In this document: positions 1 to 64,000 of the stretch, one piece after another
Position numbering within the stretch: position 1 is the first letter of the stretch
How the letters are laid out: every line of letters begins with the position of its first letter
Source: an uncultured Acidobacteriota bacterium
GTDB taxonomy: Bacteria > Acidobacteriota > Thermoanaerobaculia > Multivoradales > UBA5704
Reading direction: 5' to 3'
Assembly (NCBI GenBank): GCA_963770895.1
Contig: CAVYRF010000002.1
Location: 3,776,001-3,840,000 of the forward strand
Length of the DNA stretch: 64,000 bases
Notes under the pieces: generated by a model
Seen by the model: the letters and a program-made list of their open reading frames with translations, nothing else
Told to the model about the DNA's origin: nothing
Databases searched by the model: none
Made by a program: the position numbers and the translations under genes

Positions 1-1800
1 CCCGATACCGCGACCCAGATGCTGATGACGCCGGCCTATGCCAGTCCCGAGCAGTTGAGCGGCGGACCGATCACCACCTCGACCGACGTGTACGGGCTGG
101 GATTGCTGCTGCACCTGCTGCTGATCGGCCGCCTGCCGCTGCGCCCGTGGCAAGTGGAAGGCGCCGGCGCCCAGGGTGACACCACGGCACCGGCAGATGC
201 GGCGCCGCCGCGGCGGGAGGCCGGCGGCAAGGAGCCGCCGCGATTGCGCGGCGACCTGGCCAGGATCGTCGCCATGGCGCTGCAGCACGATCCGGCCAAG
301 CGCTATCCCTCGGCGCAGGCGTTGGCCAACGACATCGGGCGCTATCTGTCCGGCCAGCCGGTGGCGGCGCGCGAAGACAGCTGGGGCTATCGCACCGCCA
401 GGTTCGTGCAGCGCCATCGGGCGGCAGTCGCCGCGGCGGCGCTGATGCTGGCGCTGATCATCGGGGCTGGCATTACCACCGCCCTGTCGCTGCGCAAGTC
501 GATTCTCCAACAGCGCCGCGCCGAGGCGATCTCCTCGTTCCTGGAGCAGCTGTTCGCCATCCCGGACCCCAGCCGGTCCCGCGGCGGAACCGTCACCGCG
601 CGGGAGGTGCTCGATCGCGGGTCGCGGGACATCCAAAACAAGTTGCAGGATCAACCCGAGATCCGTGCCGCGCTGATGGAGACGATGGTCAAGGTGTACG
701 AAAACCTCGGTCTCTACAGGCCGGCGCTCGACCTCGCTCAGAAAACGGTGGCGCTGCGCCGACAGACCCTGGGCCATGACGACCCCGATCTGGCGGACAG
801 CCTGCACAGCCTGGCCAGCGCGCTGCGTGAGTTGGGTGACAACGGAGCTGCCGAGCCCTACTTGCGTGAGGCATTGACGATCCAGCACCGCCACGCCCAC
901 GGCGACGATCCCGAGCTTGCGCGAGGCATGAACAACTTCGCCTCGCTGCTGCAAGACAACGGACATTTCGCCGAAGCAGAGCATGTGTATCGCGACGCTC
1001 TGGACATGAAGCGGCGCCTTAACAAGGGCGACAACGAGGACGTGGCGATGGGTCTGCACAACCTCGCCGAGTTTCTGGCATGGGATCGGAAGAACTATGC
1101 CGCCGCCGAGCCTCTGTATTGGGAATCCATTGCCATGCGCCAGCGGCTGGTGGGACCGGCACCCGACCCCCGCGTCGCCAAGACCTTGAACGACCTGGGG
1201 AACCTGTACCAGGACAAAAAAGACCTGATCGGCGCCGAGCGGCTCTACCGGCAGGCGCTCGCCATGCGTCTGGCGCTCAATAAGAACAGCCCCGAAGTGG
1301 CTCGCACCCTTAACAACCTGGCATCGCTGCGCCTGCAGCGCGGCGATGCGCGCGATGCGCAGACGCTGTTCCAGCGGGCGCTGGACGTCTACGACCAGGG
1401 TCACCTGGATCAACATTCTCTCGATCACGCCGTCATCTTGCGCAATCTTGCCGACCTGTTGTGCCGCCAGGAACCGGCGCAAGGCGAGCCGCTGGCGCGC
1501 CAGGCGCTGTCGGCCTGGCAGCACGCCAAACCCGGTAATTGGCGCATCGCCGACGCCGAAAGCGTGTTGGGTAGCTGTCTGGCCGGCCTGCACCGCGAGG
1601 CGGAGGCCGAGCCGCTGGTGAGCGCCGGCTACAAGCACCTGGCGGCGCAGCGCGGCGCCGACGATATGTACACGCAACAGGCGCTGGTCCGCGCGCAGGC
1701 GTTTTATGCGACGCGGCCCGCCGACGAACGGGCGCGCGCCACGCGCTCCCTGATGCAGGCTGCTGCCGCGGCGCCGGCAGCGTCTCCTTCCTCTCGCTGA
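1..1800 (+). CDS. Ser/Thr protein kinase with TM helix and C-terminal TPR repeats (5' truncated by window edge)
   Basis: Kinase C-lobe motifs [22 protein letters not shown]; hydrophobic segment [17 protein letters not shown]; repeated ALNNLA..AE.LYRQAL TPR units. Confidence 0.9.
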
Positions 1801-1816
1801 TCTTTCGGCGCCGCGC

Positions 1817-1889
1817 CGTCGGCGCGCCTGGCCCGCGCCGCCGAATGGCGGCGCCAACCACTACCGATTCCTCGGATACAGGGCACTAG
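1817..1889 (-). repeat. Dispersed palindromic (REP-like) repeat, copy 1
   Basis: Reverse complement aligns ungapped over 73 bp with 44509-44581, with a 40-bp identical core containing the hairpin GCGCCGCC-ATTC-GGCGGCGC. Confidence 0.8.
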
Positions 1890-1900
1890 CCGGCGGCGGC

Positions 1901-1940
1901 CGCGACGTCGCCGCCCATGCCGCGACGTCGCCGCCCATGC
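1901..1940. repeat. Perfect 20-bp tandem duplication
   Basis: CGCGACGTCGCCGCCCATGC twice. Confidence 0.85.
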
Positions 1941-2094
1941 CGCGGCGCCGCGCGCGTTGCGGCCTTTCCGCCATAAGCCAGAAGCTGCCGTTACAACCCC
2001 ATTGGAGGGCGATGCGGAACGCCTTTCCGATCGGGGATCCCCAGACCCGCAAGACGTCGTGCCACAAGACCCTGAGTGGTCTGAGGGAGAAAGT

Positions 2095-2793
2095 ATGCGC
2101 CTGCGCCTCGTGCATCATCAAAAGGTTTCTTTTGCGATCGCCGCCGCCGTCCTGGCGGCCAGCCTGACCACTGCCGCCACCGCCGCGACCCGGCGGCCGG
2201 TGGCCCCCGCCGATACCCAGGAGTGGGGCAACGACATCATTCGCGTCAGCTCGGCCGATCCCGGCACGGCGGCGGTCGGGCCGTCGGGGGCATCGATCGC
2301 CAGCACCTCGGGAGGCGGTGACGACATGTCCGCCGTGCACCGCCGCACGCCGGGCGCCAGGACGGCGGACACCACTCCCACCGCCGACTACTGTCTGGAG
2401 CTGGACCTGTCCGACGATTCGTCGGGTCCCTATGTCGTGCAGCTGTATCTCGACACTTCGGACGACGAATCCACGGCCGCGGTACGGCGGCGGGCGCGCA
2501 GCGCCAAGCGCCTGGCCACCCTGCACCACACCTCGCCGCAGGACGATACGCTGAGCCTGACCTTCAACCTTGACACCACCGCCGCCGGCACGGTGCTGAC
2601 CACCGGCGACATCGGTCTGATCGGGGCGATCTACGATGGCGACGACACTCTGGTGGCATCCGACGACGATTCTGGCGACCGCATCTCGGCGAGCCTTGCC
2701 AGCGGTTCGTACACTCTGGTGATCCAGGGAGGTGACCAGCTTGCCGGCGACTACGTGGTGACCGCCTCGCAGGGAACCTGCAGCGACGACTAG
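2095..2793 (+). CDS. Secreted protein with a PPC (pre-peptidase C-terminal)-like domain
   Basis: GAGGGAG RBS before ATG 2095; signal peptide; C-terminal LVASDDDSG..ISASLASGSYTLVI..GDY pattern. Confidence 0.65.
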   Translation: MRLRLVHHQKVSFAIAAAVLAASLTTAATAATRRPVAPADTQEWGNDIIRVSSADPGTAAVGPSGASIASTSGGGDDMSAVHRRTPGARTADTTPTADYCLELDLSDDSSGPYVVQLYLDTSDDESTAAVRRRARSAKRLATLHHTSPQDDTLSLTFNLDTTAAGTVLTTGDIGLIGAIYDGDDTLVASDDDSGDRISASLASGSYTLVIQGGDQLAGDYVVTASQGTCSDD

Positions 2794-2834
2794 CAGATCG
2801 CTCCAACCATCATCACCTGTAGTTGTCGGTTGGG

Positions 2835-2870
2835 ACCGGCCGCGCCGAGGGTGCGGCCGGTTTCTTTTTT
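2835..2870 (+). terminator. Rho-independent terminator
   Basis: ACCGGCCGCGCC-GAG-GGTGCGGCCGGT stem followed by TTCTTTTTT. Confidence 0.85.
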
Positions 2871-2978
2871 GGGCCGGCCGGGGCAGCGCGCCGAGCGCTT
2901 GCTTGATCGTTGTTGCGTGCATGCGGCAAGGCATGCGTGTTGACTTGCGACGCTGCGACAAGTGCTAAGATTATTGAA

Positions 2979-4130
2979 ATGGTTACGCCACGGGCGCGAC
3001 TGTTCACCGAGTTCGTCCGCGCCCTGGCTGCCGGCGTGCCGATGGATGGCGGCCGGCTGCACGAGCTGCGCAGTGCGCTCCAGGCAGCGCTGCGCAGCGA
3101 GATGCGGCGCCGGGGGCTGTGGGACAGCCCGCCCGGCTACCTGGGAATCTACGGCTGGCGGACCTGGAGCGAGAGCTCGGCGAGCGGCGGCAGCCCGCTC
3201 GAAGAGCTGCTCGACGAATGCTACACCTACATCTTCGTCGACCGCTTGCGCAGCCTCACGGCTCAGCTTGCGGTCAAGGCGAACGTCGACGGGCTGGTAT
3301 TCCTCGATATCAAGCACTTCTTGCACGAACGTCAAAAAGAGCACGATCCGCTGGGCTTCCGGGTCTTCGAGATGGTCTGGGCCGCGGTGCAGCACTGCCT
3401 TGCCGAAGGCCTGCTGCTGCTGATCGAAGGCGACCAAAGAGTCCGCAACGACACGGTCCTGGGCTTTGACGCCGGCGCGCCGCCGCCGCAACAGCCGGTC
3501 GGGCTGCGCGCGTGGGCGGCACGGATCGATGACGAGTTGCTCCCCGATCTGATCACTGCGCGCGGCGAGCGCCGAGATGAGGTAATATTAGAACTGGCGC
3601 GAAATCTGAGCGTTTTGCACCGAGAGGGGGTGACCGTCTTCCGCTTCAAAGACCTGATCGATCCATTCAAGGACGATGTGCGCGATCGCTGGGCGGCGAT
3701 CCTGCGCGCCGAGGGCGGCCGTGAGGTCGAGGACGGCGACGACGCCCTGTCGGCGGCATGGGTCGAGCGCCCGGGAGTGCAGTACGAGGCGCGCGAAAGC
3801 TTCCGCGCCCTGGTCACGTGCGTGCTGCAAGGGCTTGAGCGGCTGGACGTGCCGGCAATGACTCGCACGTACCTATCCACGCTGTGGCAGTACCTGCGCC
3901 TTTACAGCGTCGAAGGCGGCGGCGACCCGGCTGCAGGCGCCGCCGCGGCGCAGCCGGCGGATTCTCAGGTGCGCCGGCGGCGCCGCTCGGGGCGCCCTTC
4001 GGACCGCACTCTCGCCGATCTGCTGCACATCCCGCGCGATCAATTGCCGCAGCTGTTCGCCACGCTCGGCCGCCTGGTTCAGGGATGCAGGTCGAGCGAC
4101 GGCGCGCGCGTTCGGGAACTGACGGCATGA
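2979..4130 (+). CDS. Hypothetical protein, divergent sigma-factor-like, with a C-terminal HTH-like segment
   Basis: Long ORF; TGC-TAAGAT extended -10 7 nt before ATG; C-terminal PSDRTLADLLHIPR; ATGA overlap with next gene. Confidence 0.6.
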   Translation: MVTPRARLFTEFVRALAAGVPMDGGRLHELRSALQAALRSEMRRRGLWDSPPGYLGIYGWRTWSESSASGGSPLEELLDECYTYIFVDRLRSLTAQLAVKANVDGLVFLDIKHFLHERQKEHDPLGFRVFEMVWAAVQHCLAEGLLLLIEGDQRVRNDTVLGFDAGAPPPQQPVGLRAWAARIDDELLPDLITARGERRDEVILELARNLSVLHREGVTVFRFKDLIDPFKDDVRDRWAAILRAEGGREVEDGDDALSAAWVERPGVQYEARESFRALVTCVLQGLERLDVPAMTRTYLSTLWQYLRLYSVEGGGDPAAGAAAAQPADSQVRRRRRSGRPSDRTLADLLHIPRDQLPQLFATLGRLVQGCRSSDGARVRELTA

Positions 4131-5119
4131 GGGTCGCCGCTCGCGGCACCACTCCGCGCGAGCCCCGCGCCGATCCTGCCGGCGTGCCGGGTGCGCCCGG
4201 CGATCTCTTCGTCTTGCGGCAGACGGCGCACTGCCCGTTGGAATGGGCGGTGGTGGGCAGCGACGGCGGCTCTCCCGCCCGGCTGCAGGTGGTTCCCGCC
4301 GACACCCATCCGGCGGCGGGCAGCGCCGACGTCAGGGTTCCGGCGCGCGCTGCCTCCGGCCCGCTCAGCCTGCGCTGCGGCTTCGCGCTTTGGGTGCCCG
4401 CGGCCTTTCTGAGCCAGGGCGTGCGGAGCGGCCGCCTGGACGATGCGGCACTCGCCCAGGCGCAACGCCGCATCGCGGACCTGCAGCAGGGGAACCCGAC
4501 CGGTACGCCGCTGGACCGCGAGGCGGAGGGCGACCCTGAATACCTGGATTGGATGAACGACAGCGTCGAACCGGCGGCGGCGGCGATGCGCGCCGCCAGA
4601 GCGGATTGGGAAGCCGCACGCGGCGCCGGGCGGAACCAGGTCGCCATGCCGCACCGCCTGCCGCTGCAAGCCAGCTCGTGGGCCGCCGCCGCCCTCCTCC
4701 TGGTTGCGCTTGGGCTGTCGTGGACGACCTTTTCGCTGCAGCGCAAGATCGACGGGCTGTCGCAGCCGCTCTTCGATCTGCCGAACGGCGAAATCACGTT
4801 CGGCTCTCCCACCCGCGGCCCCGACGCCGGTTCCCTGGTCCTGACGGTGCCGCCGCAGACCGGTCACGTCCTGCTCACCCTCGTGATCGGCCCCAAGGTG
4901 CCAACCGGCGGCGCCGGCCGCTTGGAGATCCAAACCCTCCAGGGCGCCGCAATCTGGCACAGCCCGCCGTTCCAGCTCAAGGCCAGCGCCGAGATCAACA
5001 TGGTGGTGTCGCGCGCTCTGCTGCCCGACACGTCCTATCGCCTCGCCCTGTTCGGCCAGGGCGGGGACCGCACCGATCCGCTGGAGATTTACAACCTGGA
5101 GTTTGCGCCCCCGCACTAG
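4127..5119 (+). CDS. Single-TM hypothetical protein (anti-sigma-like topology)
   Basis: Coupled ATG 4127; central TM WAAAALLLVALGLSW; beta-rich C-terminal domain. Confidence 0.6.
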   Translation: MRVAARGTTPREPRADPAGVPGAPGDLFVLRQTAHCPLEWAVVGSDGGSPARLQVVPADTHPAAGSADVRVPARAASGPLSLRCGFALWVPAAFLSQGVRSGRLDDAALAQAQRRIADLQQGNPTGTPLDREAEGDPEYLDWMNDSVEPAAAAMRAARADWEAARGAGRNQVAMPHRLPLQASSWAAAALLLVALGLSWTTFSLQRKIDGLSQPLFDLPNGEITFGSPTRGPDAGSLVLTVPPQTGHVLLTLVIGPKVPTGGAGRLEIQTLQGAAIWHSPPFQLKASAEINMVVSRALLPDTSYRLALFGQGGDRTDPLEIYNLEFAPPH

Positions 5120-5421
5120 TTCTAGCTGCCCGCGCGTCGCAGCCCTGCGCGGGGCCGCCGACGACCTCGATCTGTAACCGGGACGGGCGGAAAAGGAAGC
5201 GGTCCAGGCGGCGATCCCTGCAAATATCCCTACCCGCCCGGACCTGCTTCCGAAAGGCGCGCCATCCAAGCAACGCGACAACCAGCGCCACAACGGCTCA
5301 TCTCCGCAAGGCCGCCGCCGTTGCCGGTGGGGCGCCGCGCACCCGTCGAGTGGCCGCCGGGCGATCGGAGCGATACCCATCCGGCTTTTGCTGGCTCGGA
5401 ATTCCACATAGACTGCGGTGC

Positions 5422-5979
5422 ATGAACCATATCTTCCCCTGGGTCTCGGCTGGTTCGCCCGCGGCGATCGTGGTGGGCCTGGTGCTGCTGCTGTTGGGGC
5501 GGCGGCTGTTCTGGCTGTTCGTCGGTGTGGTCGGGTTCATGGCGGGCTGGTACTTCGTGATGGGGTCCTGGAACCACGCGCCGGGCGGGACGCAGCTGCT
5601 GCTGGCCCTGGGTGCCGGGGTGCTGGGAATCATCCTGGCGCTGGTGGCGCAAAAGATCGCCGTGGCGCTGGCAGGGTTCGCCGTGGGATGGTCGGCGGCG
5701 GCCTGGCTGCTCGGGTGGCAGGCGATGATGCTGCGCCCCGGCCAGCTGGCCGTGCTGGTGGCGGCCGGCGTGATCGCCGCGGTGCTGGCCGTGGTGGTGT
5801 TCGATTTCGCCCTGATCTTCTACTCGGCGCTTGCCGGGGCCAGCCTGATCGTGGAACATGTCCGAGCGCACCATCCCTTCAGCGGCGACGTGCGAATGGT
5901 GGCGCTGGTCGTGCTGGTGGTGATCGGCATCGCGGTCCAGATGCGCTTGCTGGAGCGAGGCCGCGCCCGCGAAGCCTGA
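5422..5979 (+). CDS. Multi-pass membrane protein (DUF4203/TM7S3-like)
   Basis: GLVLLLLGRRLFWLFVGVVGF motif; 6-7 hydrophobic helices; SALAGASLI. Confidence 0.75.
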   Translation: MNHIFPWVSAGSPAAIVVGLVLLLLGRRLFWLFVGVVGFMAGWYFVMGSWNHAPGGTQLLLALGAGVLGIILALVAQKIAVALAGFAVGWSAAAWLLGWQAMMLRPGQLAVLVAAGVIAAVLAVVVFDFALIFYSALAGASLIVEHVRAHHPFSGDVRMVALVVLVVIGIAVQMRLLERGRAREA

Positions 5980-6059
5980 TCTGCCCTCGCCGTCTCGCGC
6001 AATGGGGGGCAAGGTCTGTCGCGACAGCGCGTGCCGTCCGCGCAGTGCGCGTCGTTGCC

Positions 6060-6089
6060 TTGACAGTCTAGGCACAGTTGATCTATGCT
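6060..6089 (+). promoter_or_regulatory. sigma70-type promoter of the padR-permease operon
   Basis: TTGACA-18 bp-TATGCT. Confidence 0.6.
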
Positions 6090-6123
6090 TGCCGTACATA
6101 CCAAGGAGGCTCGACCGAACCAC

Positions 6124-6459
6124 ATGTCCCAGCAGCAGCCGCTTCCTCTTCTCCAGGGCACCCTGGATGCGCTCATCCTGAAGACCCTGAGCCGCGGGCC
6201 ACGCCACGGCTACGCGATCGCGCGCTGGCTCGAAGAGGCCACCGACGACGCGCTGCAAATCGAAGAAGGCTCGCTGTACCCGGCCCTCTATCGCATGGAG
6301 CGCCGGGGCTGGATCGAAGCCGAATGGGGCATCTCCGAGCTCAACCGCAAGGCCAAGTTCTATCGCCTCACGGCAGCCGGCCGTTCCCAGCTGGAAACCG
6401 AAACCGAACAGTGGCAAAGCTTCACCGCCGCGGTGTCCAAGGTGTTGCTGCCGGCCTGA
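6124..6459 (+). CDS. PadR-family transcriptional regulator (acidobacterial type)
   Basis: LLQGTLDALILKTL..HGYAI..EEGSLYPALYR..NRKAKFYRLT. Confidence 0.93.
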   Translation: MSQQQPLPLLQGTLDALILKTLSRGPRHGYAIARWLEEATDDALQIEEGSLYPALYRMERRGWIEAEWGISELNRKAKFYRLTAAGRSQLETETEQWQSFTAAVSKVLLPA

Positions 6460-6472
6460 CTCGTTCGACCTG

Positions 6473-9202
6473 ATGATTCCGACCGCGGGGCGCCATGGCC
6501 GCCGGCTCCGGTCGCTGCTCTGGCGTCCGGGAGTCGAAGATGAGATCGCCGACGAGCTGGCGTTCCATCTTGAGATGCGGGCGCGCGACTATGCCGCGGC
6601 GGGGCATGCACCGGCCGCGGCGGCGGTGCTCGCGCGGCGCCGCTTTGGCGACCTGGAGGGGGTGCGGGCGCTCTGCCGCGCCATCGCCAGCGGCCGCGAG
6701 CGGGCGCGGCGGCGTGACCGCTGGCTGGCCGAAGCGGCGCTGGACCTGCGGCTCGCCGCCCGGCGCCTGAGCGGCTCGCCGGTGCCGACCCTGGCCGCCG
6801 TGCTGGCGCTGGCGGTGGGGCTGGCCGGCGCCGCCGTCGCCTGGCAGGTGGCGGCAGCGGTGTTTCGCCCGCTGCCCTTTGCGGCGCCGGCCGCCCTGGT
6901 GCGGGTGCGCGAGGTGAGCGGCCAGGGGGCCGACTTCGCGGTCTCCGCTGCCGACTTCGCCGTCTGGCAGCGGCGCCATCCGGGGATGCTGGGGGTTGGC
7001 GCCTATGAGGCTGGGATCGCCAACCTCGACGGCGACGCGCCGGCAGGCGTGGCGCCGCTGGCCGTGGCAACCGCCCACGCCAGCGCGTCGCTGCTGCCGC
7101 TGCTGGGCGTGCGGCCGCAGCTGGGGCGCGGCATCGCGGTGACCGAGGCGGCGCCGCACGGCAACCACCGGGTGGCGATCCTGTCGCACTCCCTGTGGGT
7201 CGGCCGCTTCGCCGCCGATCCCAACGTGGTCGGCAGGCTGGTCGGCGTGGACGGCGAGCCGGTCCGCGTGATCGGCGTCCTGCCGGCGGAGGTGCCGGCA
7301 CCGGCCGGCGCGCAGCTGTGGATGCCGCTGCTGCCGCGCCAGCTGCAGGGAGCGCGGGCGCGCCAGCGTTTCAGCCTGGAGCTGCTGGGCCGCCTGGCGC
7401 CCGGCGTGACGGCTCGGCAGGCGGCCCAGGGCCTGGTGACTGCCGCGGCGGTCGCGGCGGTGGCCGGCGGGCCGGCGGCGGGCCGGGGAAGCGGCGTCGC
7501 GGTGCGCGTCGAACCGCTTGCCGGCGCCTGGACCGGATCGCGATGGACGCGCCGGGTGCGGCTGCTGCTGGCTGCCGCCGGGCTGCTGTGGCTGCTGGGC
7601 AGCGCCGGCGCCGCCAACCTGCTGTGGGCGCGGGCGTCGGTGCGCCAACGCGAGATCGACCTGTGCGCCGCGCTCGGCGGCGGGCGCCGCCGCATGGTGC
7701 GGCAGCTGCTTGCCGAAGGCCTGCTGGTGGCGCTGCTCGGCGCCGGCGCCGGCCTGCTGCTGGCGGGCGCAGCCGTACCGGCATTGCGCGCCGCCGGCGG
7801 CGGCTTGGCGGCGGCCGGCGACGCCGGGGGAGACATCGCGCCGCTGCCGCTGCCACAGGGGCTGGGCGCGAGCGGCGTTGCGGCCGTCCTGGCGCTGGCG
7901 CTCCTGAGCGGGCTGATGTGCAGCCTGGGGCCGCTGTCGCAGGCTGTGCGGCCTGGCATTCCGGAGACGGTGCGGCAGAGCGCGCGGCTCACCACGCGCC
8001 GCGAACGGCGGGTGCGGGATGCGGTGGTGGTGATCGAGATGGCGTTGGCGACCACGCTGCTGGCGGCCGCCGGCTTGCTGTGCTTGAGCTACCTGCGGCT
8101 GGACCGCGCCGATCCGGGTTTTGACGTCGACCACCTGCTGACGCTGCGCCTGGCGCTCAACGGCGCCGGCTATCCGCCGCCGCGCCGGCGGCAGCAGCTG
8201 CTGCGGCTCGAAGCGCGCGTGCAGGCCCTGCCCCAGGTGGCGGCAGCCGGCTTCATCAGCACCGCGCCGCTCGCCGCCCAACGCCCCAACGAGCCCTTCA
8301 CCCTCGAGCCGGGCGCCGCCGGGCCGGGTGGCGGTGCCGCGGTGCTGGCGGCGGAGTGGCGCGTGGTGACGGCGGGGCTGCTGCCGGCGCTCGGCCTGCA
8401 CCTGCAGACTGGCCGATGGCTGGGAGCGGCCGACGACGACCGCAAGCCGATGGCGGCGGTTGTGGATGCGACGGTCGCCGAACGGTGGTGGCCCGGCCTG
8501 CAGCCGCTGGGCCAGCGGTTGCGGTGGGGTGCGGCGCGCCGCGACCTGCAGGTCGTCGGGGTGGTCGGCGGGGTGCGCGACCTGGACCTGGAAGCCGCGC
8601 CGCGGCCGGTGGTCTTCCTGCCCTATGGCGCCGTCCCCTGGCGCTCCATGTCGCTGGTGGTGCGGCCGCGGTCCGGCACGTCGGCGGCCGGGCTCGCGTC
8701 GCTGGACGCCGCGGTACGGCGTGAGGTCGCGGCGCTCGACCCGGCGCTGCCGGCATCTGGCGACCAGCTGCTGGAGGCTGCCCGCCGCCAGGCGGTCAGC
8801 GGTCCGCGCCTGGGGCTCTGGCTTGTGGCGTTGTACGCCGGGGCCGCGCTGGCCCTGGCAGCCGGCGGCCTGTACGCGGCGGCGGCGGCGGCGGTGGTGC
8901 GGCGCACTGCCGAGCTGGCGGTGCGGCAGGCGTTGGGCGCCGCGCGCGGCGACGTGCTGCGGCTGGTTCTGGGGCACGGCCTGCGGCTGGCCGGCGCCGG
9001 CCTGGCGCTTGGCATCGCCGGTGCGCTGCTGTTCAATCGCCTGCTGGGCGGCCTGCTGTTCGAGCCGCTGGCGGCTGGCGCCCACCTGGCGATCTACGCC
9101 GGCACGGCGGCGCTCCTGGCCGCTGTGGCAAGCCTGGCCGCCCTGCTGCCCGCGCGCCGCGCCGCAGCCGTCGCGCCGGTTCTCGCCCTGCGCCGCGAGT
9201 AG
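6473..9202 (+). CDS. ADOP-type duplicated ABC permease (MacB/FtsX-like)
   Basis: N-terminal ELAFHLEM..ARRRFG prefix; RQREI..AALG; DPGF; ELAVRQALGA; C-terminal PARRAA..P..ALRRE. Confidence 0.88.
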   Translation: MIPTAGRHGRRLRSLLWRPGVEDEIADELAFHLEMRARDYAAAGHAPAAAAVLARRRFGDLEGVRALCRAIASGRERARRRDRWLAEAALDLRLAARRLSGSPVPTLAAVLALAVGLAGAAVAWQVAAAVFRPLPFAAPAALVRVREVSGQGADFAVSAADFAVWQRRHPGMLGVGAYEAGIANLDGDAPAGVAPLAVATAHASASLLPLLGVRPQLGRGIAVTEAAPHGNHRVAILSHSLWVGRFAADPNVVGRLVGVDGEPVRVIGVLPAEVPAPAGAQLWMPLLPRQLQGARARQRFSLELLGRLAPGVTARQAAQGLVTAAAVAAVAGGPAAGRGSGVAVRVEPLAGAWTGSRWTRRVRLLLAAAGLLWLLGSAGAANLLWARASVRQREIDLCAALGGGRRRMVRQLLAEGLLVALLGAGAGLLLAGAAVPALRAAGGGLAAAGDAGGDIAPLPLPQGLGASGVAAVLALALLSGLMCSLGPLSQAVRPGIPETVRQSARLTTRRERRVRDAVVVIEMALATTLLAAAGLLCLSYLRLDRADPGFDVDHLLTLRLALNGAGYPPPRRRQQLLRLEARVQALPQVAAAGFISTAPLAAQRPNEPFTLEPGAAGPGGGAAVLAAEWRVVTAGLLPALGLHLQTGRWLGAADDDRKPMAAVVDATVAERWWPGLQPLGQRLRWGAARRDLQVVGVVGGVRDLDLEAAPRPVVFLPYGAVPWRSMSLVVRPRSGTSAAGLASLDAAVRREVAALDPALPASGDQLLEAARRQAVSGPRLGLWLVALYAGAALALAAGGLYAAAAAAVVRRTAELAVRQALGAARGDVLRLVLGHGLRLAGAGLALGIAGALLFNRLLGGLLFEPLAAGAHLAIYAGTAALLAAVASLAALLPARRAAAVAPVLALRRE

Positions 9203-9240
9203 CGGCCATTACCTGGCGGCGCCGTTTGCCGCGGTCACCG

Positions 9241-10014
9241 TCAGTGCCGCGGCGCGTCCGCGGGAGCGTCGGCGGCCACCAGGAGGCCGAGGTGCTCGAT
9301 CAGCTCGGTCAGGAGCGCAAGGTATTCGGCCAGGTGCTCACGCACGGTGGCGTCGTCGGGGCGGCGCGCGAGCCCCCGCAGCAGGGCCATCTTTTCGAGC
9401 GCGTCGGGTTGGATGTGCAGGGCCTCGGCGGCCGTGCGCAGCAGCTCGGGGCGCGGGCAGGCCGGCGAGGCGCCGCCGGCGTGGGCCACCATTTCGACGA
9501 TCGCCAGGAGCCGTGGCAGGCCCTGGACGATGCCCGCCCACAGTTGATCGGGGGTGGCGCCACGGTCGAGGATACGATGGCGCAGGCGCAGCTCGACGCC
9601 GCGTAGCTCCTGGAGAGCGGCAAAGCGCAGGCCGGGCGGCGCGATCTGCAGCCGTTCCAGGTGCACGTCGCCGTAGAGCACGCGATGGGTGAGGCGGACC
9701 TCCAGCAGGCGGGCGGGAAACAGCTCGGCGTCGCTGCGCAGCTCGGCGGGGGTGGCGACGAACGACGCCACCTGCGACTGGCGCTGGGCGGAGGTGAGGA
9801 TCGGCGCGATCGGCAGCAGCGCCGTCAGCACCGCGTCCGCCAACACCACCAGGACGTTGGTTTCCGCCGCTCCCGAGGCGGCGCGGTTCTTGGCGGGTGT
9901 GCCGTAGACCGCCACCCCCAGCAGGTTTTCGCCGGCGGCTTCGCGCAGGCGTTCGACGAGACGGTCCAACATGCGCGCGGTGGCTTCTTCCGGCGATAAG
10001 CCCGTTTTGGGCAA
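9241..10014 (-). CDS. Nucleotidyltransferase-fold hypothetical protein (catalytic motif degenerate)
   Basis: GGAGGA RBS before TTG 10014; NLLGVAVYGT..ETNVLVVL resembles the Pol-beta YGS..DxD region. Confidence 0.65.
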   Translation of the reverse strand: MPKTGLSPEEATARMLDRLVERLREAAGENLLGVAVYGTPAKNRAASGAAETNVLVVLADAVLTALLPIAPILTSAQRQSQVASFVATPAELRSDAELFPARLLEVRLTHRVLYGDVHLERLQIAPPGLRFAALQELRGVELRLRHRILDRGATPDQLWAGIVQGLPRLLAIVEMVAHAGGASPACPRPELLRTAAEALHIQPDALEKMALLRGLARRPDDATVREHLAEYLALLTELIEHLGLLVAADAPADAPRH

Positions 10015-10164
10015 GCTTGTGTCCTCCTGGTTTTCTAACGATGTTAGCAGTTGAGCCCGGTCGCTCTCACTTTCGGGGCCGATTCCGCGATGCCCGGTTG
10101 TCGCTCCCCATAGATAGGGTGCGCCGAGGCGGGCGATGTTCCCAGTCTGGGGTAGAGTTTGGGC

Positions 10165-10926
10165 ATGTCTGCCGCGATGGAGCCTGCTCCGACGCCGTCG
10201 TTGCTTGCCGACGGCCCCCAGGATGGTCCGGCGCTGGTGCTGGCGCACGGCGCCGGCGCGCCGATGGATTCGCCGTTCATGGCCGAGGTCGCGGCGGGGA
10301 TCGCGGCGTGCGGGGTGCGCGTCGTGCGCTTCGAGTTTCCCTACATGGCGGCGCGCCGCGATGGCGTGCGCCGCCCGCCGGATCGCGAAGCGACGCTGCT
10401 GCGCACCTGGGGCGCGGTGATCGCCGCCTTGGGCGGCGGGCCGCGTCTGTGCATCGGCGGCAAGTCGCTCGGCGGCCGCATCGCCAGCATGGTTGCCGAC
10501 CAGGCCCAGGTGCGCGGCCTGGTCTGTCTTGGCTATCCTTTTCGCCCGCCCGGCGCCGATCCGGTGGCGGGCGCGCCGCAGCTGGCGCACCGCATCGCCC
10601 ACCTGCGCGAGCTGCGCACGCCGGCGCTCTTCGTCCAGGGCACCCGCGATCCGTTCGGCGGCCGCGCCGAGGTAGCGGGCTACCCCTTGTCGAGCGCCAT
10701 CCGCATCCATTGGATGGAAGACGGCGATCACTCCTGGAAGCCGCGCCGCGCTTCGGGGCGCAGCGAAGCGGACAACCTGCAGGAAGGAATCGCCGTGGTG
10801 GCGGCGTTCGTGCTGGGCGGCGACGGTCAGGACGCGGCGCCGCGGGGAGTCGGCGGGGATGGCAGGGGTGGCGAGGACGGCAGCGGCGGCGGGAACGGCA
10901 GGGGTGGCAGCGCCGCGCGGCGGTAG
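10165..10926 (+). CDS. Alpha/beta hydrolase (KANL3/Tex30-like)
   Basis: LAHGAGAPMDS, GGKSLGGR nucleophile, GTRDPFG, GDHS. Confidence 0.88.
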   Translation: MSAAMEPAPTPSLLADGPQDGPALVLAHGAGAPMDSPFMAEVAAGIAACGVRVVRFEFPYMAARRDGVRRPPDREATLLRTWGAVIAALGGGPRLCIGGKSLGGRIASMVADQAQVRGLVCLGYPFRPPGADPVAGAPQLAHRIAHLRELRTPALFVQGTRDPFGGRAEVAGYPLSSAIRIHWMEDGDHSWKPRRASGRSEADNLQEGIAVVAAFVLGGDGQDAAPRGVGGDGRGGEDGSGGGNGRGGSAARR

Positions 10927-11873
10927 TCGTGCAGCCGGCCCACGTCGATGCGGACCATGCCGGCAGGGGTGGCCGGTTTGAACATGGTCGCGAAGGAGGC
11001 GCCCCAAACGACTTCGAACGCCTTGTAGGACGAGCGGGTATGGACGGTCTGCGAGAAGGTCTCGTCGAAGCCGGTGAGGATGATGAGGAACTCGGCCTCA
11101 CTTGCCGTCAGCTCTTCTTCCGAAAGCCCGTACAGAGGGCTTTCGGCGTCGATCGGGTGGACGATCGTCCACGACAGGGGAAAGAAGGTGACGCGCGGCC
11201 GTTCGAGCGCCAGCGGCAGGAACGGGCGCACGCCGCGGCCGGGCGGCGAATAGGTGAACAGCACCCGGCACTCGACGTCGATCAGCTGATTGCTGCGCGA
11301 GTTGACGATGCGGAACTCGAAGGCGGCGCCGCCTTGATAGGGTGCGATCAGCGCCTGGCGGCTGAACACGATCTTTGCCGTCGGGCGGGAGAACCGCGCG
11401 AACAGCAGGCCGGTCGCCAAGGCGAAGCCCAGCAATCCGACCAACGATTCCACCGTCACCACCACGTTGGCGGCCAGGCCGTTGGGGCTGATCTGGCCGT
11501 AGCCGATGGTGGCAAAGGTCTGGACGCTGAAGAAGAACGCGCGCAGAAATTCGGTGCCGCCCGCCTCCGCCGGCGAAGCGCCGGCCAGCGCGCCGGGGCC
11601 GCAGGCCAGGTAGGCCCCCGCGAAGCTGGCGTTGAGCACCAGGTAGGCGGTGATCACCAGCCCCAGGAATCGCGGCCACGAGGTGGTCAGCAGGTAGTGG
11701 TACAGGCTGAGCGAGCCGAGCGGCCCCAGCCCCTCGCGGCGCACGTTGAAAGTGCCGTCGCGATTGAGGAACCGCTGGCGGCTTTCGCGCGCCACGACCG
11801 ACCCGAAGCCCAGATCGCGGTCGCGATCGACCTCCCCTCCGGCGGGTTCCACCCGCGTCTCAAGGGTCGCCAT
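10827..11873 (-). CDS. Inward-rectifier potassium channel (KirBac family)
   Basis: FFFSVQTFATIGYG selectivity filter; FARFSRP; HPIDAESPLYG cytoplasmic domain. Confidence 0.93.
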   Translation of the reverse strand: MATLETRVEPAGGEVDRDRDLGFGSVVARESRQRFLNRDGTFNVRREGLGPLGSLSLYHYLLTTSWPRFLGLVITAYLVLNASFAGAYLACGPGALAGASPAEAGGTEFLRAFFFSVQTFATIGYGQISPNGLAANVVVTVESLVGLLGFALATGLLFARFSRPTAKIVFSRQALIAPYQGGAAFEFRIVNSRSNQLIDVECRVLFTYSPPGRGVRPFLPLALERPRVTFFPLSWTIVHPIDAESPLYGLSEEELTASEAEFLIILTGFDETFSQTVHTRSSYKAFEVVWGASFATMFKPATPAGMVRIDVGRLHDYRRAALPPLPFPPPLPSSPPLPSPPTPRGAAS

Positions 11874-13410
11874 GGCCGGCGAGTCTAACGCGTTTCGCGC
11901 CGGTGCTCCGCAGGCTCCCGGCGGCGCCGGCGCCGGCGTGCCCGAGGTGCTGGCGCGGCCGTTGCGCGCCAGTCCCCTGTACCAGCTGGTGCTGCACGAT
12001 CGCCTGCCGGCCGCCGCGCGCGCATGGCTGGCCGGGGCGGCGCGCGATCCCGATCACTACGGCGTGCTGCGGCCGCGCGGCGTGGCGGCGAGCGGCGCCG
12101 GTGGCGGCGGCGGCGCCGATGCCGATGCCGATGCCGGGGCTGGCAGTGGCATGAAGCTGGTGGATCGCGACACCGCCCTGCTCTTTCTCACGCTGGAGAG
12201 GCCGGGGCCGCTGCCTGGCTATGTCCGGTCGCGCCTGGGTGACGGCGGCGCCGCGGCGGTGGCGGCGCGGCTGGTGGCGGATGGCGTGATCGAGATCGAG
12301 CGCGAGGCCGGGGTTTTTGTGTCAGGCGCCGCGGCGATGGCGCTGCTGCGCACGGCGGGCGGCGCCGGTGGCGCCGGGCCGGTAGAGGAGGGGCGCATCG
12401 CCGCCGCTGCTGGCATGGCCGCCATCGCCGAGCTGTCGCGCACCGCGCTGCGCCGCGGCCAGCAGCTGGTGAGCGCCGACGGCGCCGTGGGCGCGGGGCG
12501 GCTGGCGCATTTCCTGTACACCTATCATCGCCTGCCGCTCACGCCGGGATGGCAGCGCCGGCTCGCGACCGCCGATGCGGTGCGGCAGTTCCTGGGGATC
12601 GGTCCTGGGGGAGTGCGGCGCGGCCTGCTCGACCGGCACTGGCAGGAGGTGCCGGCCAGCCCGGCCGGAGCGGCGGATGCGGCCGCGGCTCCGGGATCGC
12701 CAGGACCGCCATGGCTGCGATGGTACCCGCGCCGGGCGGCGGCGGCGGCGGCCGTCGACGCGACGCCGCATGCGTACAAGCTCTATGTCAGCGTTGCGCC
12801 CGACGCCATGCCCGATGTGTTCGGCGCGATCCTGGCCGGCCTGGCGGCGGCGGGTGCGCCCGGTTTCAAGGTGGGCGCCAGCGCCTCCGGGCTATTGCGG
12901 CCGGACAAGGCCGTCGCCTATTTCCCGCGTTTCGACGACCTGGCCGCGGCGGCGCACATCCTGGCCGGGCACCTGGACGGCGCCGCCGTGCACGGGGTCC
13001 CCTTCACCGCCGAGATCGCCGGCGGCGGCGTGCTGTCGTGGGGCGTCGATCCGCCCCCATGGGCCGGCGGCACGGCGCAGTGGGCGGGCCGCGGCAGCTG
13101 GCGTCAGTGGCTCACCCAGCGGCTGGCCGAAGCCATGCTCGCCGCGCTGGGTTGTAACGCCGGCGTCGTTGCCGAGCCGCCTCCGCCGCCGGCGCGGCCG
13201 GACTCGGTGCTCGCGCGGACACCGGTTGTCGAGGTGGCCGCGACGTCGCAGGCCGCGCAGCTGTCGCAGCTGTCGGAGCCGTCGCGGCCGGTTGCGATGG
13301 AAGGCTGGGAATTTGCGGTCGAGCGGCTGCGGCTGGAGGGCATCGACCCCGCCACGTGGGCGCCGGGAGCGCTGCTGTGGCGCCGGCCGGAGGAGGCGCG
13401 GGGCCGGTGA
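11872..13410 (+). CDS. HopA1-like putative phospho-Ser/Thr lyase with RRE-like N-terminus (start uncertain; GTG 11938 is an alternative)
   Basis: KLYVS, FKV, RPDKAVAYF, GVPFT, SWGVDP, GSWRQW in HopA1-like order; GTGA coupling to the kinase-LanC gene. Confidence 0.6.
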   Translation: MAGESNAFRAGAPQAPGGAGAGVPEVLARPLRASPLYQLVLHDRLPAAARAWLAGAARDPDHYGVLRPRGVAASGAGGGGGADADADAGAGSGMKLVDRDTALLFLTLERPGPLPGYVRSRLGDGGAAAVAARLVADGVIEIEREAGVFVSGAAAMALLRTAGGAGGAGPVEEGRIAAAAGMAAIAELSRTALRRGQQLVSADGAVGAGRLAHFLYTYHRLPLTPGWQRRLATADAVRQFLGIGPGGVRRGLLDRHWQEVPASPAGAADAAAAPGSPGPPWLRWYPRRAAAAAAVDATPHAYKLYVSVAPDAMPDVFGAILAGLAAAGAPGFKVGASASGLLRPDKAVAYFPRFDDLAAAAHILAGHLDGAAVHGVPFTAEIAGGGVLSWGVDPPPWAGGTAQWAGRGSWRQWLTQRLAEAMLAALGCNAGVVAEPPPPPARPDSVLARTPVVEVAATSQAAQLSQLSEPSRPVAMEGWEFAVERLRLEGIDPATWAPGALLWRRPEEARGR

Positions 13411-16247
13411 GCGGGATGACGGAGCCGTTGGTGCTGGGCGCCGGCGTCACTCTGGAACCGGTGGCAGAGCTGCCGGAGGCGGTGCGGCGGCAGCTGGACT
13501 GGACGCCGGGCGACCATGCCCTGTCGCGGCCGGGCCTGCGCACCGGCTCGCGGGTCGTGGACGCCGCCGCCGCCGATCTGCTGCGCCAGTTCGCCACTCC
13601 TTCCACCCTTGTCGAAGCCGTGATGCGCCACAGCCAGGCGTGCGGCGGCGACGCCGAGGCCCTGCTGGACGCCGCCTACCCGTTGCTCGCCAGGCTTCTG
13701 CGCGAAGGCTTTCTGGTGCCGGCGGCGGACGGCGGCAGGGGACGCATCGACGCCTCGTGGGCGGCGGCGGAGCGCATCGCCGGATGCACCGTCCAGCGTT
13801 GCGTGCAGGTGCTGGTGGATACCGAGGTCTATCAGGTCCGCACCGACGCCGCGCACGCTTCCGCGTCCGACCCTTGGCAGATCGCGCGGCGCGAGGCGGC
13901 GCTCAAGATCGTGCGCGCGCCAGCCGTGGGCGGCGCCGGCGCCAGCGATGGCTCGTCGCCGCGGGGCTCCGCGGCCAGGTTGCTGCGCGAGGCGATCATC
14001 CTCGATCACCTGGGGCGCGGCGGCGCCGGCGCACCGGTGGCGCCGCTGCTGCTTGCCACCGGTGTCTGGCAGGGCAGGCGGTTTTTGGCGCTGGAGTGGT
14101 GCATGGGGCTGGACGCGCACCTGGTCGCCGCCGAGCTGCGCGAGCGCGGCGCCGGCGGCTTGGCGGAGCTGCTGGCGCTCTGCCGCCGGGTCGCGGCTGC
14201 CTACGCCGCGCTGCACCGGCGGGGGGTGCTGCACGGCGACGTGCACGCGCGCAACGTCCTGGTGGATGCCGGCGGCGAGGTGCGGATCATCGACTTCGGA
14301 TTTTCGACCTGGCAGGGCGTGCCGGCGAGCCTGGCGCAGGCTGGCCGTGGCGGGGTCGCGTTCTATTTCGAGCCCGAGTACGCCGCGGCGACGCTTGCCG
14401 GCCGCGCCGCGCCGCCGGTCACCGCGGCCGGCGAGCAGTACGCGGTTGCAGTGCTGCTGTATTACCTTGCCTCCGGCGCCTTTCCGCAGGATTTCTCGCT
14501 GGAACGCCAGACGCTGCTGCGCCAGATCGCGGGCGATCCACCCCTGCCTTTCACCCTGCGCGGCGCCGCCGCCTGGCCGGCGCTGGAAGCCGTCCTGGGG
14601 CGGGCGCTCGCCCAATCGCCGGCGGATCGCTACCCGTCTCTAGACGCCCTGACCGCTGCGCTGCACGACATCGAATCCGGCGTGGTCGTAAGCGACGAGG
14701 CCGGGCGTGGCGACGGGAGTGGACGTGGCGAGGCTGCCGGTCCCGCGCCGCTGCTCGCGTTGAGCAGCGCCTTGCGTCGCGATCCGGCGGCCGCCCTGCT
14801 GGAGCAGATGGTCGCGGCGACGCAAACCGGCGGCGAGCTGTGGCAGATGGGCAGTGGTGGCAGTGGTGAGGGTGGTGGCAGCGGTGCGGGGGCGCTCGCC
14901 GGGGTGCAGGACGGTGCCGCGGGGATCGCGTACGCGCTCTACCGCATCGCGACGGTGCGTGCCGACCCGGACCTTTTGGCGCAGGCGCATCTTTGGAGCG
15001 TGCGGGCGGCTGGCGCGGCGCGGTCCGGTGCGGCGACGTTTTACGATGCCGACCGCAACCTGACACCGCGCACGATCGGCAGCGCCTCGCTGCTGCACGG
15101 ACCGCCCGGCGTGCACTGCACCGCCGCCCTGATCGCCAACGCGCGCGGCGACCGTGCCGCGGCAAGCCAGGCGCTGGCCGCCTTTGCTGCCGCCGCAAGC
15201 GTTCCCTGCCCCTTTGTCGATCTCGCGCTGGGGCGTGCCGGTCTGTTGTCGGCCTTTGCCCTGCTGCTGGATGCGCTGGAAGCTGGCGGCACGGTGCCCC
15301 AGGACGATGTGGGCGGGCTGGCGGGAGAGGCGGCGGCGGGCGCCAGCTTCCAGCAGCTGCGGGCGATGGGAGACGGCCTGCTGGCCGGGATCTGGCGGGA
15401 CATCGTGCCGCTGCGGCCGATTGAGCAGTGCCGGGAGTGGTCCAACCTCGGCATCGCCCACGGCTGGGCGGGTGCGCTGTACGCGATGCTGCGCTGGTGC
15501 CGCTCGGCCGGCCGCCCCCTTCCCGCCGGGTTGCCCGGCCGCCTTGACCAGCTGGCCGGCTGCGCCGAAAGCTGCGGCAGGGGTATCCGCTGGCGCTGGT
15601 ACAACCTGCCGGCCGGGGAGCCGTGGGCGCCGGGCGCTGCCGCGGCGCTACGCCTGACGCCATCGGTCGATGCCGCCGCACCGGTTTCCGGTCACACGGC
15701 GCCGCCGCTGGCAGTGCCGCACGATGGCGGTGCGGCAGCGGTGGCGCCGGTCACGCCGATGGCGCCGATTGGAGCCATGGCACCCATGACGCACGGCGCT
15801 CAGGCCGCACCGGAGCCTGTCTGGATGGCGGGGTGGTGCAACGGCAGCGCCGGCATGGTGCACCTGTGGACGGCGGCGGCGCGGATGCTGCCCGGAGGCG
15901 GCTACGAACGGCTTGCCGTCGACGCCGCCTGGCATGTCTGGGAAGCTCCCGAACGCTCGTTCAGCCTGTGTTGCGGCCTGGCGGGGCGGGCCTATGCGCT
16001 GCTCGACTTGTACCAGCACGGCTGCGGGGCGGAATGGCTGGAGCGGGCACGCACGCTTGCCGGGCGGGCGGCGGCGGCGGTGGCGGAGGAAGAGGTGGCC
16101 GGGGCCGATTCGTCGTTCGCCTCCAGCGCCGCCAGCCTGTATCGCGGGCCGCTGGGGGTGGCGGTGCTGGCGGCGGACTTGGCGCGGCCGCGGGACGCTG
16201 CGATGCCGCTCTTCGGCGACGAGGGTTGGGCGCAGGCGCTGTGTTAG
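13407..16247 (+). CDS. Ser/Thr kinase-LanC-like cyclase fusion (lanthipeptide synthetase-like)
   Basis: GGAGGAGG RBS; kinase ALKIV, HGDVHARN, IIDFG; LanC motifs GIAHGWAG, WCNGSAG, LCCGLAG, SLYRGPLG. Confidence 0.85.
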   Translation: MSGMTEPLVLGAGVTLEPVAELPEAVRRQLDWTPGDHALSRPGLRTGSRVVDAAAADLLRQFATPSTLVEAVMRHSQACGGDAEALLDAAYPLLARLLREGFLVPAADGGRGRIDASWAAAERIAGCTVQRCVQVLVDTEVYQVRTDAAHASASDPWQIARREAALKIVRAPAVGGAGASDGSSPRGSAARLLREAIILDHLGRGGAGAPVAPLLLATGVWQGRRFLALEWCMGLDAHLVAAELRERGAGGLAELLALCRRVAAAYAALHRRGVLHGDVHARNVLVDAGGEVRIIDFGFSTWQGVPASLAQAGRGGVAFYFEPEYAAATLAGRAAPPVTAAGEQYAVAVLLYYLASGAFPQDFSLERQTLLRQIAGDPPLPFTLRGAAAWPALEAVLGRALAQSPADRYPSLDALTAALHDIESGVVVSDEAGRGDGSGRGEAAGPAPLLALSSALRRDPAAALLEQMVAATQTGGELWQMGSGGSGEGGGSGAGALAGVQDGAAGIAYALYRIATVRADPDLLAQAHLWSVRAAGAARSGAATFYDADRNLTPRTIGSASLLHGPPGVHCTAALIANARGDRAAASQALAAFAAAASVPCPFVDLALGRAGLLSAFALLLDALEAGGTVPQDDVGGLAGEAAAGASFQQLRAMGDGLLAGIWRDIVPLRPIEQCREWSNLGIAHGWAGALYAMLRWCRSAGRPLPAGLPGRLDQLAGCAESCGRGIRWRWYNLPAGEPWAPGAAAALRLTPSVDAAAPVSGHTAPPLAVPHDGGAAAVAPVTPMAPIGAMAPMTHGAQAAPEPVWMAGWCNGSAGMVHLWTAAARMLPGGGYERLAVDAAWHVWEAPERSFSLCCGLAGRAYALLDLYQHGCGAEWLERARTLAGRAAAAVAEEEVAGADSSFASSAASLYRGPLGVAVLAADLARPRDAAMPLFGDEGWAQALC

Positions 16248-16335
16248 CATCGCAGCGTGGTCGAGGGGACGTCCGGGGCTCGCACTCAGCCCGCTGAACC
16301 CTGCCCGCGTTGAATTCTCGTCGAGCTCGTTGACC

Positions 16336-17091
16336 GTGCACCTGCACACCGCGGAAGCCCTGTTGCTGGACGTGCGCGACCTGCACGACCGCGATCGAAT
16401 CGTCACCTTCCTGACCCGCGAGCGGGGCAAGAAAAGCGGCGTGGCCCGCGGCGCCAGGGCGCCGCACAGCCGCTTTGCCGGCCAGCTGCAGCAGCTGGCC
16501 AAGGTGCGCATCACCTGGTTCGAAAAGGACGGGCGCGACCTGGTGCGGATCTCGGCCGTGGAAATGGTGCGGCCGGCGCACCGCCTGCAGGCCGACCTCG
16601 AAGGCATCCTGCTCGGCAGCTACCTCGCCGACCACATGCTGGAGTTCGCACAGGAAGACGAAGGCTCCGATCTGCTGTTCCGGCTGCTCGATGCGACGCT
16701 GGAAGCGCTGATCGCCGGAGCGGACCGCGACGTGGCGGCCCGCTACTTTGAATCGTGGGTGCTGCGCCTGAGCGGGATCTTCCCTCCGCCTGACGCCTGT
16801 CCGCAGTGCGGCAGGAGCTTTGCCGGGTGGGCCGTGCTGCCGCCGCAGGCCGATGCGCTGGTGTGCCGCGACTGCGTGGACCAGGCCCAAACCGGCATGG
16901 TGGTTGGCGCCGCGACGCTCGACTTCCTGTGCCGGATCGAGCGCTCGACGCCGGCCAACGCCGGCAGGCTGGCGCCGGCGGCGGCGACGCTGCGGCAGGT
17001 TGAGGAGCTCTGCGCCCGCGTGCGCCGCGGTTTCCTGCGGCGCGAGCTGCGCAGCTACGAAGTCATCCAGCGCACCCGCGCGGCGCTCTAG
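16336..17091 (+). CDS. recO: DNA repair protein RecO
   Basis: [24 protein letters not shown]; CxxC..CxxC zinc finger; located upstream of glyQ. Confidence 0.9.
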
Positions 17092-17180
17092 CCGGGCACA
17101 GGCCGGGCGCACAAGCCGGGTACCTGGGGTATCCGTCGTTCCAAAGGAGGCAGGGCCGCGCGCCGGCCCGAAAGGCGAGC

Positions 17181-18123
<943 letters not shown>

Positions 18124-18137
<14 letters not shown>

Positions 18138-20400
18138 GTTCCTGCTGGAGGTGCGCAGCGAAGAGATCCCGGCGCGCATGCTGGAGCCGGGGGTGCGCGA
18201 GCTGGCCACCCGCGTCTTCGAAGAGCTGATGGCCCGCGGCATCGGGCCGCGGGAGGTGGAAACCGGCTTCACGCCGCGCCGCCTGGTGCTGCGTCTGGGC
18301 GGCGTGCCGGAGCGCGAGCCGGACCGCGACGAGCGCGTCATGGGGCCGCCGGTGCGCGCCGCCTACGCCGGTGACGGTTCGCCGACGCCGGCCCTGATCG
18401 GTTTCGCGCGCCGTTGCGGCGTCGAACCCGACCAGCTGGAGCGGGTGTCGACCGAAAAGGGCGACTACCTGGCGGCCTCCCGCAGCATCGCCGGCCGGCC
18501 GGCGAGCGAGGTGTTGGCGGAGCTGGTGCCGCGGATTCTGACCAACCTGGCGTGGCCCAAGACGATGCGCTGGGGCAGCGGGGTGGGGCCGTGGGTGCGG
18601 CCGGTGCACGGCATCGTGGCGTTGCTCGACGGCCAGGTGGTGCCGTTCGAGCTGTTCGGCGTGCGCACCGGCGACACCACCCAGGGGCATCCGGTGCTGT
18701 CGCCGCGGCCGCTCAAGGTGCGCGGCGCCGGCGACTACCGGCGCAAGCTCGCGGTGCGCCACCTGGAGGTCGACCCCAAGCGCCGGCGCGCCGCGCTGCT
18801 CGCCGCCATGCACGAGCGCGCCGCCGCGGTCGGCGGGCGGTTGGTGGAAGACGGGCCGCTGCTCGACAAGCTGGCGGCGCTGTGCGAGATCCCGGGCGTG
18901 CTCCAGGGGAGCTTCGACGCCAGCTTTCTGGAGCTGCCCGCGGAGGTGCTTTCGACCAGCCTGCGCGACCATCAAAGCGCGCTGACGGTGGCGGCGCTCG
19001 ACGACGGCGGCGCCGATGGCGGCGCCGGCCGCCTGCTGCCCTGCTTCCTGACCGTGATGGACCGGCCGGACGATCCCGCCGGGCGCACCCGTTCCGGCAA
19101 TGAGTGGGTGGTCGCGGCGCGCCTTGCCGACGCGCGCTTCTTCTTCGGCGAAGACCGCCGGCGAGGTCTGGCGAACCACGCCGAACAGCTGGCACGCCTG
19201 GGCTTTCACGAGCGCCTGGGTAGCTACGCCGAAAAGACCCAACGGGTGGCGGCGCTGGCGGCGGCCGCCTGCAGCGAGATGGGCTGGACCGCCGAAGCCG
19301 GCGACGTGGCGGCGGCGGCGCGCCTGCTCAAGGCCGACCTGGCCAGCGAGATGGTCAAGGAATTCACCTCGCTCCAGGGGGTGATGGGGGGCTTGTACGC
19401 GCGCCTGGACGGTCAGCCCGAGGCGGTGTGGCAGGCGGTCTACGACCAGTATCTGCCGGCCTCCACCGACGACGCGATCCCGCGCGGCCGCGTCGGCCGC
19501 GTGTTGGGCCTGGCCGATCGGCTGGACACGCTGGTGGGGATGTTCGGCGTCGGCCTGACGCCGACCGGCAGCAAGGACCCGTTCGGCCTCCGCCGCGCCG
19601 CCCAGGGGGCGGTGCGCATCGCCTGCGAAGGCGGCATCACCATCCACCTGGGCCGGCTGATCGCGCGCGCGGTGGAGCTGTACGGCGACCGCCTGGCAAC
19701 GGGCGCCCGGCCGGGCGGCGGCGCCGCTGGCGCCGGCGGCGACGTGGCGGCCAGGCTGGCCGCGCTGCGGCCGTTCCTGGACGACCGCATCCGCTACGTG
19801 TTCGGCCTGTACGGCTACGCCTACGACGAGATCGAAGCGGGGATGGGCGCCGGCGCGGCGGACCTGGCGGACCTGCGCGCGCGGGTGGACGCGCTGCACC
19901 GCCTGCGCCACGAAGCTGCCTTCCTGTCGCTGGTCCTGGCCGCCAAGCGCATCGCCAACATCGTCAAGAGCGACGCGGCGGAGTCGGCGGAGGGCCAAGG
20001 CGCCGCGCCGCCTCCGGCCGGCCCGGCAGCCGGTCCGGCGGCCCCCGAGCCCGCCGCATCCCCCGCAGCCGCCGAACCGGCTGAGCCCGCCGAGCCCGCC
20101 GAGCGCGAGCTTGCGGCGGCGTTCGCCGGACTGCGCGCCGATGTCGAGGAGGCAGCGGCCGCCCGCGACTACGAGCGCTGCCTGCGCCGCGTCGCGGAGC
20201 TGGCGCCGGTGCTCGACCGCTTCTTCGTCGAAGTGCTGGTGATGGACCCCGACGCGGCGGTGCGGCGCAATCGCATCGCCCTGCTCCAGGCCATCGGCCG
20301 CACGCTCAACCGCGTCGTCCAGCTTGCCGAGGTGGTGGTCGATCGCGCCGAGCACCGCGCGCGCGCCGGCGCCGCGGCGGGCGCCCCCGCCACGGCCTGA
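18124..20400 (+). CDS. glyS: Glycine--tRNA ligase beta subunit
   Basis: [50 protein letters not shown]. Confidence 0.96.
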
Positions 20401-20513
20401 GCGCCGCTCGCCGCGCCGGTTGGCCGTCGCCGCCGGGCGGGCGGCTGGCGGCGCCGGCGACGACGCTTGTCGCGGCGATCGGGTAAACTCGGTCGCCTGA
20501 CAGGAGGGTGCGC

Positions 20514-24377
<3,864 letters not shown>

Positions 24378-24513
24378 GTTGGCGGCTGAGCCTGGATGGA
24401 AGTCGCCGTCTGGAGGCGTTCTGGGACGGCGGGCGGGGCTAGTGCGCGCGGTCGGTGGCTGGCAACCGCGAGCGGCGGCGGACGGCCGCCGGCAACGGCG
24501 GTAGACTGGCGGG

Positions 24514-25341
24514 GTGAGCCTGGACGAGAAGCGCCGTCTGGATGCGTTTTGGGATGGCAGCCGCGAGTATTACGCGCAGGCGGCGGCTGCCAACCGCGAG
24601 GCGTCGCCGGAGCGGCGGCGGCTGCTCGCCCATCTGCGGGGTGGCGAGCGGCTGCTGGATCTGGGCTGCGGCTCGTGTGAGAACGCGCTGTGGCTGCCCG
24701 CCGGCTGCCGGTACGTCGGCATCGACGTGTCGACCACGGCGCTGGTGATGGCGGCGCAGCTGGGCCGGCCCGGGCGGCGGGTGCGGGGCGACGGCGACAA
24801 TCTGCCGTTCCGCGACGGCAGCTTTGACGCCGTGCTGTCCACCTACGCCCTGGAACACTTCCACGATCCCGGCCGCACGCTGCTGGAGGCGGCGCGCGTG
24901 CTGAGGCCCGGCGGCATGCTGCTGCTCGTCGGCTCGGCGTGGGACCTGCCGTACGAGATGCCGCCCAGCCTGGAGCCGCATCGCCGCCTGGAGGTGTCGC
25001 TGCGCCGCCTGGGCCGCCAGGTGCTGTCGTCGCTCGATGGCCGCCACCGCTTCGACCGCGTGCGCAACCCGCGCGTGCTGACCGCCGGCTACGTCCCCGA
25101 CGCCGACGCCGTGCACGTCGCGCAGTCCCACCTGCTGGTCCGCTTCCTGCGCGCCGCCGGTCTGGAAGTGGTGGAGCACCTCACCCTGCCGCACCGCCCC
25201 GATCCCAGCGGCCCCCGCGCCATCCTGCGCCGCCTGCTGCGCACCGTCCCCCTCTGGCGCCGCGCCTGGGGCAACACCCTGATCGTCGCCCGCCGCGGCG
25301 CCCAGCTGCACTATCCCGCCTACAAGCTCCTCCCCCTCTGA
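24514..25341 (+). CDS. Class I SAM-dependent methyltransferase
   Basis: LLDLGCGS, LPFRDGSFDAV, RVLRPGG. Confidence 0.88.
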   Translation: MSLDEKRRLDAFWDGSREYYAQAAAANREASPERRRLLAHLRGGERLLDLGCGSCENALWLPAGCRYVGIDVSTTALVMAAQLGRPGRRVRGDGDNLPFRDGSFDAVLSTYALEHFHDPGRTLLEAARVLRPGGMLLLVGSAWDLPYEMPPSLEPHRRLEVSLRRLGRQVLSSLDGRHRFDRVRNPRVLTAGYVPDADAVHVAQSHLLVRFLRAAGLEVVEHLTLPHRPDPSGPRAILRRLLRTVPLWRRAWGNTLIVARRGAQLHYPAYKLLPL

Positions 25342-25515
25342 CCCCGGCCCGCCGGTGCCGCACGCTCCATCCGGCCCGACTTGCCCACGGAGCCGCGCCG
25401 CGGGAACTGGCCGTTCCATATCGTCCAGCCCTGCGATAATCTCCCTCAGCTGCCGCGGCCGGCCTGGGGCGGGGCACAGTCTCGCCCGAATCCAGGGAGA
25501 GAGATAGGACGGATC

Positions 25516-25824
25516 ATGCTGAACCTGCTCGCCGAGAAGCTTCCGGAGCTTGAGCGGCTCTGCAAGCTCCATGGCGTGAGGCGACTCGAGGTGGTGGGCT
25601 CCGCAGCCCGCGAGGTCGACTTCGATCCGGCGCGATCGGACATCGACTTGCTCGTAGAGTTCGTACCGGGGCGCTTGCCAAGGCTCAGTGCGTTTTTCAG
25701 GCTGCGCGAAGCGATCGAGAATGCGATCGGGCGACCGGTTGACCTCTTGATGCTCGAGGCGGTGCGCAACCCGTACCTCAAAGCCAGTCTGGAACGTAAC
25801 CGCCGCCTGCTCTATGCAGCGTGA
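25516..25824 (+). CDS. MNT minimal nucleotidyltransferase antitoxin (MntA-like)
   Basis: GSAAR..SDIDLLVEF, GRPVDL; overlaps the HEPN gene. Confidence 0.88.
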   Translation: MLNLLAEKLPELERLCKLHGVRRLEVVGSAAREVDFDPARSDIDLLVEFVPGRLPRLSAFFRLREAIENAIGRPVDLLMLEAVRNPYLKASLERNRRLLYAA

Positions 25825-26167
25825 GCCGCATGCGCTCCTATGGGACATCTGCCACGCCGCCGACGCGGTGGCAGCGTTCACTCGCGACAAGGGGCTCGCA
25901 GAGTACAAGGAGGATTCGTTCCTCCGCTCAGCGGTCGAGCGCCAGCTGATCATCCTGGGCGAGGCAGTGGCCCAACTGTCGAAACTGGCCCCCGAGCTCG
26001 CCGACCGGATACCGGAGCGCGGCTCGATCATCGCGTTCCGCAATCTCCTCATCCACGGATACGCCACCGTGGTTGACGAGATAGTTTGGGAAGTGGTCGA
26101 GGATGACCTCCCTGCACTCCGCGCCAGCGCCGCACGATGGATCGAGGAGCTGACGCCCGGAACCTGA
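25814..26167 (+). CDS. HEPN/DUF86 RNase toxin (HepT-like)
   Basis: AVERQLIILGEA; FRNLLIHGY Rx4H motif. Confidence 0.88.
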   Translation: MQREPHALLWDICHAADAVAAFTRDKGLAEYKEDSFLRSAVERQLIILGEAVAQLSKLAPELADRIPERGSIIAFRNLLIHGYATVVDEIVWEVVEDDLPALRASAARWIEELTPGT

Positions 26168-26245
26168 CGAGTAAGCAAGCGGCCGATGGTGGGCCTGGGT
26201 GGCCTCGGCGACCTGCGAATGAGCCCTCCCCGTTAGAATGGCGGG

Positions 26246-28372
26246 ATGGCGAAAATTCATCTGTTGCCCGACCCGCTGGTGAGCCAGATCGCGGCCGGCG
26301 AGGTGGTGGAGCGTCCGGCGTCGGTGGTCAAGGAGCTGGTTGAAAACGCTCTGGATGCGGGCGCGGAGCAGGTGGAGGTGCTGCTGGAGGCGGGGGGCAA
26401 GGGGCGGGTGGCGGTGGTGGACGACGGCTGTGGCATGGCTGGCGACGATACGCTGCTGGCGTTCGACCGCCATGCGACCAGCAAGATCGGCAGCTTTTCC
26501 GACCTGGAATGCGTGGGCACGCTGGGCTTCCGGGGCGAGGCCCTGGCCGCCATCTCGTCGGTGGCGCGGGTCGAGCTGACCACGGCCGAGCGGGCGGGCG
26601 ACGGCCATCGGGTGCTGATCGAAGGCGGGCGGGTGCGGGTGGCGGAGCCGTTCGCGCGGCCGCGCGGCACGACTTTGGACGTGCGGTCGCTGTTTTTCAA
26701 CGTGCCGGCGCGGCGCAAGTTCCTGAAGACTCCCGAAAGCGAGCTGCGGCGGTGCCTGGAGGTGGTGCAGGGCTACGCCCTGGCGCGCCCCGACGTGCGC
26801 TGGCGCGTGCTGCATGACGACCGCACGCTGCTGGACCTGCTGCCGGTGGGGGCCGCCGGCCCGCGCCAGCGCATCGCCCAGCTGTTCGGCGCGGAGCTGG
26901 CATCCCGCCTGGTGGCGCTGCCCGAAACGGCACCCGCGGGCGGTGCTGCCACCGGCACCGGCGGCGGCATCGACGACGCCGGCGCCAGTCAGGAGAGCGC
27001 CCTTGCAGCCCTGCCGCAAAGCGGTTCGGCCGCTAGCCTGGATAGCGGTTCGGCCGCTAGCCTGAATGGCGGCTTCGGCGCTAGCCTGAACAGCGCCTTC
27101 GGCGCCGGCAGCGGGGAGCGGATCTGGGGTTGGGTGGGGACGCCGCAGACGGTGCGGGGGCGCCGCCAGTTCGTGTTCGTCAACCGCCGCCTGGTGCGCG
27201 ACCGGGCTGTGCTGGCGGTGTTCTACCGCGCGGTGCGCGACGAATGGCGCAGCGACGAGTATCCGGCTCTCTTCCTGATGCTGGACGTGCCGCCCGAGGA
27301 GGTGGACGTCAACGTCCATCCGCAGAAGGCGGAGGTGCGGTTCCGCGATCCGCGCCTGCTGGAGCGGGTGACCGGCGCTCTGCATGCCGGCCTGGCCCTG
27401 GCGCGCGGCGAGGAGGCGGCGCCGCTGCGCCGGCCCGCCGCGGCGCCGGACGTGCCCTTCGCCTGGCAGGGTCTGGGCGGTCCGCCGCCGCTGGGCCCCG
27501 GCCCCGGCTACGCCCGCCGTTACGGACCCAACGCGCGGTTCGGCCAGGAGCACTGGCCGCCCGCCGGCGCCGCCGCCGGCACCGTGGCGGCACCGACGAC
27601 GCCGTGGGATCCCAGTGGAGCCGGTGCCGTGGGCGGCTCGCTGGGCGCGCCCTCGCTTGCCGGCGAGCCGGCAGCCACGCCGCGTTGGGATGCCGGCGGC
27701 CAGCCTGCTCTCCAGGGCGGCGTCGAGCGGATGGCCGGCGCCAACTACGCACCGCTGCAACGCGCGGCGATTCCGCTGTCCGGGCGGAGCGGCGAGGTGC
27801 GGCCGTTTCGCCTGCTGGGCCAGTACAAGGGGACTCTCATCCTGCTGGAGGGGCCGGATGGCCTCTACCTGATCGACCAGCACGTGGCGCACGAGCGGGT
27901 GCTGTACGAGCGGCTGCGGCGCTCGCTGGCCGCCGCGACGCCGCCGTCGCAGCAGCTGCTCACGCCGCTGCTGCTGGACCTGTCTCCGGCCGAGCGGCTG
28001 GGCTTGGTGGAGCTGGTGCCGCGCCTGGAGGCGTGCGGCTTTGCGCTTGCCGAGCTGTCGGGCCAGACGCTGGCGCTGCAGGCGGTGCCGGCGGTGCTCA
28101 GCGCCGCCGAGGCGGAGGCGCTGCTGGTCGCCCTGGCCGGCGAGGGTGGCGGCGCGACGGCGGACCTGGGGCCGCGCGTCCTGGACGCCCTGGCCGCCAG
28201 CCTGGCGTGCAAGGCGGCCGTCAAGATGCACCACCCGCTGGCGCCGCAGGAGATGGAGGCCCTGGTCGCCGAGCTGTTCGCCGCCGAGCAGCCGTACGCC
28301 TGCCCGCACGGCCGCCCCATCGTGCTGCAGATGACCGACTCCGACCTGGAACGCCGCTTCGGCCGCCGCTGA
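26246..28372 (+). CDS. mutL: DNA mismatch repair protein MutL (endonuclease type)
   Basis: IAAGEVVERPASVVKELVENALDAGA, GFRGEAL, DVNVHP.K; DQHVAHER, ACK and CPHGRP endonuclease motifs. Confidence 0.97.
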   Translation: MAKIHLLPDPLVSQIAAGEVVERPASVVKELVENALDAGAEQVEVLLEAGGKGRVAVVDDGCGMAGDDTLLAFDRHATSKIGSFSDLECVGTLGFRGEALAAISSVARVELTTAERAGDGHRVLIEGGRVRVAEPFARPRGTTLDVRSLFFNVPARRKFLKTPESELRRCLEVVQGYALARPDVRWRVLHDDRTLLDLLPVGAAGPRQRIAQLFGAELASRLVALPETAPAGGAATGTGGGIDDAGASQESALAALPQSGSAASLDSGSAASLNGGFGASLNSAFGAGSGERIWGWVGTPQTVRGRRQFVFVNRRLVRDRAVLAVFYRAVRDEWRSDEYPALFLMLDVPPEEVDVNVHPQKAEVRFRDPRLLERVTGALHAGLALARGEEAAPLRRPAAAPDVPFAWQGLGGPPPLGPGPGYARRYGPNARFGQEHWPPAGAAAGTVAAPTTPWDPSGAGAVGGSLGAPSLAGEPAATPRWDAGGQPALQGGVERMAGANYAPLQRAAIPLSGRSGEVRPFRLLGQYKGTLILLEGPDGLYLIDQHVAHERVLYERLRRSLAAATPPSQQLLTPLLLDLSPAERLGLVELVPRLEACGFALAELSGQTLALQAVPAVLSAAEAEALLVALAGEGGGATADLGPRVLDALAASLACKAAVKMHHPLAPQEMEALVAELFAAEQPYACPHGRPIVLQMTDSDLERRFGRR
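27020..27109 (+). repeat. In-frame 24-bp tandem repeat (~3.7 copies) within mutL
   Basis: AGCGGTTCGGCCGCTAGCCTG(G/A)AT twice plus two degenerate copies; encodes SGSAASLD-SGSAASLN-GGFGASLN-SAFGA. Confidence 0.85.
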
Positions 28373-28445
28373 GGAGGGCGGGCTTGCCGATCTGCTAAAC
28401 TCCCGCCCCGATGGCGCGCTCCAGCGGGCGCGCCAACCGTCGACC

Positions 28446-29828
28446 ATGGCCGAATCCGACCTCCGACCCCCTCACTCGCGGGTGGGGATGATCAGCCTTG
28501 GCTGTGCCAAGAACCTGGTGGACAGCGAGATCATGCTCGGCGAGCTGGCGCGCCAGGGCTACCAGGTGTCGGCCGAGCTGGAGCAGGCGGAAACGGTGGT
28601 GATCAACACCTGCGCCTTCATCGAGGAGGCGAAGCAGGAATCGATCGACACCATCCTGGAAGTGGTGGGCCGCAAGGGACAGGGCGGCGTCAAGCGGGTG
28701 CTGGTGGCCGGCTGCATGGTCAACCGCTACGGCGACGAGCTGGCGCGCGAAATCCCCGAGATCGACGGCTTCGTCGGTCTGGACCAGCTGCGCGACGTGG
28801 GCCGGCTGGTCGAGCTGGGCGGCGGGCCGCCGCTGCCGGCGCCGTCGCACCTGGTCTTCGACCATACGGCGCCGCGGCTGCTCACCACGCGCGGCCACGC
28901 GTATCTGAAGGTGGCCGAGGGGTGCAACAACCCCTGTACGTTTTGCGCCATCCCCATCTGGCGCGGCCGCTTCCGCAGCCGCACGGTGGAGAGCCTGGTC
29001 GCCGAGGCGCAGCAGCTCGAAGCGCAGGGCGTCCTTGAGCTCAACCTGATCGCGCAGGACACCACCCGCTACGGCGAAGACCTGGGGATGCGCCGGCATG
29101 GGCTGCTGCGCCTGGTCGAGGCGCTGCTGGCCGGCACCTCGATCCCCTGGATCCGCTTCCTGTACGCCTATCCGACCACCCTGGACGCGGACCTGCTGCG
29201 GCTGATGGGCGGCGAGCCGCGCTTCTGCTCCTACCTGGACATGCCGCTGCAGCACTCGCACGGCGACATGCTGAGCGCCATGCGGCGCGGCGGCGACGCG
29301 GCGCGCTACCTGCGGCTGCTGGACCTGGCGCGCCAGCTGGTGCCAGACATCGCCCTGCGCTCGACCTTCATCGTCGGCTTTCCGGGCGAAACGGAAGAGC
29401 ATTTCCGGGACCTGGTGGCCTTTGTCGAGCGGGCGCGCTTCGACCACCTGGGCGCCTTCGCCTACAGCCCCGAGCCCGGCACTCCCAGCGCCGAGCTGGG
29501 CGACCGCGTTCCCCGCCACGTGGCCCGGCGCCGGCTGCGCCAGCTGCTTGCCGCGCAGCGGCCGATCGCGCTCGCGGCGCGCCGCCGCCTGTTGGGCCGG
29601 CGGCTGCCCGCCCTGGTCGAGGGGCCGAGCGCCGAAAGCGAGCACCTGCTGGCGGCACGGCTGCAAGGGATGGCGCCTGAGATCGACGGCCAGCTGTTGA
29701 TCAACGACGCTGCCGAGGGCGGCCTGACGGGCACCGGGTCCGGTCCGGTGCTGGCAACGGTCGAGATCACCGAGGCATATCCCAACGACCTGGTCGGCCG
29801 GATCGTGGCCGCTGAGCCGGCGAGCTAG
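28446..29828 (+). CDS. rimO: Ribosomal protein S12 methylthiotransferase RimO
   Basis: SLGCAKNLVDSE, NTCAFI, EGCNNPCTFC radical SAM motif, APEIDG. Confidence 0.95.
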   Translation: MAESDLRPPHSRVGMISLGCAKNLVDSEIMLGELARQGYQVSAELEQAETVVINTCAFIEEAKQESIDTILEVVGRKGQGGVKRVLVAGCMVNRYGDELAREIPEIDGFVGLDQLRDVGRLVELGGGPPLPAPSHLVFDHTAPRLLTTRGHAYLKVAEGCNNPCTFCAIPIWRGRFRSRTVESLVAEAQQLEAQGVLELNLIAQDTTRYGEDLGMRRHGLLRLVEALLAGTSIPWIRFLYAYPTTLDADLLRLMGGEPRFCSYLDMPLQHSHGDMLSAMRRGGDAARYLRLLDLARQLVPDIALRSTFIVGFPGETEEHFRDLVAFVERARFDHLGAFAYSPEPGTPSAELGDRVPRHVARRRLRQLLAAQRPIALAARRRLLGRRLPALVEGPSAESEHLLAARLQGMAPEIDGQLLINDAAEGGLTGTGSGPVLATVEITEAYPNDLVGRIVAAEPAS

Positions 29829-29849
29829 CGAGCTATCGCGCCACCCGCC

Positions 29850-30815
29850 ATGCTCGTCATTCAAGACGCTTACGAAAGCAGCGACCTGCCGCAGGGCGGC
29901 GTGGTCGCGATCGGCAACTTCGACGGCGTGCACCGCGGGCAGCGCGCCCTGCTCGACCGGGTGGCGGCGCGGGCGCGGGAGCTGCAGGCGCCGGCCCTGG
30001 CGGTGACGTTCGATCCGCACCCCCTGGCGGTGTTGCGCCCTGAAGACACGCCGCTCGCCATCACCACGCCGGCGCAAAAGGAGCGGCTGCTGGCGCAGGC
30101 CGGCATCACCGTGCTGCTGGTGGTGCGCTTCAGCCAGGAGTTTGCGCGCACGCCGGCGCGGCGCTTCGTGCGCGAGTTCCTGGCGGAGCGGCTGGCGGTG
30201 CGCGAAGCCTACGTCGGCGACAGCTTCACCTTCGGCCACGCTCGCGAGGGCGACCTGCGGCTGCTCACCACCCTTGGCGCCGAGCTGGGCTTTGTGGCGG
30301 CCGGCATCGACGAGGTGATGCTGCGCGGCGAGCGGATCTCCAGCACGCGCATCCGCCGCGCCATCGCCCTTGGGCGGGTCGAAGAGGCGGCCGAGATGCT
30401 GGGGCGCGCCTATTGCATAACCGGACAGGTGGTGCGCGGCGACCGCATGGGCCAAAAACTGGGCTGGCCCACCATCAACCTGGCGGCGGACCACAAGCTG
30501 CTGCCGGCCGACGGGGTGTACGCCAGCAGGGTGCTGCTGCCTAGCTTTCCGACCAGCTTCGCCAGCGCCACCAACGTGGGGACGCGCCCCACGGTGTATG
30601 AGAACTATCAGCGCGTGGTGGAAAGTCACATCCTCGACTTCAAGGCCGACGTGTACGGTCAGCACGTCGAGGTGGGCTTTCACAAGCGCTTGCGGGAAGA
30701 GCGGATCTTTCCGACGGTGATGGATCTTGCGGCGCAGATCGGGCGCGACGTCGACGCCGCGCGTGACTATTTCAGCCGCCGGCGGCAGGAACAAGACAAC
30801 CCGCCAGCCGGTTAA
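29850..30815 (+). CDS. ribF: Bifunctional riboflavin kinase/FAD synthetase
   Basis: GNFDGVHRG, ISSTRIR, LGWPTIN, NVGTRPT. Confidence 0.96.
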   Translation: MLVIQDAYESSDLPQGGVVAIGNFDGVHRGQRALLDRVAARARELQAPALAVTFDPHPLAVLRPEDTPLAITTPAQKERLLAQAGITVLLVVRFSQEFARTPARRFVREFLAERLAVREAYVGDSFTFGHAREGDLRLLTTLGAELGFVAAGIDEVMLRGERISSTRIRRAIALGRVEEAAEMLGRAYCITGQVVRGDRMGQKLGWPTINLAADHKLLPADGVYASRVLLPSFPTSFASATNVGTRPTVYENYQRVVESHILDFKADVYGQHVEVGFHKRLREERIFPTVMDLAAQIGRDVDAARDYFSRRRQEQDNPPAG

Positions 30816-30838
30816 TCAGGGATGGAGGCTCCAAAACC

Positions 30839-31168
30839 ATGTCCAGCGACAAGATCGTTACGGTGAGCGACGCAACCTTCGAAAAGGAAGTGCTCAACTC
30901 TGAGACGCCGGTGCTGGTGGACTTTTGGGCGACGTGGTGCGGCCCCTGCCGGATGGTGGCGCCGCTGCTCGAAGAGATCGCCGAAGAGATGGACGGCAAG
31001 GTGCGCATCGCCAAGCTGAACGTCGACGAAAACCAGCAGACGGCCTACCAGTTCCAGGTATCCAGCATCCCCACGTTCATCCTGTTCAAGGGCGGCGAGC
31101 TGGCGGACCGCACCCTGGGCGCGATGTCGAAGTCGGCGTTCAGCAGCTTCATCAGCCGCAACCTGTAA
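30839..31168 (+). CDS. trxA: Thioredoxin
   Basis: DFWATWCGPC; GGAGG RBS. Confidence 0.96.
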   Translation: MSSDKIVTVSDATFEKEVLNSETPVLVDFWATWCGPCRMVAPLLEEIAEEMDGKVRIAKLNVDENQQTAYQFQVSSIPTFILFKGGELADRTLGAMSKSAFSSFISRNL

Positions 31169-31236
31169 AGCCGCAGCGGCAACGCACCACTGCCCGCGAC
31201 CTGGCGACCCCGCGATCCCATCGTTCACCCCGGCCC

Positions 31237-32535
31237 ATGCCATCAGCCACGACCGAACCCAGAGCGGTGGAGCTGTCCGCCGCTCTGGGTGAGCTCGACT
31301 GCCAGGCGCTGCTGGTGGTGGCGGAGTCGGCGGGCGACCCCGACCTGGCCGCGTGGCTGGCGGTGCCGGCCCATCTGGGCGCGAGCGTCCTGGTGGCGCC
31401 GCGCGACGGGCCGGCGCGGCTGGCCTACCTGACCGACATGGAACGCGACGAGGCCGCGGCGACGGGCCTGCCGCTGATCACCCCCCAGGAACTGGAGATC
31501 CTGCGCGCCCTGCGCGAGGCGCCGCAGGCGCACGACTATCTGGCGTGGGTCATGGCCCGCGCCCTGGCGGCGGCCGGCGTCGCGCCGGGGCGGGTGGCGC
31601 TGGCCGGGCGGATGCCGGCGGGAGAGATCAGCGCCGCCTGCGCCGCCCTGGCCGCCCAGGGCTGGGTGTGGGTGCCTGGCAACAGCCTCATGCGGCAGGT
31701 GCGCAAGCGCAAGACCGCGACGGAGCTGGCCGCCGTCCGCCTGGCGGCGGCGGCGGCCGTGACCGCCCAGCGCGCCGTCGCCGCGGCGCTGGCGGCGGCC
31801 ACCGGCAAGCCGCCGCAGGGCGGTCTGCCGGCGGCGGGCGGCGAGCTGTGGCTGGGCGGCGAGCGGCTGACGATCGGCCGCCTGCGCGGTGCGGCGTCGG
31901 CGGTGTTCGCAGCCCATGGCATGGAGCAGCCGCGCGGCAATATCGTCGCGGCCGGCGACCAGGGAGGGGTGCCGCATTCGGCCGGCGACGACGCACGCGT
32001 CGTGCGCGCCGGCGAGCCGGTGGTGGTAGACCTCTACCCGCGCACCGCGGGGCGGGGGTACGCGCCGCTCTTTGCCGACTGTACGCGCACGCTGTGCGCC
32101 GGCACGCCGCCGCCGGAGGTGGTCCGCGCCCATGCGGCGGTGCTCGCGACGCTGGCCGCCGCGCGCGCCATGGTGGCGCCGGGAGCGCGTGGCTGGGACC
32201 TGCAGGAGGCGGTCTGCCGCCAGCTGGAAGCAGAAGGGTACGCCACCCCGCTCAACCACCCCGGCGCCGTCACCGGCTACGTGCACAACCTGGGGCACGG
32301 CGTCGGTTTCGAGCTGCACGAGCTGCCCAGCTTCCGCCGCGACACGGGCGCCGAAGGAGTGCTGCGTGCGGGGGACGTCGTCACCCTGGAGCCGGGGCTG
32401 TACGACGCCGCCGCGGGCTATGGCGTGCGCCTCGAAGATCTCTTCCTGGTGGCGGCGGACGGCCCCGAGCTGTTGACGCCGCTGCCCTACGATCTGGACC
32501 CGCGGGCCTGGGGGGAGACGGACGCAGGCGGCTGA
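31237..32535 (+). CDS. M24 (Xaa-Pro) metallopeptidase
   Basis: ADCTRT, HNLGHGVG, HELP, TLEPGLY, GVRLED metal ligands. Confidence 0.9.
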   Translation: MPSATTEPRAVELSAALGELDCQALLVVAESAGDPDLAAWLAVPAHLGASVLVAPRDGPARLAYLTDMERDEAAATGLPLITPQELEILRALREAPQAHDYLAWVMARALAAAGVAPGRVALAGRMPAGEISAACAALAAQGWVWVPGNSLMRQVRKRKTATELAAVRLAAAAAVTAQRAVAAALAAATGKPPQGGLPAAGGELWLGGERLTIGRLRGAASAVFAAHGMEQPRGNIVAAGDQGGVPHSAGDDARVVRAGEPVVVDLYPRTAGRGYAPLFADCTRTLCAGTPPPEVVRAHAAVLATLAAARAMVAPGARGWDLQEAVCRQLEAEGYATPLNHPGAVTGYVHNLGHGVGFELHELPSFRRDTGAEGVLRAGDVVTLEPGLYDAAAGYGVRLEDLFLVAADGPELLTPLPYDLDPRAWGETDAGG

Positions 32536-32616
32536 GCCGCAGGCGGCAGGGCGCCGCTCCGGCGCGGGCGCGCGGGTGCCGGCTTTGCTGTAGCATGGGG
32601 GTGGGAAGGGGGCGCC

Positions 32617-33183
32617 ATGGAGACCTTCACCAGCATCCTGGTCGGGCTCGGACTCGCAGCGGCGTGCGGCTTCCGGGTTTTCGTGCCGCTGCTGATCGCC
32701 GGTCTGGCGGCGCGCTTCGGCGGCATGAGCGTGGCGCACGGCTTTTCCTGGCTTGCCTCGACGCCCGCGCTGGCGGCCTTCGGCGTCGCCACCGCGGTAG
32801 AGATCGTCGGCTACTACGTTCCCTGGATCGACAACCTGCTGGACGCCCTGGCGACGCCGGTCGCGGTCGTCGCCGGCATGCTGCTGATGGCTTCGACGTT
32901 GGTGGACTGCGGGCCCTTCCTGCACTGGACCCTGGCGGTGCTGGCCGGCGGCGGCACGGCGGCGGTGTTCCAGGGACTGACGACGGTGGCGCGGCAGGTG
33001 TCGTCGATCAGCACCGGCGGGCTCGGCAACCCGGTGCTGGCGACCGTCGAAGGCGGCAGCGCGGCGCTGCTTTCGGCGCTGGCGGTGACGGTCCCGATCG
33101 CCGCCCTGGTGCTGATCGGTCTGCTGCTCCTGCTGATCCTTAAACTGCTGCCCCTGCGCCGCGCGGCGGCGCGCCCCACGTAG
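32617..33183 (+). CDS. DUF4126-type membrane protein
   Basis: GLGLAAACGFRVFVP, PWIDNLLD, GGLGNP. Confidence 0.85.
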   Translation: METFTSILVGLGLAAACGFRVFVPLLIAGLAARFGGMSVAHGFSWLASTPALAAFGVATAVEIVGYYVPWIDNLLDALATPVAVVAGMLLMASTLVDCGPFLHWTLAVLAGGGTAAVFQGLTTVARQVSSISTGGLGNPVLATVEGGSAALLSALAVTVPIAALVLIGLLLLLILKLLPLRRAAARPT

Positions 33184-33219
33184 GTTCTGGAAAGCGCGCC
33201 GGCGGCTGAGAAGGCGACG

Positions 33220-34479
33220 ATGTCCTTCGCGAGATCGAACCACCCGGCCGGCGGCGGCACTTTCACCAGGTGGCGGGCGCGTGCGCGATTGCTGGCGCGC
33301 GCCGTCGGCGTGGCCGCCTTTGGGGGGGCGGCCGCGGCGGCGCTCTGTGCCGGCGGTTGCGCCAGCCTCGATCTGCAACACCGGCAGCAGGCGGAGATCA
33401 CGCGGCAGCTGCACGACCGCGGTCTGGACCCGGCGAGCATCGTGGTGCCCTGGCAGATCGACGCCGAGATGCGCGAGTGGGTGCACCAGCAGGTCCCCAA
33501 CCGGGTCTCTCCCGACCAGCGCTTGAGCCGCCTGCTGGCCGCGCTGCTCGACGACGACAACGACGGTGTGGGGCTGGAATACGAAGCAGGCGCCAACGGC
33601 ACGGCGCAGGATGCGTTCGCCAGCGGCAAGGCAAACTGCCTGGCCTTCACCAATCTCTTTGTCGGCATGGCCCGCGAGCTCGACGTGCCGGTGTTCTACC
33701 TCGAAATCGGCGACATCGAAAAGTTCGCGCGCGCGGGCAACCTGGTGGTGCAGTCCGGTCACGTGACCGCCGGCTACGACAGCGGCGGCAAGATCCGCAT
33801 CCTGGACTTCGACCCGGAGGAGCGGCCGAAGTATCGCCAGCTGCACCGGGTGACGGACCTGACGGCGATCGCGCTCTACTACTCCAACCTGGGCGCCCAG
33901 CTGCTGGAGCGCGACCAGGACCGCGAGGCGCTCGGCTGGCTGGACACCGCGGTCCGCCTCGATCCCGAGCTGGCGCGCGCCTGGATCAACCGCGGCGTGG
34001 CGCTGCGCCGCACCGGCGACCTGGTGGCGGCCGAGGCGGCCTATCGGCGGGCGCTGGAGGCGGACCCCAACGCGGTGGCCGGCTATCAGGACCTGGCGGC
34101 GCTGCTGTTCGGCTCGGGCCGCAGCCGCGAAGGCGAGGAGCTGATGGCGCTGTCGGCCCGGCTCGATGCGCGCAACCCGTTCAACCTGCTGTCTTTAGGC
34201 GATCTGTCGGTGGCTCACGGCAGGCTTGACGAGGCGCGCCGCTTCTATCGCAAGGCCGAGCGGCAGGACAACGCCGCGGCGGAGGCGGAAGCCGCCCTGG
34301 GCGAGCTGTCCCTGGCGACCGGCGATCGTGCCGAGGCGCGCCGCTGGCTGCAAAAGGCGCGGTCGCGCGACGCCGCCAACGATCGGGTGCGGCGTCTGGA
34401 AGCGGCGCTCGCCGCCACCAGGAGCGTGGCAAACTCCCCTGCGACGTACTGCGACATCGACCAAGGGACCCTGCTATGA
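33220..34479 (+). CDS. Probable lipoprotein with transglutaminase-like domain and TPRs (start uncertain)
   Basis: AGGC lipobox-like; ANCLAF/GHV/LDF Cys-His-Asp; AWINRGVAL TPRs. Confidence 0.72.
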
Positions 34480-34898
34480 AGAGCCTGACCCGCCACCTGA
34501 CCATGCACGTTCCGGCGCGCATGGATTTTGTCAACATCACCGGCGAGGTGGCGCAGGCCGTCGCGGAGAGCGGCGTGCAGGAAGGGCTGTGCCTGGTCAA
34601 CGCCATGCACATCACCGCCAGCGTCTTCATCAACGACGACGAACCGGGCCTGCACCAGGACTACAAACGCTGGCTGGAGGGGTTGGCCCCCTTCGACCCC
34701 AGCCCCGACCGCTACCGCCACAACCGCACCGGCGAGGACAATGCCGACGCCCACCACAAGCGCCAGGTCATGGGGCGCGAAGTGGTGGTGGCGATCACCA
34801 AGGGACGCCTCGACTTCGGCCCCTGGGAGCAGATCTTTTACGGCGAGTTCGACGGCCATCGCGACAAGCGGGTCCTGATCAAGATCCTTGGCGAATAA
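34476..34898 (+). CDS. YjbQ/UPF0047 family protein
   Basis: [29 protein letters not shown]. Confidence 0.9.
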
Positions 34899-37641
34899 GA
34901 GCGTCGCACCCGGAGAGGCGCAGTCCACCGGGGACTTGGTGGTGACGGTGCCGTGGCGCCTGGCGGTGGATACCGGCGGCACCTTCACCGACTGCCTGGC
35001 CATCGATCCTGCCGGGCAGGTGCGGCGGGCCAAGGTCCTGTCCTCGGCCGCCCTGCGGGCACGCATCGCGGCGCGCCTGGATGCCGTCACCGTGGTCCTG
35101 GCGCCCTCCGGCGTCGCCTGGCAGCTGCCGGACGGGTTCTTCGACGGGTGTGAGCTGCGCCTGCTGGCGGGTGCCGGTGGCGACGACGTTCCCGGCGGGG
35201 GGGATGGCCCGGAGGGTGGCGACGCGGCGCCGGTGCGGGTGGTGGAGAGCCGCTCGGGAGGTGCCGGCGGTGCCCACGATGCCGGCGGCGGCCGCGGTGG
35301 TGCGGTGGTGCGGGTGGACCGGCCGCTGCCGCCGGGCGACCTGACCGGCGCCGCGGTCGAGCTGCGCGCGGCGGAAGAGGCGCCGGTACTGGCCGCCCGG
35401 CTGGTCACCGGGACGCCGCCGGGCAGGCCGCTGCCGCCGCTGTCGCTGCGGCTGGCCACCACCCGCGGCACCAACGCCCTGCTGGAGCGCAAGGGGGCGC
35501 CGGTGGCGCTCTTCATCACCCGCGGCTTTGCCGACCTGTTGCGCATTGGCACCCAGCAGCGCCCGGACCTGTTCGCGCTGGCGATCGAGCGGCCGCGGCC
35601 GCTGTACGCGGCGGTGGTGGAGGTGGACGAGCGGCTCGATGCCGGCGGCGCCGTCTTGCGGCCGCTCGACCTGGCGGCGCTGGGCGCGCCGGCGGAACGG
35701 CTGGTGGCGTCCGGCGTGCGCTGCGCCGCGGTGGCGCTGCTCCACAGCTACCGCAACCCGCGCCACGAGCAGCAGCTGGGCGCCTTTCTGCGCGCCGCGG
35801 GCTTCACTCACGTGGCCATGTCGGCCGAGCTGGCGCCGCTCATCAAGCTGCTGCCGCGCGCCGAGACGGCGGTGGTGGACGCCTACCTGGCGCCGATCCT
35901 GGGCGCCTACCTGGCGATGGTGACGGCGGCGGTGCCGGACGGGGCGCTGCACGTCATGACCAGCGCCGGAGGCCTGGTGCGGGCGGCCGACTTCCGCGCC
36001 AAGGACAGCCTGCTGTCGGGGCCGGCGGGAGGCGTCGTCGGGGCGGCGCGCGCCGGGCGGCTGTCGGGGCGCGAGCGCATCATCGCGTTCGACATGGGCG
36101 GCACCAGCACCGACGTGGCGCGCTGCGACGGCGACTTCGAGTACCTGTTCGAGCATCGCGTGGGCGACGCCCACCTGGTGGCGCCGGCGCTCGCCATCGA
36201 AAGCGTCGCCGCCGGCGGCGGCTCGATCTGCACCTGGGCCGACGGCCGCCTGCAGGTGGGACCGCAAAGCGCCGGCGCCCGGCCGGGCCCGGCCTGCTAC
36301 GGCGCCGGCGGGCCCCTGACCATCACCGACGTCAACCTGCTGCTGGGGCGCCTGGCGCCCGGCCGCTTCGAGATCCCGCTCGATCCGGCCGCCGCCCGGC
36401 GGGCGGCCGCGGCGTTGCTGGCGGCGCTCGGCGACCCGGCGGATGGGGGGGCCGGCGGCACGCAGGCCGTCAGCGGCGCCGGCGAGGTGGCGGTCGGCAG
36501 TGCCCAGGATGGGGATGATGAGGCGATGGGCACTCTTCGGCTGGACGGCAACGCCGACGACCAAGCCGGTGCCATCGCCGGCAGGGGAACGACCGGCGCG
36601 GCGCCCGCTGGCGGTGACCTCGCAGGCGGCGAACCCATACTGGAGGGGCTGCTGGCGATTGCCAACGAGCGGATGGCCGAGGCGATCCGCGGCATCTCCC
36701 TGCGGCGCGGTTACGACCCGGCGGAGTATGCGCTGGTGGCCTTCGGCGGCGCCGGCGCGCAGCATGCGTGTGCGGTGGCGGCTCTGCTGGGGATGGACAC
36801 AGTGCTGGTGCCCGCCGATGCCGGCCTGCTTTCGGCGCTGGGTCTGGGCGGCGCGGTCATCGAGCGCTTCGCCCAGCGCCAGGTGCTGGCACCGCTCGCC
36901 GCCGCGGCCGCGCACCTGGATGCCTGGTGCGACGAGCTGGGCCGCCAGGCGGTGGCGGCGGTGGCGGCCGAAGGCATACCCGCCGACCAGGTCGCCGTCC
37001 GCCGGCGCATGGTCGCGCTGCGCTTTGCCGGCCAGGAAGCGACGCTTCCCGTCGACTACGCCGGCGCCGACAGCCTGGCCGCGGCCTTTGCCGCCGCCTA
37101 CACCGCGGTCTATGGCTACCAGCCCGAGGGCCGCGACATCGAGATCGAATCGTTGCGGGTGGTCGCCTCGTCGACCGGCCCGGCCGCGGTGGTTGCCGCC
37201 GCTGTCGCCGGCCGCGTCTTTGCGCCAGCAGGCGATCCGAGAGGCGGACCTCCTGGCGCTGCTTCCGCGGCTGGCTCGGAAGCGGCTGCCGACGCCGCCG
37301 ATCCTGCGCCTGGCGTGGACGCTGGGCTAGCCGCCAGTGCCGTCGCCATCTCCCGAGGTGGCGGCGAGAAAGCTGCTGCCGCGATCCTTGGTGGTGGCGA
37401 CGCCGCGGCGAGGGGCCTTGGCGTGGGTGCGGTCGCGACGGCCGGCCGGGCTTACTTTGACGGCGTGTGGCGGCAGGTCCCGGTGTACGAGCGCGCCGGC
37501 CTTGCGGTGGGCGCGCCGATCGCCGGACCGGCGCTGGTGCTCGAAGACCATACCGCGACCGTGGTCGAGGCCGGCTGGTGCTGTCACCTGGACGGTGCCG
37601 GCGCGCTGGTGATCCGGCGGTTGGCGCGGGTAGCCTCATGA
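34888..37641 (+). CDS. Hydantoinase A/5-oxoprolinase N-terminal subunit (start may be ~34948)
   Basis: [36 protein letters not shown]. Confidence 0.92.
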
Positions 37642-37654
37642 TGAGGATCGGTCG

Positions 37655-38350
37655 ATGACCTCCGGTCCGCAGGTAGGTGGCGGCTCGGCGCCGGTGAGGT
37701 CCAGCGGGCGCGACGCGGACCAGGAGGCAAGGGTCGAACGGCGGTTGCGCCGGCTGGGCTCGATCTGTGCGATACCGGCCGCGGCGGCGCTGGTTGCCGC
37801 GGGCGCGATGGCCTGGGTGCTGGCGCGCGACGTGGCGGCGACCTCCGGGGCGTCGCCGCCGGCTGCGTCCTTCCTGCTCGCCTTTGGCGCGATGCTGTTG
37901 ATCCTGCTGTCGCGCCCGCTGCGTGCGAACATCTTGCGACGCGCGGACGAGCGCGAGCTGGATGCCGACGCCGACGATGGCGACGGGGCCGGCGACCTGG
38001 CCGGCGCAGTGGAGCGCGGTGATGGCGCAGGGCTGGTGGCGCCCGCAGCGACCCCGGCCCAGACGGAGATGGAGGCGATTCTGGCTGGCGCGGCGCCGCG
38101 GCTCGATGCCGGGCAGCAGTGGGACGATGCGGCCAGCCGGAGGCTGGACGCGTTTACCTGGGCGACGTTGGCCGGCTTCGCGATGTTGGGGGCGGCGACG
38201 GCCATCGGCATCTGGGTGGCGGTGGCCGGCAGTGCGGTGTTCTATGGCTTGGTGATCTGCGTGGCCGGCCTGCTGGCGATGGCGGCGACGTGGCCGCGCC
38301 GCAGCGACCTGCCGGCGCAGGCCGATGGGCGGCGGGAGGATGGGACGTGA
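37655..38350 (+). CDS. Four-TM hypothetical membrane protein
   Basis: Four hydrophobic segments; C-terminal LVIC..WPRR shared with the next gene. Confidence 0.6.
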   Translation: MTSGPQVGGGSAPVRSSGRDADQEARVERRLRRLGSICAIPAAAALVAAGAMAWVLARDVAATSGASPPAASFLLAFGAMLLILLSRPLRANILRRADERELDADADDGDGAGDLAGAVERGDGAGLVAPAATPAQTEMEAILAGAAPRLDAGQQWDDAASRRLDAFTWATLAGFAMLGAATAIGIWVAVAGSAVFYGLVICVAGLLAMAATWPRRSDLPAQADGRREDGT

Positions 38351-38390
38351 GGTCGGCGCCTGGGCAACGGCGCGGATTGCGAGGCTGAAC

Positions 38391-38951
38391 ATGGGACCTG
38401 ACACCAGGACACAGCCGCGGGTGGTGGCGTTTCCGGGGGCGCCCGCGGCGCCTTCCCTGCTGGGCAGCGAACGCCGGGCGGCGCTCGTGGCGCAACGGTC
38501 GCCGGCGCTCCAGGTGATCTGCGGCGCCGTGCTGGGGATCGCCGGGTTGATGGCCGCGGCGAGCGTCGTGGTGGTGCGCGTCATGACGATGCCGCCCGCC
38601 ACTTCGACTCGCCAGGCGCTGGCTCTGGCAGGTGGGGCGGCGCTGCTGATCGTCGTCGCGTCCCGGCTGCAGGCGCGCATTCTGGGCAATGCCGGGCGGG
38701 GCGTGCCGGCGCCGCCGACCAAGGAGGCGGCAGAGGCGCTTGCCGCCGCGATTCTCGATGGCTATGCGCGCGGCACCGTTGTGGGCTTCTCGCTGCTTGC
38801 CGCCGCCGCGTGCCTGGGCCTGGTGATCGCCGTGGTGACCGGCAGCGTCCGCTATGCGCTGGTGATCTGCCTGGCGGCGGCGCTCGGCATGGTCGCGCGC
38901 TGGCCGCGCCGGGCGGCGATCGAAGCGTTGCTGCGGCGGCGAGGGCTGTGA
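38391..38951 (+). CDS. Four-TM hypothetical membrane protein, paralogue of the preceding gene
   Basis: [20 protein letters not shown]; TGATG coupling to the hydantoinase B gene. Confidence 0.6.
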
Positions 38952-40633
38952 TGGACCAGGCGCGGCGGGACACGGCGGGCGGCGCCGGCGTCGGCGGCCC
39001 GGCGGCGGTGCAGCTGGAGCTCTTCACGCACCGCTTCGCGGCGATCGCACGGCAGATGGGGGAGCGGTTGCAGCGTACCGCGGTGTCGACCAACGTCAAG
39101 GAGCGGCTCGATTTTTCGTGCGCGCTGCTGGATGCCGGCGGCGAGCTGGTGGTCAACGCGCCGCACATCCCGGTGCACCTGGGGGCTTTGGGCCTTTGCG
39201 TGCGGCTGACCGCGGCGGCGCTGACCCTGGAGCCGGGCGACGTGGTGGTGACCAATCACCCGGCCTTCGGCGGTTCGCACCTGCCGGATGTCACGGTGGT
39301 GACGCCGGTGTTCGGTGGCACGCGGCTGCTCGGCTACGTCGCTTCGCGCGCCCATCACGCGGAGATCGGCGGCATGCGCCCCGGCTCGATGCCGCCGCGC
39401 GCGCGGTGCCTGGCCGAAGAGGGGGTGGTCATCCCGCCGACCCTGCTGGCGCGGCGCGGCGAAACGCGATGGCCGGAGCTGCGGCGGTTGCTCAGCTCGG
39501 GGCCCTACCCGTCGCGCGCGGTCGAGGAGAACCTGGCCGACCTGCGCGCCGCGGTGGCGGCCAACCATCGCGGCGCCGAAGCGCTGCTGGCGCTGGTCCG
39601 GGACAGCGGCAGGCAGTCGCTGGCCGCCAGCGCGCAGGGCGGCGCCGCGGCGCGCGGTGACCAGGATGAGGCGGCGGCCGCGGCGGGCGCGCGGATCGTG
39701 GCGTTCCATATGGAGGCGCTCAAACGGCGCGCCGAAGAGCGCGTGCGCGCCGCCCTGGCGCGGCTGGCGGCGTCGCGCGGCGAGCGCCTGGCGGCGACGG
39801 AGAAGCTGGACGACGGTTCGCCGATCGCGGTGAGCATCGAGCTGGCCGGCGGTGGCGCCACCATCGACTTTGCGGGCTCGGCGGGGGTGCATCCGGGCAA
39901 CCTGAACGCGCCGCCGGCGGTGGTGCGCAGCGCCGTGCTGTACGTGCTGCGCCTGCTGCTCGGCGAGCCGCTGCCGCTCAACGAAGGCCTGCTGCGGCCG
40001 ATCCAGATCCGGGTGCCGCCCGGCATGCTGGCGCCGCCGTTCCCGGAAGACCCCTGGCAGGCGCCGGCGGTGGTGGGAGGCAACGTGGAGACCAGCCAGC
40101 GCTTGGTGGACACGCTGCTGAAGGCGTTGGGGCTGGCGGCCTGCAGCCAGGGCACGATGAACAACGTGCTCTTCGGCAATGAGCGGTTCGGTTTCTACGA
40201 AACCCTGTGCGGCGGCGCCGGCGCCGGACCCGGCTGGGCGGGCGCCAGCGCCGTGCACACCCACATGACCAACACCCGGATCACCGATCCCGAGGTGCTG
40301 GAGCACCGGTATCCCGTGCGCCTCGACCGCTTCGCCGTGCGCGCCGGCTCCGGCGGCGCCGGCCGCCATCGGGGCGGTGACGGCGTGGTGCGGGAGCTGA
40401 CCTTCCTGGAGCCGATGTCGCTTTCCGTGCTCACCCAGCATCGCGTGGAAGCGCCCTACGGCGTCGCCGGCGGCGAACCGGGAGAGCGCGGCCGGCAGCG
40501 CCTGGTCCGCGCCGGAGGCGAAGTGCTCGACCTGCCGTCCATCGCCGGCTGCGAGGTCGAGCCCGGCGATCGTCTCATCCTGGAGACTCCCGGCGGCGGC
40601 GGTTGGGGGCCGGCGGCAGAACCCTGCCCATAG
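38951..40633 (+). CDS. Hydantoinase B/5-oxoprolinase C-terminal subunit
   Basis: [47 protein letters not shown]. Confidence 0.93.
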
Positions 40634-40768
40634 ACCGATTCCGACACGGCATAGCGGCGGGACCGCCGGACTTCAGGCTGGCGGATCGGACCGCAATTCC
40701 AAGTTGGGCCAGAACGGTGGCACGGGCCTGGCGCGAGCGGCGCGGCCCGCAGTGCCGCGGCGTCGCGG

Positions 40769-41326
40769 TCAGGTGAAGATATCGGCCAGGTCCAGGGAGA
40801 GGCCGGGGAAGAGCGGGCTGGTGAGAGTGGCGAACCTGGCGCGCCCGTCGTGCAGCGTCGCCCGCCATGGGCGGCGCCCGGTGCGCACCACCGAGACGGT
40901 GCGGGCCGCCGGATCGACCAGCCAGTATTCGCCGACTCCGAAGCGCCGGTAGGCGCGCCGCTTCGCCCCGCCGTCCAGCGTCCGCGACGAGGGCGATAGC
41001 ACTTCCACGACCAGGTCGGGCGCACCGCGAACCCACTTTTCTTCCAGGATGGAAAGCCGGTCCTTGCGCACGAAGAGGAGGTCAGGTTCGACCACGTCGT
41101 ATTCGGAGAGCAGGACGTCCACCGGCGCGAAGAACACTTCGCCCAGGTCGTGGTCGCGGACGAAAACGTGCAGTGCCGTGAACAGATTGCGCAACACCAT
41201 CTGGTGAAGGATGGTCGGGGCGGGGCTCACGAAGTGCCGACCGCCAATGAGTTCGTGGCGCATCCCGTCGTCGGGGAGCGCCGCCAGATCGGTATAGGTG
41301 AGCCTGCTGATCGGCGAGTGAACCAT
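40769..41326 (-). CDS. Uma2/DUF820 restriction-endonuclease-fold protein
   Basis: HELIGG..SPAP..HQ, EPDL, PDLVVEVLSPS, EYWLVDP. Confidence 0.92.
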   Translation of the reverse strand: MVHSPISRLTYTDLAALPDDGMRHELIGGRHFVSPAPTILHQMVLRNLFTALHVFVRDHDLGEVFFAPVDVLLSEYDVVEPDLLFVRKDRLSILEEKWVRGAPDLVVEVLSPSSRTLDGGAKRRAYRRFGVGEYWLVDPAARTVSVVRTGRRPWRATLHDGRARFATLTSPLFPGLSLDLADIFT

Positions 41327-41532
41327 GGCTCACTTAGTATAGACGGAAAAGCATGGGGCTATCGGCAATCTCGACGCGGATGAGGATCACAAGGAGCCAG
41401 GTCTACGATGCGCCGCAAAGCCGTCCTTGATGGTGGGGAGGGGGCGCGCTATCCTCCCACTTTCGCCGCACGGATGCTGGCCGGGGCGCGCCGCCGCCCG
41501 CGGCATGGTGGCGTGTGCAAGGGAGAGCGCGC

Positions 41533-42297
41533 ATGGACTTGCAATACCTCGACCCGACGATCCCCCGCCACCTCGACGGCTGGCACAGTTCGATCCTTGG
41601 CCAGGGCATGCCGATCGTGTCGTACGGCCATTGGGGGCACCCCCTGCTGCTGTTCCCGACCGCCGCGGCCGACTACCTGGAAAATGAGCGCTTCTTTCTG
41701 ATCCAGGCCATCGAGGGGGCGATCCGCGACGGCAAGGTGCGCGTCTTCTCGATCAACAGCATCAACAGCCAGGCCTGGATGGACCGCAACCTGCCGGTGG
41801 CGGAGCAGGCGCGCCGTCAGGCGCTGTATGCGCGCTACATCGAGGACGAAGTGGTGCCCTACATCCGCAACGCCTGCCAGACGCCGGACATCCGCATCGC
41901 CGCCTCGGGCGCCAGCTTCGGCGCCTTCCATGCCGCCAACACCGTGTTCCGGCGGCCGGAAGTGTTCGACGGGCTGATCGCGATGAGCGGCTTCTACGAC
42001 CTGGGGCCGGACTATCTGCACGGCTACAGCGACGACAACGCCTACTTCAACAATCCGGCCTGGTACCTGCCGCAGCTGGAGGGCGAGCGCCTGCAGCTGC
42101 TGCGCACCGCGTGCAAGATCCTGGTGCTGACCGGCCAGGGCGATTACGAAGCGCCGGATGCCTCGCGCCGCCTGTCCGAGATCCTGCACCGCAAGGGCAT
42201 CCCCCACCAGCTCGACATGTGGGGCCACGACATGCCCCACGACTGGCCCACCTGGCGCAAGATGCTGCCCTACGCCGTGGGCCTGATGGGCTGGTAG
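41533..42297 (+). CDS. Putative esterase (alpha/beta hydrolase)
   Basis: YGHWG.P, GASFG nucleophile elbow, HDWPTW. Confidence 0.85.
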   Translation: MDLQYLDPTIPRHLDGWHSSILGQGMPIVSYGHWGHPLLLFPTAAADYLENERFFLIQAIEGAIRDGKVRVFSINSINSQAWMDRNLPVAEQARRQALYARYIEDEVVPYIRNACQTPDIRIAASGASFGAFHAANTVFRRPEVFDGLIAMSGFYDLGPDYLHGYSDDNAYFNNPAWYLPQLEGERLQLLRTACKILVLTGQGDYEAPDASRRLSEILHRKGIPHQLDMWGHDMPHDWPTWRKMLPYAVGLMGW

Positions 42298-42328
42298 CGG
42301 GGGGCGCGCGCCGGCCGTAGCCGGGACT

Positions 42329-42404
42329 GCCGGGGCTGCCGCCCGTCCCGGCACTCCCGGAAGATCGCACCCGCCGCACCCGGCGTTGAGGGCAAGCCAG
42401 GCAC
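42329..42404 (+). repeat. ~75-bp dispersed direct repeat, also at 44613-44687
   Basis: GCCGGGGCTG..GTCCCGGCACT..GAGGGCAAGCCAGGC aligns with one gap and about ten mismatches. Confidence 0.8.
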
Positions 42405-43306
42405 TACGGATTTTGCTGTTCGGCCGCCGCGGCGATGGCGGCCACCAGCTGGTCGGTTGCGGGGCGCGCCGCCTCGACGGCGGGCACGACGCCGTGACGG
42501 CGCAGTTCGGCGCTGGTCACCGGCCCGATGGACGCGGCGCGGAGCTCGCCGCGCCGGCGGGACCAATCGTCGCCGAAAAGGCCGGCAAAGTTGCGCACCG
42601 TGCTGGGGCTGGTAAACGTCACCCAGCCGATGGGGCTGGCGCCAAACAGGTGGATGGCACGGGCTGGGGCCTGGGGCGGCAGCCGCTTCTCATAGGCGGT
42701 CACGGCAACGGCCGCGATGCCGGCGGCAAGCAGCCCGTCGCGTAGCGTCGGCAGCGCGTCGGCGGCCTGCGGCAGCAGCACCCGCTGGCCGCAGTCGAAG
42801 CGGTTGAGCAGCGCCGCCAACAACCCGCTGGCATTCTGTTCGCCGCCCGGCGCCACCAGCGCCGGTTCGATGCCCGCGCCGCGCAGCGCCGCCGCGGTGG
42901 CGGCGCCGACCGCCGCCACCCGCCGCAGCCGCGGCGGTGATCCGGCCAGCGGCAGCAAGCTGTGCACCGCGTTGGTCGAGGCGAAGACCACCCAATCGAA
43001 CAGCTGCAGCTCGGCCGCGGCCCGCGCCAGCGGCGCCGGATCGACCGGCGGCATCACCACCAGCAGCGGCAGCAGCTCAACGGTGGCACCGGCGGCCGTC
43101 AGAGCCGCGCACAGCTGGCCCGCCTGCCGCTCCGCGCGCGTCACCACCACCCTCTCTCCCGCCAGGCCCGGCCCGGAGGACGTGGGTCTCGGCGCCGTTG
43201 CGGCCACCGGATTGGAGCCTGCGGCAGGCGGCGCTACGGGCTGTTCCTCTGCCGGCTGAGCCTGTTCCGCTGGCGTGTCGCGGGGGGGTGGCGTCTTGAT
43301 GGTCAT
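42404..43306 (-). CDS. hemD: Uroporphyrinogen-III synthase
   Basis: VVVTRA..QA, WVVFASTNAV, TFTSPSTV, SIGPVT; ATGA coupling to hemC. Confidence 0.9.
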   Translation of the reverse strand: MTIKTPPPRDTPAEQAQPAEEQPVAPPAAGSNPVAATAPRPTSSGPGLAGERVVVTRAERQAGQLCAALTAAGATVELLPLLVVMPPVDPAPLARAAAELQLFDWVVFASTNAVHSLLPLAGSPPRLRRVAAVGAATAAALRGAGIEPALVAPGGEQNASGLLAALLNRFDCGQRVLLPQAADALPTLRDGLLAAGIAAVAVTAYEKRLPPQAPARAIHLFGASPIGWVTFTSPSTVRNFAGLFGDDWSRRRGELRAASIGPVTSAELRRHGVVPAVEAARPATDQLVAAIAAAAEQQNP

Positions 43307-44415
43307 GGGGTGCCGCGCAGCTTTGCCAGGATGGCGGCGGCGCCGTCCTTGTGCAGGGCCGCGATGCAGGTTGCGGCGGCTTCGGCGGCGCTGCCACCCA
43401 GGCCTTCGCCGCGTGCGACGTGGCGGCCGTCGGGGGTGGCGAGCAGGGCAGTCAGGCGGAGGAGCGCGCCTGCTGGCGCGGCTTCGCCGTGGCCGTTGGC
43501 AGCATGGGCGATGCCGGCCGCCGGGTGGGCAAGATCGCTGCGGTTGCCGCCGTGGTGAACCTTGCCATCGGTGCTCCCGATGCCAGCGTCGCTGGGTTCC
43601 CAGCGTGCCCAGGCGGCCAGGGGGAGGGAGCAGTCGCCGCCGAAAGCGGCCACGACGCGCCGTTCGGCGTCGGCGGCGGCGGCGGTCGGCGGGTGATCGA
43701 GGGCGCGGCAGAGGGCTTCGGCGCGGCCGCCGCGCAGCACTTCGACGGCCAGGATCCCTTGCGCCGGCGCGGGCAGCATGGCGTCGGGCGTGAGCGGGTG
43801 GGCGGGAAGGGTGGGAGCGTCGCCCATGGCTTCCAGCCTGCCCAGGCGCGCCAGGCCGGCGGCGGCGAGCACCACCCCTGCGGCGCTGCGCTCGCGCCAG
43901 CGCCGCAGGCGGGTATCGACGTTGCCGCGCACGCCTTCGACGTGCAGGTCGGGGCGCCGCAGCAGGAGCTGCGCCTGGCGGCGCAACGATCCGGTGAGCA
44001 CCAGGGCGGCCGGCGGCAGGCCGTCCAGGTCGGTTGCGACCTCGCTCACCAGCATGTCGCGGGGATCGGCGCGCGGCGGACAGGCCGCCAGGATCAGCGC
44101 CTCCGGCAGCGCGCCGGGAAGATCCTTCAGGCTGTGCACGGCCAGATCCAGGGAGCCGTTCAGCAAGCCGGCTTCCAGCTCCTGGGTGAACAGCCCCTTG
44201 CCGCCCAGCGCGGCCAGGTCTCCGGGCAGGCGGTCGCCGCGGGTCACGATCTCGACCAGCTCCACCCGCAGGCCCGGATGGGCGGCGACCAGTGCAGCGG
44301 CGACCTGGCGCGACTGCGCCACGGCCAGCGGGCTGGCGCGGGTGCCCAGGCGCAATGGCGGCAGCTCGTGCAGGGGGCCAACGCCACCCGCGCCGGTCCC
44401 GGCGGCGCCGGTCAA
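43303..44415 (-). CDS. hemC: Hydroxymethylbilane synthase
   Basis: LGTRASPLA, GKGLFTQE, VHSLKD, RGNVDTRL, GGDCSLP; AGGAGA before TTG. Confidence 0.95.
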   Translation of the reverse strand: MTGAAGTGAGGVGPLHELPPLRLGTRASPLAVAQSRQVAAALVAAHPGLRVELVEIVTRGDRLPGDLAALGGKGLFTQELEAGLLNGSLDLAVHSLKDLPGALPEALILAACPPRADPRDMLVSEVATDLDGLPPAALVLTGSLRRQAQLLLRRPDLHVEGVRGNVDTRLRRWRERSAAGVVLAAAGLARLGRLEAMGDAPTLPAHPLTPDAMLPAPAQGILAVEVLRGGRAEALCRALDHPPTAAAADAERRVVAAFGGDCSLPLAAWARWEPSDAGIGSTDGKVHHGGNRSDLAHPAAGIAHAANGHGEAAPAGALLRLTALLATPDGRHVARGEGLGGSAAEAAATCIAALHKDGAAAILAKLRGTP

Positions 44416-44508
44416 GCAGCGTCTCCTGTCATGCTGATAGCCTAGTGCATCCGCGGGTGGAAGGCGCTGGCGCGGAACCAGGCCAGCTGCTCGGGAGCGC
44501 GGGAGGCA

Positions 44509-44687
44509 CTGGTGGCCTGTCCTGGAGAAATCGAAAGCGGATGGCGCCGCCATTCGGCGGCGCGGGCCAGGCGCGCCGACGCAGGCATAGCAGAGACTAT
44601 GTCGAGGAGGCGGCCGGGGCTGTCGCCTGTCCCGGCACTTCCGGCAGGTCGCAACGCCGCCCCCGCCGTCGAGGGCAAGCCAGGCGC
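44509..44687 (+). repeat. Composite dispersed repeat (contains matches to 1817-1889 and 42329-42404)
   Basis: Direct alignments described for the other two copies. Confidence 0.75.
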
Positions 44688-44942
44688 TTTCGATTCGAAC
44701 AGGACAGGCCACTACGGTTCGACGGGTTCCGCGAAGCAAGGGCGGCACGATGGGCAAGGTCGGTTGTGGGAAACAGAATCTGACGAATGGCACAGGCATG
44801 AGGCTAGCCGTAGCCGCGGGACGATGGTGGTGGGAAGGGTCGTGGGTGGTTGTGCAGGGTTGGCGGGCGCGGCGATTGCATTCGGCTGAATTGCATAGGA
44901 CGCTTGATTTTTCACACGCAACGGCACTGCCGGGGAGAAGCG

Positions 44943-45476
44943 ATGTACACGACGAAGAACGATTTGCCGGAAGGGAAGCGTGCCAAGGTGGTGGCGCTGC
45001 TCAATGAGCGTCTGGCGGACGCAATCGATCTGCAGACGCAGATGAAGCAGGCCCATTGGAACGTCAAGGGCCACACGTTCATCTCGCTGCACCTGCTGTT
45101 CGATCAGATCAACGAAGACGTCGAGGATTACGTGGACCTGATCGCCGAGCGGGCCGTGCAGCTGGGCGGCATCGCCAACGGCACGGCGCGCGAGGTGGCA
45201 AAGGCGTCGTCGCTGCCGGAATATCCTCACCAGATCGCCGACGGCCCCGAACATGTCGAGGCGGTTTCCAGCGCGCTGGCGGCGTTTGGCAAGGGGGTGC
45301 GGGCGGCGATCGACAAGTGCAACGATCTGGGCGACGCGGACGCGGCCGACATCTTCACCGAAGTGTCGCGCGGCACCGACAAGTGGCTGTGGTTCGTCGA
45401 GGCCCACCAGCAGGGCGCGTCGACGCGCTCCGCCGCCGCGCCGACGGGCCCGCGGCGGGCTCAGCGCTCGCGCTGA
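44943..45476 (+). CDS. dps: DNA starvation/stationary phase protection protein Dps
   Basis: KQAHWNVKG..LHLLFD..DLIAER ferroxidase motif; DKWLWFVEAH. Confidence 0.95.
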   Translation: MYTTKNDLPEGKRAKVVALLNERLADAIDLQTQMKQAHWNVKGHTFISLHLLFDQINEDVEDYVDLIAERAVQLGGIANGTAREVAKASSLPEYPHQIADGPEHVEAVSSALAAFGKGVRAAIDKCNDLGDADAADIFTEVSRGTDKWLWFVEAHQQGASTRSAAAPTGPRRAQRSR

Positions 45477-46975
45477 TCGGCGTCGGCGCCGGGCGCTGGG
45501 CGGACGTCCGGCCGATCTCGCCCTTCCGGCCTGTCGGTGGCATCTGGCTCGACCGGCTCGACCGGCTCAAGCGGTTGGGCGGGCTCGGCCGGTTCGACCT
45601 GCAGGCCGGCCGGTGTGAGGTCGCCGTCCAGATCCAGCTGGAATAGCTCGCGCACCAGGTCGAGGCGCGGCAGATCCTCGGCGCCGCCGTGGCCGCGCAG
45701 GCGGCTGCTGGGGTGGTGGAGGATCTTGCGCACGAGCGATCGCGTGAGGCGGTCCAGGTGCTCGTGCGAGCTGGCGGGAAAGTGGTGGAGCGCCTGGGCC
45801 AGCTCCTGGCGCCGGATCTGCTCGGCGCGCTTTTGCAGCTGGGCGATCAGCGGCTCGGCCTGCATGGCGCGGTACCAGCCGTGGAAGCGGTTGAGCTCCT
45901 GATCCAGGATCTCCTCGACGCGCGGCACCTCGTCCTTGCGGCGCCGCAGGTTGCGCTGGACCAGGTGATCGAGCGAATCGAGGGGGTGCAGAAAGACGTT
46001 TTCGATGCGTCCGGCCGCCGGCTCGACGTTGCGCGGCACGCTCAGATCGACGACCAGGAGCGGCCGGCCGCGGCGCGCGGCCATGGCGTCGGTGAGCTGC
46101 GTGCGGGTGAGGACGGGCTCTTCGGCGCCGGTCGAGACGACCACCAGGTCGGCGGCGGCCGTCGCCGTCAGCCGCTCGGCGAAGCCCAGGATCGCGGTGT
46201 GCGGAAACTCCTGCTGGAATTCGAGCGCCCGGCCGGCGTTGCGGTTGGCGACCGACAGGTGTTGTACGCCGCGCTCGCTCAGGCTGCGCGCGACGGAGCG
46301 GGCGATTTCGCCGGCGCCGATCATCAGCACGCGGCAGCCGTCGAGGTCGCGAAAGATGCTGCGCGCCAGCTCGACCACCGCGTAGCCGAAGGAGACCGCG
46401 CCCTGGGCGATGGCGGTCTCCTGGCGGGCGCGGCCGCCCGCGGTCAGGGCGCTGCGCAGGAGGCGGCGCAGCACCGGGCCGGTCGCCCCCACCGCATCGG
46501 CGAGCGCCGACGCCTGTTTGACCTGGCCCAGGATCTCGGGTTCGCCCAGGACCATCGATTCCAAGCCGCTGGCCACCGCCAGGAGATGGCGGGCGGCGGC
46601 GGCGTTGCGCTTGACGTAGAGGCTGCCCGGGCGCTCCAGCTCTGGCGCGCGCGCCAGGAAGACCAGGTCGAGGGCGGCCTGGTAGGCCTCTTCTTCGTCG
46701 CGCGGCTGGATCACCACCTCGGTGCGGTTGCAGGTGGACAGCAGCAGCGCCTCGGCGACGCCGGCGCGCGCCAGCAGGTGGACCAGCTTTTGCGCCGTCT
46801 CGTCGTCGCCGTAGGCCACGCGCTCGCGCAGGTCCAGGGCGGCACCGTGATGGTCGAGGCCGAGCAGCAGCAGGCTGGGGCCCGCGCCGCCGCCGGCGCC
46901 CGCCGTCGCGCCGTTGCCGCCGGCGGGGGGGGCAAGGGGCGAGGGCGGCGGTGCGCCGGCGGCGGGGTCGGACAT
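45461..46975 (-). CDS. hemA: Glutamyl-tRNA reductase
   Basis: LSTCNRTE, SGLESMVLGEPEILGQVK, IGAGE, DLSVPRN. Confidence 0.95.
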   Translation of the reverse strand: MSDPAAGAPPPSPLAPPAGGNGATAGAGGGAGPSLLLLGLDHHGAALDLRERVAYGDDETAQKLVHLLARAGVAEALLLSTCNRTEVVIQPRDEEEAYQAALDLVFLARAPELERPGSLYVKRNAAAARHLLAVASGLESMVLGEPEILGQVKQASALADAVGATGPVLRRLLRSALTAGGRARQETAIAQGAVSFGYAVVELARSIFRDLDGCRVLMIGAGEIARSVARSLSERGVQHLSVANRNAGRALEFQQEFPHTAILGFAERLTATAAADLVVVSTGAEEPVLTRTQLTDAMAARRGRPLLVVDLSVPRNVEPAAGRIENVFLHPLDSLDHLVQRNLRRRKDEVPRVEEILDQELNRFHGWYRAMQAEPLIAQLQKRAEQIRRQELAQALHHFPASSHEHLDRLTRSLVRKILHHPSSRLRGHGGAEDLPRLDLVRELFQLDLDGDLTPAGLQVEPAEPAQPLEPVEPVEPDATDRPEGRDRPDVRPAPGADADQRER

Positions 46976-47016
46976 GGCTCTGGCGGCTCTAGGGGGGGCT
47001 CTGGTGGTGTGGCTCT

Positions 47017-47859
47017 CTAATTGAATCCGTGGAATCCAGTGAGGAAAAGGTTCACTGCCACCAGGGAAAAGAGGATCGTGGCGAGGCCCGCCAGGCTGGC
47101 GAGCGCCGTCTGGCGCCCCTGCCAGCGTCGCAGCCGGCGCAGCAGCAGCGCGATGCCGTAGATCGTCCAGGTGAGGAGCGTGGCCAGGATCTTGGGGTCG
47201 TGCAGCCAGTCGCCGGGGTACAGGCGCTCGGCCCACAGGGCGCCGGTGGCGAGGGCGACGGTCAACCACGCGAAGCCCGCCGCCAGCGAGATCGCCATCA
47301 TCCGTTCGAGCACCGCGAGCGGCGGGAGCTTGCCGAAGAAGGTCGAGAAGCGCCCCGCCTTGAGGTCGCGGTAGAGCTGCAGATAGAGGAAGGCGTAGGC
47401 CGCGGCGACGGTGAAGGCGGCGTAGCCGAGCAGAGCGGCCGACACGTGCAGGGCAAAGAACGGCTCGTGGAAGATGGCACGGTCGGGCACCTCGGGGCGC
47501 GCCAGGATCGAGGCCAGCAGCTGGAAGAAAAACGCCAGCGAGGCGAGCCAGAAGCCGGTGCTGCGTTCGCGGCCGTGCCATTCCACGAAGGCGTACACCA
47601 GGGCGACCGCGAAGGCGAGCATCGACAGCGCCTGCGATTCGGTGGCGGCCGGGAACTGCCGCCAGCGGGCGGTCAGCGCCAGCAGGTAGGCAAAATGCAG
47701 CACCAGGGTGACGCGCAGGGCCGGCGTCGCCCCGCGGCGCGCCCGAAGGGCGCCGGCCGAACCGGCGGCGGCAAAGAAGGCGAAGCCATAGTCGACGGCC
47801 ACCAGCAGGTAGGCCAGGGGCAGGACGATGACCGCGGCGCGAAACAGGGGCTGGACCAC
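47017..47859 (-). CDS. ccsA: Cytochrome c biogenesis CcsA/HemX-like membrane protein (start uncertain)
   Basis: ALHV, LPPLAVLE, TGALWA..WLHDPK, GFHGF; located upstream of hemA. Confidence 0.82.
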   Translation of the reverse strand: MVQPLFRAAVIVLPLAYLLVAVDYGFAFFAAAGSAGALRARRGATPALRVTLVLHFAYLLALTARWRQFPAATESQALSMLAFAVALVYAFVEWHGRERSTGFWLASLAFFFQLLASILARPEVPDRAIFHEPFFALHVSAALLGYAAFTVAAAYAFLYLQLYRDLKAGRFSTFFGKLPPLAVLERMMAISLAAGFAWLTVALATGALWAERLYPGDWLHDPKILATLLTWTIYGIALLLRRLRRWQGRQTALASLAGLATILFSLVAVNLFLTGFHGFN

Positions 47860-48014
47860 GCTCCATGCTAGCACCTTCTTGCCGCGGGCCTCACCATCTG
47901 CTAGTGTCCACGACCCGGCCGCGGCCATGTGCGGGATCGGGTCCCTCCTGTTGGACATCTCCGCGAAAGCAACTCACCGGTAAGGCTCGGGTAGACGGGT
48001 AGAAGAGAGCGCCA

Positions 48015-49376
48015 ATGGCCAACGTCATCATCGTCGGGATGCAGTGGGGAGACGAGGGCAAGGGGAAGATCGTCGATCTCCTTTGCCCGGCGTTCGACGG
48101 AGTGGTGCGCTACCAGGGAGGGCACAACGCCGGCCACACGGTGCGCTTCCGGGACCGCCACTTCTCGTTGCGGCTGATCCCCTCGGGCATCCTGCACGCC
48201 GACATGGTGTGCGTCATGGGCAACGGCATGGTCATCGCGCCCGACGCCTTTCTGGAAGAGCTTGAACAGCTGTCGGCTTCCGGAGTGCGGGTGGACGACC
48301 GGCTGTTCGTCTCCAACCGCGCGCACGTGCTGCTCCCCTTCCACGCCGCGGTGGACCGTGCGCGCGAGGAGGCGGGTGGGCGCAACCGCATCGGCACCAC
48401 CGCCCGCGGCATCGGTCCGGCCTACGAAAGCAAGGCGTCGCGCTACGGCCTGCGCACCTGCGACCTGGATGCTCCCGACGTCGAGGAGCGGCTGCGGCTG
48501 CTGCGCCAGCGGGCGGAGATGGAGCTGGCGGCGCTGGGTGCCGAGCCGCTGGATGCGGCCGGCGCGGGCGGCGAGGGCGGTCAGGACGCGAACGTCGACG
48601 TCGAGCGGTGCCACGGCTGGGCCGAGCGCCTGCGGCCGCACCTGCGCGACACCGAGCAGCTCCTCAATGCCTGGATCACCCAAGGGAAGTCGCTGCTGTT
48701 CGAGGGCGCGCAGGGGACGCTGCTCGACCTGGACCACGGCACCTATCCTTTCGTCACCAGCTCCAGCTCGACGGCGGGCGGCGCCTGCACCGGCACCGGC
48801 GTGCCGCCGACCCGCATCGACGGGGCGATCGGCGTGCTCAAGGCCTACACCACCCGCGTCGGCGGCGGGCCGTTCCCCGGCGAGCTGGTGGACGCGCGCG
48901 GCGACTTCCTGCGCCAGCGCGGCAACGAATACGGCACGGTCACCGGGCGGCCGCGGCGCTGCGGCTGGCTGGACATGGTGGTGGCGCGGTACGCGCGGCT
49001 GCTCAACGGCATCGACACCGTGGCGCTGACCAAGCTGGACGTGCTGGACGACTTCGACGAGATCCCGGTGTGCATCGGCTACCGCCGCGGTGGGCAGGTG
49101 CTGCGCGACCTGCCGCCCGACCGGCACTCGCTGGAAACCGTGGAGCCGGTGCTGCGCACCTTCAAGGGCTGGAAGTGCTCGACCGCCGGCATTCTGGACG
49201 AATCGCAGCTGCCGCCGGCGGCGCGCGACTACGTCGACTTCATCGAGCAGGAGCTGGCCGCCCCCGTGTCGTTGGTCTCAACCGGCCCACGCCGCGAAGA
49301 GACCCTGCTGCGCGACCACCCCGTCCTGCACCGCCTCACCTCCGGCCACCTGGGCCGCGTTCTGGATCAACGGTAG
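48015..49376 (+). CDS. purA: Adenylosuccinate synthetase
   Basis: QWGDEGKGK, GGHNAGHT, EGAQG, GTVTGRPRRCGWLD, TKLDVL. Confidence 0.97.
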   Translation: MANVIIVGMQWGDEGKGKIVDLLCPAFDGVVRYQGGHNAGHTVRFRDRHFSLRLIPSGILHADMVCVMGNGMVIAPDAFLEELEQLSASGVRVDDRLFVSNRAHVLLPFHAAVDRAREEAGGRNRIGTTARGIGPAYESKASRYGLRTCDLDAPDVEERLRLLRQRAEMELAALGAEPLDAAGAGGEGGQDANVDVERCHGWAERLRPHLRDTEQLLNAWITQGKSLLFEGAQGTLLDLDHGTYPFVTSSSSTAGGACTGTGVPPTRIDGAIGVLKAYTTRVGGGPFPGELVDARGDFLRQRGNEYGTVTGRPRRCGWLDMVVARYARLLNGIDTVALTKLDVLDDFDEIPVCIGYRRGGQVLRDLPPDRHSLETVEPVLRTFKGWKCSTAGILDESQLPPAARDYVDFIEQELAAPVSLVSTGPRREETLLRDHPVLHRLTSGHLGRVLDQR

Positions 49377-49465
49377 CGCCGCCTGGGCTGGCGGCGGCCC
49401 GCGGGGCCCGCGCGGCGGCGCGTGCGGTGGGGCGCGGCGGCGCGTGCACGTGGCGTGTCGCCGGC

Positions 49466-49924
49466 CTAAGCGGTCGCCGCCGCGGCGGCCATGTCCGCCG
49501 CGCTGGGGAACCGGCGCTGCAGGATGTCCTGGCCGCGATGCAGGAAGCAGGTGTCGATCTGTTTGGGCTCGAACCACTGCTTCACGAACTCCACCACGCC
49601 CTCTTCGCTGAACGGCTTGCAGGAATACACGTCGATGCTGACGAAGCGGTGCGTCGCCGAAGTGTGGATCTGGATGCCGCTTTCGTGGATCGGCACCCAG
49701 CCGCTATAGCCCGGCTTGCCGGGGTACGCATTCTCGTTGGTCCTGAAGATGTAGGGTTGCGTCTGCTTGGCCACCTGCAGCAGCACGCAGATCTTGTCGA
49801 GAAACTCATAGCCCCGTTCAAGGTCGCAGCACACCTCTTCGTCGCAGCCGAAACAGTCGAGCACCAGCTGGAACCCCCAAGGGGCCTGGCGGACCTGGCC
49901 ATGCGCGGAAAGCTTGTCCCTCAT
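49466..49924 (-). CDS. S-adenosylmethionine decarboxylase proenzyme-like protein
   Basis: LVLDCFGC; IHE-SGIQIHT pyruvoyl cleavage site; IDVYSCK. Confidence 0.8.
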   Translation of the reverse strand: MRDKLSAHGQVRQAPWGFQLVLDCFGCDEEVCCDLERGYEFLDKICVLLQVAKQTQPYIFRTNENAYPGKPGYSGWVPIHESGIQIHTSATHRFVSIDVYSCKPFSEEGVVEFVKQWFEPKQIDTCFLHRGQDILQRRFPSAADMAAAAATA

Positions 49925-50147
49925 AGTGACCGTCCTCTGCGTTGAGTTTATCTCAACTTATTTAAGCATGGATATGGAGATGCCGCAAGGGCGGGAGCGA
50001 TGGGGTGGCGGGGTACTGCCCTGGGGACAGTCCCGGCGGTGGCAAACGCTGCTGCTGGCCCGGCTCCGGGCGTGCCGAGCACCCAGGCCTGCGTCAGCCC
50101 TTGACACCCACCCGCGCCAGGGTGCCTCCAGATATACTCGCCGCCGT

Positions 50148-50223
50148 GGGCCGTTAGCTCAGTTGGTAGAGCAGCGGACTTTTAATCCGCGGGTCCAGAG
50201 TTCGAGTCTCTGACGGCCCACCA
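50148..50223 (+). tRNA. tRNA-Lys (TTT)
   Basis: GGGCCGT/ACGGCCC acceptor stem, D loop AGTTGGTA, anticodon arm GCGGA-CTTTTAA-TCCGC, TTCGA, encoded CCA; 76 nt. Confidence 0.96.
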
Positions 50224-51348
50224 ATGGAATCAGATACTTACGAGCCGCCAATTGCGGCTCGCTTGCTTTTAGTAGTCGCCGTGGTCCAGAACTGGTCCCA
50301 TGGCCAGCGTACAGCGACGGGTCGGTAGTGATGGGGCAGTTACTTGGCGGGTGCGTGTCCGCGTTGCAGGGCATCCGATCCAGACCCAATCCTTTCGGCG
50401 CAAGACCGATGCTGGCGAGTGGGCCGTGCGGACAGAAGCAGCCCTGCGGGACGGCAAGCACCTAATGGGCCGCGAGGCGAAGCGCAGGACCGTGAGCAAC
50501 CTCATCGCTCGATACCGGCTCGATGTGATCCCGGCTTACGGCGCGCGCGAGCAAGGTCAACGCCTCGGTAAGCTGGCCTGGTGGGAGAGCCAGGTCGGCA
50601 ACCTGCTCGTTAGCGATTTGACCGCGGCGAGGGTTATCGAATGCCGGGCTAGGCTTGCCCGCGGCGAAGGTCCAAGCGGAAAGCCTGCGTCGCCGGCGAC
50701 GCAGGCTCGGTACCTTGCTGCCCTGAAGCACGTCTTCTCGATAGCGCGCGACGAGTGGGAGTGGACCACCGACAACCCGATGGCTCGGGTGCGAGCTCCG
50801 AAGGAGCCGCGCGGGCGGGTTCGGTTCCTTTCTGAGGACGAACGTACCTGCCTCCTGGCGGCGTGCAGGTCGAGCGATAATCGGCGGCTCTACCCTCTCG
50901 TTCTCTTAGCGCTGAGCACCGGAGCAAGACAAGGCGAGCTCTTGGCGCTGCGCTGGCCGGACATCGACTTCGCGCTCTGCCAGGCGACGGTCCAGGAGTC
51001 AAAAAACGACGAACGCCGCGCCCTGGCCTTGAGCGATGGTGCCCTAGCTAGTAGTACTTCGCGAGCTGCGCCAGGTACGCCCGATCCACAGCGACTTGGT
51101 TTTTGCCACCAGGTCGGGCGATGCCACGGTGCCAAGGAAGGCGTGGGAGGCGGCGCTCCGCAAGGCTAAGGTTGAGGACTTTCACTTCCACGACCTTAGG
51201 CATTATCCCGAGCGCCGGATTATCCCGAGTTGGCCGCCAATCCAGCGCACCAGCGCGCACACTTGGGACTTGCAGCCTATGATGTACGCGGGATAATCCT
51301 GGTCCAATCTCCTCCCATCCGGCAGAGTGCCGGGCAAGGAGGAGATAC

Positions 51349-52590
51349 ATGCTGGAAGATTTCTTCGACGTACCTGCCGCCGCACAGCCACTTCGGTCCT
51401 GCGTTTTCGGCGGTCACCTCGACGGGTTCTGCGCGAGGCTCCTTGGCCTCGGCTACCAGCGCGTCACGATCCGGCAAAAGCTGTTGGTCGTGCGCGATCT
51501 GGCACGCTGGGTGAGTGCGAACCACTTGGCCGTGGGCGATCTTGACGAGGGGCGGATTCACCAGTTCCTCGACACGCGGCGCCGCCGTGGCCGCACTTAT
51601 CGCGGCTTCCGGTCCACAGCGCTGCTCCTGCTCGAGCAGCTCCGCAGCGCCGGCGCTGTTCCGATGCCAAAATTGGTCCTCGACGAGTCGCCTGTCGCCG
51701 CTCTCCTGACGCGCTATGAGGGGTACTTGGGACGGGAGCGGGCGCTCGAAGAGTGCACGATTGCGGGCTACCAGCGGTTCGTGCGCTTGTTCGTCATCGA
51801 ACGCCTCGGTGGTGGTACTCGGCCCGATTCTCTGCGCCCTGGCGATGTCCGCGAGTTCCTCCTCAGTCGAGTTGGCTGCATGAAGCCTCAGGTGGCGCAG
51901 TTCATGGGTACTGCACTGCGTTCGTTCTTGCGCTTCCTGTTCCTGAACGGTGAGACCGGCACCGACCTCGCTCCTGCGGTCCCGACCGTGCGTCGATGGC
52001 GAATGTCGAGCGTGCCCCGGCATCTCCCTGCGCGAGACGTGGAGCGGCTGCTGCGTGCGTGTGACTCGTCGTCCGCCACGGGACGTCGAGACCACGCGAT
52101 TCTCTTGCTTCTTGCCCGACTCGGCCTTCGCGCCAGCGAGGTTGTGGCGCTCGAACTCGGCGATCTGCACTGGCGCGAGGGTGAGATCGTCGTTCGCGGA
52201 AAAGGCCTCGTCCACGACCGCCTACCACTTCTCCCCGATGTCGGAGAGGCGCTCGCTCTCTACCTGAAGAAGGACCGACAGCCTGGCAGTTCTCGTCGCG
52301 TCTTTCTCTGCAGGCGGGCGCCACACCGCGGGCTCGCTCATCCCTCCACCGTCTCGACGATCGTCGCACGTGCGCTCGTCCGGGCGGGACTCCAGCCCGC
52401 GACCCGCGGTGCCCACCTGCTTCGCCACAGCTTGGCCACCACCATGGTGCGGCGGGGTGCCTCTCTTTCCGAGATCGGGCAGGTGCTCCGCCACCGCTCG
52501 CCCAGCTCGACGGAGATCTACGCCAAACTCGACTTCGGCGCCCTGCGCGACGTGGCGATGCCCTGGCCAACGGCCAGAGGTGCGCGATGA
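51349..52590 (+). CDS. RIT tyrosine recombinase A
   Basis: GLRASE, HLLRH, LRH..STEIYAK. Confidence 0.9.
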   Translation: MLEDFFDVPAAAQPLRSCVFGGHLDGFCARLLGLGYQRVTIRQKLLVVRDLARWVSANHLAVGDLDEGRIHQFLDTRRRRGRTYRGFRSTALLLLEQLRSAGAVPMPKLVLDESPVAALLTRYEGYLGRERALEECTIAGYQRFVRLFVIERLGGGTRPDSLRPGDVREFLLSRVGCMKPQVAQFMGTALRSFLRFLFLNGETGTDLAPAVPTVRRWRMSSVPRHLPARDVERLLRACDSSSATGRRDHAILLLLARLGLRASEVVALELGDLHWREGEIVVRGKGLVHDRLPLLPDVGEALALYLKKDRQPGSSRRVFLCRRAPHRGLAHPSTVSTIVARALVRAGLQPATRGAHLLRHSLATTMVRRGASLSEIGQVLRHRSPSSTEIYAKLDFGALRDVAMPWPTARGAR

Positions 52591-53531
52591 GCACCCTCGG
52601 TCAGGCCCTCGAAACCTACCTCGCCCTACGGCGCGGGCTCGGCTCGGAGCTGCGGGAGCCGGGCGCTTACCTGCATCGTTTTGTCGAGTTCCTCGACCGC
52701 GAAGGGACAGCCGTTGTCACGACGCAGCTTGCGCTGCGCTGGGCGACGGCACCGACCCACGCCACACCCGCCACCTGGGCACAGCGGTTGGCCGATGTGC
52801 GCCGCTTCGCCGCCTGGCTCAGCGCCACGGACCCTCGTACTGAGATCCCGCCACCTGGCCTGTTGCCTGACCGTTACCGGCGGCGACCGCCCTACATCTA
52901 CAGCGATAAGGAGGTCGCGCGCATCGTTGGCGAGGCCGCGCGACTTGTCTCGCCCTGCGGACTGCGAGCACTCACATACGGCGCGCTCTTCGGCCTTCTC
53001 GCCGCCACCGGTCTGCGTCTCGGTGAGGCACTCGCCCTCGATCGTGACGATGTCGACCTCAGTGCCGGCATCCTGGCGGTACGGCGTGCGAAGTTTGGCA
53101 AGTCCCGTTTCGTTCCTGTCCATGACTCGACACGAAAGGCCTTACGTCGCTACGCGCAGCAGCGGGATCGTCTCCTTCGGCGGCCGGTGTCGCCGGCCTT
53201 CCTTCTGTCCGATCGCGGCAGCCGCATTAGCCAGTGCAGTGCCCGGTATAACTTCGCCATCGTTTCCCGGGCCGCTGGCCTCCGCCCGCCCACGCGCGGA
53301 GGTCGCCATGGTCGCGGTCCGCGGCTTCACGACATGCGGCACCGGCTCGCAGCGAAAGTGCTCGTCCGCTGGTACCGCGAGGGACGCGACGTGGAGCGTG
53401 AGCTCCCCAAGCTGTCCGCCTACCTCGGCCACGTCCATGTCGCCGACACCTACTGGTACATCGAGGCGGTCCCAGAGCTCCTGCGGCTGGCCACTGAGCG
53501 GGCGACCCGCCCGCGGAAGGAAGCGCCGTGA
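52587..53531 (+). CDS. RIT tyrosine recombinase B
   Basis: TGLRLGEA, KFGKSR, HDMRH, YLGH..TYWY. Confidence 0.9.
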   Translation: MSTLGQALETYLALRRGLGSELREPGAYLHRFVEFLDREGTAVVTTQLALRWATAPTHATPATWAQRLADVRRFAAWLSATDPRTEIPPPGLLPDRYRRRPPYIYSDKEVARIVGEAARLVSPCGLRALTYGALFGLLAATGLRLGEALALDRDDVDLSAGILAVRRAKFGKSRFVPVHDSTRKALRRYAQQRDRLLRRPVSPAFLLSDRGSRISQCSARYNFAIVSRAAGLRPPTRGGRHGRGPRLHDMRHRLAAKVLVRWYREGRDVERELPKLSAYLGHVHVADTYWYIEAVPELLRLATERATRPRKEAP

Positions 53532-54522
53532 GCACTTCCGATTTCCCAGCGATGCTCCAGGCTTTCTTCACCGAACGCTTGCTCACCCAGCGGCGGGCCA
53601 GCCCGCACACCGTGGCCTCCTACCGCAATACCTTTCGCTTGCTCCTACGCTTCGCCGCTGAGCAGCTCGGCCGCGCCCCCTCCGGCATCTCGCTTACAGA
53701 TCTCGACGCCGCGTTTCTCGGCAAGTTCCTCGACCACCTCGAGCGCGAGCGCGCAACTCCGCTCGCAGCCGCAACGTCCGCCTCGCGGCGCTCCATGCCT
53801 TCTTCCGATATGTCGCCTTCACCGATCCAGCCCACGCGCTGCTTTGCCAGCGAAACCTCGCCATCCCGAGTAAACGCTTCGAGCGCGGGATCGTGGAGTT
53901 CCTCGGCGAAAGCGAGGTCGAAGCTCTCCTCGATGCCCCAGATCTTGCCACCTGGATCGGACGGCGCGACCATGCGCTCCTTCTCGTCGGCGTCCAGACC
54001 GGCCTGCGCGTTTCCGAGTTGACCGCCCTCTGTCATCAAGACGTGACGTTTGGCGCCGGCGCCCACGTCCGCTGCCAAGGCAAGGGGCGAAAGCTCCGCT
54101 GCACGCCCCTGCGCCGCGACGTCATGCGAGTCTTGAAGGCATGGCTGCGTGAGCAGCCGCTGGAACCTGACAGGCCGGTCTTTCCCAGCTCGCGCGGCGG
54201 CCGGATGAGCGAGGACGCCGTCGAGCGACTGGTGGCGAAGCACGTCACCGCCGCGCAACAATGTTGCCCGTCCCTCGTTGGCAAGAAGGTCACACCGCAT
54301 ACGCTTCGCCACACGGCCGCGATGCGGTTGCTCCAAAGCGGAGTGGACCGCAGCGTCATCGCCCTCTGGCTTGGCCACGAGTCCATCGAAACCACCCAGA
54401 TGTACCTGCACGCGGATCTTGGCCTGAAAGAAAAGGCCCTGGCGCGCACGGACTCCTCACAGCGGGCTCCGGGGCGCTACCGTCCGAAAGACACTCTCTT
54501 GACTTTCCTGGAGGGCCTCTGA
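53528..54522 (+). pseudogene. RIT tyrosine recombinase C, 1-bp deletion at ~53753
   Basis: ASPHTVASYR N-part; frame changes at GAGCGC-GC-AAC; C-part GLRVSE, HTLRH, LGHE, MYLH. Confidence 0.85.
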
Positions 54523-55150
54523 TTATCCCGCGTCCGATGGCTGCCCAAGGCAGAGCCACGCCGCTGCACACCTCCAACTCGGGATAATCCGGCGCTCGGG
54601 ATAATGCCGGTTATCCCGCGCGCGGGATAAGCGGCACACCTTCGCCTCCTACCTCGCTATGTCGGGCGCGACACTCCCGGAGCTGGCGGCGGCGCTCGGC
54701 CACAAGACCTTGGCCATGGTCCAGCGGTACGCCCACCTGGCCCCGGCTCACACGGCTGGGGTGGTGCGGCGGATGACGGAGAAGTTCCTTTCGGACGGCC
54801 CGGTTGCGACATGAGCGGACTCTTACAAACACAGGGACTTGCGTCATTGCAGTCCCAGAATGGCGGGCGCGATCGCGGTGCCCATCGACGAGCGGCTAGC
54901 CCAGGGGTCGCGGCGCGGCTGGGGCGGAGCATCCCCCCGGCCTCTGGTCCGGGGGGGCGGACCTCTGCTGCGCCCCCGTCGTGGTGCGCTGAATCACGTA
55001 GGAGAGCGACGGTACAGATGCACGATTGACGGGAAGGCAGGCTCTGAGCTGGTGAAAGAATTGCGTTTTTCCGCACAGCTTGTGGTGTTCCGCCAGGGTC
55101 GCTGAGCCGTGTCCTGGCTAAGGCGCGATCGGGTATCGAGTGAGCTTGGG

Positions 55151-55535
55151 TCAGGCGGGAATGCCTGGTTGGATGCAGGTGGCGGTGGTCGCCAAAGAGG
55201 GCAATGGGGTGCGGCGAAGCACCGACAGAGCCAGCGCGTCCCCGAGGCTCACGCCCTGGCGGCCGGCGGTAGTGACGAAGCCCGAGCGCAGGCTGTGACC
55301 GCCAAACTCTTGCGGGTCGTAGCCGGCCAGGGCGGCGCGTGCTTTGCCGACGCCGGGGACGCTGCGGTCGGATAGTCCGGCGCCGCCGCGGAAGTGCCGC
55401 GAAAGCGGGCGAAAGAGCGGCCTTCGGTCACTCCTGCCTTGGCGATCCAGGCGGCGACCGCGTGACCGGCGCAATCGACGGCGGGCAGCACGACGCCGAC
55501 GCCGGTCTGGCCGGTTTTGCTGCGCCGCACCGGCG
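55151..55535 (-). pseudogene. Remnant of a Cre-like tyrosine recombinase
   Basis: VRRSKTGQTG.. in one frame and GHSLRSGFVTTAGRQG in another. Confidence 0.7.
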
Positions 55536-55584
55536 AAGGCCGCGAGCTACCGATAGTAGTGCGCGCCGGCGAGGCGACCTGCCA

Positions 55585-55614
55585 TTGACGAACTTGAACT
55601 TTGTACTCTATGCT
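55585..55614 (+). promoter_or_regulatory. sigma70-type promoter, probably leaderless
   Basis: TTGACG-18 bp-TATGCT, 8 nt before GTG 55623. Confidence 0.55.
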
Positions 55615-55622
55615 GCAATGAC

Positions 55623-56744
55623 GTGCCACTGACATTTAATCGCGTGCAGATGCGGTTTTTCGACCTGCATGTCTGCCTGCCGCCGCTCCTCGATCCGACG
55701 CTCCTGCGTCGCGAGTTCGCTCTCCTGACGGAACGCAAGGACTATGCGCAGCGGTTCGTCGAGGTGACGGCATTGGAGCTTCCTCGCCTCGTCGTGCACT
55801 CGCTCGGCCGCGCGCTACGGCGCAACCGCTTCTGGAATCGCTACGGCGCGATCCTGGTGCCGGGCCTGCCAGCGGTCAGCAGAGCGGTCTGGGATCTCCA
55901 GGTGCCGCTTCGCCTCCAGGCGCGCGGCCTCGACGTCAAGTACGCGCCCGATCCGCGCGCCCAGGTGGCCGCCTCGGCATACCTGTTCCCTGCCGGCTGG
56001 TCGACGCAACTCGTGATTACCCTTGGCCAGCCGCAAACGCTCACCCAAGTCTCCGACATCGTCGCGAGCATCCTCCACGACACGCCGTTTCAGCTCGGCG
56101 CGATACCGCGGCGTCTCTCGCAAGTGTTTGCCGAGTGCGCCGGCCGCTGGCGCGAGGCGATCCATGGCTGCGACGTGCAGACCACCCTCCTGCGCGCGCG
56201 TCATCGGGTGATCGAGCTGCTGAGCCACGAAGAGGTCCCGGCATTCGGCGCGTCGACGTCGGGTACGTTCGCCATGTCCGATGCCGATCGCGCCCGCGTC
56301 CACAGCGCACTACTCGGTAGCACCATTTCGCTTCCCGATCTGATCGCCCGTGAGAAGGCGCCGAATTTCCTCTGCACCCGGTTCTCCCACGGCGACTTCG
56401 CCCTGACCTATTTCGATCAAGGGACGCTCCTGTCGCTCTCCAACACCGTGCGCAAAGGAAAGACCCAAAAGGTCGCTGACTGCGTCGCCAGCAATGTTGC
56501 CGCCTGCACGTCGATGGCCTATTTTCTCGCGGGATTCCTCAACGGAGCGCAGGACTTAGCCGCCGCCGAACCGCGCATCGCGGCCCTCTGCCACGGCGCC
56601 CGGAGCGCCCTGCGACAGCTGCCGCAAACCTACGACAATGAATTCTGCCGGGACCTCTTCGCGAGCCACGGCACTCTGGCGAAGCTCAGCAGCGACCCGC
56701 TCCCGGCTGCAACCGCGCCGAAGGAGGCCGCCGGCGGTGCCTGA
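55623..56744 (+). CDS. Hypothetical protein (island cargo)
   Basis: 373-aa ORF with normal composition and its own promoter; overlaps the next gene. Confidence 0.7.
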   Translation: MPLTFNRVQMRFFDLHVCLPPLLDPTLLRREFALLTERKDYAQRFVEVTALELPRLVVHSLGRALRRNRFWNRYGAILVPGLPAVSRAVWDLQVPLRLQARGLDVKYAPDPRAQVAASAYLFPAGWSTQLVITLGQPQTLTQVSDIVASILHDTPFQLGAIPRRLSQVFAECAGRWREAIHGCDVQTTLLRARHRVIELLSHEEVPAFGASTSGTFAMSDADRARVHSALLGSTISLPDLIAREKAPNFLCTRFSHGDFALTYFDQGTLLSLSNTVRKGKTQKVADCVASNVAACTSMAYFLAGFLNGAQDLAAAEPRIAALCHGARSALRQLPQTYDNEFCRDLFASHGTLAKLSSDPLPAATAPKEAAGGA

Positions 56745-57966
56745 TGCCGCGCCGCGCAGACTTCGGCGCTGGACGTTCGCCCTCCTGTTGGGTCTGCTCG
56801 CCGCAACCGGTGGCAGCGCCGACGAACCGGCCCTGCCCAAAGCGAACTTCACCCTGGTCCTGGAGCAGACGGCGCTGCGCGTTCGCACCAGCGTGCCGAT
56901 CCATCTCCTGGTCGAAAATCCATCCGGGGTACTCTTGCAGAGCCCCACCCTCACAGTACGCGGCCCGCGCGGCTTCACGCTGCGCGAACCCCCGCCCGGT
57001 ACGAGCTGCACATTCCAATCGGCGGCTGGCGGCGACGACGACCACCAGGTGACGATCGGTGCGCAGCTGCCCGCCCACTCGTTGCTGCAACGCGAACTAT
57101 GCCTGCAGGTGGGCAACGTCGCGGAGGCGGATCTGAACCTGCTGTTCGTCCTGAGCTTCAGGTTGCCGGTGGCCGGCGGCTGGGCGGCCTCGGCGAGCAC
57201 CTCCACTCAGCCGGTACAGGTGGGGCTGCTCGGTACCGAAACGATCGGCGGCACCTCTCTGCGTCTCGTGACGTTCTTCCTACCGGGAGTGATCCTTCTC
57301 TTCATGCTCCGGCTCTTCCGCGTGCCGGTCGTTGGCGATCTCAACAGCACCGAGCAGGGGTTCGCGGCGATCGGGGTGTCGGCGGTCCTGGCCGCCCTTG
57401 CCGAGGCAATCGGACCCGGTTTGCGAGGCGAACACTCCAGCTCCCTGTCCCTCGTGATCCTCTGCGGCCTAGGTATGGGGCTCGGGGTCGCGCTCGGCAT
57501 TTTCTGGCGCCTATACGTCTGGCTTGAGCGGCTGCGGATCGAGGGGTTGGTGGTACAAAAGGACGATACCGACGAAACGATCCGGCGCAAGCTGTTCGCC
57601 GCGGCAAAGGAGCACAACGTGCTGATACGGCTCAAGGACGGCATAGAGCTGATCGGCTCGTGCAGCGTCGAGGCCTGGAACGGCTACGTCCTGGGCTCTT
57701 GGTACGAGGTCGCGGCCCCGGCCGACCAACACCTGCTGCAGATCTTGAAAGAGAATAGCAAGGCCGGAAACTGGCAGTGCATGCTGCGCAGCGCCGAGCA
57801 GGCCCACCTCGATGTCACCATCCGCAACTTTGTCCTAAAGCGGGCGCCAGGCCAAGGGCAGCTCGTTCCTCTGTCTGCCACAGTAGTCCATCTCAGAACC
57901 GAGGAGTTGGACGAAGTCAAACCGACCAGGGAGGGCTCCCCGGACGGCCCTCTGTCGCTCGCCTGA
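56737..57966 (+). CDS. Hypothetical membrane protein (signal peptide, Ig-like domain, 3 TM, C-terminal soluble domain)
   Basis: AAGGAGG before GTG 56737; WTFALLLGLLAA signal; three hydrophobic helices. Confidence 0.7.
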   Translation: MPDAAPRRLRRWTFALLLGLLAATGGSADEPALPKANFTLVLEQTALRVRTSVPIHLLVENPSGVLLQSPTLTVRGPRGFTLREPPPGTSCTFQSAAGGDDDHQVTIGAQLPAHSLLQRELCLQVGNVAEADLNLLFVLSFRLPVAGGWAASASTSTQPVQVGLLGTETIGGTSLRLVTFFLPGVILLFMLRLFRVPVVGDLNSTEQGFAAIGVSAVLAALAEAIGPGLRGEHSSSLSLVILCGLGMGLGVALGIFWRLYVWLERLRIEGLVVQKDDTDETIRRKLFAAAKEHNVLIRLKDGIELIGSCSVEAWNGYVLGSWYEVAAPADQHLLQILKENSKAGNWQCMLRSAEQAHLDVTIRNFVLKRAPGQGQLVPLSATVVHLRTEELDEVKPTREGSPDGPLSLA

Positions 57967-58012
57967 AGCCGTCCGTCGCGACCGCCGGCGGAATAGATCC
58001 CCTAAAAGCCCA

Positions 58013-58034
58013 GTGCCGGCCCGAAAGCCGGCAC
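58013..58034. terminator. Hairpin downstream of the two-gene operon
   Basis: GTGCCGGC-CCGAAA-GCCGGCAC; no U tract. Confidence 0.4.
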
Positions 58035-58331
58035 GGTAAATCAGCGAACATGACGTTCGCCTTGGGTGCGTACACCCTCGCTTCGATGCAAGAGTAGCAC
58101 GCAACGGCGAATCGCGTCAGCGCCGCGGGACTTGTTTGTGTCTGGTCCTCGCGCCGTCAGGAACTTCACGACACCCCCTCCTGTGGCCGCACGGCGAGGT
58201 CCAAGGGGAGTACTCCACAGACGTGCTCCGAGCATGTGGCTGCCATGCCGCCGGCAGCGACGTCCAGCCAGGGTCTCGGCGGTGGCGGCGCTGGTGGGGA
58301 AGATTTCTACGGTGTCGGGAGCTGTGTCATT

Positions 58332-58610
58332 CTAAGGCTTTGAGAAGACAAAAAGGTTTCCATTTCCCGTTGGGTAGACCAATACCAGGCGCCAGCCCTG
58401 CTGCCCATAGCCTGTCAGGCCGGTCTGCAGCTGCTTCTGTGTAATGTAAGGGGAGGCTGTGGCGACTGTGTACTGAATGGCGGCGGGCGAAGTGGCCTCA
58501 TGGACCTCAGCCTGGCGCGAGAAAGAGGTGCCGAGGTTTGCCGCCAGGAGCACGATCACGATAATGGCGATTCCGAACCAGCGATGTCAACGACCTCTGC
58601 TACTCACCAT
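58332..58610 (-). pseudogene. Small exported DUF4177-like protein with an in-frame TGA at codon 8
   Basis: MVSSRGR*HRWFGIAIIVIVLLAANL..LTGYGQQGWRLV..FVFSKP. Confidence 0.5.
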
Positions 58611-58828
58611 TCACGTCCACTGCGGTCAACGTTGCGATCTGATCGGATGATCCGACCGCGGGGTGGATGAGCGGCTCGCTCGCCGCGCCGCGTGCGCTCA
58701 AACCTCGGTCATCAGCGCCTTCGGGCCATTCCATGCGCCGGTTCCAGATACCCAGCACACGATGGACCACCCCGGCGCATTGGGGTTCCGGTCTGGTGGA
58801 CTGTGAAGACACCGGTTTGGCCTAAGGT

Positions 58829-59118
58829 CTAGTGAAACACTAGCACCAATGATGGCTTGAAGCAAGTGTCTAGGGAAGTGACAAAGCCCGGCGACGCAGG
58901 AGCGCTTCGACGCGCTGCGAGCGCGAGGTGCCGCACCACAACAGTTTGCGGCGCAGCGATGGTCGGAAGGGGCCGGAAGAGCAGGGCATCCGCAAGGCTG
59001 AAGACGGCAGTCGTACCGCCGATGCCCAGAGCAAGCGACACGATAGCGATCGCACTCGCGATCGGAGTCTTGCGGAGCCGGCGGACGGCGAACTTGAGCT
59101 CGTCTCGAAGGCGGTCAT
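58829..59118 (-). pseudogene. Fragment of an ADOP/ABC permease N-terminus
   Basis: ELKFAVRRLRKTP..VSLALGIGGTTAVFSLADALLFRPLP, then decays. Confidence 0.7.
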
Positions 59119-59339
59119 TTCGCGGCTGGTAGCGATGTGCGGGGGCGTCAATAGCTGCCCAGGGACCCGTGGTCTTTTACGAAACCGATGGCTCTTTGGA
59201 AAAGGAAGACGCCGAGAGCGAAGTAGAAGAGTCCATTGCAGGCTGCGAGGAGGACTTGAGGGAGGTTGAGAGGCCCGCCGCGGGCGACCTGATCGCGGAG
59301 GATGCCGGCACTGGCGCTCAGCGGAAGCAGAAGGTTGGG

Positions 59340-59760
59340 CTACCGACCGGTGCGGAAGGTCTCGAAAGGGGGGAAGGCCGGTAGGACGAGGCCGAACTGG
59401 GCCAGGTTGAGGAGGGTGCCGGGTCGTTTGAAGATCAGGACGAGGGAGCCTAATGCGAATCCGATTCCGTAGGCGCCGGCGAGGGCGGCGAGAAGGGGAG
59501 CCGTCGCAGACCAGGGGAAGTGCAGGCGGACGCCGGTCGCGAGGAGGATAACTCCGAGGACGACGGCGTTCATCGCTAGGGTCATGGCTTGATTGGCGAG
59601 AGCGCGTACGAGGAACAGCGAGCGCACAGTGTGGGGGGAGATGAAGAGCTGCTCCAAGATGCCGGTCTGGGATTCAGCCTGGAGGCCAAGGGCGATTTCG
59701 CCGGTGGAAAAGACGACGATGTTCCAGAGCACGTAGCCGACGATGAGCGAGCCGAGACGG
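59340..59760 (-). pseudogene. ABC-2 type permease fragment
   Basis: ESQTGILEQLFISP motif and hydrophobic helices; no proper start. Confidence 0.6.
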
Positions 59761-59769
59761 CTGCGCGGT

Positions 59770-60356
59770 TCTTGTGCGCTCCGGCCTACGGCGGCCGCTG
59801 CCGCGGCGGGAGGCGGCCTCGGACTCCAGGTCCAGCGCCGTGGTCATGCCCTCCAGGTAGAGGTACACCTCCGTTGCCGAGAGAGGAATCGTGAGCCGTC
59901 CGGTGCCGGCGCGCACGGTGTAGGCGCGGCCAGCGACGAAGTCGACTGGCTCCGGCTCTGCCGCGATTGCCAGTGCGTCGGCCGCAGCCAGTTCGAGACG
60001 GGCGTTGAGGGTTTCGAGCCTGGGCAGGCAGCCTGCAAGCTCGTCGATCTCAGCCGCGGAGAGCGGCGCCGCCGGCAGCGGGGCTGGCACGCGATGCCAC
60101 CGCGCTTGGTTCTCCCTGAGGTCCAGCCCCCGGTCCGCGCCTTCGAGGTAGGTGCGCGCATCGGACCAACAGAGCGGCAAGGTCAGGGGCCGGTGTGTCG
60201 GCAGATCTGGTAAGGCCGGCCGAAGACTCCGGGGATGGGCGGACACGGCTCGATGGCGAACCGGTTGTTGCCCTGCAGGCCGAGCCGCCGGTTGAGAGTG
60301 CGCGCTGCACGCGCTGGGTGAGATTCGTCGGTGGGAAGGGTTGTGATGGGAGGCAT
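59770..60356 (-). pseudogene. Frameshifted hypothetical protein built of two ~63-aa repeats
   Basis: TLNRRL..GRPYQI..TGPLTLPL..TYLEG..LDL vs TLNARL..GRAYTV..TGRLTIPL..LYLEG..LDL; frame changes near 60190. Confidence 0.55.
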
Positions 60357-60658
60357 GCGCCGGGGCGTTATGACTTGCGTTAATGGTATCAAAAAGCAAT
60401 GAGCGCCCCAACCTTTGGGGCTCGAAGAGGGGACGGGTGGTGCTCCAGGGTGGGGTCGGCCATGCCCCTTGCGCGGTTTGCCGCCTACCGTCTGGGTTCG
60501 TACAGCAAGGGTGGAGGTTCAGGGCAGGCGGGGAGATGCGGTCCAATCGCGGCGGAGCGCCGTAGCTGCATTGTTCGTCTTCCCATCGCGTCCGGCAGCC
60601 TGGGCGCCAGATTTCGGCGTTTGCCTCTGCTATCCTCGGCGCCATAAGGGTTCTCCGT

Positions 60659-61210
60659 ATGCGAAAGAGCGGCCGACACCGACGGACGTTGCCGCCAAAG
60701 AAGGGCGCGGCCCCGTTGCTTGCCTTAGCCCTGGCGATGCTGTCCTGCGGCGGCGCGGTCCACGCCCAAGACGTGGACGAACCGAAGGCGATCATCGAGC
60801 TCGGGGCGGCCGGCGAATGGACCGCTCCAGATGGCCGATCGAGCTACGGCCCCTCACTCGCCGTCGAGACCACCCCGATCGAGCATTGGCTGGAGATCGA
60901 AGGTGGCATTTCGCCCTTGTTCAGCCGAGGCCAGACCGAGTGGGACGTCGACCTACTCTTCAAGAAGCCCTTCACGATCTCCGATACCGCAGAATTCATG
61001 GCCGGTATCGGCCCCACCTGGAGCCACATCGTCCTGCACGGCCGAAGAGATCACGCCTGGGGCGCCGAAGCGGCGTTGGACTTTATGTTCTGGCCCTGGA
61101 AAGGGCGCAGGCTCGGCTGGTATGTCGAGCCCAGCTGGGGGTATAGCTTCAACGCCGGTCATGAGCGGGCGCTCAGCGCCAGCGCCGGAGTCCTCGTCCC
61201 CATCCCCTGA
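60659..61210 (+). CDS. Secreted outer-membrane beta-barrel-like hypothetical protein
   Basis: Signal peptide ending AVHA-Q; alternating aromatic/Gly amphipathic strands. Confidence 0.6.
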   Translation: MRKSGRHRRTLPPKKGAAPLLALALAMLSCGGAVHAQDVDEPKAIIELGAAGEWTAPDGRSSYGPSLAVETTPIEHWLEIEGGISPLFSRGQTEWDVDLLFKKPFTISDTAEFMAGIGPTWSHIVLHGRRDHAWGAEAALDFMFWPWKGRRLGWYVEPSWGYSFNAGHERALSASAGVLVPIP

Positions 61211-61477
61211 CCGTACGTTCATCCCGGCGCTCCGGCATCCGCTCGGGACGAGATCCATCCCTGTTGCGCAAGGATCGGGACAAGGGGTTGCCGACGGCAT
61301 GCGCGAGTGGGCCATAGGCTTTGGCCTGACAGGACCGGCCTGTCCTGGCGCAAGGGAGCGGCCTGGCGTCCGCGGCGTGCCGCGACGCTGCCGCTCAGCC
61401 GAGCGATGGCGCGGAGGCGCGGCTTGGGTGGCGGGCAATCGGTGTGGTGGACACTTGCCTGGTAGGGCGGACGCAGC

Positions 61478-62989
61478 TCACGTGGCGATGGATAGGGCGG
61501 GCTGAGCCCGGTGCTGCAGGAGGTCGAGGGCGCGACGGGCCTGGTCAAGAGTCGCGGCGTCGCGCTTGGCAGCATCGCAGAAGAGGCGGAGGGCTGCGAG
61601 CGCCTCGCGGTCCACGCGGCGCGAGGTCAAGATCCAGACCATGCTTGCAGCCAAGTGGCGCACCTCGGCGGTGCGGCCCTGGTCGAGATAGATCAGCGCG
61701 AGCTCCAAGGAGACGATGGCGGCACCGAACGCCTGGCCTTCGTCTTCAGACTGCTTCTTGACCTCCTCGAAGGCGGCACACGCTTCCGCCTGGCGGCCGC
61801 GGCCTGCCGCCACGCGGCCGGTCAGCCAGACGACCTGCATTTGGTCGTGGGCGTTGCCAAGCTCAAGCGCCTGCTGGCGGAGGCGCGGAAGCTGCGCCTC
61901 CACCTCGGCGTAGTGGCCCAGATGGCACCGGCTGACACCGAGATTGAACTCCAGCACCCAGGTCAGGCGAGGGTCATCGTCGGCCGCGATGTGCGGAGCG
62001 GCGTCGTGGAGAGCCGCGATGGCGGCGGTTGCATCGCCTGATAGTTCCAGGGTGTAGGCACGATTAAGGAGGATTCGGGCCGTGGCGCCTGGCGGCGCGA
62101 TCGCGGCGGCGCGATCGAGCAGGTCGAACGCCGGCTGGAACTGGCGGGTGTCGCGGCGAAGCGAGGCTTCGAGATCGAGCAGACGCCATTCCTCAAGGCC
62201 GATGTCACCTACGTCGGCACCCGACCGCCACAGGTTCCAGGCGGCCGTGAACTCTGCCGCAGCCGCGACCAAGTCGCCGGCCACACGCCGGGCATTGCCG
62301 AGGAACGCGCGCGCGTAGCCTTGGAGCCGCAAGCGCCAGCGTTCGCCGCCAGGGACAAGCTGGGCTACCTCAACGGCGAGCTGGGCCAGGTCGAGGGCTG
62401 CGACGGCCCCCTTCGGCGCCTCGCGCGCGCTTTCCTCGCATAGCCTTTCCGCGAAGGCCCAGGTCTGGAGCTCAGGACCCTGCTCGACCAGCCACCGCCG
62501 TTCTGCGGCGGTGCAGGTTGCGATTCGGTCCCAGGCGCGGGCCGCGTCCTCACGATCGGCAGGTGACGGCGGCCCAGGCTCCAGCGTCGCGGCCTCGGCG
62601 GCATCCGCAGCCGCATCGACCCCGGCCAAGACCAAGTCCATCGCCTCACGGATGGCGGTCTCAAGAGCGGCATGGTCCAGCGGTGCGAGATCCTGGGTCG
62701 CCCTGGGTCCGCGATCGTCCCGCGGTCGACCCGCCGCGGTCGACGCCGCCCGTTCACGTGCGGTGCGCAGGACGGGGAGTAAGCGGTGTTCGACCCAGGA
62801 GAGCTCCAGGCCCACGGCGGCGACGATCCGCGCCAGGACGTCCGGAGAGATCGGGTCGCCCGATTCGAAGCGGGAGATCGAGGGCTGGGCGAGCCGGGCT
62901 GCGTCGGCGAGGGTGCGCTGATCCCAGCCGCGGAGGGCGCGCAGCAGAGGGAGGAGTATCCGGGCATCCGCATCTTTATAGGGGGGCAT
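61478..62989 (-). CDS. XRE-family HTH + TPR-like helical repeat regulator
   Basis: GGAGGAG RBS; LRALRGWDQRTLADAARLAQPSISRFESG HTH; TPR-like AFLGNARRVAGDL, ILLNRA, FNLGV. Confidence 0.85.
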   Translation of the reverse strand: MPPYKDADARILLPLLRALRGWDQRTLADAARLAQPSISRFESGDPISPDVLARIVAAVGLELSWVEHRLLPVLRTARERAASTAAGRPRDDRGPRATQDLAPLDHAALETAIREAMDLVLAGVDAAADAAEAATLEPGPPSPADREDAARAWDRIATCTAAERRWLVEQGPELQTWAFAERLCEESAREAPKGAVAALDLAQLAVEVAQLVPGGERWRLRLQGYARAFLGNARRVAGDLVAAAAEFTAAWNLWRSGADVGDIGLEEWRLLDLEASLRRDTRQFQPAFDLLDRAAAIAPPGATARILLNRAYTLELSGDATAAIAALHDAAPHIAADDDPRLTWVLEFNLGVSRCHLGHYAEVEAQLPRLRQQALELGNAHDQMQVVWLTGRVAAGRGRQAEACAAFEEVKKQSEDEGQAFGAAIVSLELALIYLDQGRTAEVRHLAASMVWILTSRRVDREALAALRLFCDAAKRDAATLDQARRALDLLQHRAQPALSIAT

Positions 62990-63136
62990 GGCGTCAACTC
63001 CTCCGAGGCATGTATGCCATATACGGAAAAAGTGTATTTTTAACCTCTGTTGTCGTCCCGGCGGATGGTCCATGGAGGCGGCCGGGTTCGGGCCAATGTC
63101 GACCGCGAACGGCGGCGCCTCATGAAAGGACTTCTC

Positions 63137-63592
63137 ATGCGTCACCCGATCTCCCGTCGCATCGTCGCCGCTGCCATCCTTGCCCTGGCCGCCTGGGCCA
63201 GCGCACCTCGGTCGCTTAGGGCCGTCCCGGCGTCCGGCTTTGGCATCGTGGCAAGCCAGGATGCCGACTTGTTCGCGCCGGTGCGTCGCTGGATGAGCGC
63301 GATCTGGCCCTGGCACAGCTCCGGCGCTAGCCGAAGCACGGTCCGGAACCCTACCGTTGCGAGGCCGCAGAACGGATGTGGAATCGACCCGAATGGTGGC
63401 CAGCAGTGCACCAACGTCGTCAAGCCGCAGAACGGCTGTGGAATCGATCCGAGCGGCCAGCAGTGCAACAATGTTCTCAAACCGCAGAACGGTTGTGGGG
63501 CGGATCCGAACGGCCAGCCGTGCAGCAATGTCGTCAAGCCGCAGAACGGCTGCGGAATTGACCCTGATGGGCAGCACTGCTCGCATAGCTGA
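63137..63592 (+). CDS. Secreted propeptide with four Cys-containing tandem repeats
   Basis: AAGGA RBS; signal peptide; (R/K)PQNGCG(I/A)DP(N/S/D)G..C four times, with third-position codon variation between copies. Confidence 0.85.
   Translation: MRHPISRRIVAAAILALAAWASAPRSLRAVPASGFGIVASQDADLFAPVRRWMSAIWPWHSSGASRSTVRNPTVARPQNGCGIDPNGGQQCTNVVKPQNGCGIDPSGQQCNNVLKPQNGCGADPNGQPCSNVVKPQNGCGIDPDGQHCSHS
63364..63580 (+). repeat. Coding tandem repeat, 57-60 bp unit, four copies
   Basis: CCGCAGAACGG recurs at intervals of 60, 57 and 57 bp. Confidence 0.9.
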
Positions 63593-63735
63593 GTGCTGAT
63601 GCCCGAGCCGTCGGATCGGTGCTAAGTGGCGTCTTGCCCCTGTGGCCTGATTGGTGGCGAAGACGTGCCGCAGGTGTCGGCTAGTGTCGTGCCGGCCGGA
63701 GCCCGGTCGAGGGCGCCGCCTTTGCCGGCGTGCGC

Positions 63736-64000
63736 TCACGGCGTGATGAAGCCGAGATGGTGCGAGCGACTGAGCAGGCGCAGGGCCGCGCGCGCCTGTT
63801 CTATTGTGGCCATTTGGCGGACGGCCGCCGCGCAAAAGAGCCGCAGACTGGCGAGGGCTTCGCGCTCGATCCGCTGGGCGACAAGGACCGGGCGCATTTC
63901 CAGCGCCAAGCGGCGCACCTCGGCGAGCCGGCCGTCCTCCAGGTAGATAATCGCTAGTTCGAGAGAGACGAGGGCGCTGGCAAGGTGGTTGCCGCGGGCC
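63736..64000 (-). CDS. C-terminus of a second, paralogous TPR-like regulator (5' part outside window)
   Basis: VSLELAIIYLEDGRLAEVRRLA..REALASLRLFC..ATIEQAR matches the C-terminus of 61478-62989. Confidence 0.8.
   Translation of the reverse strand, partial: ARGNHLASALVSLELAIIYLEDGRLAEVRRLALEMRPVLVAQRIEREALASLRLFCAAAVRQMATIEQARAALRLLSRSHHLGFITP

Follow-up and report, generated by a model that had tools for sequence, protein, structure and literature searches.

A two-gene locus of an uncultured Acidobacteriota bacterium encoding a probable split, RRE-guided lanthionine synthetase

Two overlapping genes in the DNA of an uncultured Acidobacteriota bacterium probably encode a split, RRE-guided lanthionine synthetase that acts in trans on a peptide encoded on another contig. 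The substrate of this pair is most likely a small cysteine/threonine-repeat peptide, into which thioether rings would be introduced. The pair was studied in a stretch of 64,000 nucleotides, referred to below as the window, and was compared with related loci from other genomes.

Organization and conservation of the gene pair

Gene 1 (11872..13410, plus strand; 512 aa) carries an RRE-like domain and a putative HopA1/LanY-type phospho-Ser/Thr lyase, and gene 2 (13407..16247, plus strand; 946 aa) carries an RRE, followed by a LanL-like Ser/Thr kinase and a LanC cyclase with a CCG motif. The coupling of the two genes through GTGA, as described in the original prediction, was confirmed: the stop codon TGA of gene 1 (13408-13410) overlaps the start codon GTG of gene 2 (13407-13409), and an AGGAGG ribosome-binding site (13391-13396) is located 10 nt upstream of this GTG, so that the site and the GTGA overlap (13407-13410) together occupy positions 13391..13410 of the plus strand. 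According to the open reading frame list, genes 1 and 2, located on the same strand, are alone in the interval between the gene of a Kir-type K+ channel (10827-11873, minus strand) and recO; this interval holds no precursor, protease or transporter gene, as had been predicted. A profile of the precursor family described below gave zero matches at E ≤ 1 in the whole window. Both reading frames are intact in the window and retain every family-invariant residue, and the catalytic residues of the pair, putative for gene 1, do not vary among 33 to 35 aligned homologues.

In 78 of 80 related loci, a gene 2 homologue, recognized by its kinase part, lies downstream of gene 1; the exceptions were locus L036, which ends 55 bp after gene 1, and locus L064, where the gene 1 match is truncated and the 1.2 kb behind it shows no kinase match. 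Loci with the pair are distributed over at least seven phyla (Acidobacteriota, Chloroflexota, Nitrospirota, Planctomycetota, Armatimonadota, Eremiobacterota and a cyanobacterium). The gene order macB-Kir-gene1-gene2-recO-glyQ-glyS of the window is shared with four relatives, none of which has an adjacent peptide gene, and the maintenance of this orphan order at only 50 to 62% protein identity points to long-term selection. Three of these four relatives hold one peptide elsewhere in the genome. No protease or exporter conserved beside the module was found, which is unusual for a secreted lanthipeptide.

Gene 1

Gene 1 is a single-copy gene in its genome and belongs to a family with 1045 representatives (50% identity clusters) at E ≤ 1e-30; its listed database homologues are all named "hypothetical protein" and have no precomputed Pfam domain. 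All of the motifs quoted in the original prediction are present in the translations, namely YKLYVS, FKVG, LLRPDKAVAYF, HGVPFT, VDPP and LSWG in gene 1, and LHGDVHARN, IIDFG, GIAHGWAG, GWCNG and LCCG in gene 2.

The suggested HopA1 likeness of gene 1 held for the fold and failed at the Pfam threshold. The HopA1 profile (PF17914) matched with 15.8 bits (E 0.013), below its cut-off of 22.7, the NCBIfam scan assigned gene 1 to no family, and PDB sequences searched with a profile yielded no match. At the same time, the top structural match of the lyase domain (12427..13377, plus strand; approximately residues 186-502) obtained with VIA-align was LxmKY chain B (LxmY; Z 14.0, 227 aligned, rmsd 4.1, 21% identity), accompanied by HopA1 4rsw (Z 13.0), the lyase parts of CuvL (Z 12.3), ThurKC (Z 11.5) and SalKC (Z 11.1), and SpvC 2q8y (Z 8.3). 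Moreover, HopA1 was found by Foldseek with the gene 1 model at E 1.2e-5, and the Atlas feature matches of gene 1 were HopA1 clusters (0.92 to 0.95). The modelled structure thus supports a HopA1/OspF-type lyase fold, an assignment that is based on the fold and not on the Pfam threshold.

Four residues of gene 1, K303, K333, R343 and Y350, are invariant, with spacing 30/10/7. The catalytic set expected of such a lyase consists of a base Lys with a Tyr, an enolate-stabilising Lys/Arg and a phosphate-binding Arg (K136, Y158, K104 and R148 in SpvC), with the counterparts K219, Y236, R187 and R229 described for CaoY, where R187/K219/R229/Y236 have spacing 32/10/7 (PMC9486802). Mapped from the spacing only, K303/K333/R343/Y350 of gene 1 would correspond to these CaoY residues in the same order, and the first catalytic position would then be Lys in gene 1, as in OspF/LanL, and Arg in CaoY.

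The N-terminal domain of gene 1 (11935..12366, plus strand; approximately residues 22-165) is probably an RRE-like winged helix. When the whole model was compared by VIA-align, residues 25-145 matched the RRE region of MibB (Z 6.8, 79 aligned, rmsd 2.5), and the RRE regions of TigE (Z 6.3), MadB (5.7), NisB (5.2), TbtB (5.0) and MccB (4.8) were also matched, all of these Z values being below 8 and referring to the 512-residue model as the query and not to the domain by itself. Compared by hhalign with the RRE of gene 2, this domain gave a weak, though colinear, match (probability 5.6%, E 0.0069). Fused, longer versions of gene 1 were not found, which is weak evidence against a single-chain arrangement.

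Gene 2

The best 120 homologues of gene 2 are between 765 and 1000 aa long; their database names are "LanC family protein" or "serine/threonine protein kinase". The N-terminal domain (13407..13736, plus strand; residues 1 to approximately 110) consists of strands, then three helices, and was modelled by AF2 with pLDDT 85.5. Its VIA-align comparison with TbiB1 with leader gave Z 10.3 (84 of 84 aligned, rmsd 2.6), followed by TigE (Z 10.2), lasso B1 6jx3 (9.6), PqqD 5sxy (9.6), ThcOx (9.0), MibB (8.5) and MccB (8.4), and RiPP RRE proteins made up nearly all of the top Foldseek rows (E 2e-3 to 0.1). In the model, this domain clearly has the RRE fold, a three-stranded sheet with a three-helix winged helix; the Pfam scan gave no PqqD match at E ≤ 1. 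The original prediction had placed an RRE on both N-termini, which is well borne out for gene 2, whereas the evidence is weaker for gene 1.

The kinase domain (13824..14696, plus strand; approximately residues 140-430) was matched by Pfam Pkinase with 43.4 bits against a cut-off of 31.7, and K167, E195, H276, D278, H280, N283 (HGDVHxRN) and D296 (DFG) are invariant in 33 homologues. The LanC domain (14904..16208, plus strand) was covered by two PF05147 matches (14904-15497 and 15831-16208) that share one frame and have an Ala/Pro-rich insert between them; the LANC_like score was 59.1 bits (cut-off 23.2), and the residues invariant in the same 33 homologues are H685 (AHGWAG), W810-C811-x-G813 (WCNG) and C855-C856-G857 (CCG). 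These matches and residues verify the predicted fusion of a kinase to LanC. The best NCBIfam match of gene 2 was LanL (NF038150; 114.6 bits, E 4.4e-33, equivalog cut-off 650), which covered positions 236-687 of the 851 model positions, i.e., the kinase-cyclase part only, without the lyase part.

Peptide family accompanying the pair

The homologous loci contain a previously unannotated peptide family with an N-terminal MxFxxRDLMxDVLP motif, Cys-x3-Ser/Thr repeats and a C-terminal LALLRxQLR helix. With a profile built from 32 peptides and matches counted at E ≤ 0.01, 106 peptide genes were detected in 62 of the 80 loci, all of them on the strand of gene 1 and 0 on the opposite strand. A peptide gene was located just upstream of gene 1 in 58 of the 76 loci with at least 1 kb of upstream DNA, and 18 of the 80 loci had no peptide within 8 kb. 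Ser/Thr occupies position +4 for 298 of 461 Cys residues, against an overall Ser/Thr frequency of 12.9%, and the Cys-x3-Ser/Thr motif is present in 87 of 98 peptides, a count that includes the 32 profile-building ones and is somewhat biased because the profile consensus itself has Cys and a Thr at +4. In many loci, two to four different precursors accompany a single enzyme pair, and some members of the family, such as the peptide of genome G203, have one Cys or +5 spacing. Among genomes sampled across the class, the peptide was detected in 4 of the 22 that have gene 1, compared with 0 of the 179 that lack it.

The genome under study contains exactly one credible peptide match (E 7.9e-7, full profile), located on another contig than the window (G000:C1:1678460-1678693, minus strand) and 79 residues long: MAFAARDLVLDLSSPKVPPQPNPKPECELTTGVTGGPVAEDWSPAPHCALDSSMATAGDDELAELRRQLRAALEAKAAA. 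This single unlinked peptide, together with the presence of the family beside the pair in most other genomes, agrees with the earlier suggestion of substrates encoded in trans; the precursor family itself and the tandem kinases linked to the peptides had not been visible in the original prediction.

The predicted complex of this peptide with the RRE of gene 2 obtained a score of 0.39 (best of three controls 0.00), with runs agreeing in at least 55% of contacts and a partner pLDDT of at least 49, and was graded as weak support; since RRE-leader complexes have already been solved, likeness to them may contribute to this score. When the complex tool was calibrated, 116 of 157 solved complexes attained the mark, as did 2 of 215 mismatched pairs; only 18 of the 157 solved complexes, and both of these mismatched pairs, attained it with a score of 0.60 or below.

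The most interesting part of these results is the pairing of the peptides with kinases. In this genome, the peptide gene is located directly behind the gene of the only tandem Ser/Thr-kinase/PD40 membrane protein of that type; no other full-length paralogue of this protein was found in the genome, its other kinases having at most 46% identity over one domain only. The cluster kinases of other genomes are 44 to 57% identical to this protein over approximately 500 to 1240 residues, and the same kinase-peptide pairing occurs in three relatives with the split arrangement and in genome G097. Large kinase genes flank the pair in 41 of the 80 loci, and a peptide gene comes directly after 64 of 69 such genes; all nine flanking kinases scanned contain Pkinase and PD40 repeats, and seven of the nine have two kinase domains. 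The peptide genes are thus tied to tandem-kinase genes at least as tightly as to gene 1, so the true kinase or partner could differ. In loci of distant phyla, the peptide occurs together with genes 1 and 2 in the absence of tandem kinases. Additionally, 12 other LanC-like loci were observed in the genome.

Proposed function and alternatives

In the proposed mechanism, the conserved N-terminal motif of the peptide would bind as a strand to the RRE of gene 2, of gene 1 or of both, and the conserved C-terminal amphipathic helix may serve as a second handle. The kinase domain of gene 2 would phosphorylate the Ser/Thr located four residues past each Cys (Thr31 and Ser52), the HopA1/LanY-type lyase of gene 1 would eliminate the phosphate to give dehydrobutyrine or dehydroalanine, and the LanC domain of gene 2, with zinc on three cysteines (WCNG and CCG), would add Cys(i) to the dehydro residue i+4, with Cys27-Thr31 and Cys48-Ser52 as the predicted small thioether rings. 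Rings in which the Cys precedes the dehydro residue are uncommon.

A different assignment, which appears rather unlikely, takes the membrane tandem Ser/Thr kinase and the small protein encoded downstream as the functional unit, with genes 1 and 2 as a shared maturase for kinase-peptide signalling pairs and not an antibiotic pathway; in one version, the small protein would be phosphorylated by the tandem kinase, and genes 1 and 2 would irreversibly change the phospho-sites to thioethers; in the other, the ringed peptide would serve the kinase as its cognate ligand or as a regulator. The tight and repeated kinase-peptide adjacency, the uniform Pkinase/PD40 composition of the flanking kinases, the similarity of this genome's sole tandem kinase to them and the missing conserved exporter or protease all speak for it. 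However, the distant-phyla loci lack such kinases, gene 2 carries its own intact kinase, and common descent within one lineage could account for the linkage. The lack of a precursor beside the pair, and the location of the peptide on another contig, might also mean that the pair is an orphan remnant without a substrate in this genome, but this is highly improbable given two intact frames with all family-invariant residues, the same orphan order in four genomes of only 50 to 62% protein identity, and the one unlinked peptide kept by three of them.

It is known that OspF/HopAI1 eliminate phosphate from kinase activation loops, and eukaryotic LanCL has been reported to cap dehydro residues. The pair could likewise act on proteins instead of a dedicated peptide, for example by eliminating phosphate from the activation loops of Ser/Thr kinases, followed by capping of the dehydro residue by the LanC domain; such a function fits the HopA1/OspF fold of gene 1, the window without a precursor and the frequent Ser/Thr kinase neighbours, and protein substrates were raised by Eyles et al. 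for HopA1-LanC systems without nearby peptides (10.1101/2020.12.17.423248). It is nevertheless improbable in view of the RRE-type domains, clear in gene 2 and probable in gene 1, which serve peptide-leader recognition, and of the dedicated Cys-x3-Ser/Thr family, with one copy in this genome. It is equally hard to favour, and if anything less probable, that the chemistry stops before an intramolecular lanthionine, leaving a product that is only phosphorylated or dehydrated, or one to which the cyclase domain adds an external thiol: the ring topology is deduced, Cys before Ser/Thr is an unusual direction, and single-Cys and +5 peptides exist, but Cys and Ser/Thr covary at the fixed +4 distance, and the Zn-ligand cysteines and active-site His are invariant.

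Comparison with known systems

The two-chain lanthionine synthetase preferred here shares with LanL (class IV, NF038150; CuvL 8car/8cav) a phospho-Ser/Thr lyase, a Ser/Thr kinase and a Zn-dependent LanC cyclase, including the active kinase residues (K167, E195, D278, N283, D296) and the cyclase Zn-ligand cysteines with their His (H685, C811, C855, C856) in gene 2. LanL, however, is one chain with an N-terminal OspF-like lyase, whereas the lyase here is separate and structurally nearest to HopA1 and LxmY, RRE-type domains are probably located on both chains, and the cyclase has CCG. Assignment to the single-chain LanL/LanKC type was rejected, the LanL match being far below its cut-off and restricted to part of the model. 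To our knowledge, RREs are not known in class III to V lanthipeptide enzymes. In class V LanK/LanY systems (CaoK/CaoY, LxmK/LxmY; 9dk1), a stand-alone HopA1-like lyase also partners a kinase, which is a free APH-type enzyme in a pathway described as lacking LanC (PMC9486802), and in LxmK the leader was modelled on the C-lobe, the review passage on this enzyme mentioning no RRE there (PMC12141560). Class V was rejected as well: the separate lyase fits, but the kinase of gene 2 is LanL-like and fused to LanC, and RRE-type domains are probably present on both proteins.

The RREs of TbiB1, PqqD, TigE, MibB/NisB and MccB resemble in fold the modelled N-terminal domain of gene 2 (Z 8.4 to 10.3) and, more weakly, that of gene 1 (Z 4.8 to 6.8), and differ from them in that the Pfam scan at E ≤ 1 gave no sequence-level match to the PqqD-like type here. 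The single-chain LanM enzyme ProcM has a lipid-kinase-like dehydratase and neither a separate lyase nor an RRE. The CCG motif (three Cys zinc ligands) is described as a mark of ProcM-like enzymes related to promiscuity (PMC8524650), and the several precursors per enzyme pair at many of the loci are a further likeness to this class II group.

HopA1-like lyases co-occur with phosphotransferases and LanC-like cyclases, or are fused with LanC-like proteins, in some cases without nearby precursors (Eyles et al., 10.1101/2020.12.17.423248; also PMC8153245). The groups of Eyles et al. come mostly from Proteobacteria, Bacteroidetes and Actinobacteria, and their fusions are of the HopA1-LanC or HopA1-phosphotransferase type; the available portion of that text makes no mention of an RRE, a kinase-LanC fusion, a Cys-x3-Ser/Thr precursor family or a tandem-kinase link. 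A literature search found no description of the split RRE-lyase/RRE-kinase-LanC family. The evidence supports the hybrid nature suggested in the original prediction, since the pair is neither LanL nor class V and its architecture fits none of the described lanthipeptide classes; as far as the available text goes, the nearest description in print is the general remark of Eyles et al. on the association of HopA1 with LanC.

Results

Gene starts and surroundings of the gene pair

The ORFs called in this part of the window, where the G+C content is ~70 to 77%, end at 13410 and 16247 on the same strand, and all motifs quoted in the original prediction were found in the two translations. The most likely start of gene 1 is the ATG at 11872, which gives a protein of 512 aa, and the N-terminus MAGESNAF is common to this protein and its closest database relative (87% identity). 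Gene 2 starts with the GTG at 13407, which overlaps the TGA stop codon of gene 1 (GTGA) and is preceded by AGGAGG at 13391-13396. Genes for a MacB/FtsX permease (6473-9202) and a Kir-type K+ channel (10827-11873, minus strand) precede the pair, recO and then glyS lie beyond gene 2, and only gene 1 and gene 2 were found between the channel and recO, as expected from the earlier statement that no precursor, protease or transporter is encoded there. Read from the first base of its longest ORF, the channel gene (minus strand) would begin at 11873 and be divergent from gene 1 (plus strand, 11872) with zero intergenic DNA; the Pfam matches of the channel begin at residue 91, and its true start is therefore probably up to ~240 bp further in. 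The promoter scan of 11400-16600 gave no sigma-70-like site, and the three terminator-like sites, all inside gene 2, were not much more numerous than expected from shuffled sequence. The sole tRNA of the window, which is also its sole RNA-family match above the gathering score, is a tRNA-Lys (anticodon TTT) at 50148-50223.

Gene 1: lyase fold and N-terminal domain

The proposed likeness of gene 1 to HopA1 held for the fold and fell short for the Pfam profile (PF17914), which scored 15.8 bits (E 0.013), under its cut-off of 22.7. NCBIfam contained no family for gene 1, and the profile of its homologues gave one chance match only among PDB sequences (E 0.9). The AF2 model (pLDDT 77.1, pTM 0.77) consists of two parts, of which residues 186-502 matched the lexapeptide dehydratase LxmY (Z 14.0, 227 aligned residues, 21% identity), HopA1 (Z 13.0), the lyase domains of CuvL, ThurKC and SalKC (Z 12.3, 11.5 and 11.1, respectively) and SpvC (Z 8.3); HopA1 was also found by Foldseek (E 1.2e-5). 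In the accessible text of PMC9486802, R187, K219, R229 and Y236 of CaoY are aligned to K104, K136, R148 and Y158 of SpvC, and the importance of the first three was shown by mutagenesis. The invariant K303, K333, R343 and Y350 of gene 1 have the spacing of these CaoY residues, from which they are predicted to correspond to them.

The other part of the model, at residues 25-145, matched the RRE (RiPP recognition element) regions of MibB (Z 6.8), TigE (6.3), MadB (5.7), NisB (5.2), TbtB (5.0) and MccB (4.8), a consistent list with Z values too low to trust alone, which weakly suggests an RRE-like domain.

A word-indexed search with gene 1 returned 344 matches, those listed all being unnamed and without a Pfam domain, and the exhaustive search returned 1555, 1405 and 1045 cluster representatives at E <= 1e-3, 1e-10 and 1e-30, respectively. 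The best 150 representatives were 349-474 aa long, and no longer, fused relative was seen at E <= 1e-10, in a search that counts as weak evidence. Judged by these sequence matches, the family is large and coherent.

Gene 2: RRE, kinase and cyclase

The predicted LanC domain of gene 2 was recovered with PF05147 (LANC_like, 59.1 bits), together with a Pkinase match (43.4 bits). The top NCBIfam model was that of class IV LanL, which scored 114.6 bits where the cut-off is 650; the kinase-cyclase part of the model was matched (positions 236-687 of 851), and the lyase was left out. Across 33 aligned full-length homologues, K167, E195, H276-x-D278-x-H280-x-x-N283 and D296 of DFG in the kinase and H685 (AHGWAG), W810-C811 (WCNG) and C855-C856-G857 (CCG) in the cyclase were invariant, so both catalytic domains look active. 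The zinc site is predicted to contain three cysteines; CCG is the mark of ProcM-like enzymes and is tied to their promiscuity in the available portion of PMC8524650. An Ala/Pro-rich low-complexity insert lies in the LanC domain between two PF05147 matches (window ~15610-15830, residues ~735-805); gene 2 encodes 946 aa here, 935-944 aa in the closest relatives and ~775-860 aa in most homologues.

Residues 1-132, folded with 35 homologues, gave a model with a pLDDT of 85.5, in which strands are followed by three helices. RRE domains ranked on top in the exhaustive structural search: leader-bound TbiB1 (Z 10.3, 84 of 84 residues, rmsd 2.6), TigE (10.2), a lasso B1 protein (9.6), PqqD (9.6), ThcOx (9.0), MibB (8.5) and MccB (8.4), and Foldseek concurred with modest E-values. 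Thus, of the PqqD-like RREs proposed for both proteins, that of gene 2 stood, that of gene 1 proved weaker (Z 4.8-6.8), and Pfam gave no PqqD match for either at E <= 1. Homology between the two N-terminal domains, with an hhalign probability of 5.6%, was too weak to claim.

Distribution of the gene pair

Eighty related loci, from genomes taken one per species, were fetched, chiefly from Thermoanaerobaculia and other Acidobacteriota, and also from Chloroflexota, Nitrospirota, Planctomycetota, Armatimonadota, Eremiobacterota and a cyanobacterium. In 78 of them, a homologue of gene 2 (kinase part) was found downstream of gene 1, usually no more than tens of bases away; of the two exceptions, L036 ends 55 bp past gene 1, and at L064 a truncated match to gene 1 precedes 1.2 kb in which the kinase was not matched. 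The two genes form a conserved module. Gene 1 was present in only 22 of 201 sampled genomes (12 of 81 genera) of the window's taxonomic class, and the system is therefore accessory, despite its housekeeping neighbours here. A 368-aa ORF of unassigned function separates the two genes in an Armatimonadota locus (L068:5385-6491), and ~0.75 kb separates them in the cyanobacterial one (L087:6003-6750); translational coupling is therefore not universal. Two genomes of the same taxonomic family, G065 and G097, were rejected as close relatives, their gene 1 being 42 to 47% identical and non-syntenic.

No conserved protease or exporter was seen among the neighbours checked, either of the pair or of the candidate substrate locus described below. 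Recurrent, unrelated neighbours encode a WS/DGAT acyltransferase, a Na/sulfate symporter, an acetyl-CoA synthetase and, in six loci, a tryptophan halogenase. The halogenase-family gene (PF04820, E 6e-145), found ~1.6 kb ahead of gene 1 in L064 (4283-5863) and in the five others, possibly encodes a tailoring enzyme or is just inherited synteny.

A putative precursor peptide family

Small Cys/Ser/Thr-rich ORFs, which the original prediction had proposed to look for at homologous loci, were indeed found. The cyanobacterial locus, easy to read because it is AT-rich, has a 92-aa ORF with two SCTxCTCS repeats upstream of gene 1, and ORF clustering over all loci gave two groups of small same-strand ORFs of the same build. 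A motif search gathered 32 peptides, which were aligned into a profile and all share an N-terminal MxFxxRDLMxDVLP, in which L8 and P14 are invariant, one to many Cys...Thr/Ser units (e.g., CGQAT, CPEDT, CTPSP, CTGTT, CPNPS) and a C-terminal helix, LALLRxQLRxxL; neither Pfam nor NCBIfam has a family for them. The profile matched 113 reading-frame segments from 67 sources at E <= 1 and, at E <= 0.01, 106 peptide genes in 62 of the 80 loci, every one oriented like gene 1; the opposite strand, with none, served as an internal control. Of the 76 loci whose upstream DNA extends for at least 1 kb, 58 have a peptide gene that ends just ahead of gene 1. In 98 peptides (E <= 1e-3), Ser/Thr stood exactly four residues after 298 of 461 cysteines, a somewhat biased count, since the profile already gives preference to as many as two such units; the next best offsets were +1 (30%) and +3 (26%), and Ser+Thr made up 12.9% overall.

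In several lineages (L058, L088, L079, L076, L039, L042, L023 and others; ~7200-8000 in the loci), the precursors reach 150-210 aa with up to 15 Cys, carry many tandem units (e.g., CTGC/CSNC, FCGTASAG x7, CTPSPP x5) and have an additional coiled-coil-like tail (...VEEQE...) past the conserved helix. They are better described as small proteins than as typical short RiPP precursors.

Tandem kinases beside the peptide genes

Large same-strand kinase genes flank the pair in 41 of the 80 loci. All nine scanned encoded Pkinase and PD40 repeats, seven of them with two kinase domains, and a peptide gene came directly after 64 of 69 such genes, the typical order being kinase-peptide, kinase-peptide, gene 1, gene 2, kinase-peptide. 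In loci of distant phyla, the peptide, gene 1 and gene 2 occur without tandem kinases, so the kinases were treated as a lineage-specific addition.

A candidate substrate in the same genome

Substrates encoded in trans had been raised as one possibility, and the peptide profile, which matched nothing in the window, gave one credible match in the whole genome, on a different contig: a 79-aa peptide at G000:C1:1678460-1678693, minus strand (E 7.9e-7, profile positions 1-81; hereafter the C1 peptide). A second match (E 0.26), covering half the profile within a 489-aa frame, was discounted. The C1 peptide has all three family features, with Cys27 followed by Thr31 and Cys48 by Ser52, and lies ~60 bp downstream of the gene for a protein of 1313 aa in which two complete kinase domains are combined with a membrane helix and PD40 repeats. 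This tandem kinase has no full-length paralogue in the genome and is 44 to 57% identical to the cluster kinases over ~500 to 1240 residues. Genes for an E1 dehydrogenase, a glutaredoxin-domain protein, ETF and a SpoIIE-type phosphatase surround the peptide; the SpoIIE/PP2C-type phosphatase-domain protein (L092:17082-18437) is encoded ~3 kb from the tandem kinase, with the glutaredoxin-domain ORF and the ETF gene nearby.

The closest homologous loci, L010, L011, L013 and L051 (gene 1 50 to 52%, gene 2 57 to 63% identical), share parts of the order macB-Kir-gene1-gene2-recO-glyQ-glyS and likewise have no adjacent peptide. Three of these four genomes have one peptide gene elsewhere, each just after an orthologue of the PD40 kinase, so the split arrangement, as read from these sequences, is old and maintained and no recent accident. 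The whole-genome search found the peptide in just 4 of the 22 genomes having gene 1, and because of this low sensitivity no co-occurrence rates were derived from it.

For the gene 2 RRE and the C1 peptide, the predicted complex scored 0.39, against 0.00 for the best of three controls; the runs agreed in at least 55% of contacts, with a partner pLDDT of at least 49. In the calibration, the mark was reached by 116 of 157 solved complexes and 2 of 215 mismatched pairs, and scores of 0.60 or under comprised just 18 of the 157 solved complexes and both mismatches that passed. Since solved structures of RRE-leader complexes exist, likeness to them may account for some of the score, and the modelled binding lends weak support, a small increment, to the case.

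Besides the two in gene 2, 12 LanC-like matches occur in this genome (e.g., C2:4307735-4308793, C2:272850-273980, C2:3320488-3322883 and C2:3862037-3863011), among them frames of 1100, 1129 and 1035 aa, two adjacent ones and one ~22 kb past the window's end; by this sequence count, the genome is unusually rich in lanthionine-cyclase genes.

Discussion

The earlier observation was confirmed, and its interpretation is supported and extended. The best explanation, which we consider probable, is a two-chain, RRE-guided lanthionine synthetase formed by the products of gene 1 and gene 2 and acting in trans on the C1 peptide. The leader would dock on one or both RREs, the gene 2 kinase would phosphorylate the +4 Ser/Thr, gene 1 would eliminate the phosphate, and the CCG LanC domain would close the ring from Cys(i) to dehydro(i+4). 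The domain functions are proposed by analogy with established LanL/LanKC, LanK/LanY and LanC enzymes, the identity of the substrate is suggested by genomic linkage, and the +4 statistic points to the putative modification sites and ring direction. The many short Cys-x3-Ser/Thr repeats and the conservation of both ends predict arrays of small rings in which Cys precedes the dehydro residue, along with two-handle recognition, where the C-terminal helix may be the second element. Class III/IV precursors have a helical leader motif, of which this helix is reminiscent.

The tight pairing of precursors with tandem kinases raises a possible link between lanthipeptide chemistry and Hanks-type signalling. 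A stronger version, which we regard as rather unlikely, is that gene 1 and gene 2 serve as the common maturase for signalling pairs, each made up of a membrane tandem Ser/Thr kinase with a PD40 propeller and the Cys-x3-Ser/Thr protein genetically paired with it, the thioether-ringed product being the cognate ligand, substrate or regulator of that kinase. If true, this would be a Hanks-kinase/lanthipeptide partnership with a logic like that of pheromone-receptor pairs, its two halves lying on separate contigs here.

For the two-chain synthetase, confirmation by reconstitution would establish a further architectural class of lanthionine synthetase, in which one chain carries a HopA1/LanY-like lyase, the other joins a LanL-like kinase to a three-cysteine LanC, and both have RRE leader guidance. 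The enzymes are accompanied by a large unannotated precursor family, and the lyase family comprises >1000 clusters at 50% identity in several phyla, mostly uncultured. As the case illustrates, an "orphan" RiPP enzyme pair can long retain a substrate encoded elsewhere, which neighbour-only genome mining would miss.

No published description of the system was found in a search that covered few subscription journals, and an earlier description is possible. The Acidobacteriota lanthipeptides in the accessible text of PMC13083261 come from ordinary class II and III clusters, other than the present system. In the part of Eyles et al. available (10.1101/2020.12.17.423248), HopA1-like proteins co-occur or are fused with LanC-like proteins, some without nearby precursors; the general idea is foreseen there, but not this family, its RREs, precursors or kinase link. 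"Class VI", as the name appears in the accessible text of PMC12328550, denotes the streptococcal LanKCb enzymes.

As in classes III to V, the action of a kinase would be followed by that of a lyase and then by thiol addition, and the placing of the pair as a hybrid outside the known classes agrees with the present comparison. Unlike a class IV enzyme, gene 2 reaches 114.6 of the 650 bits set for LanL, and the lyase part is absent from the match. We know of no RREs guiding leaders in classes III to V. Unlike class V, whose kinase is a free APH enzyme and which lacks LanC according to the available text of PMC9486802, the pair carries both the kinase and the cyclase on the gene 2 chain.

Follow-up and report, generated by a model that had tools for sequence, protein, structure and literature searches.

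Gene Content of the Locus

Two regulator genes flank a small gene for a predicted peptide precursor at the end of the window, by which we mean the whole 64-kb stretch of DNA that was analyzed. Regulator 1 is an open reading frame (ORF) of 503 residues on the minus strand (61478..62989), and the precursor gene, an ORF of 151 residues plus stop, lies divergent from it on the plus strand (63137..63592). Convergent with the peptide gene are the 87 C-terminal residues of a paralogous regulator 2 (63736..64000, minus strand), which runs past the window end to about contig position 3841190 or further and matches regulator 1 at 49% identity (E=5e-108, contig positions 3839766-3841187). The original prediction had placed an XRE-HTH and TPR regulator divergent from a signal-peptide ORF, with the C-terminus of a second, paralogous regulator behind it, and the three reading frames are found as it described them.

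The description of regulator 1 draws on Pfam, profile matches to PDB sequences, an AF2 model and fold matches. Pfam places HTH_3 at residues 16-65 (E=1.5e-7) together with weak TPR matches, and at E<=1 it returns only HTH_3, HTH_31, DUF5818 and generic TPR models. The AF2 model (pLDDT 88.4) divides the protein into an XRE-type HTH (residues ~1-85), a low-confidence linker (~86-140) and a TPR superhelix of about 360 residues (~143-499). A profile built from 39 members of the regulator family matched consensus TPR proteins (3.3e-9) and HipB/434-type HTH proteins (about 1e-6) in the PDB, and no RRNPP chain stood among the best 60 of its 146 sequence matches. No RRNPP(A) family was matched by regulator 1 in Pfam or NCBIfam, and NCBIfam gave no match above cut-off for either regulator or precursor. 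Judged by these profile searches, the cassette regulators are not sequence members of RRNPP(A).

The Peptide Precursor and Its Units

Residues 1-29 of the precursor (63137..63223, plus strand) are predicted by a rule-based reading to form a Sec-type signal peptide, with an n-region RR, a hydrophobic core and an A-x-A-like site as its marks; cleavage would probably follow SLRA or AWA. A Trp-rich amphipathic helix predicted by AF2 lies in the pro-region (residues 47-56; 63275..63304, plus strand) and is conserved family-wide: family precursors carry a W-x-x-[LI]-W-type motif directly before unit 1, in which W52 is nearly invariant. The C-terminal part carries four units of 15-16 residues, mostly Cys-flanked, that follow the pattern [KR]PQNGCG.DP.G..C, all on the plus strand: RPQNGCGIDPNGGQQC (unit 1, 63362..63409), KPQNGCGIDPSGQQC (unit 2, 63422..63466), KPQNGCGADPNGQPC (unit 3, 63479..63523) and KPQNGCGIDPDGQHC (unit 4, 63536..63580). 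These sequences are exactly as first read. The synonymous variation between units that had been claimed with them also holds, for pairwise comparison of the 12-codon core in the window gives 3-7 synonymous versus 1-2 nonsynonymous differences, and the core appears from its codons to be under purifying selection.

Family precursors contain one to six units each, with the core G-[C]-x-[ILVA]-D-P-x-G-x(1-3)-[C], of which G-x-x-x-D-P-x-G is invariant. The earlier proposal of disulfide-cyclized peptides is in keeping with a Cys pair in 100 of 135 family units, yet the pair does not define the family: 30 of the 135 units and 9 of 54 precursors are without Cys, and mapping on the regulator tree indicates that Cys was lost at least six times. 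Seven of 54 precursors end exactly at DPxG. At six variable positions, unit likeness is 0.44 within a precursor versus 0.20 between precursors, a value that 0 of 1000 shuffles matched. The AF2 model of the window precursor has helices only at residues 8-21 and 47-56 and leaves the rest unstructured (mean pLDDT 49.8), so the precursor is predicted, with low confidence, to be largely unstructured.

Database relatives of the window precursor number five, all "hypothetical" and without a Pfam domain, and the precursor itself has no Pfam match above cut-off. When 50 of 70 family precursors were run against Pfam, 46 gave nothing and four gave below-cut-off matches (DUF6799 twice, Thaumatin, DUF6771). 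For the peptide, the ESM Atlas gave nothing beyond unnamed Acidobacteriota clusters, whose scores of 0.85-0.88 make them leads only. A chance ORF is ruled out for the peptide gene because of its conservation, its synonymous bias and its synteny.

The Control Region

The divergent intergenic region between regulator 1 and the peptide gene holds an AT-rich box, GAAAAAGTGTATTTTTAACC (63026..63045, no strand assigned), a candidate promoter or operator element. Allowing up to four mismatches, the box occurs only four times in the 8.2-Mb genome, always in this same intergenic position, once each in cassettes A, B, C and E. On the family scale, the GTG[GT]ATTTTT core of the box (up to two mismatches) recurs at about -99 from the ATG, present in 21 of 70 peptide-gene upstream regions versus 34 of 3000 background windows. 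A ribosome-binding site, GAAAGGA (63124..63130, plus strand), stands 7 nt upstream of the peptide ATG; both the site and its distance are conserved throughout the family, cassettes A, B, C and E included. A GGCAC-containing motif upstream of some peptide genes was considered as a sigma-54 promoter, a reading dropped because, judged by eye, the distance of its -12 GC departs from the consensus.

The 5' leader of the peptide gene contains a candidate GC-rich hairpin (63075..63121, plus strand), the positional counterpart of a covarying leader hairpin of the family. Covariance model R1, seeded with a hairpin from single-sequence folds, covers 59 leaders; 80.7% of the cells are paired, and both partners have changed in 14 of the 18 pairs. 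The window's own leader gave no match to this model at E<=0.01; its hairpin folds at -30.7 kcal/mol with z = -1.35 versus shuffles, which is not significant alone. RNAalifold returned no structure from a MAFFT alignment of 57 leaders. Rfam had nothing at the leader, and elsewhere in the searched sequence it gave only sub-threshold miRNA-like matches.

Spread of the Cassette Family

The host genome, an 8.2-Mb soil MAG of the Thermoanaerobaculia (Acidobacteriota), contains at least 14 cassettes. Of its 21 peptide candidates, 14 have a regulator ORF no more than 200 bp away; the remaining seven are at least 66 kb from regulators and look unrelated by eye, and the genuine-looking peptides adjoin regulators in 14 of 14 cases. 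A search with an alignment of eight regulator sequences as query led to 62 related loci in other MAGs, all titled Acidobacteriota or Thermoanaerobaculia and two of them labelled Holophagales. By a rule-based scan for a signal peptide and DPxG, an ORF of this kind stands beside the regulator at 52 of the 62 loci versus 6 of 300 random 8.4-kb windows of the host genome. At 13 regulator-pair loci from the genomes of ten relatives, the first regular expression found a peptide ORF in ten and a refined scan found one in all 13. The window's trio of regulator, peptide gene and regulator far exceeds chance, and the prediction that DPxG peptides co-occur with these regulators stands.

Among 110 distinct regulators, the peptide lies on the opposite strand just downstream for 63 and just upstream for 29; it is on the same strand for one, and 17 have no peptide within 900 bp. 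Two regulators are the precursor's neighbors in every cassette read, and the two that flank one peptide gene are often each other's closest relatives in the regulator family. The cassettes read share no gene for a modifying enzyme, for immunity, for transport or for maturation; a GNAT gene about 3 kb from the window precursor is the only enzyme nearby and is not conserved in other cassettes. The window copy is one instance of a lineage-specific three-gene module of Thermoanaerobaculia, in which two paralogous HTH-TPR regulators flank a small gene, both on the strand opposite to it. All 18 genomes of the family that were sampled have cassettes, highly variable in number and sequence from one genome to another.

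The window cassette itself lies in a strain-specific, island-like stretch. Upstream of it are a tRNA-Lys gene (50148-50223) and then four tyrosine-recombinase (integrase) genes (50300-54022), synteny with nine congeners ends at about 49377, and GC content falls from 50 kb onward. The regions downstream of the tRNA in two congeners have no synteny with the host genome, and the far island end was not located. Other cassette copies have no phage or conjugation genes in the flanks read. The island location given in the original prediction is right for this copy and does not extend to the cassette family as a whole, which is chromosomal and lineage-wide. Five soil-metagenome DNA runs from two studies contain part of the 64-kb stretch, and the runs listed for it include none of RNA.

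The host is an Acidobacterium and, as had been proposed, a diderm, since its genome gives five Omp85 matches; the Acidobacteriota titles of the related loci agree. Elsewhere the genome encodes two OppA/DppA-type binding proteins (SBP_bac_5) and a DsbA-like thioredoxin.

Structure Comparison and Docking

The best structural match of the regulator 1 model is LGN/Pins (VIA-align Z 21.6, rmsd 4.7, 288 aligned; Foldseek E=2.9e-5), and APPBP2 reaches Z 20.9. The NprR-NprX complex (4gpk) ranks fourth with Z 19.6, rmsd 4.9 and 291 aligned, accompanied in VIA-align by RapI (Z 19.0), Rap-phi105 with peptide (Z 18.0) and PlcR-PapR (Z 16.1); Foldseek gives RapJ-PhrC (4gyo) a TMt of 0.66. Because LGN/Pins, APPBP2 and subunits of the APC equal or outscore the RRNPP receptors, the TPR fold match to those receptors is, on these models, non-specific. 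The entry titles describe LGN as binding extended peptides in its concave groove, and at the level of the model this best match shows only the generic fold of a peptide-binding TPR superhelix. LGN differs in being a eukaryotic scaffold protein without an HTH and with unrelated biology.

Docking of the peptide to the TPR domain gave an ipSAE of 0.53 (runs 0.55, 0.37 and 0.53) versus 0.00 for the best of three controls, graded "weak support" by the tool, whose own statement is that scores in this band are oftener wrong than right unless the guess is already likely. Among 80 solved complexes 58 reach the pass mark, as do two among 110 mismatched pairs, and passes at or below 0.60 comprise only seven of the 80 solved complexes plus both mismatches. 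The runs share at least 23% of contacts, with a partner pLDDT of at least 32; the output named no interface. The docking that the original prediction expected in the TPR domain thus finds weak in silico support.

Relation to Known Peptide Signaling Systems

With RRNPP(A) systems (NprR-NprX, PlcR-PapR, AimR-AimP) the cassette shares a cytoplasmic regulator whose HTH is N-terminal and whose TPR superhelix is C-terminal. It further shares a neighboring small gene whose propeptide is exported by Sec and has its candidate signal near the C-terminal end, a structure much like NprR-NprX and PlcR-PapR (Z values above), and many diverged paralogous cassettes per genome. The claim of an RRNPP architecture survives as to layout, an HTH-TPR regulator beside an exported propeptide; by sequence, the cassette regulators matched no RRNPP(A) profile in the searches above. 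There are further differences. The cassette has two paralogous receptors per peptide, and its peptide gene is antisense to them, whereas in RRNPP(A) it is downstream on the same strand. Its units keep a DPxG core that two Cys close in most cases, in contrast to the short linear peptides of RRNPP(A), and its pro-region carries the conserved Trp-rich helix. The host is a diderm Acidobacterium, while RRNPPA is reported in Firmicutes in PMC9765709.

Two other groups come close in particular features. The divergent layout over a common intergenic region also recalls Rgg-SHP and PrgX-PrgQ, whose receptor and pheromone genes are divergent with a common intergenic control region. Pheromones of the SHP and PrgQ types, however, are linear and hydrophobic and take other export routes, whereas the cassette combines a Sec signal with hydrophilic Cys-loop units, and no sequence relationship to these systems was found. 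Rap proteins, which lack an HTH and act on response regulators, contribute TPR domains to the top fold matches (RapI and Rap-phi105). Rap-Phr pheromones are linear penta- or hexapeptides and their hosts Bacillota, unlike the units and host described here. A parallel lies in the precursor: tandemly duplicated pheromones in one propeptide are described for Rap-Phr of phages phi3T and phi105 in PMC11343458, and the cassette likewise has several candidate mature peptides in one exported precursor.

Interpretation of the Cassette

The best reading of these observations, with about an even chance of being right, is a RRNPP-like peptide signal-receptor module in a diderm. We infer every step of its mechanism beyond the anatomy of the cassette. 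The precursor would be exported by Sec, its loops closed in the periplasm where Cys is present, and the chain cut into single units, which would exit the cell and then re-enter. A unit would bind in the concave TPR face of one or both flanking regulators and alter regulator action at the AT-rich box or at the promoter between regulator 1 and the peptide gene, with autoregulation and control of further targets as the outcome. Multiple copies of one peptide per precursor may amplify the signal, and differing ring residues among the at least 14 cassettes of one genome may define separate channels.

We favor the RRNPP-like module because regulator and peptide gene co-occur, nearly always on opposite strands; because the regulator combines an HTH_3 match, a TPR superhelix and fold matches to NprR, Rap and PlcR; because the units show purifying selection on the core, likeness within a precursor and, in some precursors, DPxG ends, in a chain predicted with low confidence to be largely unstructured; and because the cassette lacks a modifying enzyme. 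It gains further from the host's OppA/DppA-type proteins and DsbA-like thioredoxin, from the multi-copy propeptide precedent reported for Rap-Phr in PMC11343458 and, weakly, from a docking score above controls. Counted against it are the need for a 10-16-residue peptide to cross the outer membrane twice when the cassette has no transporter gene, the non-specific fold match, the lack of an RRNPP(A) sequence match and the docking band. A DPxG core and Trp helix kept family-wide are also unusual for fast-diverging pheromones, and RRNPP systems offer no counterpart to a peptide with a pair of receptors or to a pro-region with a conserved helix. A RiPP precursor with several cores was considered as well (NCBIfam RiPP_TM1316, E=0.42, below cut-off) and rejected because no modifying enzyme lies beside the precursor; the signal, moreover, is of Sec type.

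The family-wide conservation of the Trp-rich amphipathic helix and of closed 9-residue loops is what a structural or effector motif would show, and the precursor or its loops might instead act outside the cytoplasm as a regulated secreted effector, for instance a membrane-active or antimicrobial peptide, an array of loops resembling a multi-headed protease inhibitor, an adhesin or an ion binder. The regulators would then merely control its expression in answer to another ligand of their TPR domains. A diderm host with a cassette that has no dedicated importer, a non-specific receptor fold match, and a strong promoter box with a covarying leader hairpin, as fits a highly expressed secreted product, all suit such an effector. 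We nevertheless hold it to be unlikely, while granting it a substantial share of the probability, for it has to account for about 3 kb of sensor-regulator genes per 0.3-0.45-kb peptide gene, at least 14 times over, a ratio typical of signal-receptor modules, in a cassette with no conserved immunity, transport or maturation gene. The repeated loss of Cys fits poorly with a rigid scaffold of loops like that of an inhibitor. The predicted disorder of the precursor and units that are homogenized within a precursor and differ between paralogues also count against the effector; the docking score above all controls adds a weak argument.

Sec export in diderms delivers its product to the periplasm only, and this point, in a host with Omp85 and a cassette without any outer-membrane export or import component, lends some plausibility to a signal that never leaves the envelope. 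The peptide could stay out of the cytoplasm and report the state of the periplasm or of secretion, or the unexported precursor could be sensed in the cytoplasm, in either case as a cell-autonomous feedback loop, and the conserved Trp helix could hold the precursor at the membrane. Such a loop seems improbable to us: a generic stress reporter does not readily account for homogenized units in multiple copies or for ring residues particular to each paralogue, and cytoplasmic TPR receptors could not meet a ligand confined to the periplasm. Very improbable, in our judgment, is a module that works for an integrated element, as arbitrium or phage and ICE Rap-Phr do, or for strain recognition, and not for host physiology. 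The tRNA-Lys gene and recombinases ahead of the window copy, the loss of synteny and dip in GC there, and the strong variation of cassette number and sequence between genomes would agree with a mobile-element or kin-discrimination role, but the cassettes occupy at least 14 chromosomal sites in the host genome, recur in every sampled genome of the family and have, in the flanks read of the other copies, no phage or conjugation genes.

Significance

The search of a literature library found no description of the cassette, in line with the prediction of an undescribed system; supplementary tables of RRNPP surveys might list matches from non-Bacillota. In its fullest form, the RRNPP-like reading would amount to true diderm quorum sensing: precursors release a multi-copy DPxG ring peptide, which a disulfide closes in most cassettes while some leave it open, and which is read by a recently duplicated or gene-converted HTH-TPR receptor pair in at least 14 orthogonal channels per genome across soil Thermoanaerobaculia, with a structured mRNA leader as a second control layer. 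We regard this full picture as tentative and somewhat doubtful. If the effector reading is true, the cassettes would represent a large family of secreted loop peptides that has no name yet and in which two dedicated regulators accompany each peptide. With at least 14 diverged cassettes per genome, synthetic biology could draw on a naturally occurring collection of receptor-ligand pairs that are possibly orthogonal. Small molecules are the signals that diderm bacteria are believed to use. Genetically encoded peptide signals with cytoplasmic TPR receptors count as a speciality of Bacillota in PMC10075063 and PMC9765709. If diderm quorum sensing of this kind is true, multi-copy DPxG loops would be a new pheromone chemistry, the passage of peptides across the outer membrane would become a question in its own right, and peptide quorum sensing would extend to the Acidobacteriota, which are among the most abundant and least understood soil phyla.

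Distribution and Gene Organization

The cassette, in which two XRE-HTH and TPR regulators flank a gene for a small exported peptide, is real and strongly conserved. At G000:C2:3776001-3840000 (the window, on its contig in the source genome), it consists of regulator 1 (503 aa, 61478-62989, minus strand), the precursor gene (151 aa, 63137-63592, plus strand), and the C-terminus of regulator 2 (63736-64000, minus strand), which runs on past the window end. Regulator 2 is 49% identical to regulator 1, which bears out the paralogous second regulator of the original prediction. The 151-aa form is the likely product of the peptide gene, because an alternative upstream ATG at 63122 overlaps a conserved GAAAGGA ribosome-binding site that sits 7 nt ahead of the start codon in paralogues. 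Directly upstream of the cassette, an ORF of 183 aa (60659-61210, plus strand) whose N-terminus is signal-like is without a match in Pfam or NCBIfam.

Within the source genome (three contigs, 8.16 Mb, 71% GC), phmmer with regulator 1 returned 44 stop-to-stop ORFs at E<1e-5, mostly as adjacent pairs or triplets. Peptide ORFs were defined by a signal-like N-terminus and a DP.G unit, plus a Trp motif or Cys flanks, and a six-frame motif scan combined with a rule-based scan gave 21 candidates. Fourteen overlap or lie <200 bp from a regulator-family ORF, and all 14 appear genuine; the other seven are at least 66 kb from regulators and seem unrelated by eye. Regulator homologues occur in 28 of 31 relatives' genomes, including 18/18 of the same family. 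A phylum-wide sample of 301 genomes, scored on up to five candidates per genome, contained four with a match at E<=1e-20, the source genome counted, and all belong to one order. A pattern scan that took one genome for each GTDB species found 62 regulator loci, all titled Acidobacteriota, Thermoanaerobaculia or Thermoanaerobaculaceae MAGs (two are labelled Holophagales). A rule-defined peptide ORF was present in 52 of these loci vs 6/300 random 8.4-kb windows of the source genome. Regulator-pair loci from ten relatives had one in 13/13 cases by a refined scan and in 10/13 with the first regex.

Gene order was tallied for 110 distinct regulators. The peptide gene lies directly downstream on the opposite strand for 63 and directly upstream on the opposite strand for 29; a single regulator has it on the same strand, and 17 have none within 900 bp. 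Several loci, numbered here as extracted from the source genome or relatives, have additional genes. Between the two regulators at L019, tandem, near-identical Cys-free peptide genes (4939-5208 and 5536-5805, minus strand) both have a C-terminal DPYGG and separate copies of the promoter and leader. At L020:5457-5675 (plus strand), an ORF of about 56 aa with a signal-like N-terminus and a C-terminal LIDPGGG stands directly downstream of a regulator whose opposite flank is occupied by a peptide gene. Several cassettes also have nearby a recurring helical protein of about 470 aa, without a Pfam match (L013:7811-9211 and L016:5009-5722 and 5293-7029, plus strand; G000:C2:498698-500116, minus strand), and in cassettes C and D (letters denote copies in the source genome) the ORF in front of it encodes a C-P-E-C motif.

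The window copy was predicted to be carried on an island, which holds for its local setting and fails for the family overall, which is not island-bound. All nine congeners match the window at 78-84% identity up to about 49377 and share a tRNA-Lys(TTT) at 50148-50223. Past this tRNA, where four tyrosine-recombinase genes lie (50300-54022), there are just paralogue-level matches to congeners, and GC content drops from 50 kb onward. The distal end of this island-like stretch was sought and not found. A perfect 35-nt inverted repeat (51199-51233 and 54574-54608) brackets three of the four recombinase genes.

The Precursor and Its Units

By rule, the precursor has a Sec-type N-terminus, which is followed by a Trp-rich segment and, at the C-terminal end, by four units whose sequences are exactly those originally read. 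Across a 12-codon core, these units differ pairwise by 3-7 synonymous vs 1-2 nonsynonymous changes, in agreement with the synonymous variation first reported. AF2 places helices only at residues 8-21 (signal core) and 47-56 (Trp segment), with no regular structure elsewhere and low confidence (pLDDT 49.8).

Disulfide cyclisation, proposed for the C-G-x-D-P-x-G-xx-C peptides of this precursor, does not define the family in a comparison of 135 units from 54 precursors. The consensus is [KDE]-[NAE]-G-C-x-[ILVA]-D-P-[NDS]-G-x-C, with Gly at -4 in 128 units and Cys at -3 in 104. Both Cys are found in 100 units and neither in 30; nine precursors are free of Cys, and seven terminate exactly at DPxG. 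From these counts, the family invariant is DPxG with its preceding Gly, and the disulfide is frequent yet dispensable. The ring usually comprises 9 residues (10-11 in the window units), and the Cys-free state requires six changes on the regulator tree. Similarity at six variable positions averages 0.44 within a precursor vs 0.20 between precursors, a difference that 0/1000 shuffles reach.

A database search with the peptide found five relatives, all "hypothetical" and none with a Pfam domain, and none of the 50 precursors (of 70) searched against Pfam had a match above cut-off. Two precursors, L056:4841-5215 and L071:4993-5424 (both minus strand), have DUF6799 matches of 23.1 and 16.2 bits, below the cut-off of 26.8; this similarity is possibly a distant link or a compositional artefact.

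The Regulators and Predicted Peptide Binding

Regulator 1 carries a Pfam XRE-type HTH (HTH_3, E=1.5e-7, residues 16-65) and weak TPR matches. A 39-member family profile searched against PDB sequences matched consensus TPR proteins (3.3e-9) and HipB/434-type HTH (about 1e-6), and RRNPP chains, the peptide quorum-sensing receptors of Bacillota, are absent among the 60 matches listed. In the AF2 model (pLDDT 88.4, pTM 0.72), a linker of low confidence joins an HTH (1-85) to a TPR superhelix (143-499). Foldseek ranked LGN TPR domains best (E=2.9e-5) and RapJ-PhrC 15th (TMt 0.66). VIA-align, covering 48,161 chains, matched LGN (Z 21.6), Pins (21.1), APPBP2 (20.9), NprR-NprX (19.6), RapI (19.0), Rap-phi105 with peptide (18.0), MalT domain III (16.7) and PlcR-PapR, aligned from the HTH onward (16.1). 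These match lists point to a peptide-binding-type TPR superhelix, in the model equally near RRNPP receptors and unrelated TPR proteins.

Complex prediction was run on the TPR part of regulator 1, with its alignment, and the 122-residue mature precursor. Docking scored 0.53 (runs 0.55, 0.37 and 0.53) vs a top score of 0.00 among three controls, with at least 23% of contacts shared between runs and partner pLDDT of at least 32; the output gave no interface. The docking mark is reached by 58/80 solved complexes and 2/110 mismatched pairs, and at <=0.60 by 7/80 solved complexes and both mismatches. The verdict is "weak support": the docking nudges up the odds that the precursor binds this domain and proves nothing.

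In a FastTree of 110 regulators, the genes on either side of one peptide often group as sisters (14 loci), a pattern implying that tandem duplication or gene conversion has recurred. The window's own clade splits into two sister groups, one of upstream-type and one of downstream-type regulators. In cassettes A, B and C, the downstream regulators sit within long minus-strand ORFs (L013:3737-6022; L014, G000:C2:5556812-5559316; L015, G000:C2:1902174-4030) with an additional N-terminal HTH copy; those of A and B repeat some of the TPR region as well. The extra sequence may stem from an internal tandem duplication or be a remnant gene that became fused. Cassettes B, C, D and H have, at a distance of a few kb, a divergent third subtype of regulator (L016:7026-9167, plus strand; counterparts at G000:C2:1822242, 1905118 and 5559264). 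Its ORF runs into a second HTH resembling the regulator 1 N-terminus, for an apparent HTH-TPR-HTH arrangement.

The Control Region

The source genome has just four copies of a 20-nt AT-rich box (63026-63045 in the window), one each in cassettes A, B, C and E and always at the same intergenic position. The core of this box is found about -99 from the ATG in 21/70 peptide-gene upstream regions vs 34/3000 background windows. Downstream of the box, most peptide genes have an imperfect GC-rich hairpin of about 45 nt whose 3' end is separated from the ribosome-binding site by 5-10 nt and which may act in mRNA stability or translational control. With 16 leaders as its basis, a covariance model gave 59 matches (E<=0.01) over 654 kb (for example, L053:4997-5062 and L069:4960-5025, minus strand, with 57 further loci). 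Every match ends on an ATG, the same end as the predicted peptide gene wherever the scan called one. In an alignment fitted to the model, and hence leaning toward the structure, 80.7% of cells are paired vs 36-54% with slid partners, both sides have changed in 14/18 pairs, and the covariation score is 0.231 vs 0.150 shuffled (0/500) and at most 0.096 slid. Rfam had no match at the hairpin. The window's own leader has a weak counterpart at 63075-63121 that folds similarly, goes unmatched by the model and is no better than shuffles.

Relation to Known Peptide Signaling Systems

The RRNPP architecture originally claimed for the cassette stands. As outlined in PMC9765709, RRNPP(A) systems pair an HTH-TPR cytoplasmic receptor with an adjacent Sec-exported propeptide whose signal lies toward the C-terminus, and the cassette has such a receptor, an adjacent Sec-type propeptide and a C-terminal candidate signal. 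Several candidate signals in one precursor have a precedent in Rap-Phr, where multi-copy propeptides are described (PMC11343458). The regulators are not RRNPP(A) members by sequence profile, and the host lies outside the RRNPP(A) range. The cassette differs further in its paired receptors and antisense gene order, in a precursor with DPxG(-Cys) units and a Trp helix, and in the structured leader of its peptide gene. A search of full-text literature turned up nothing relevant on RRNPP(A) in Acidobacteria/Acidobacteriota or on Thermoanaerobaculia quorum sensing. The source genome encodes Omp85 family proteins (5 matches), a DsbA-like thioredoxin and two OppA/DppA-type binding proteins, and none of these genes adjoins a cassette. 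The main rival reading, that the cassette encodes a regulated secreted effector, strikes us as rather unlikely. The likeliest reading, to which we give about an even chance, is that the cassette works like a peptide signal-receptor pair.
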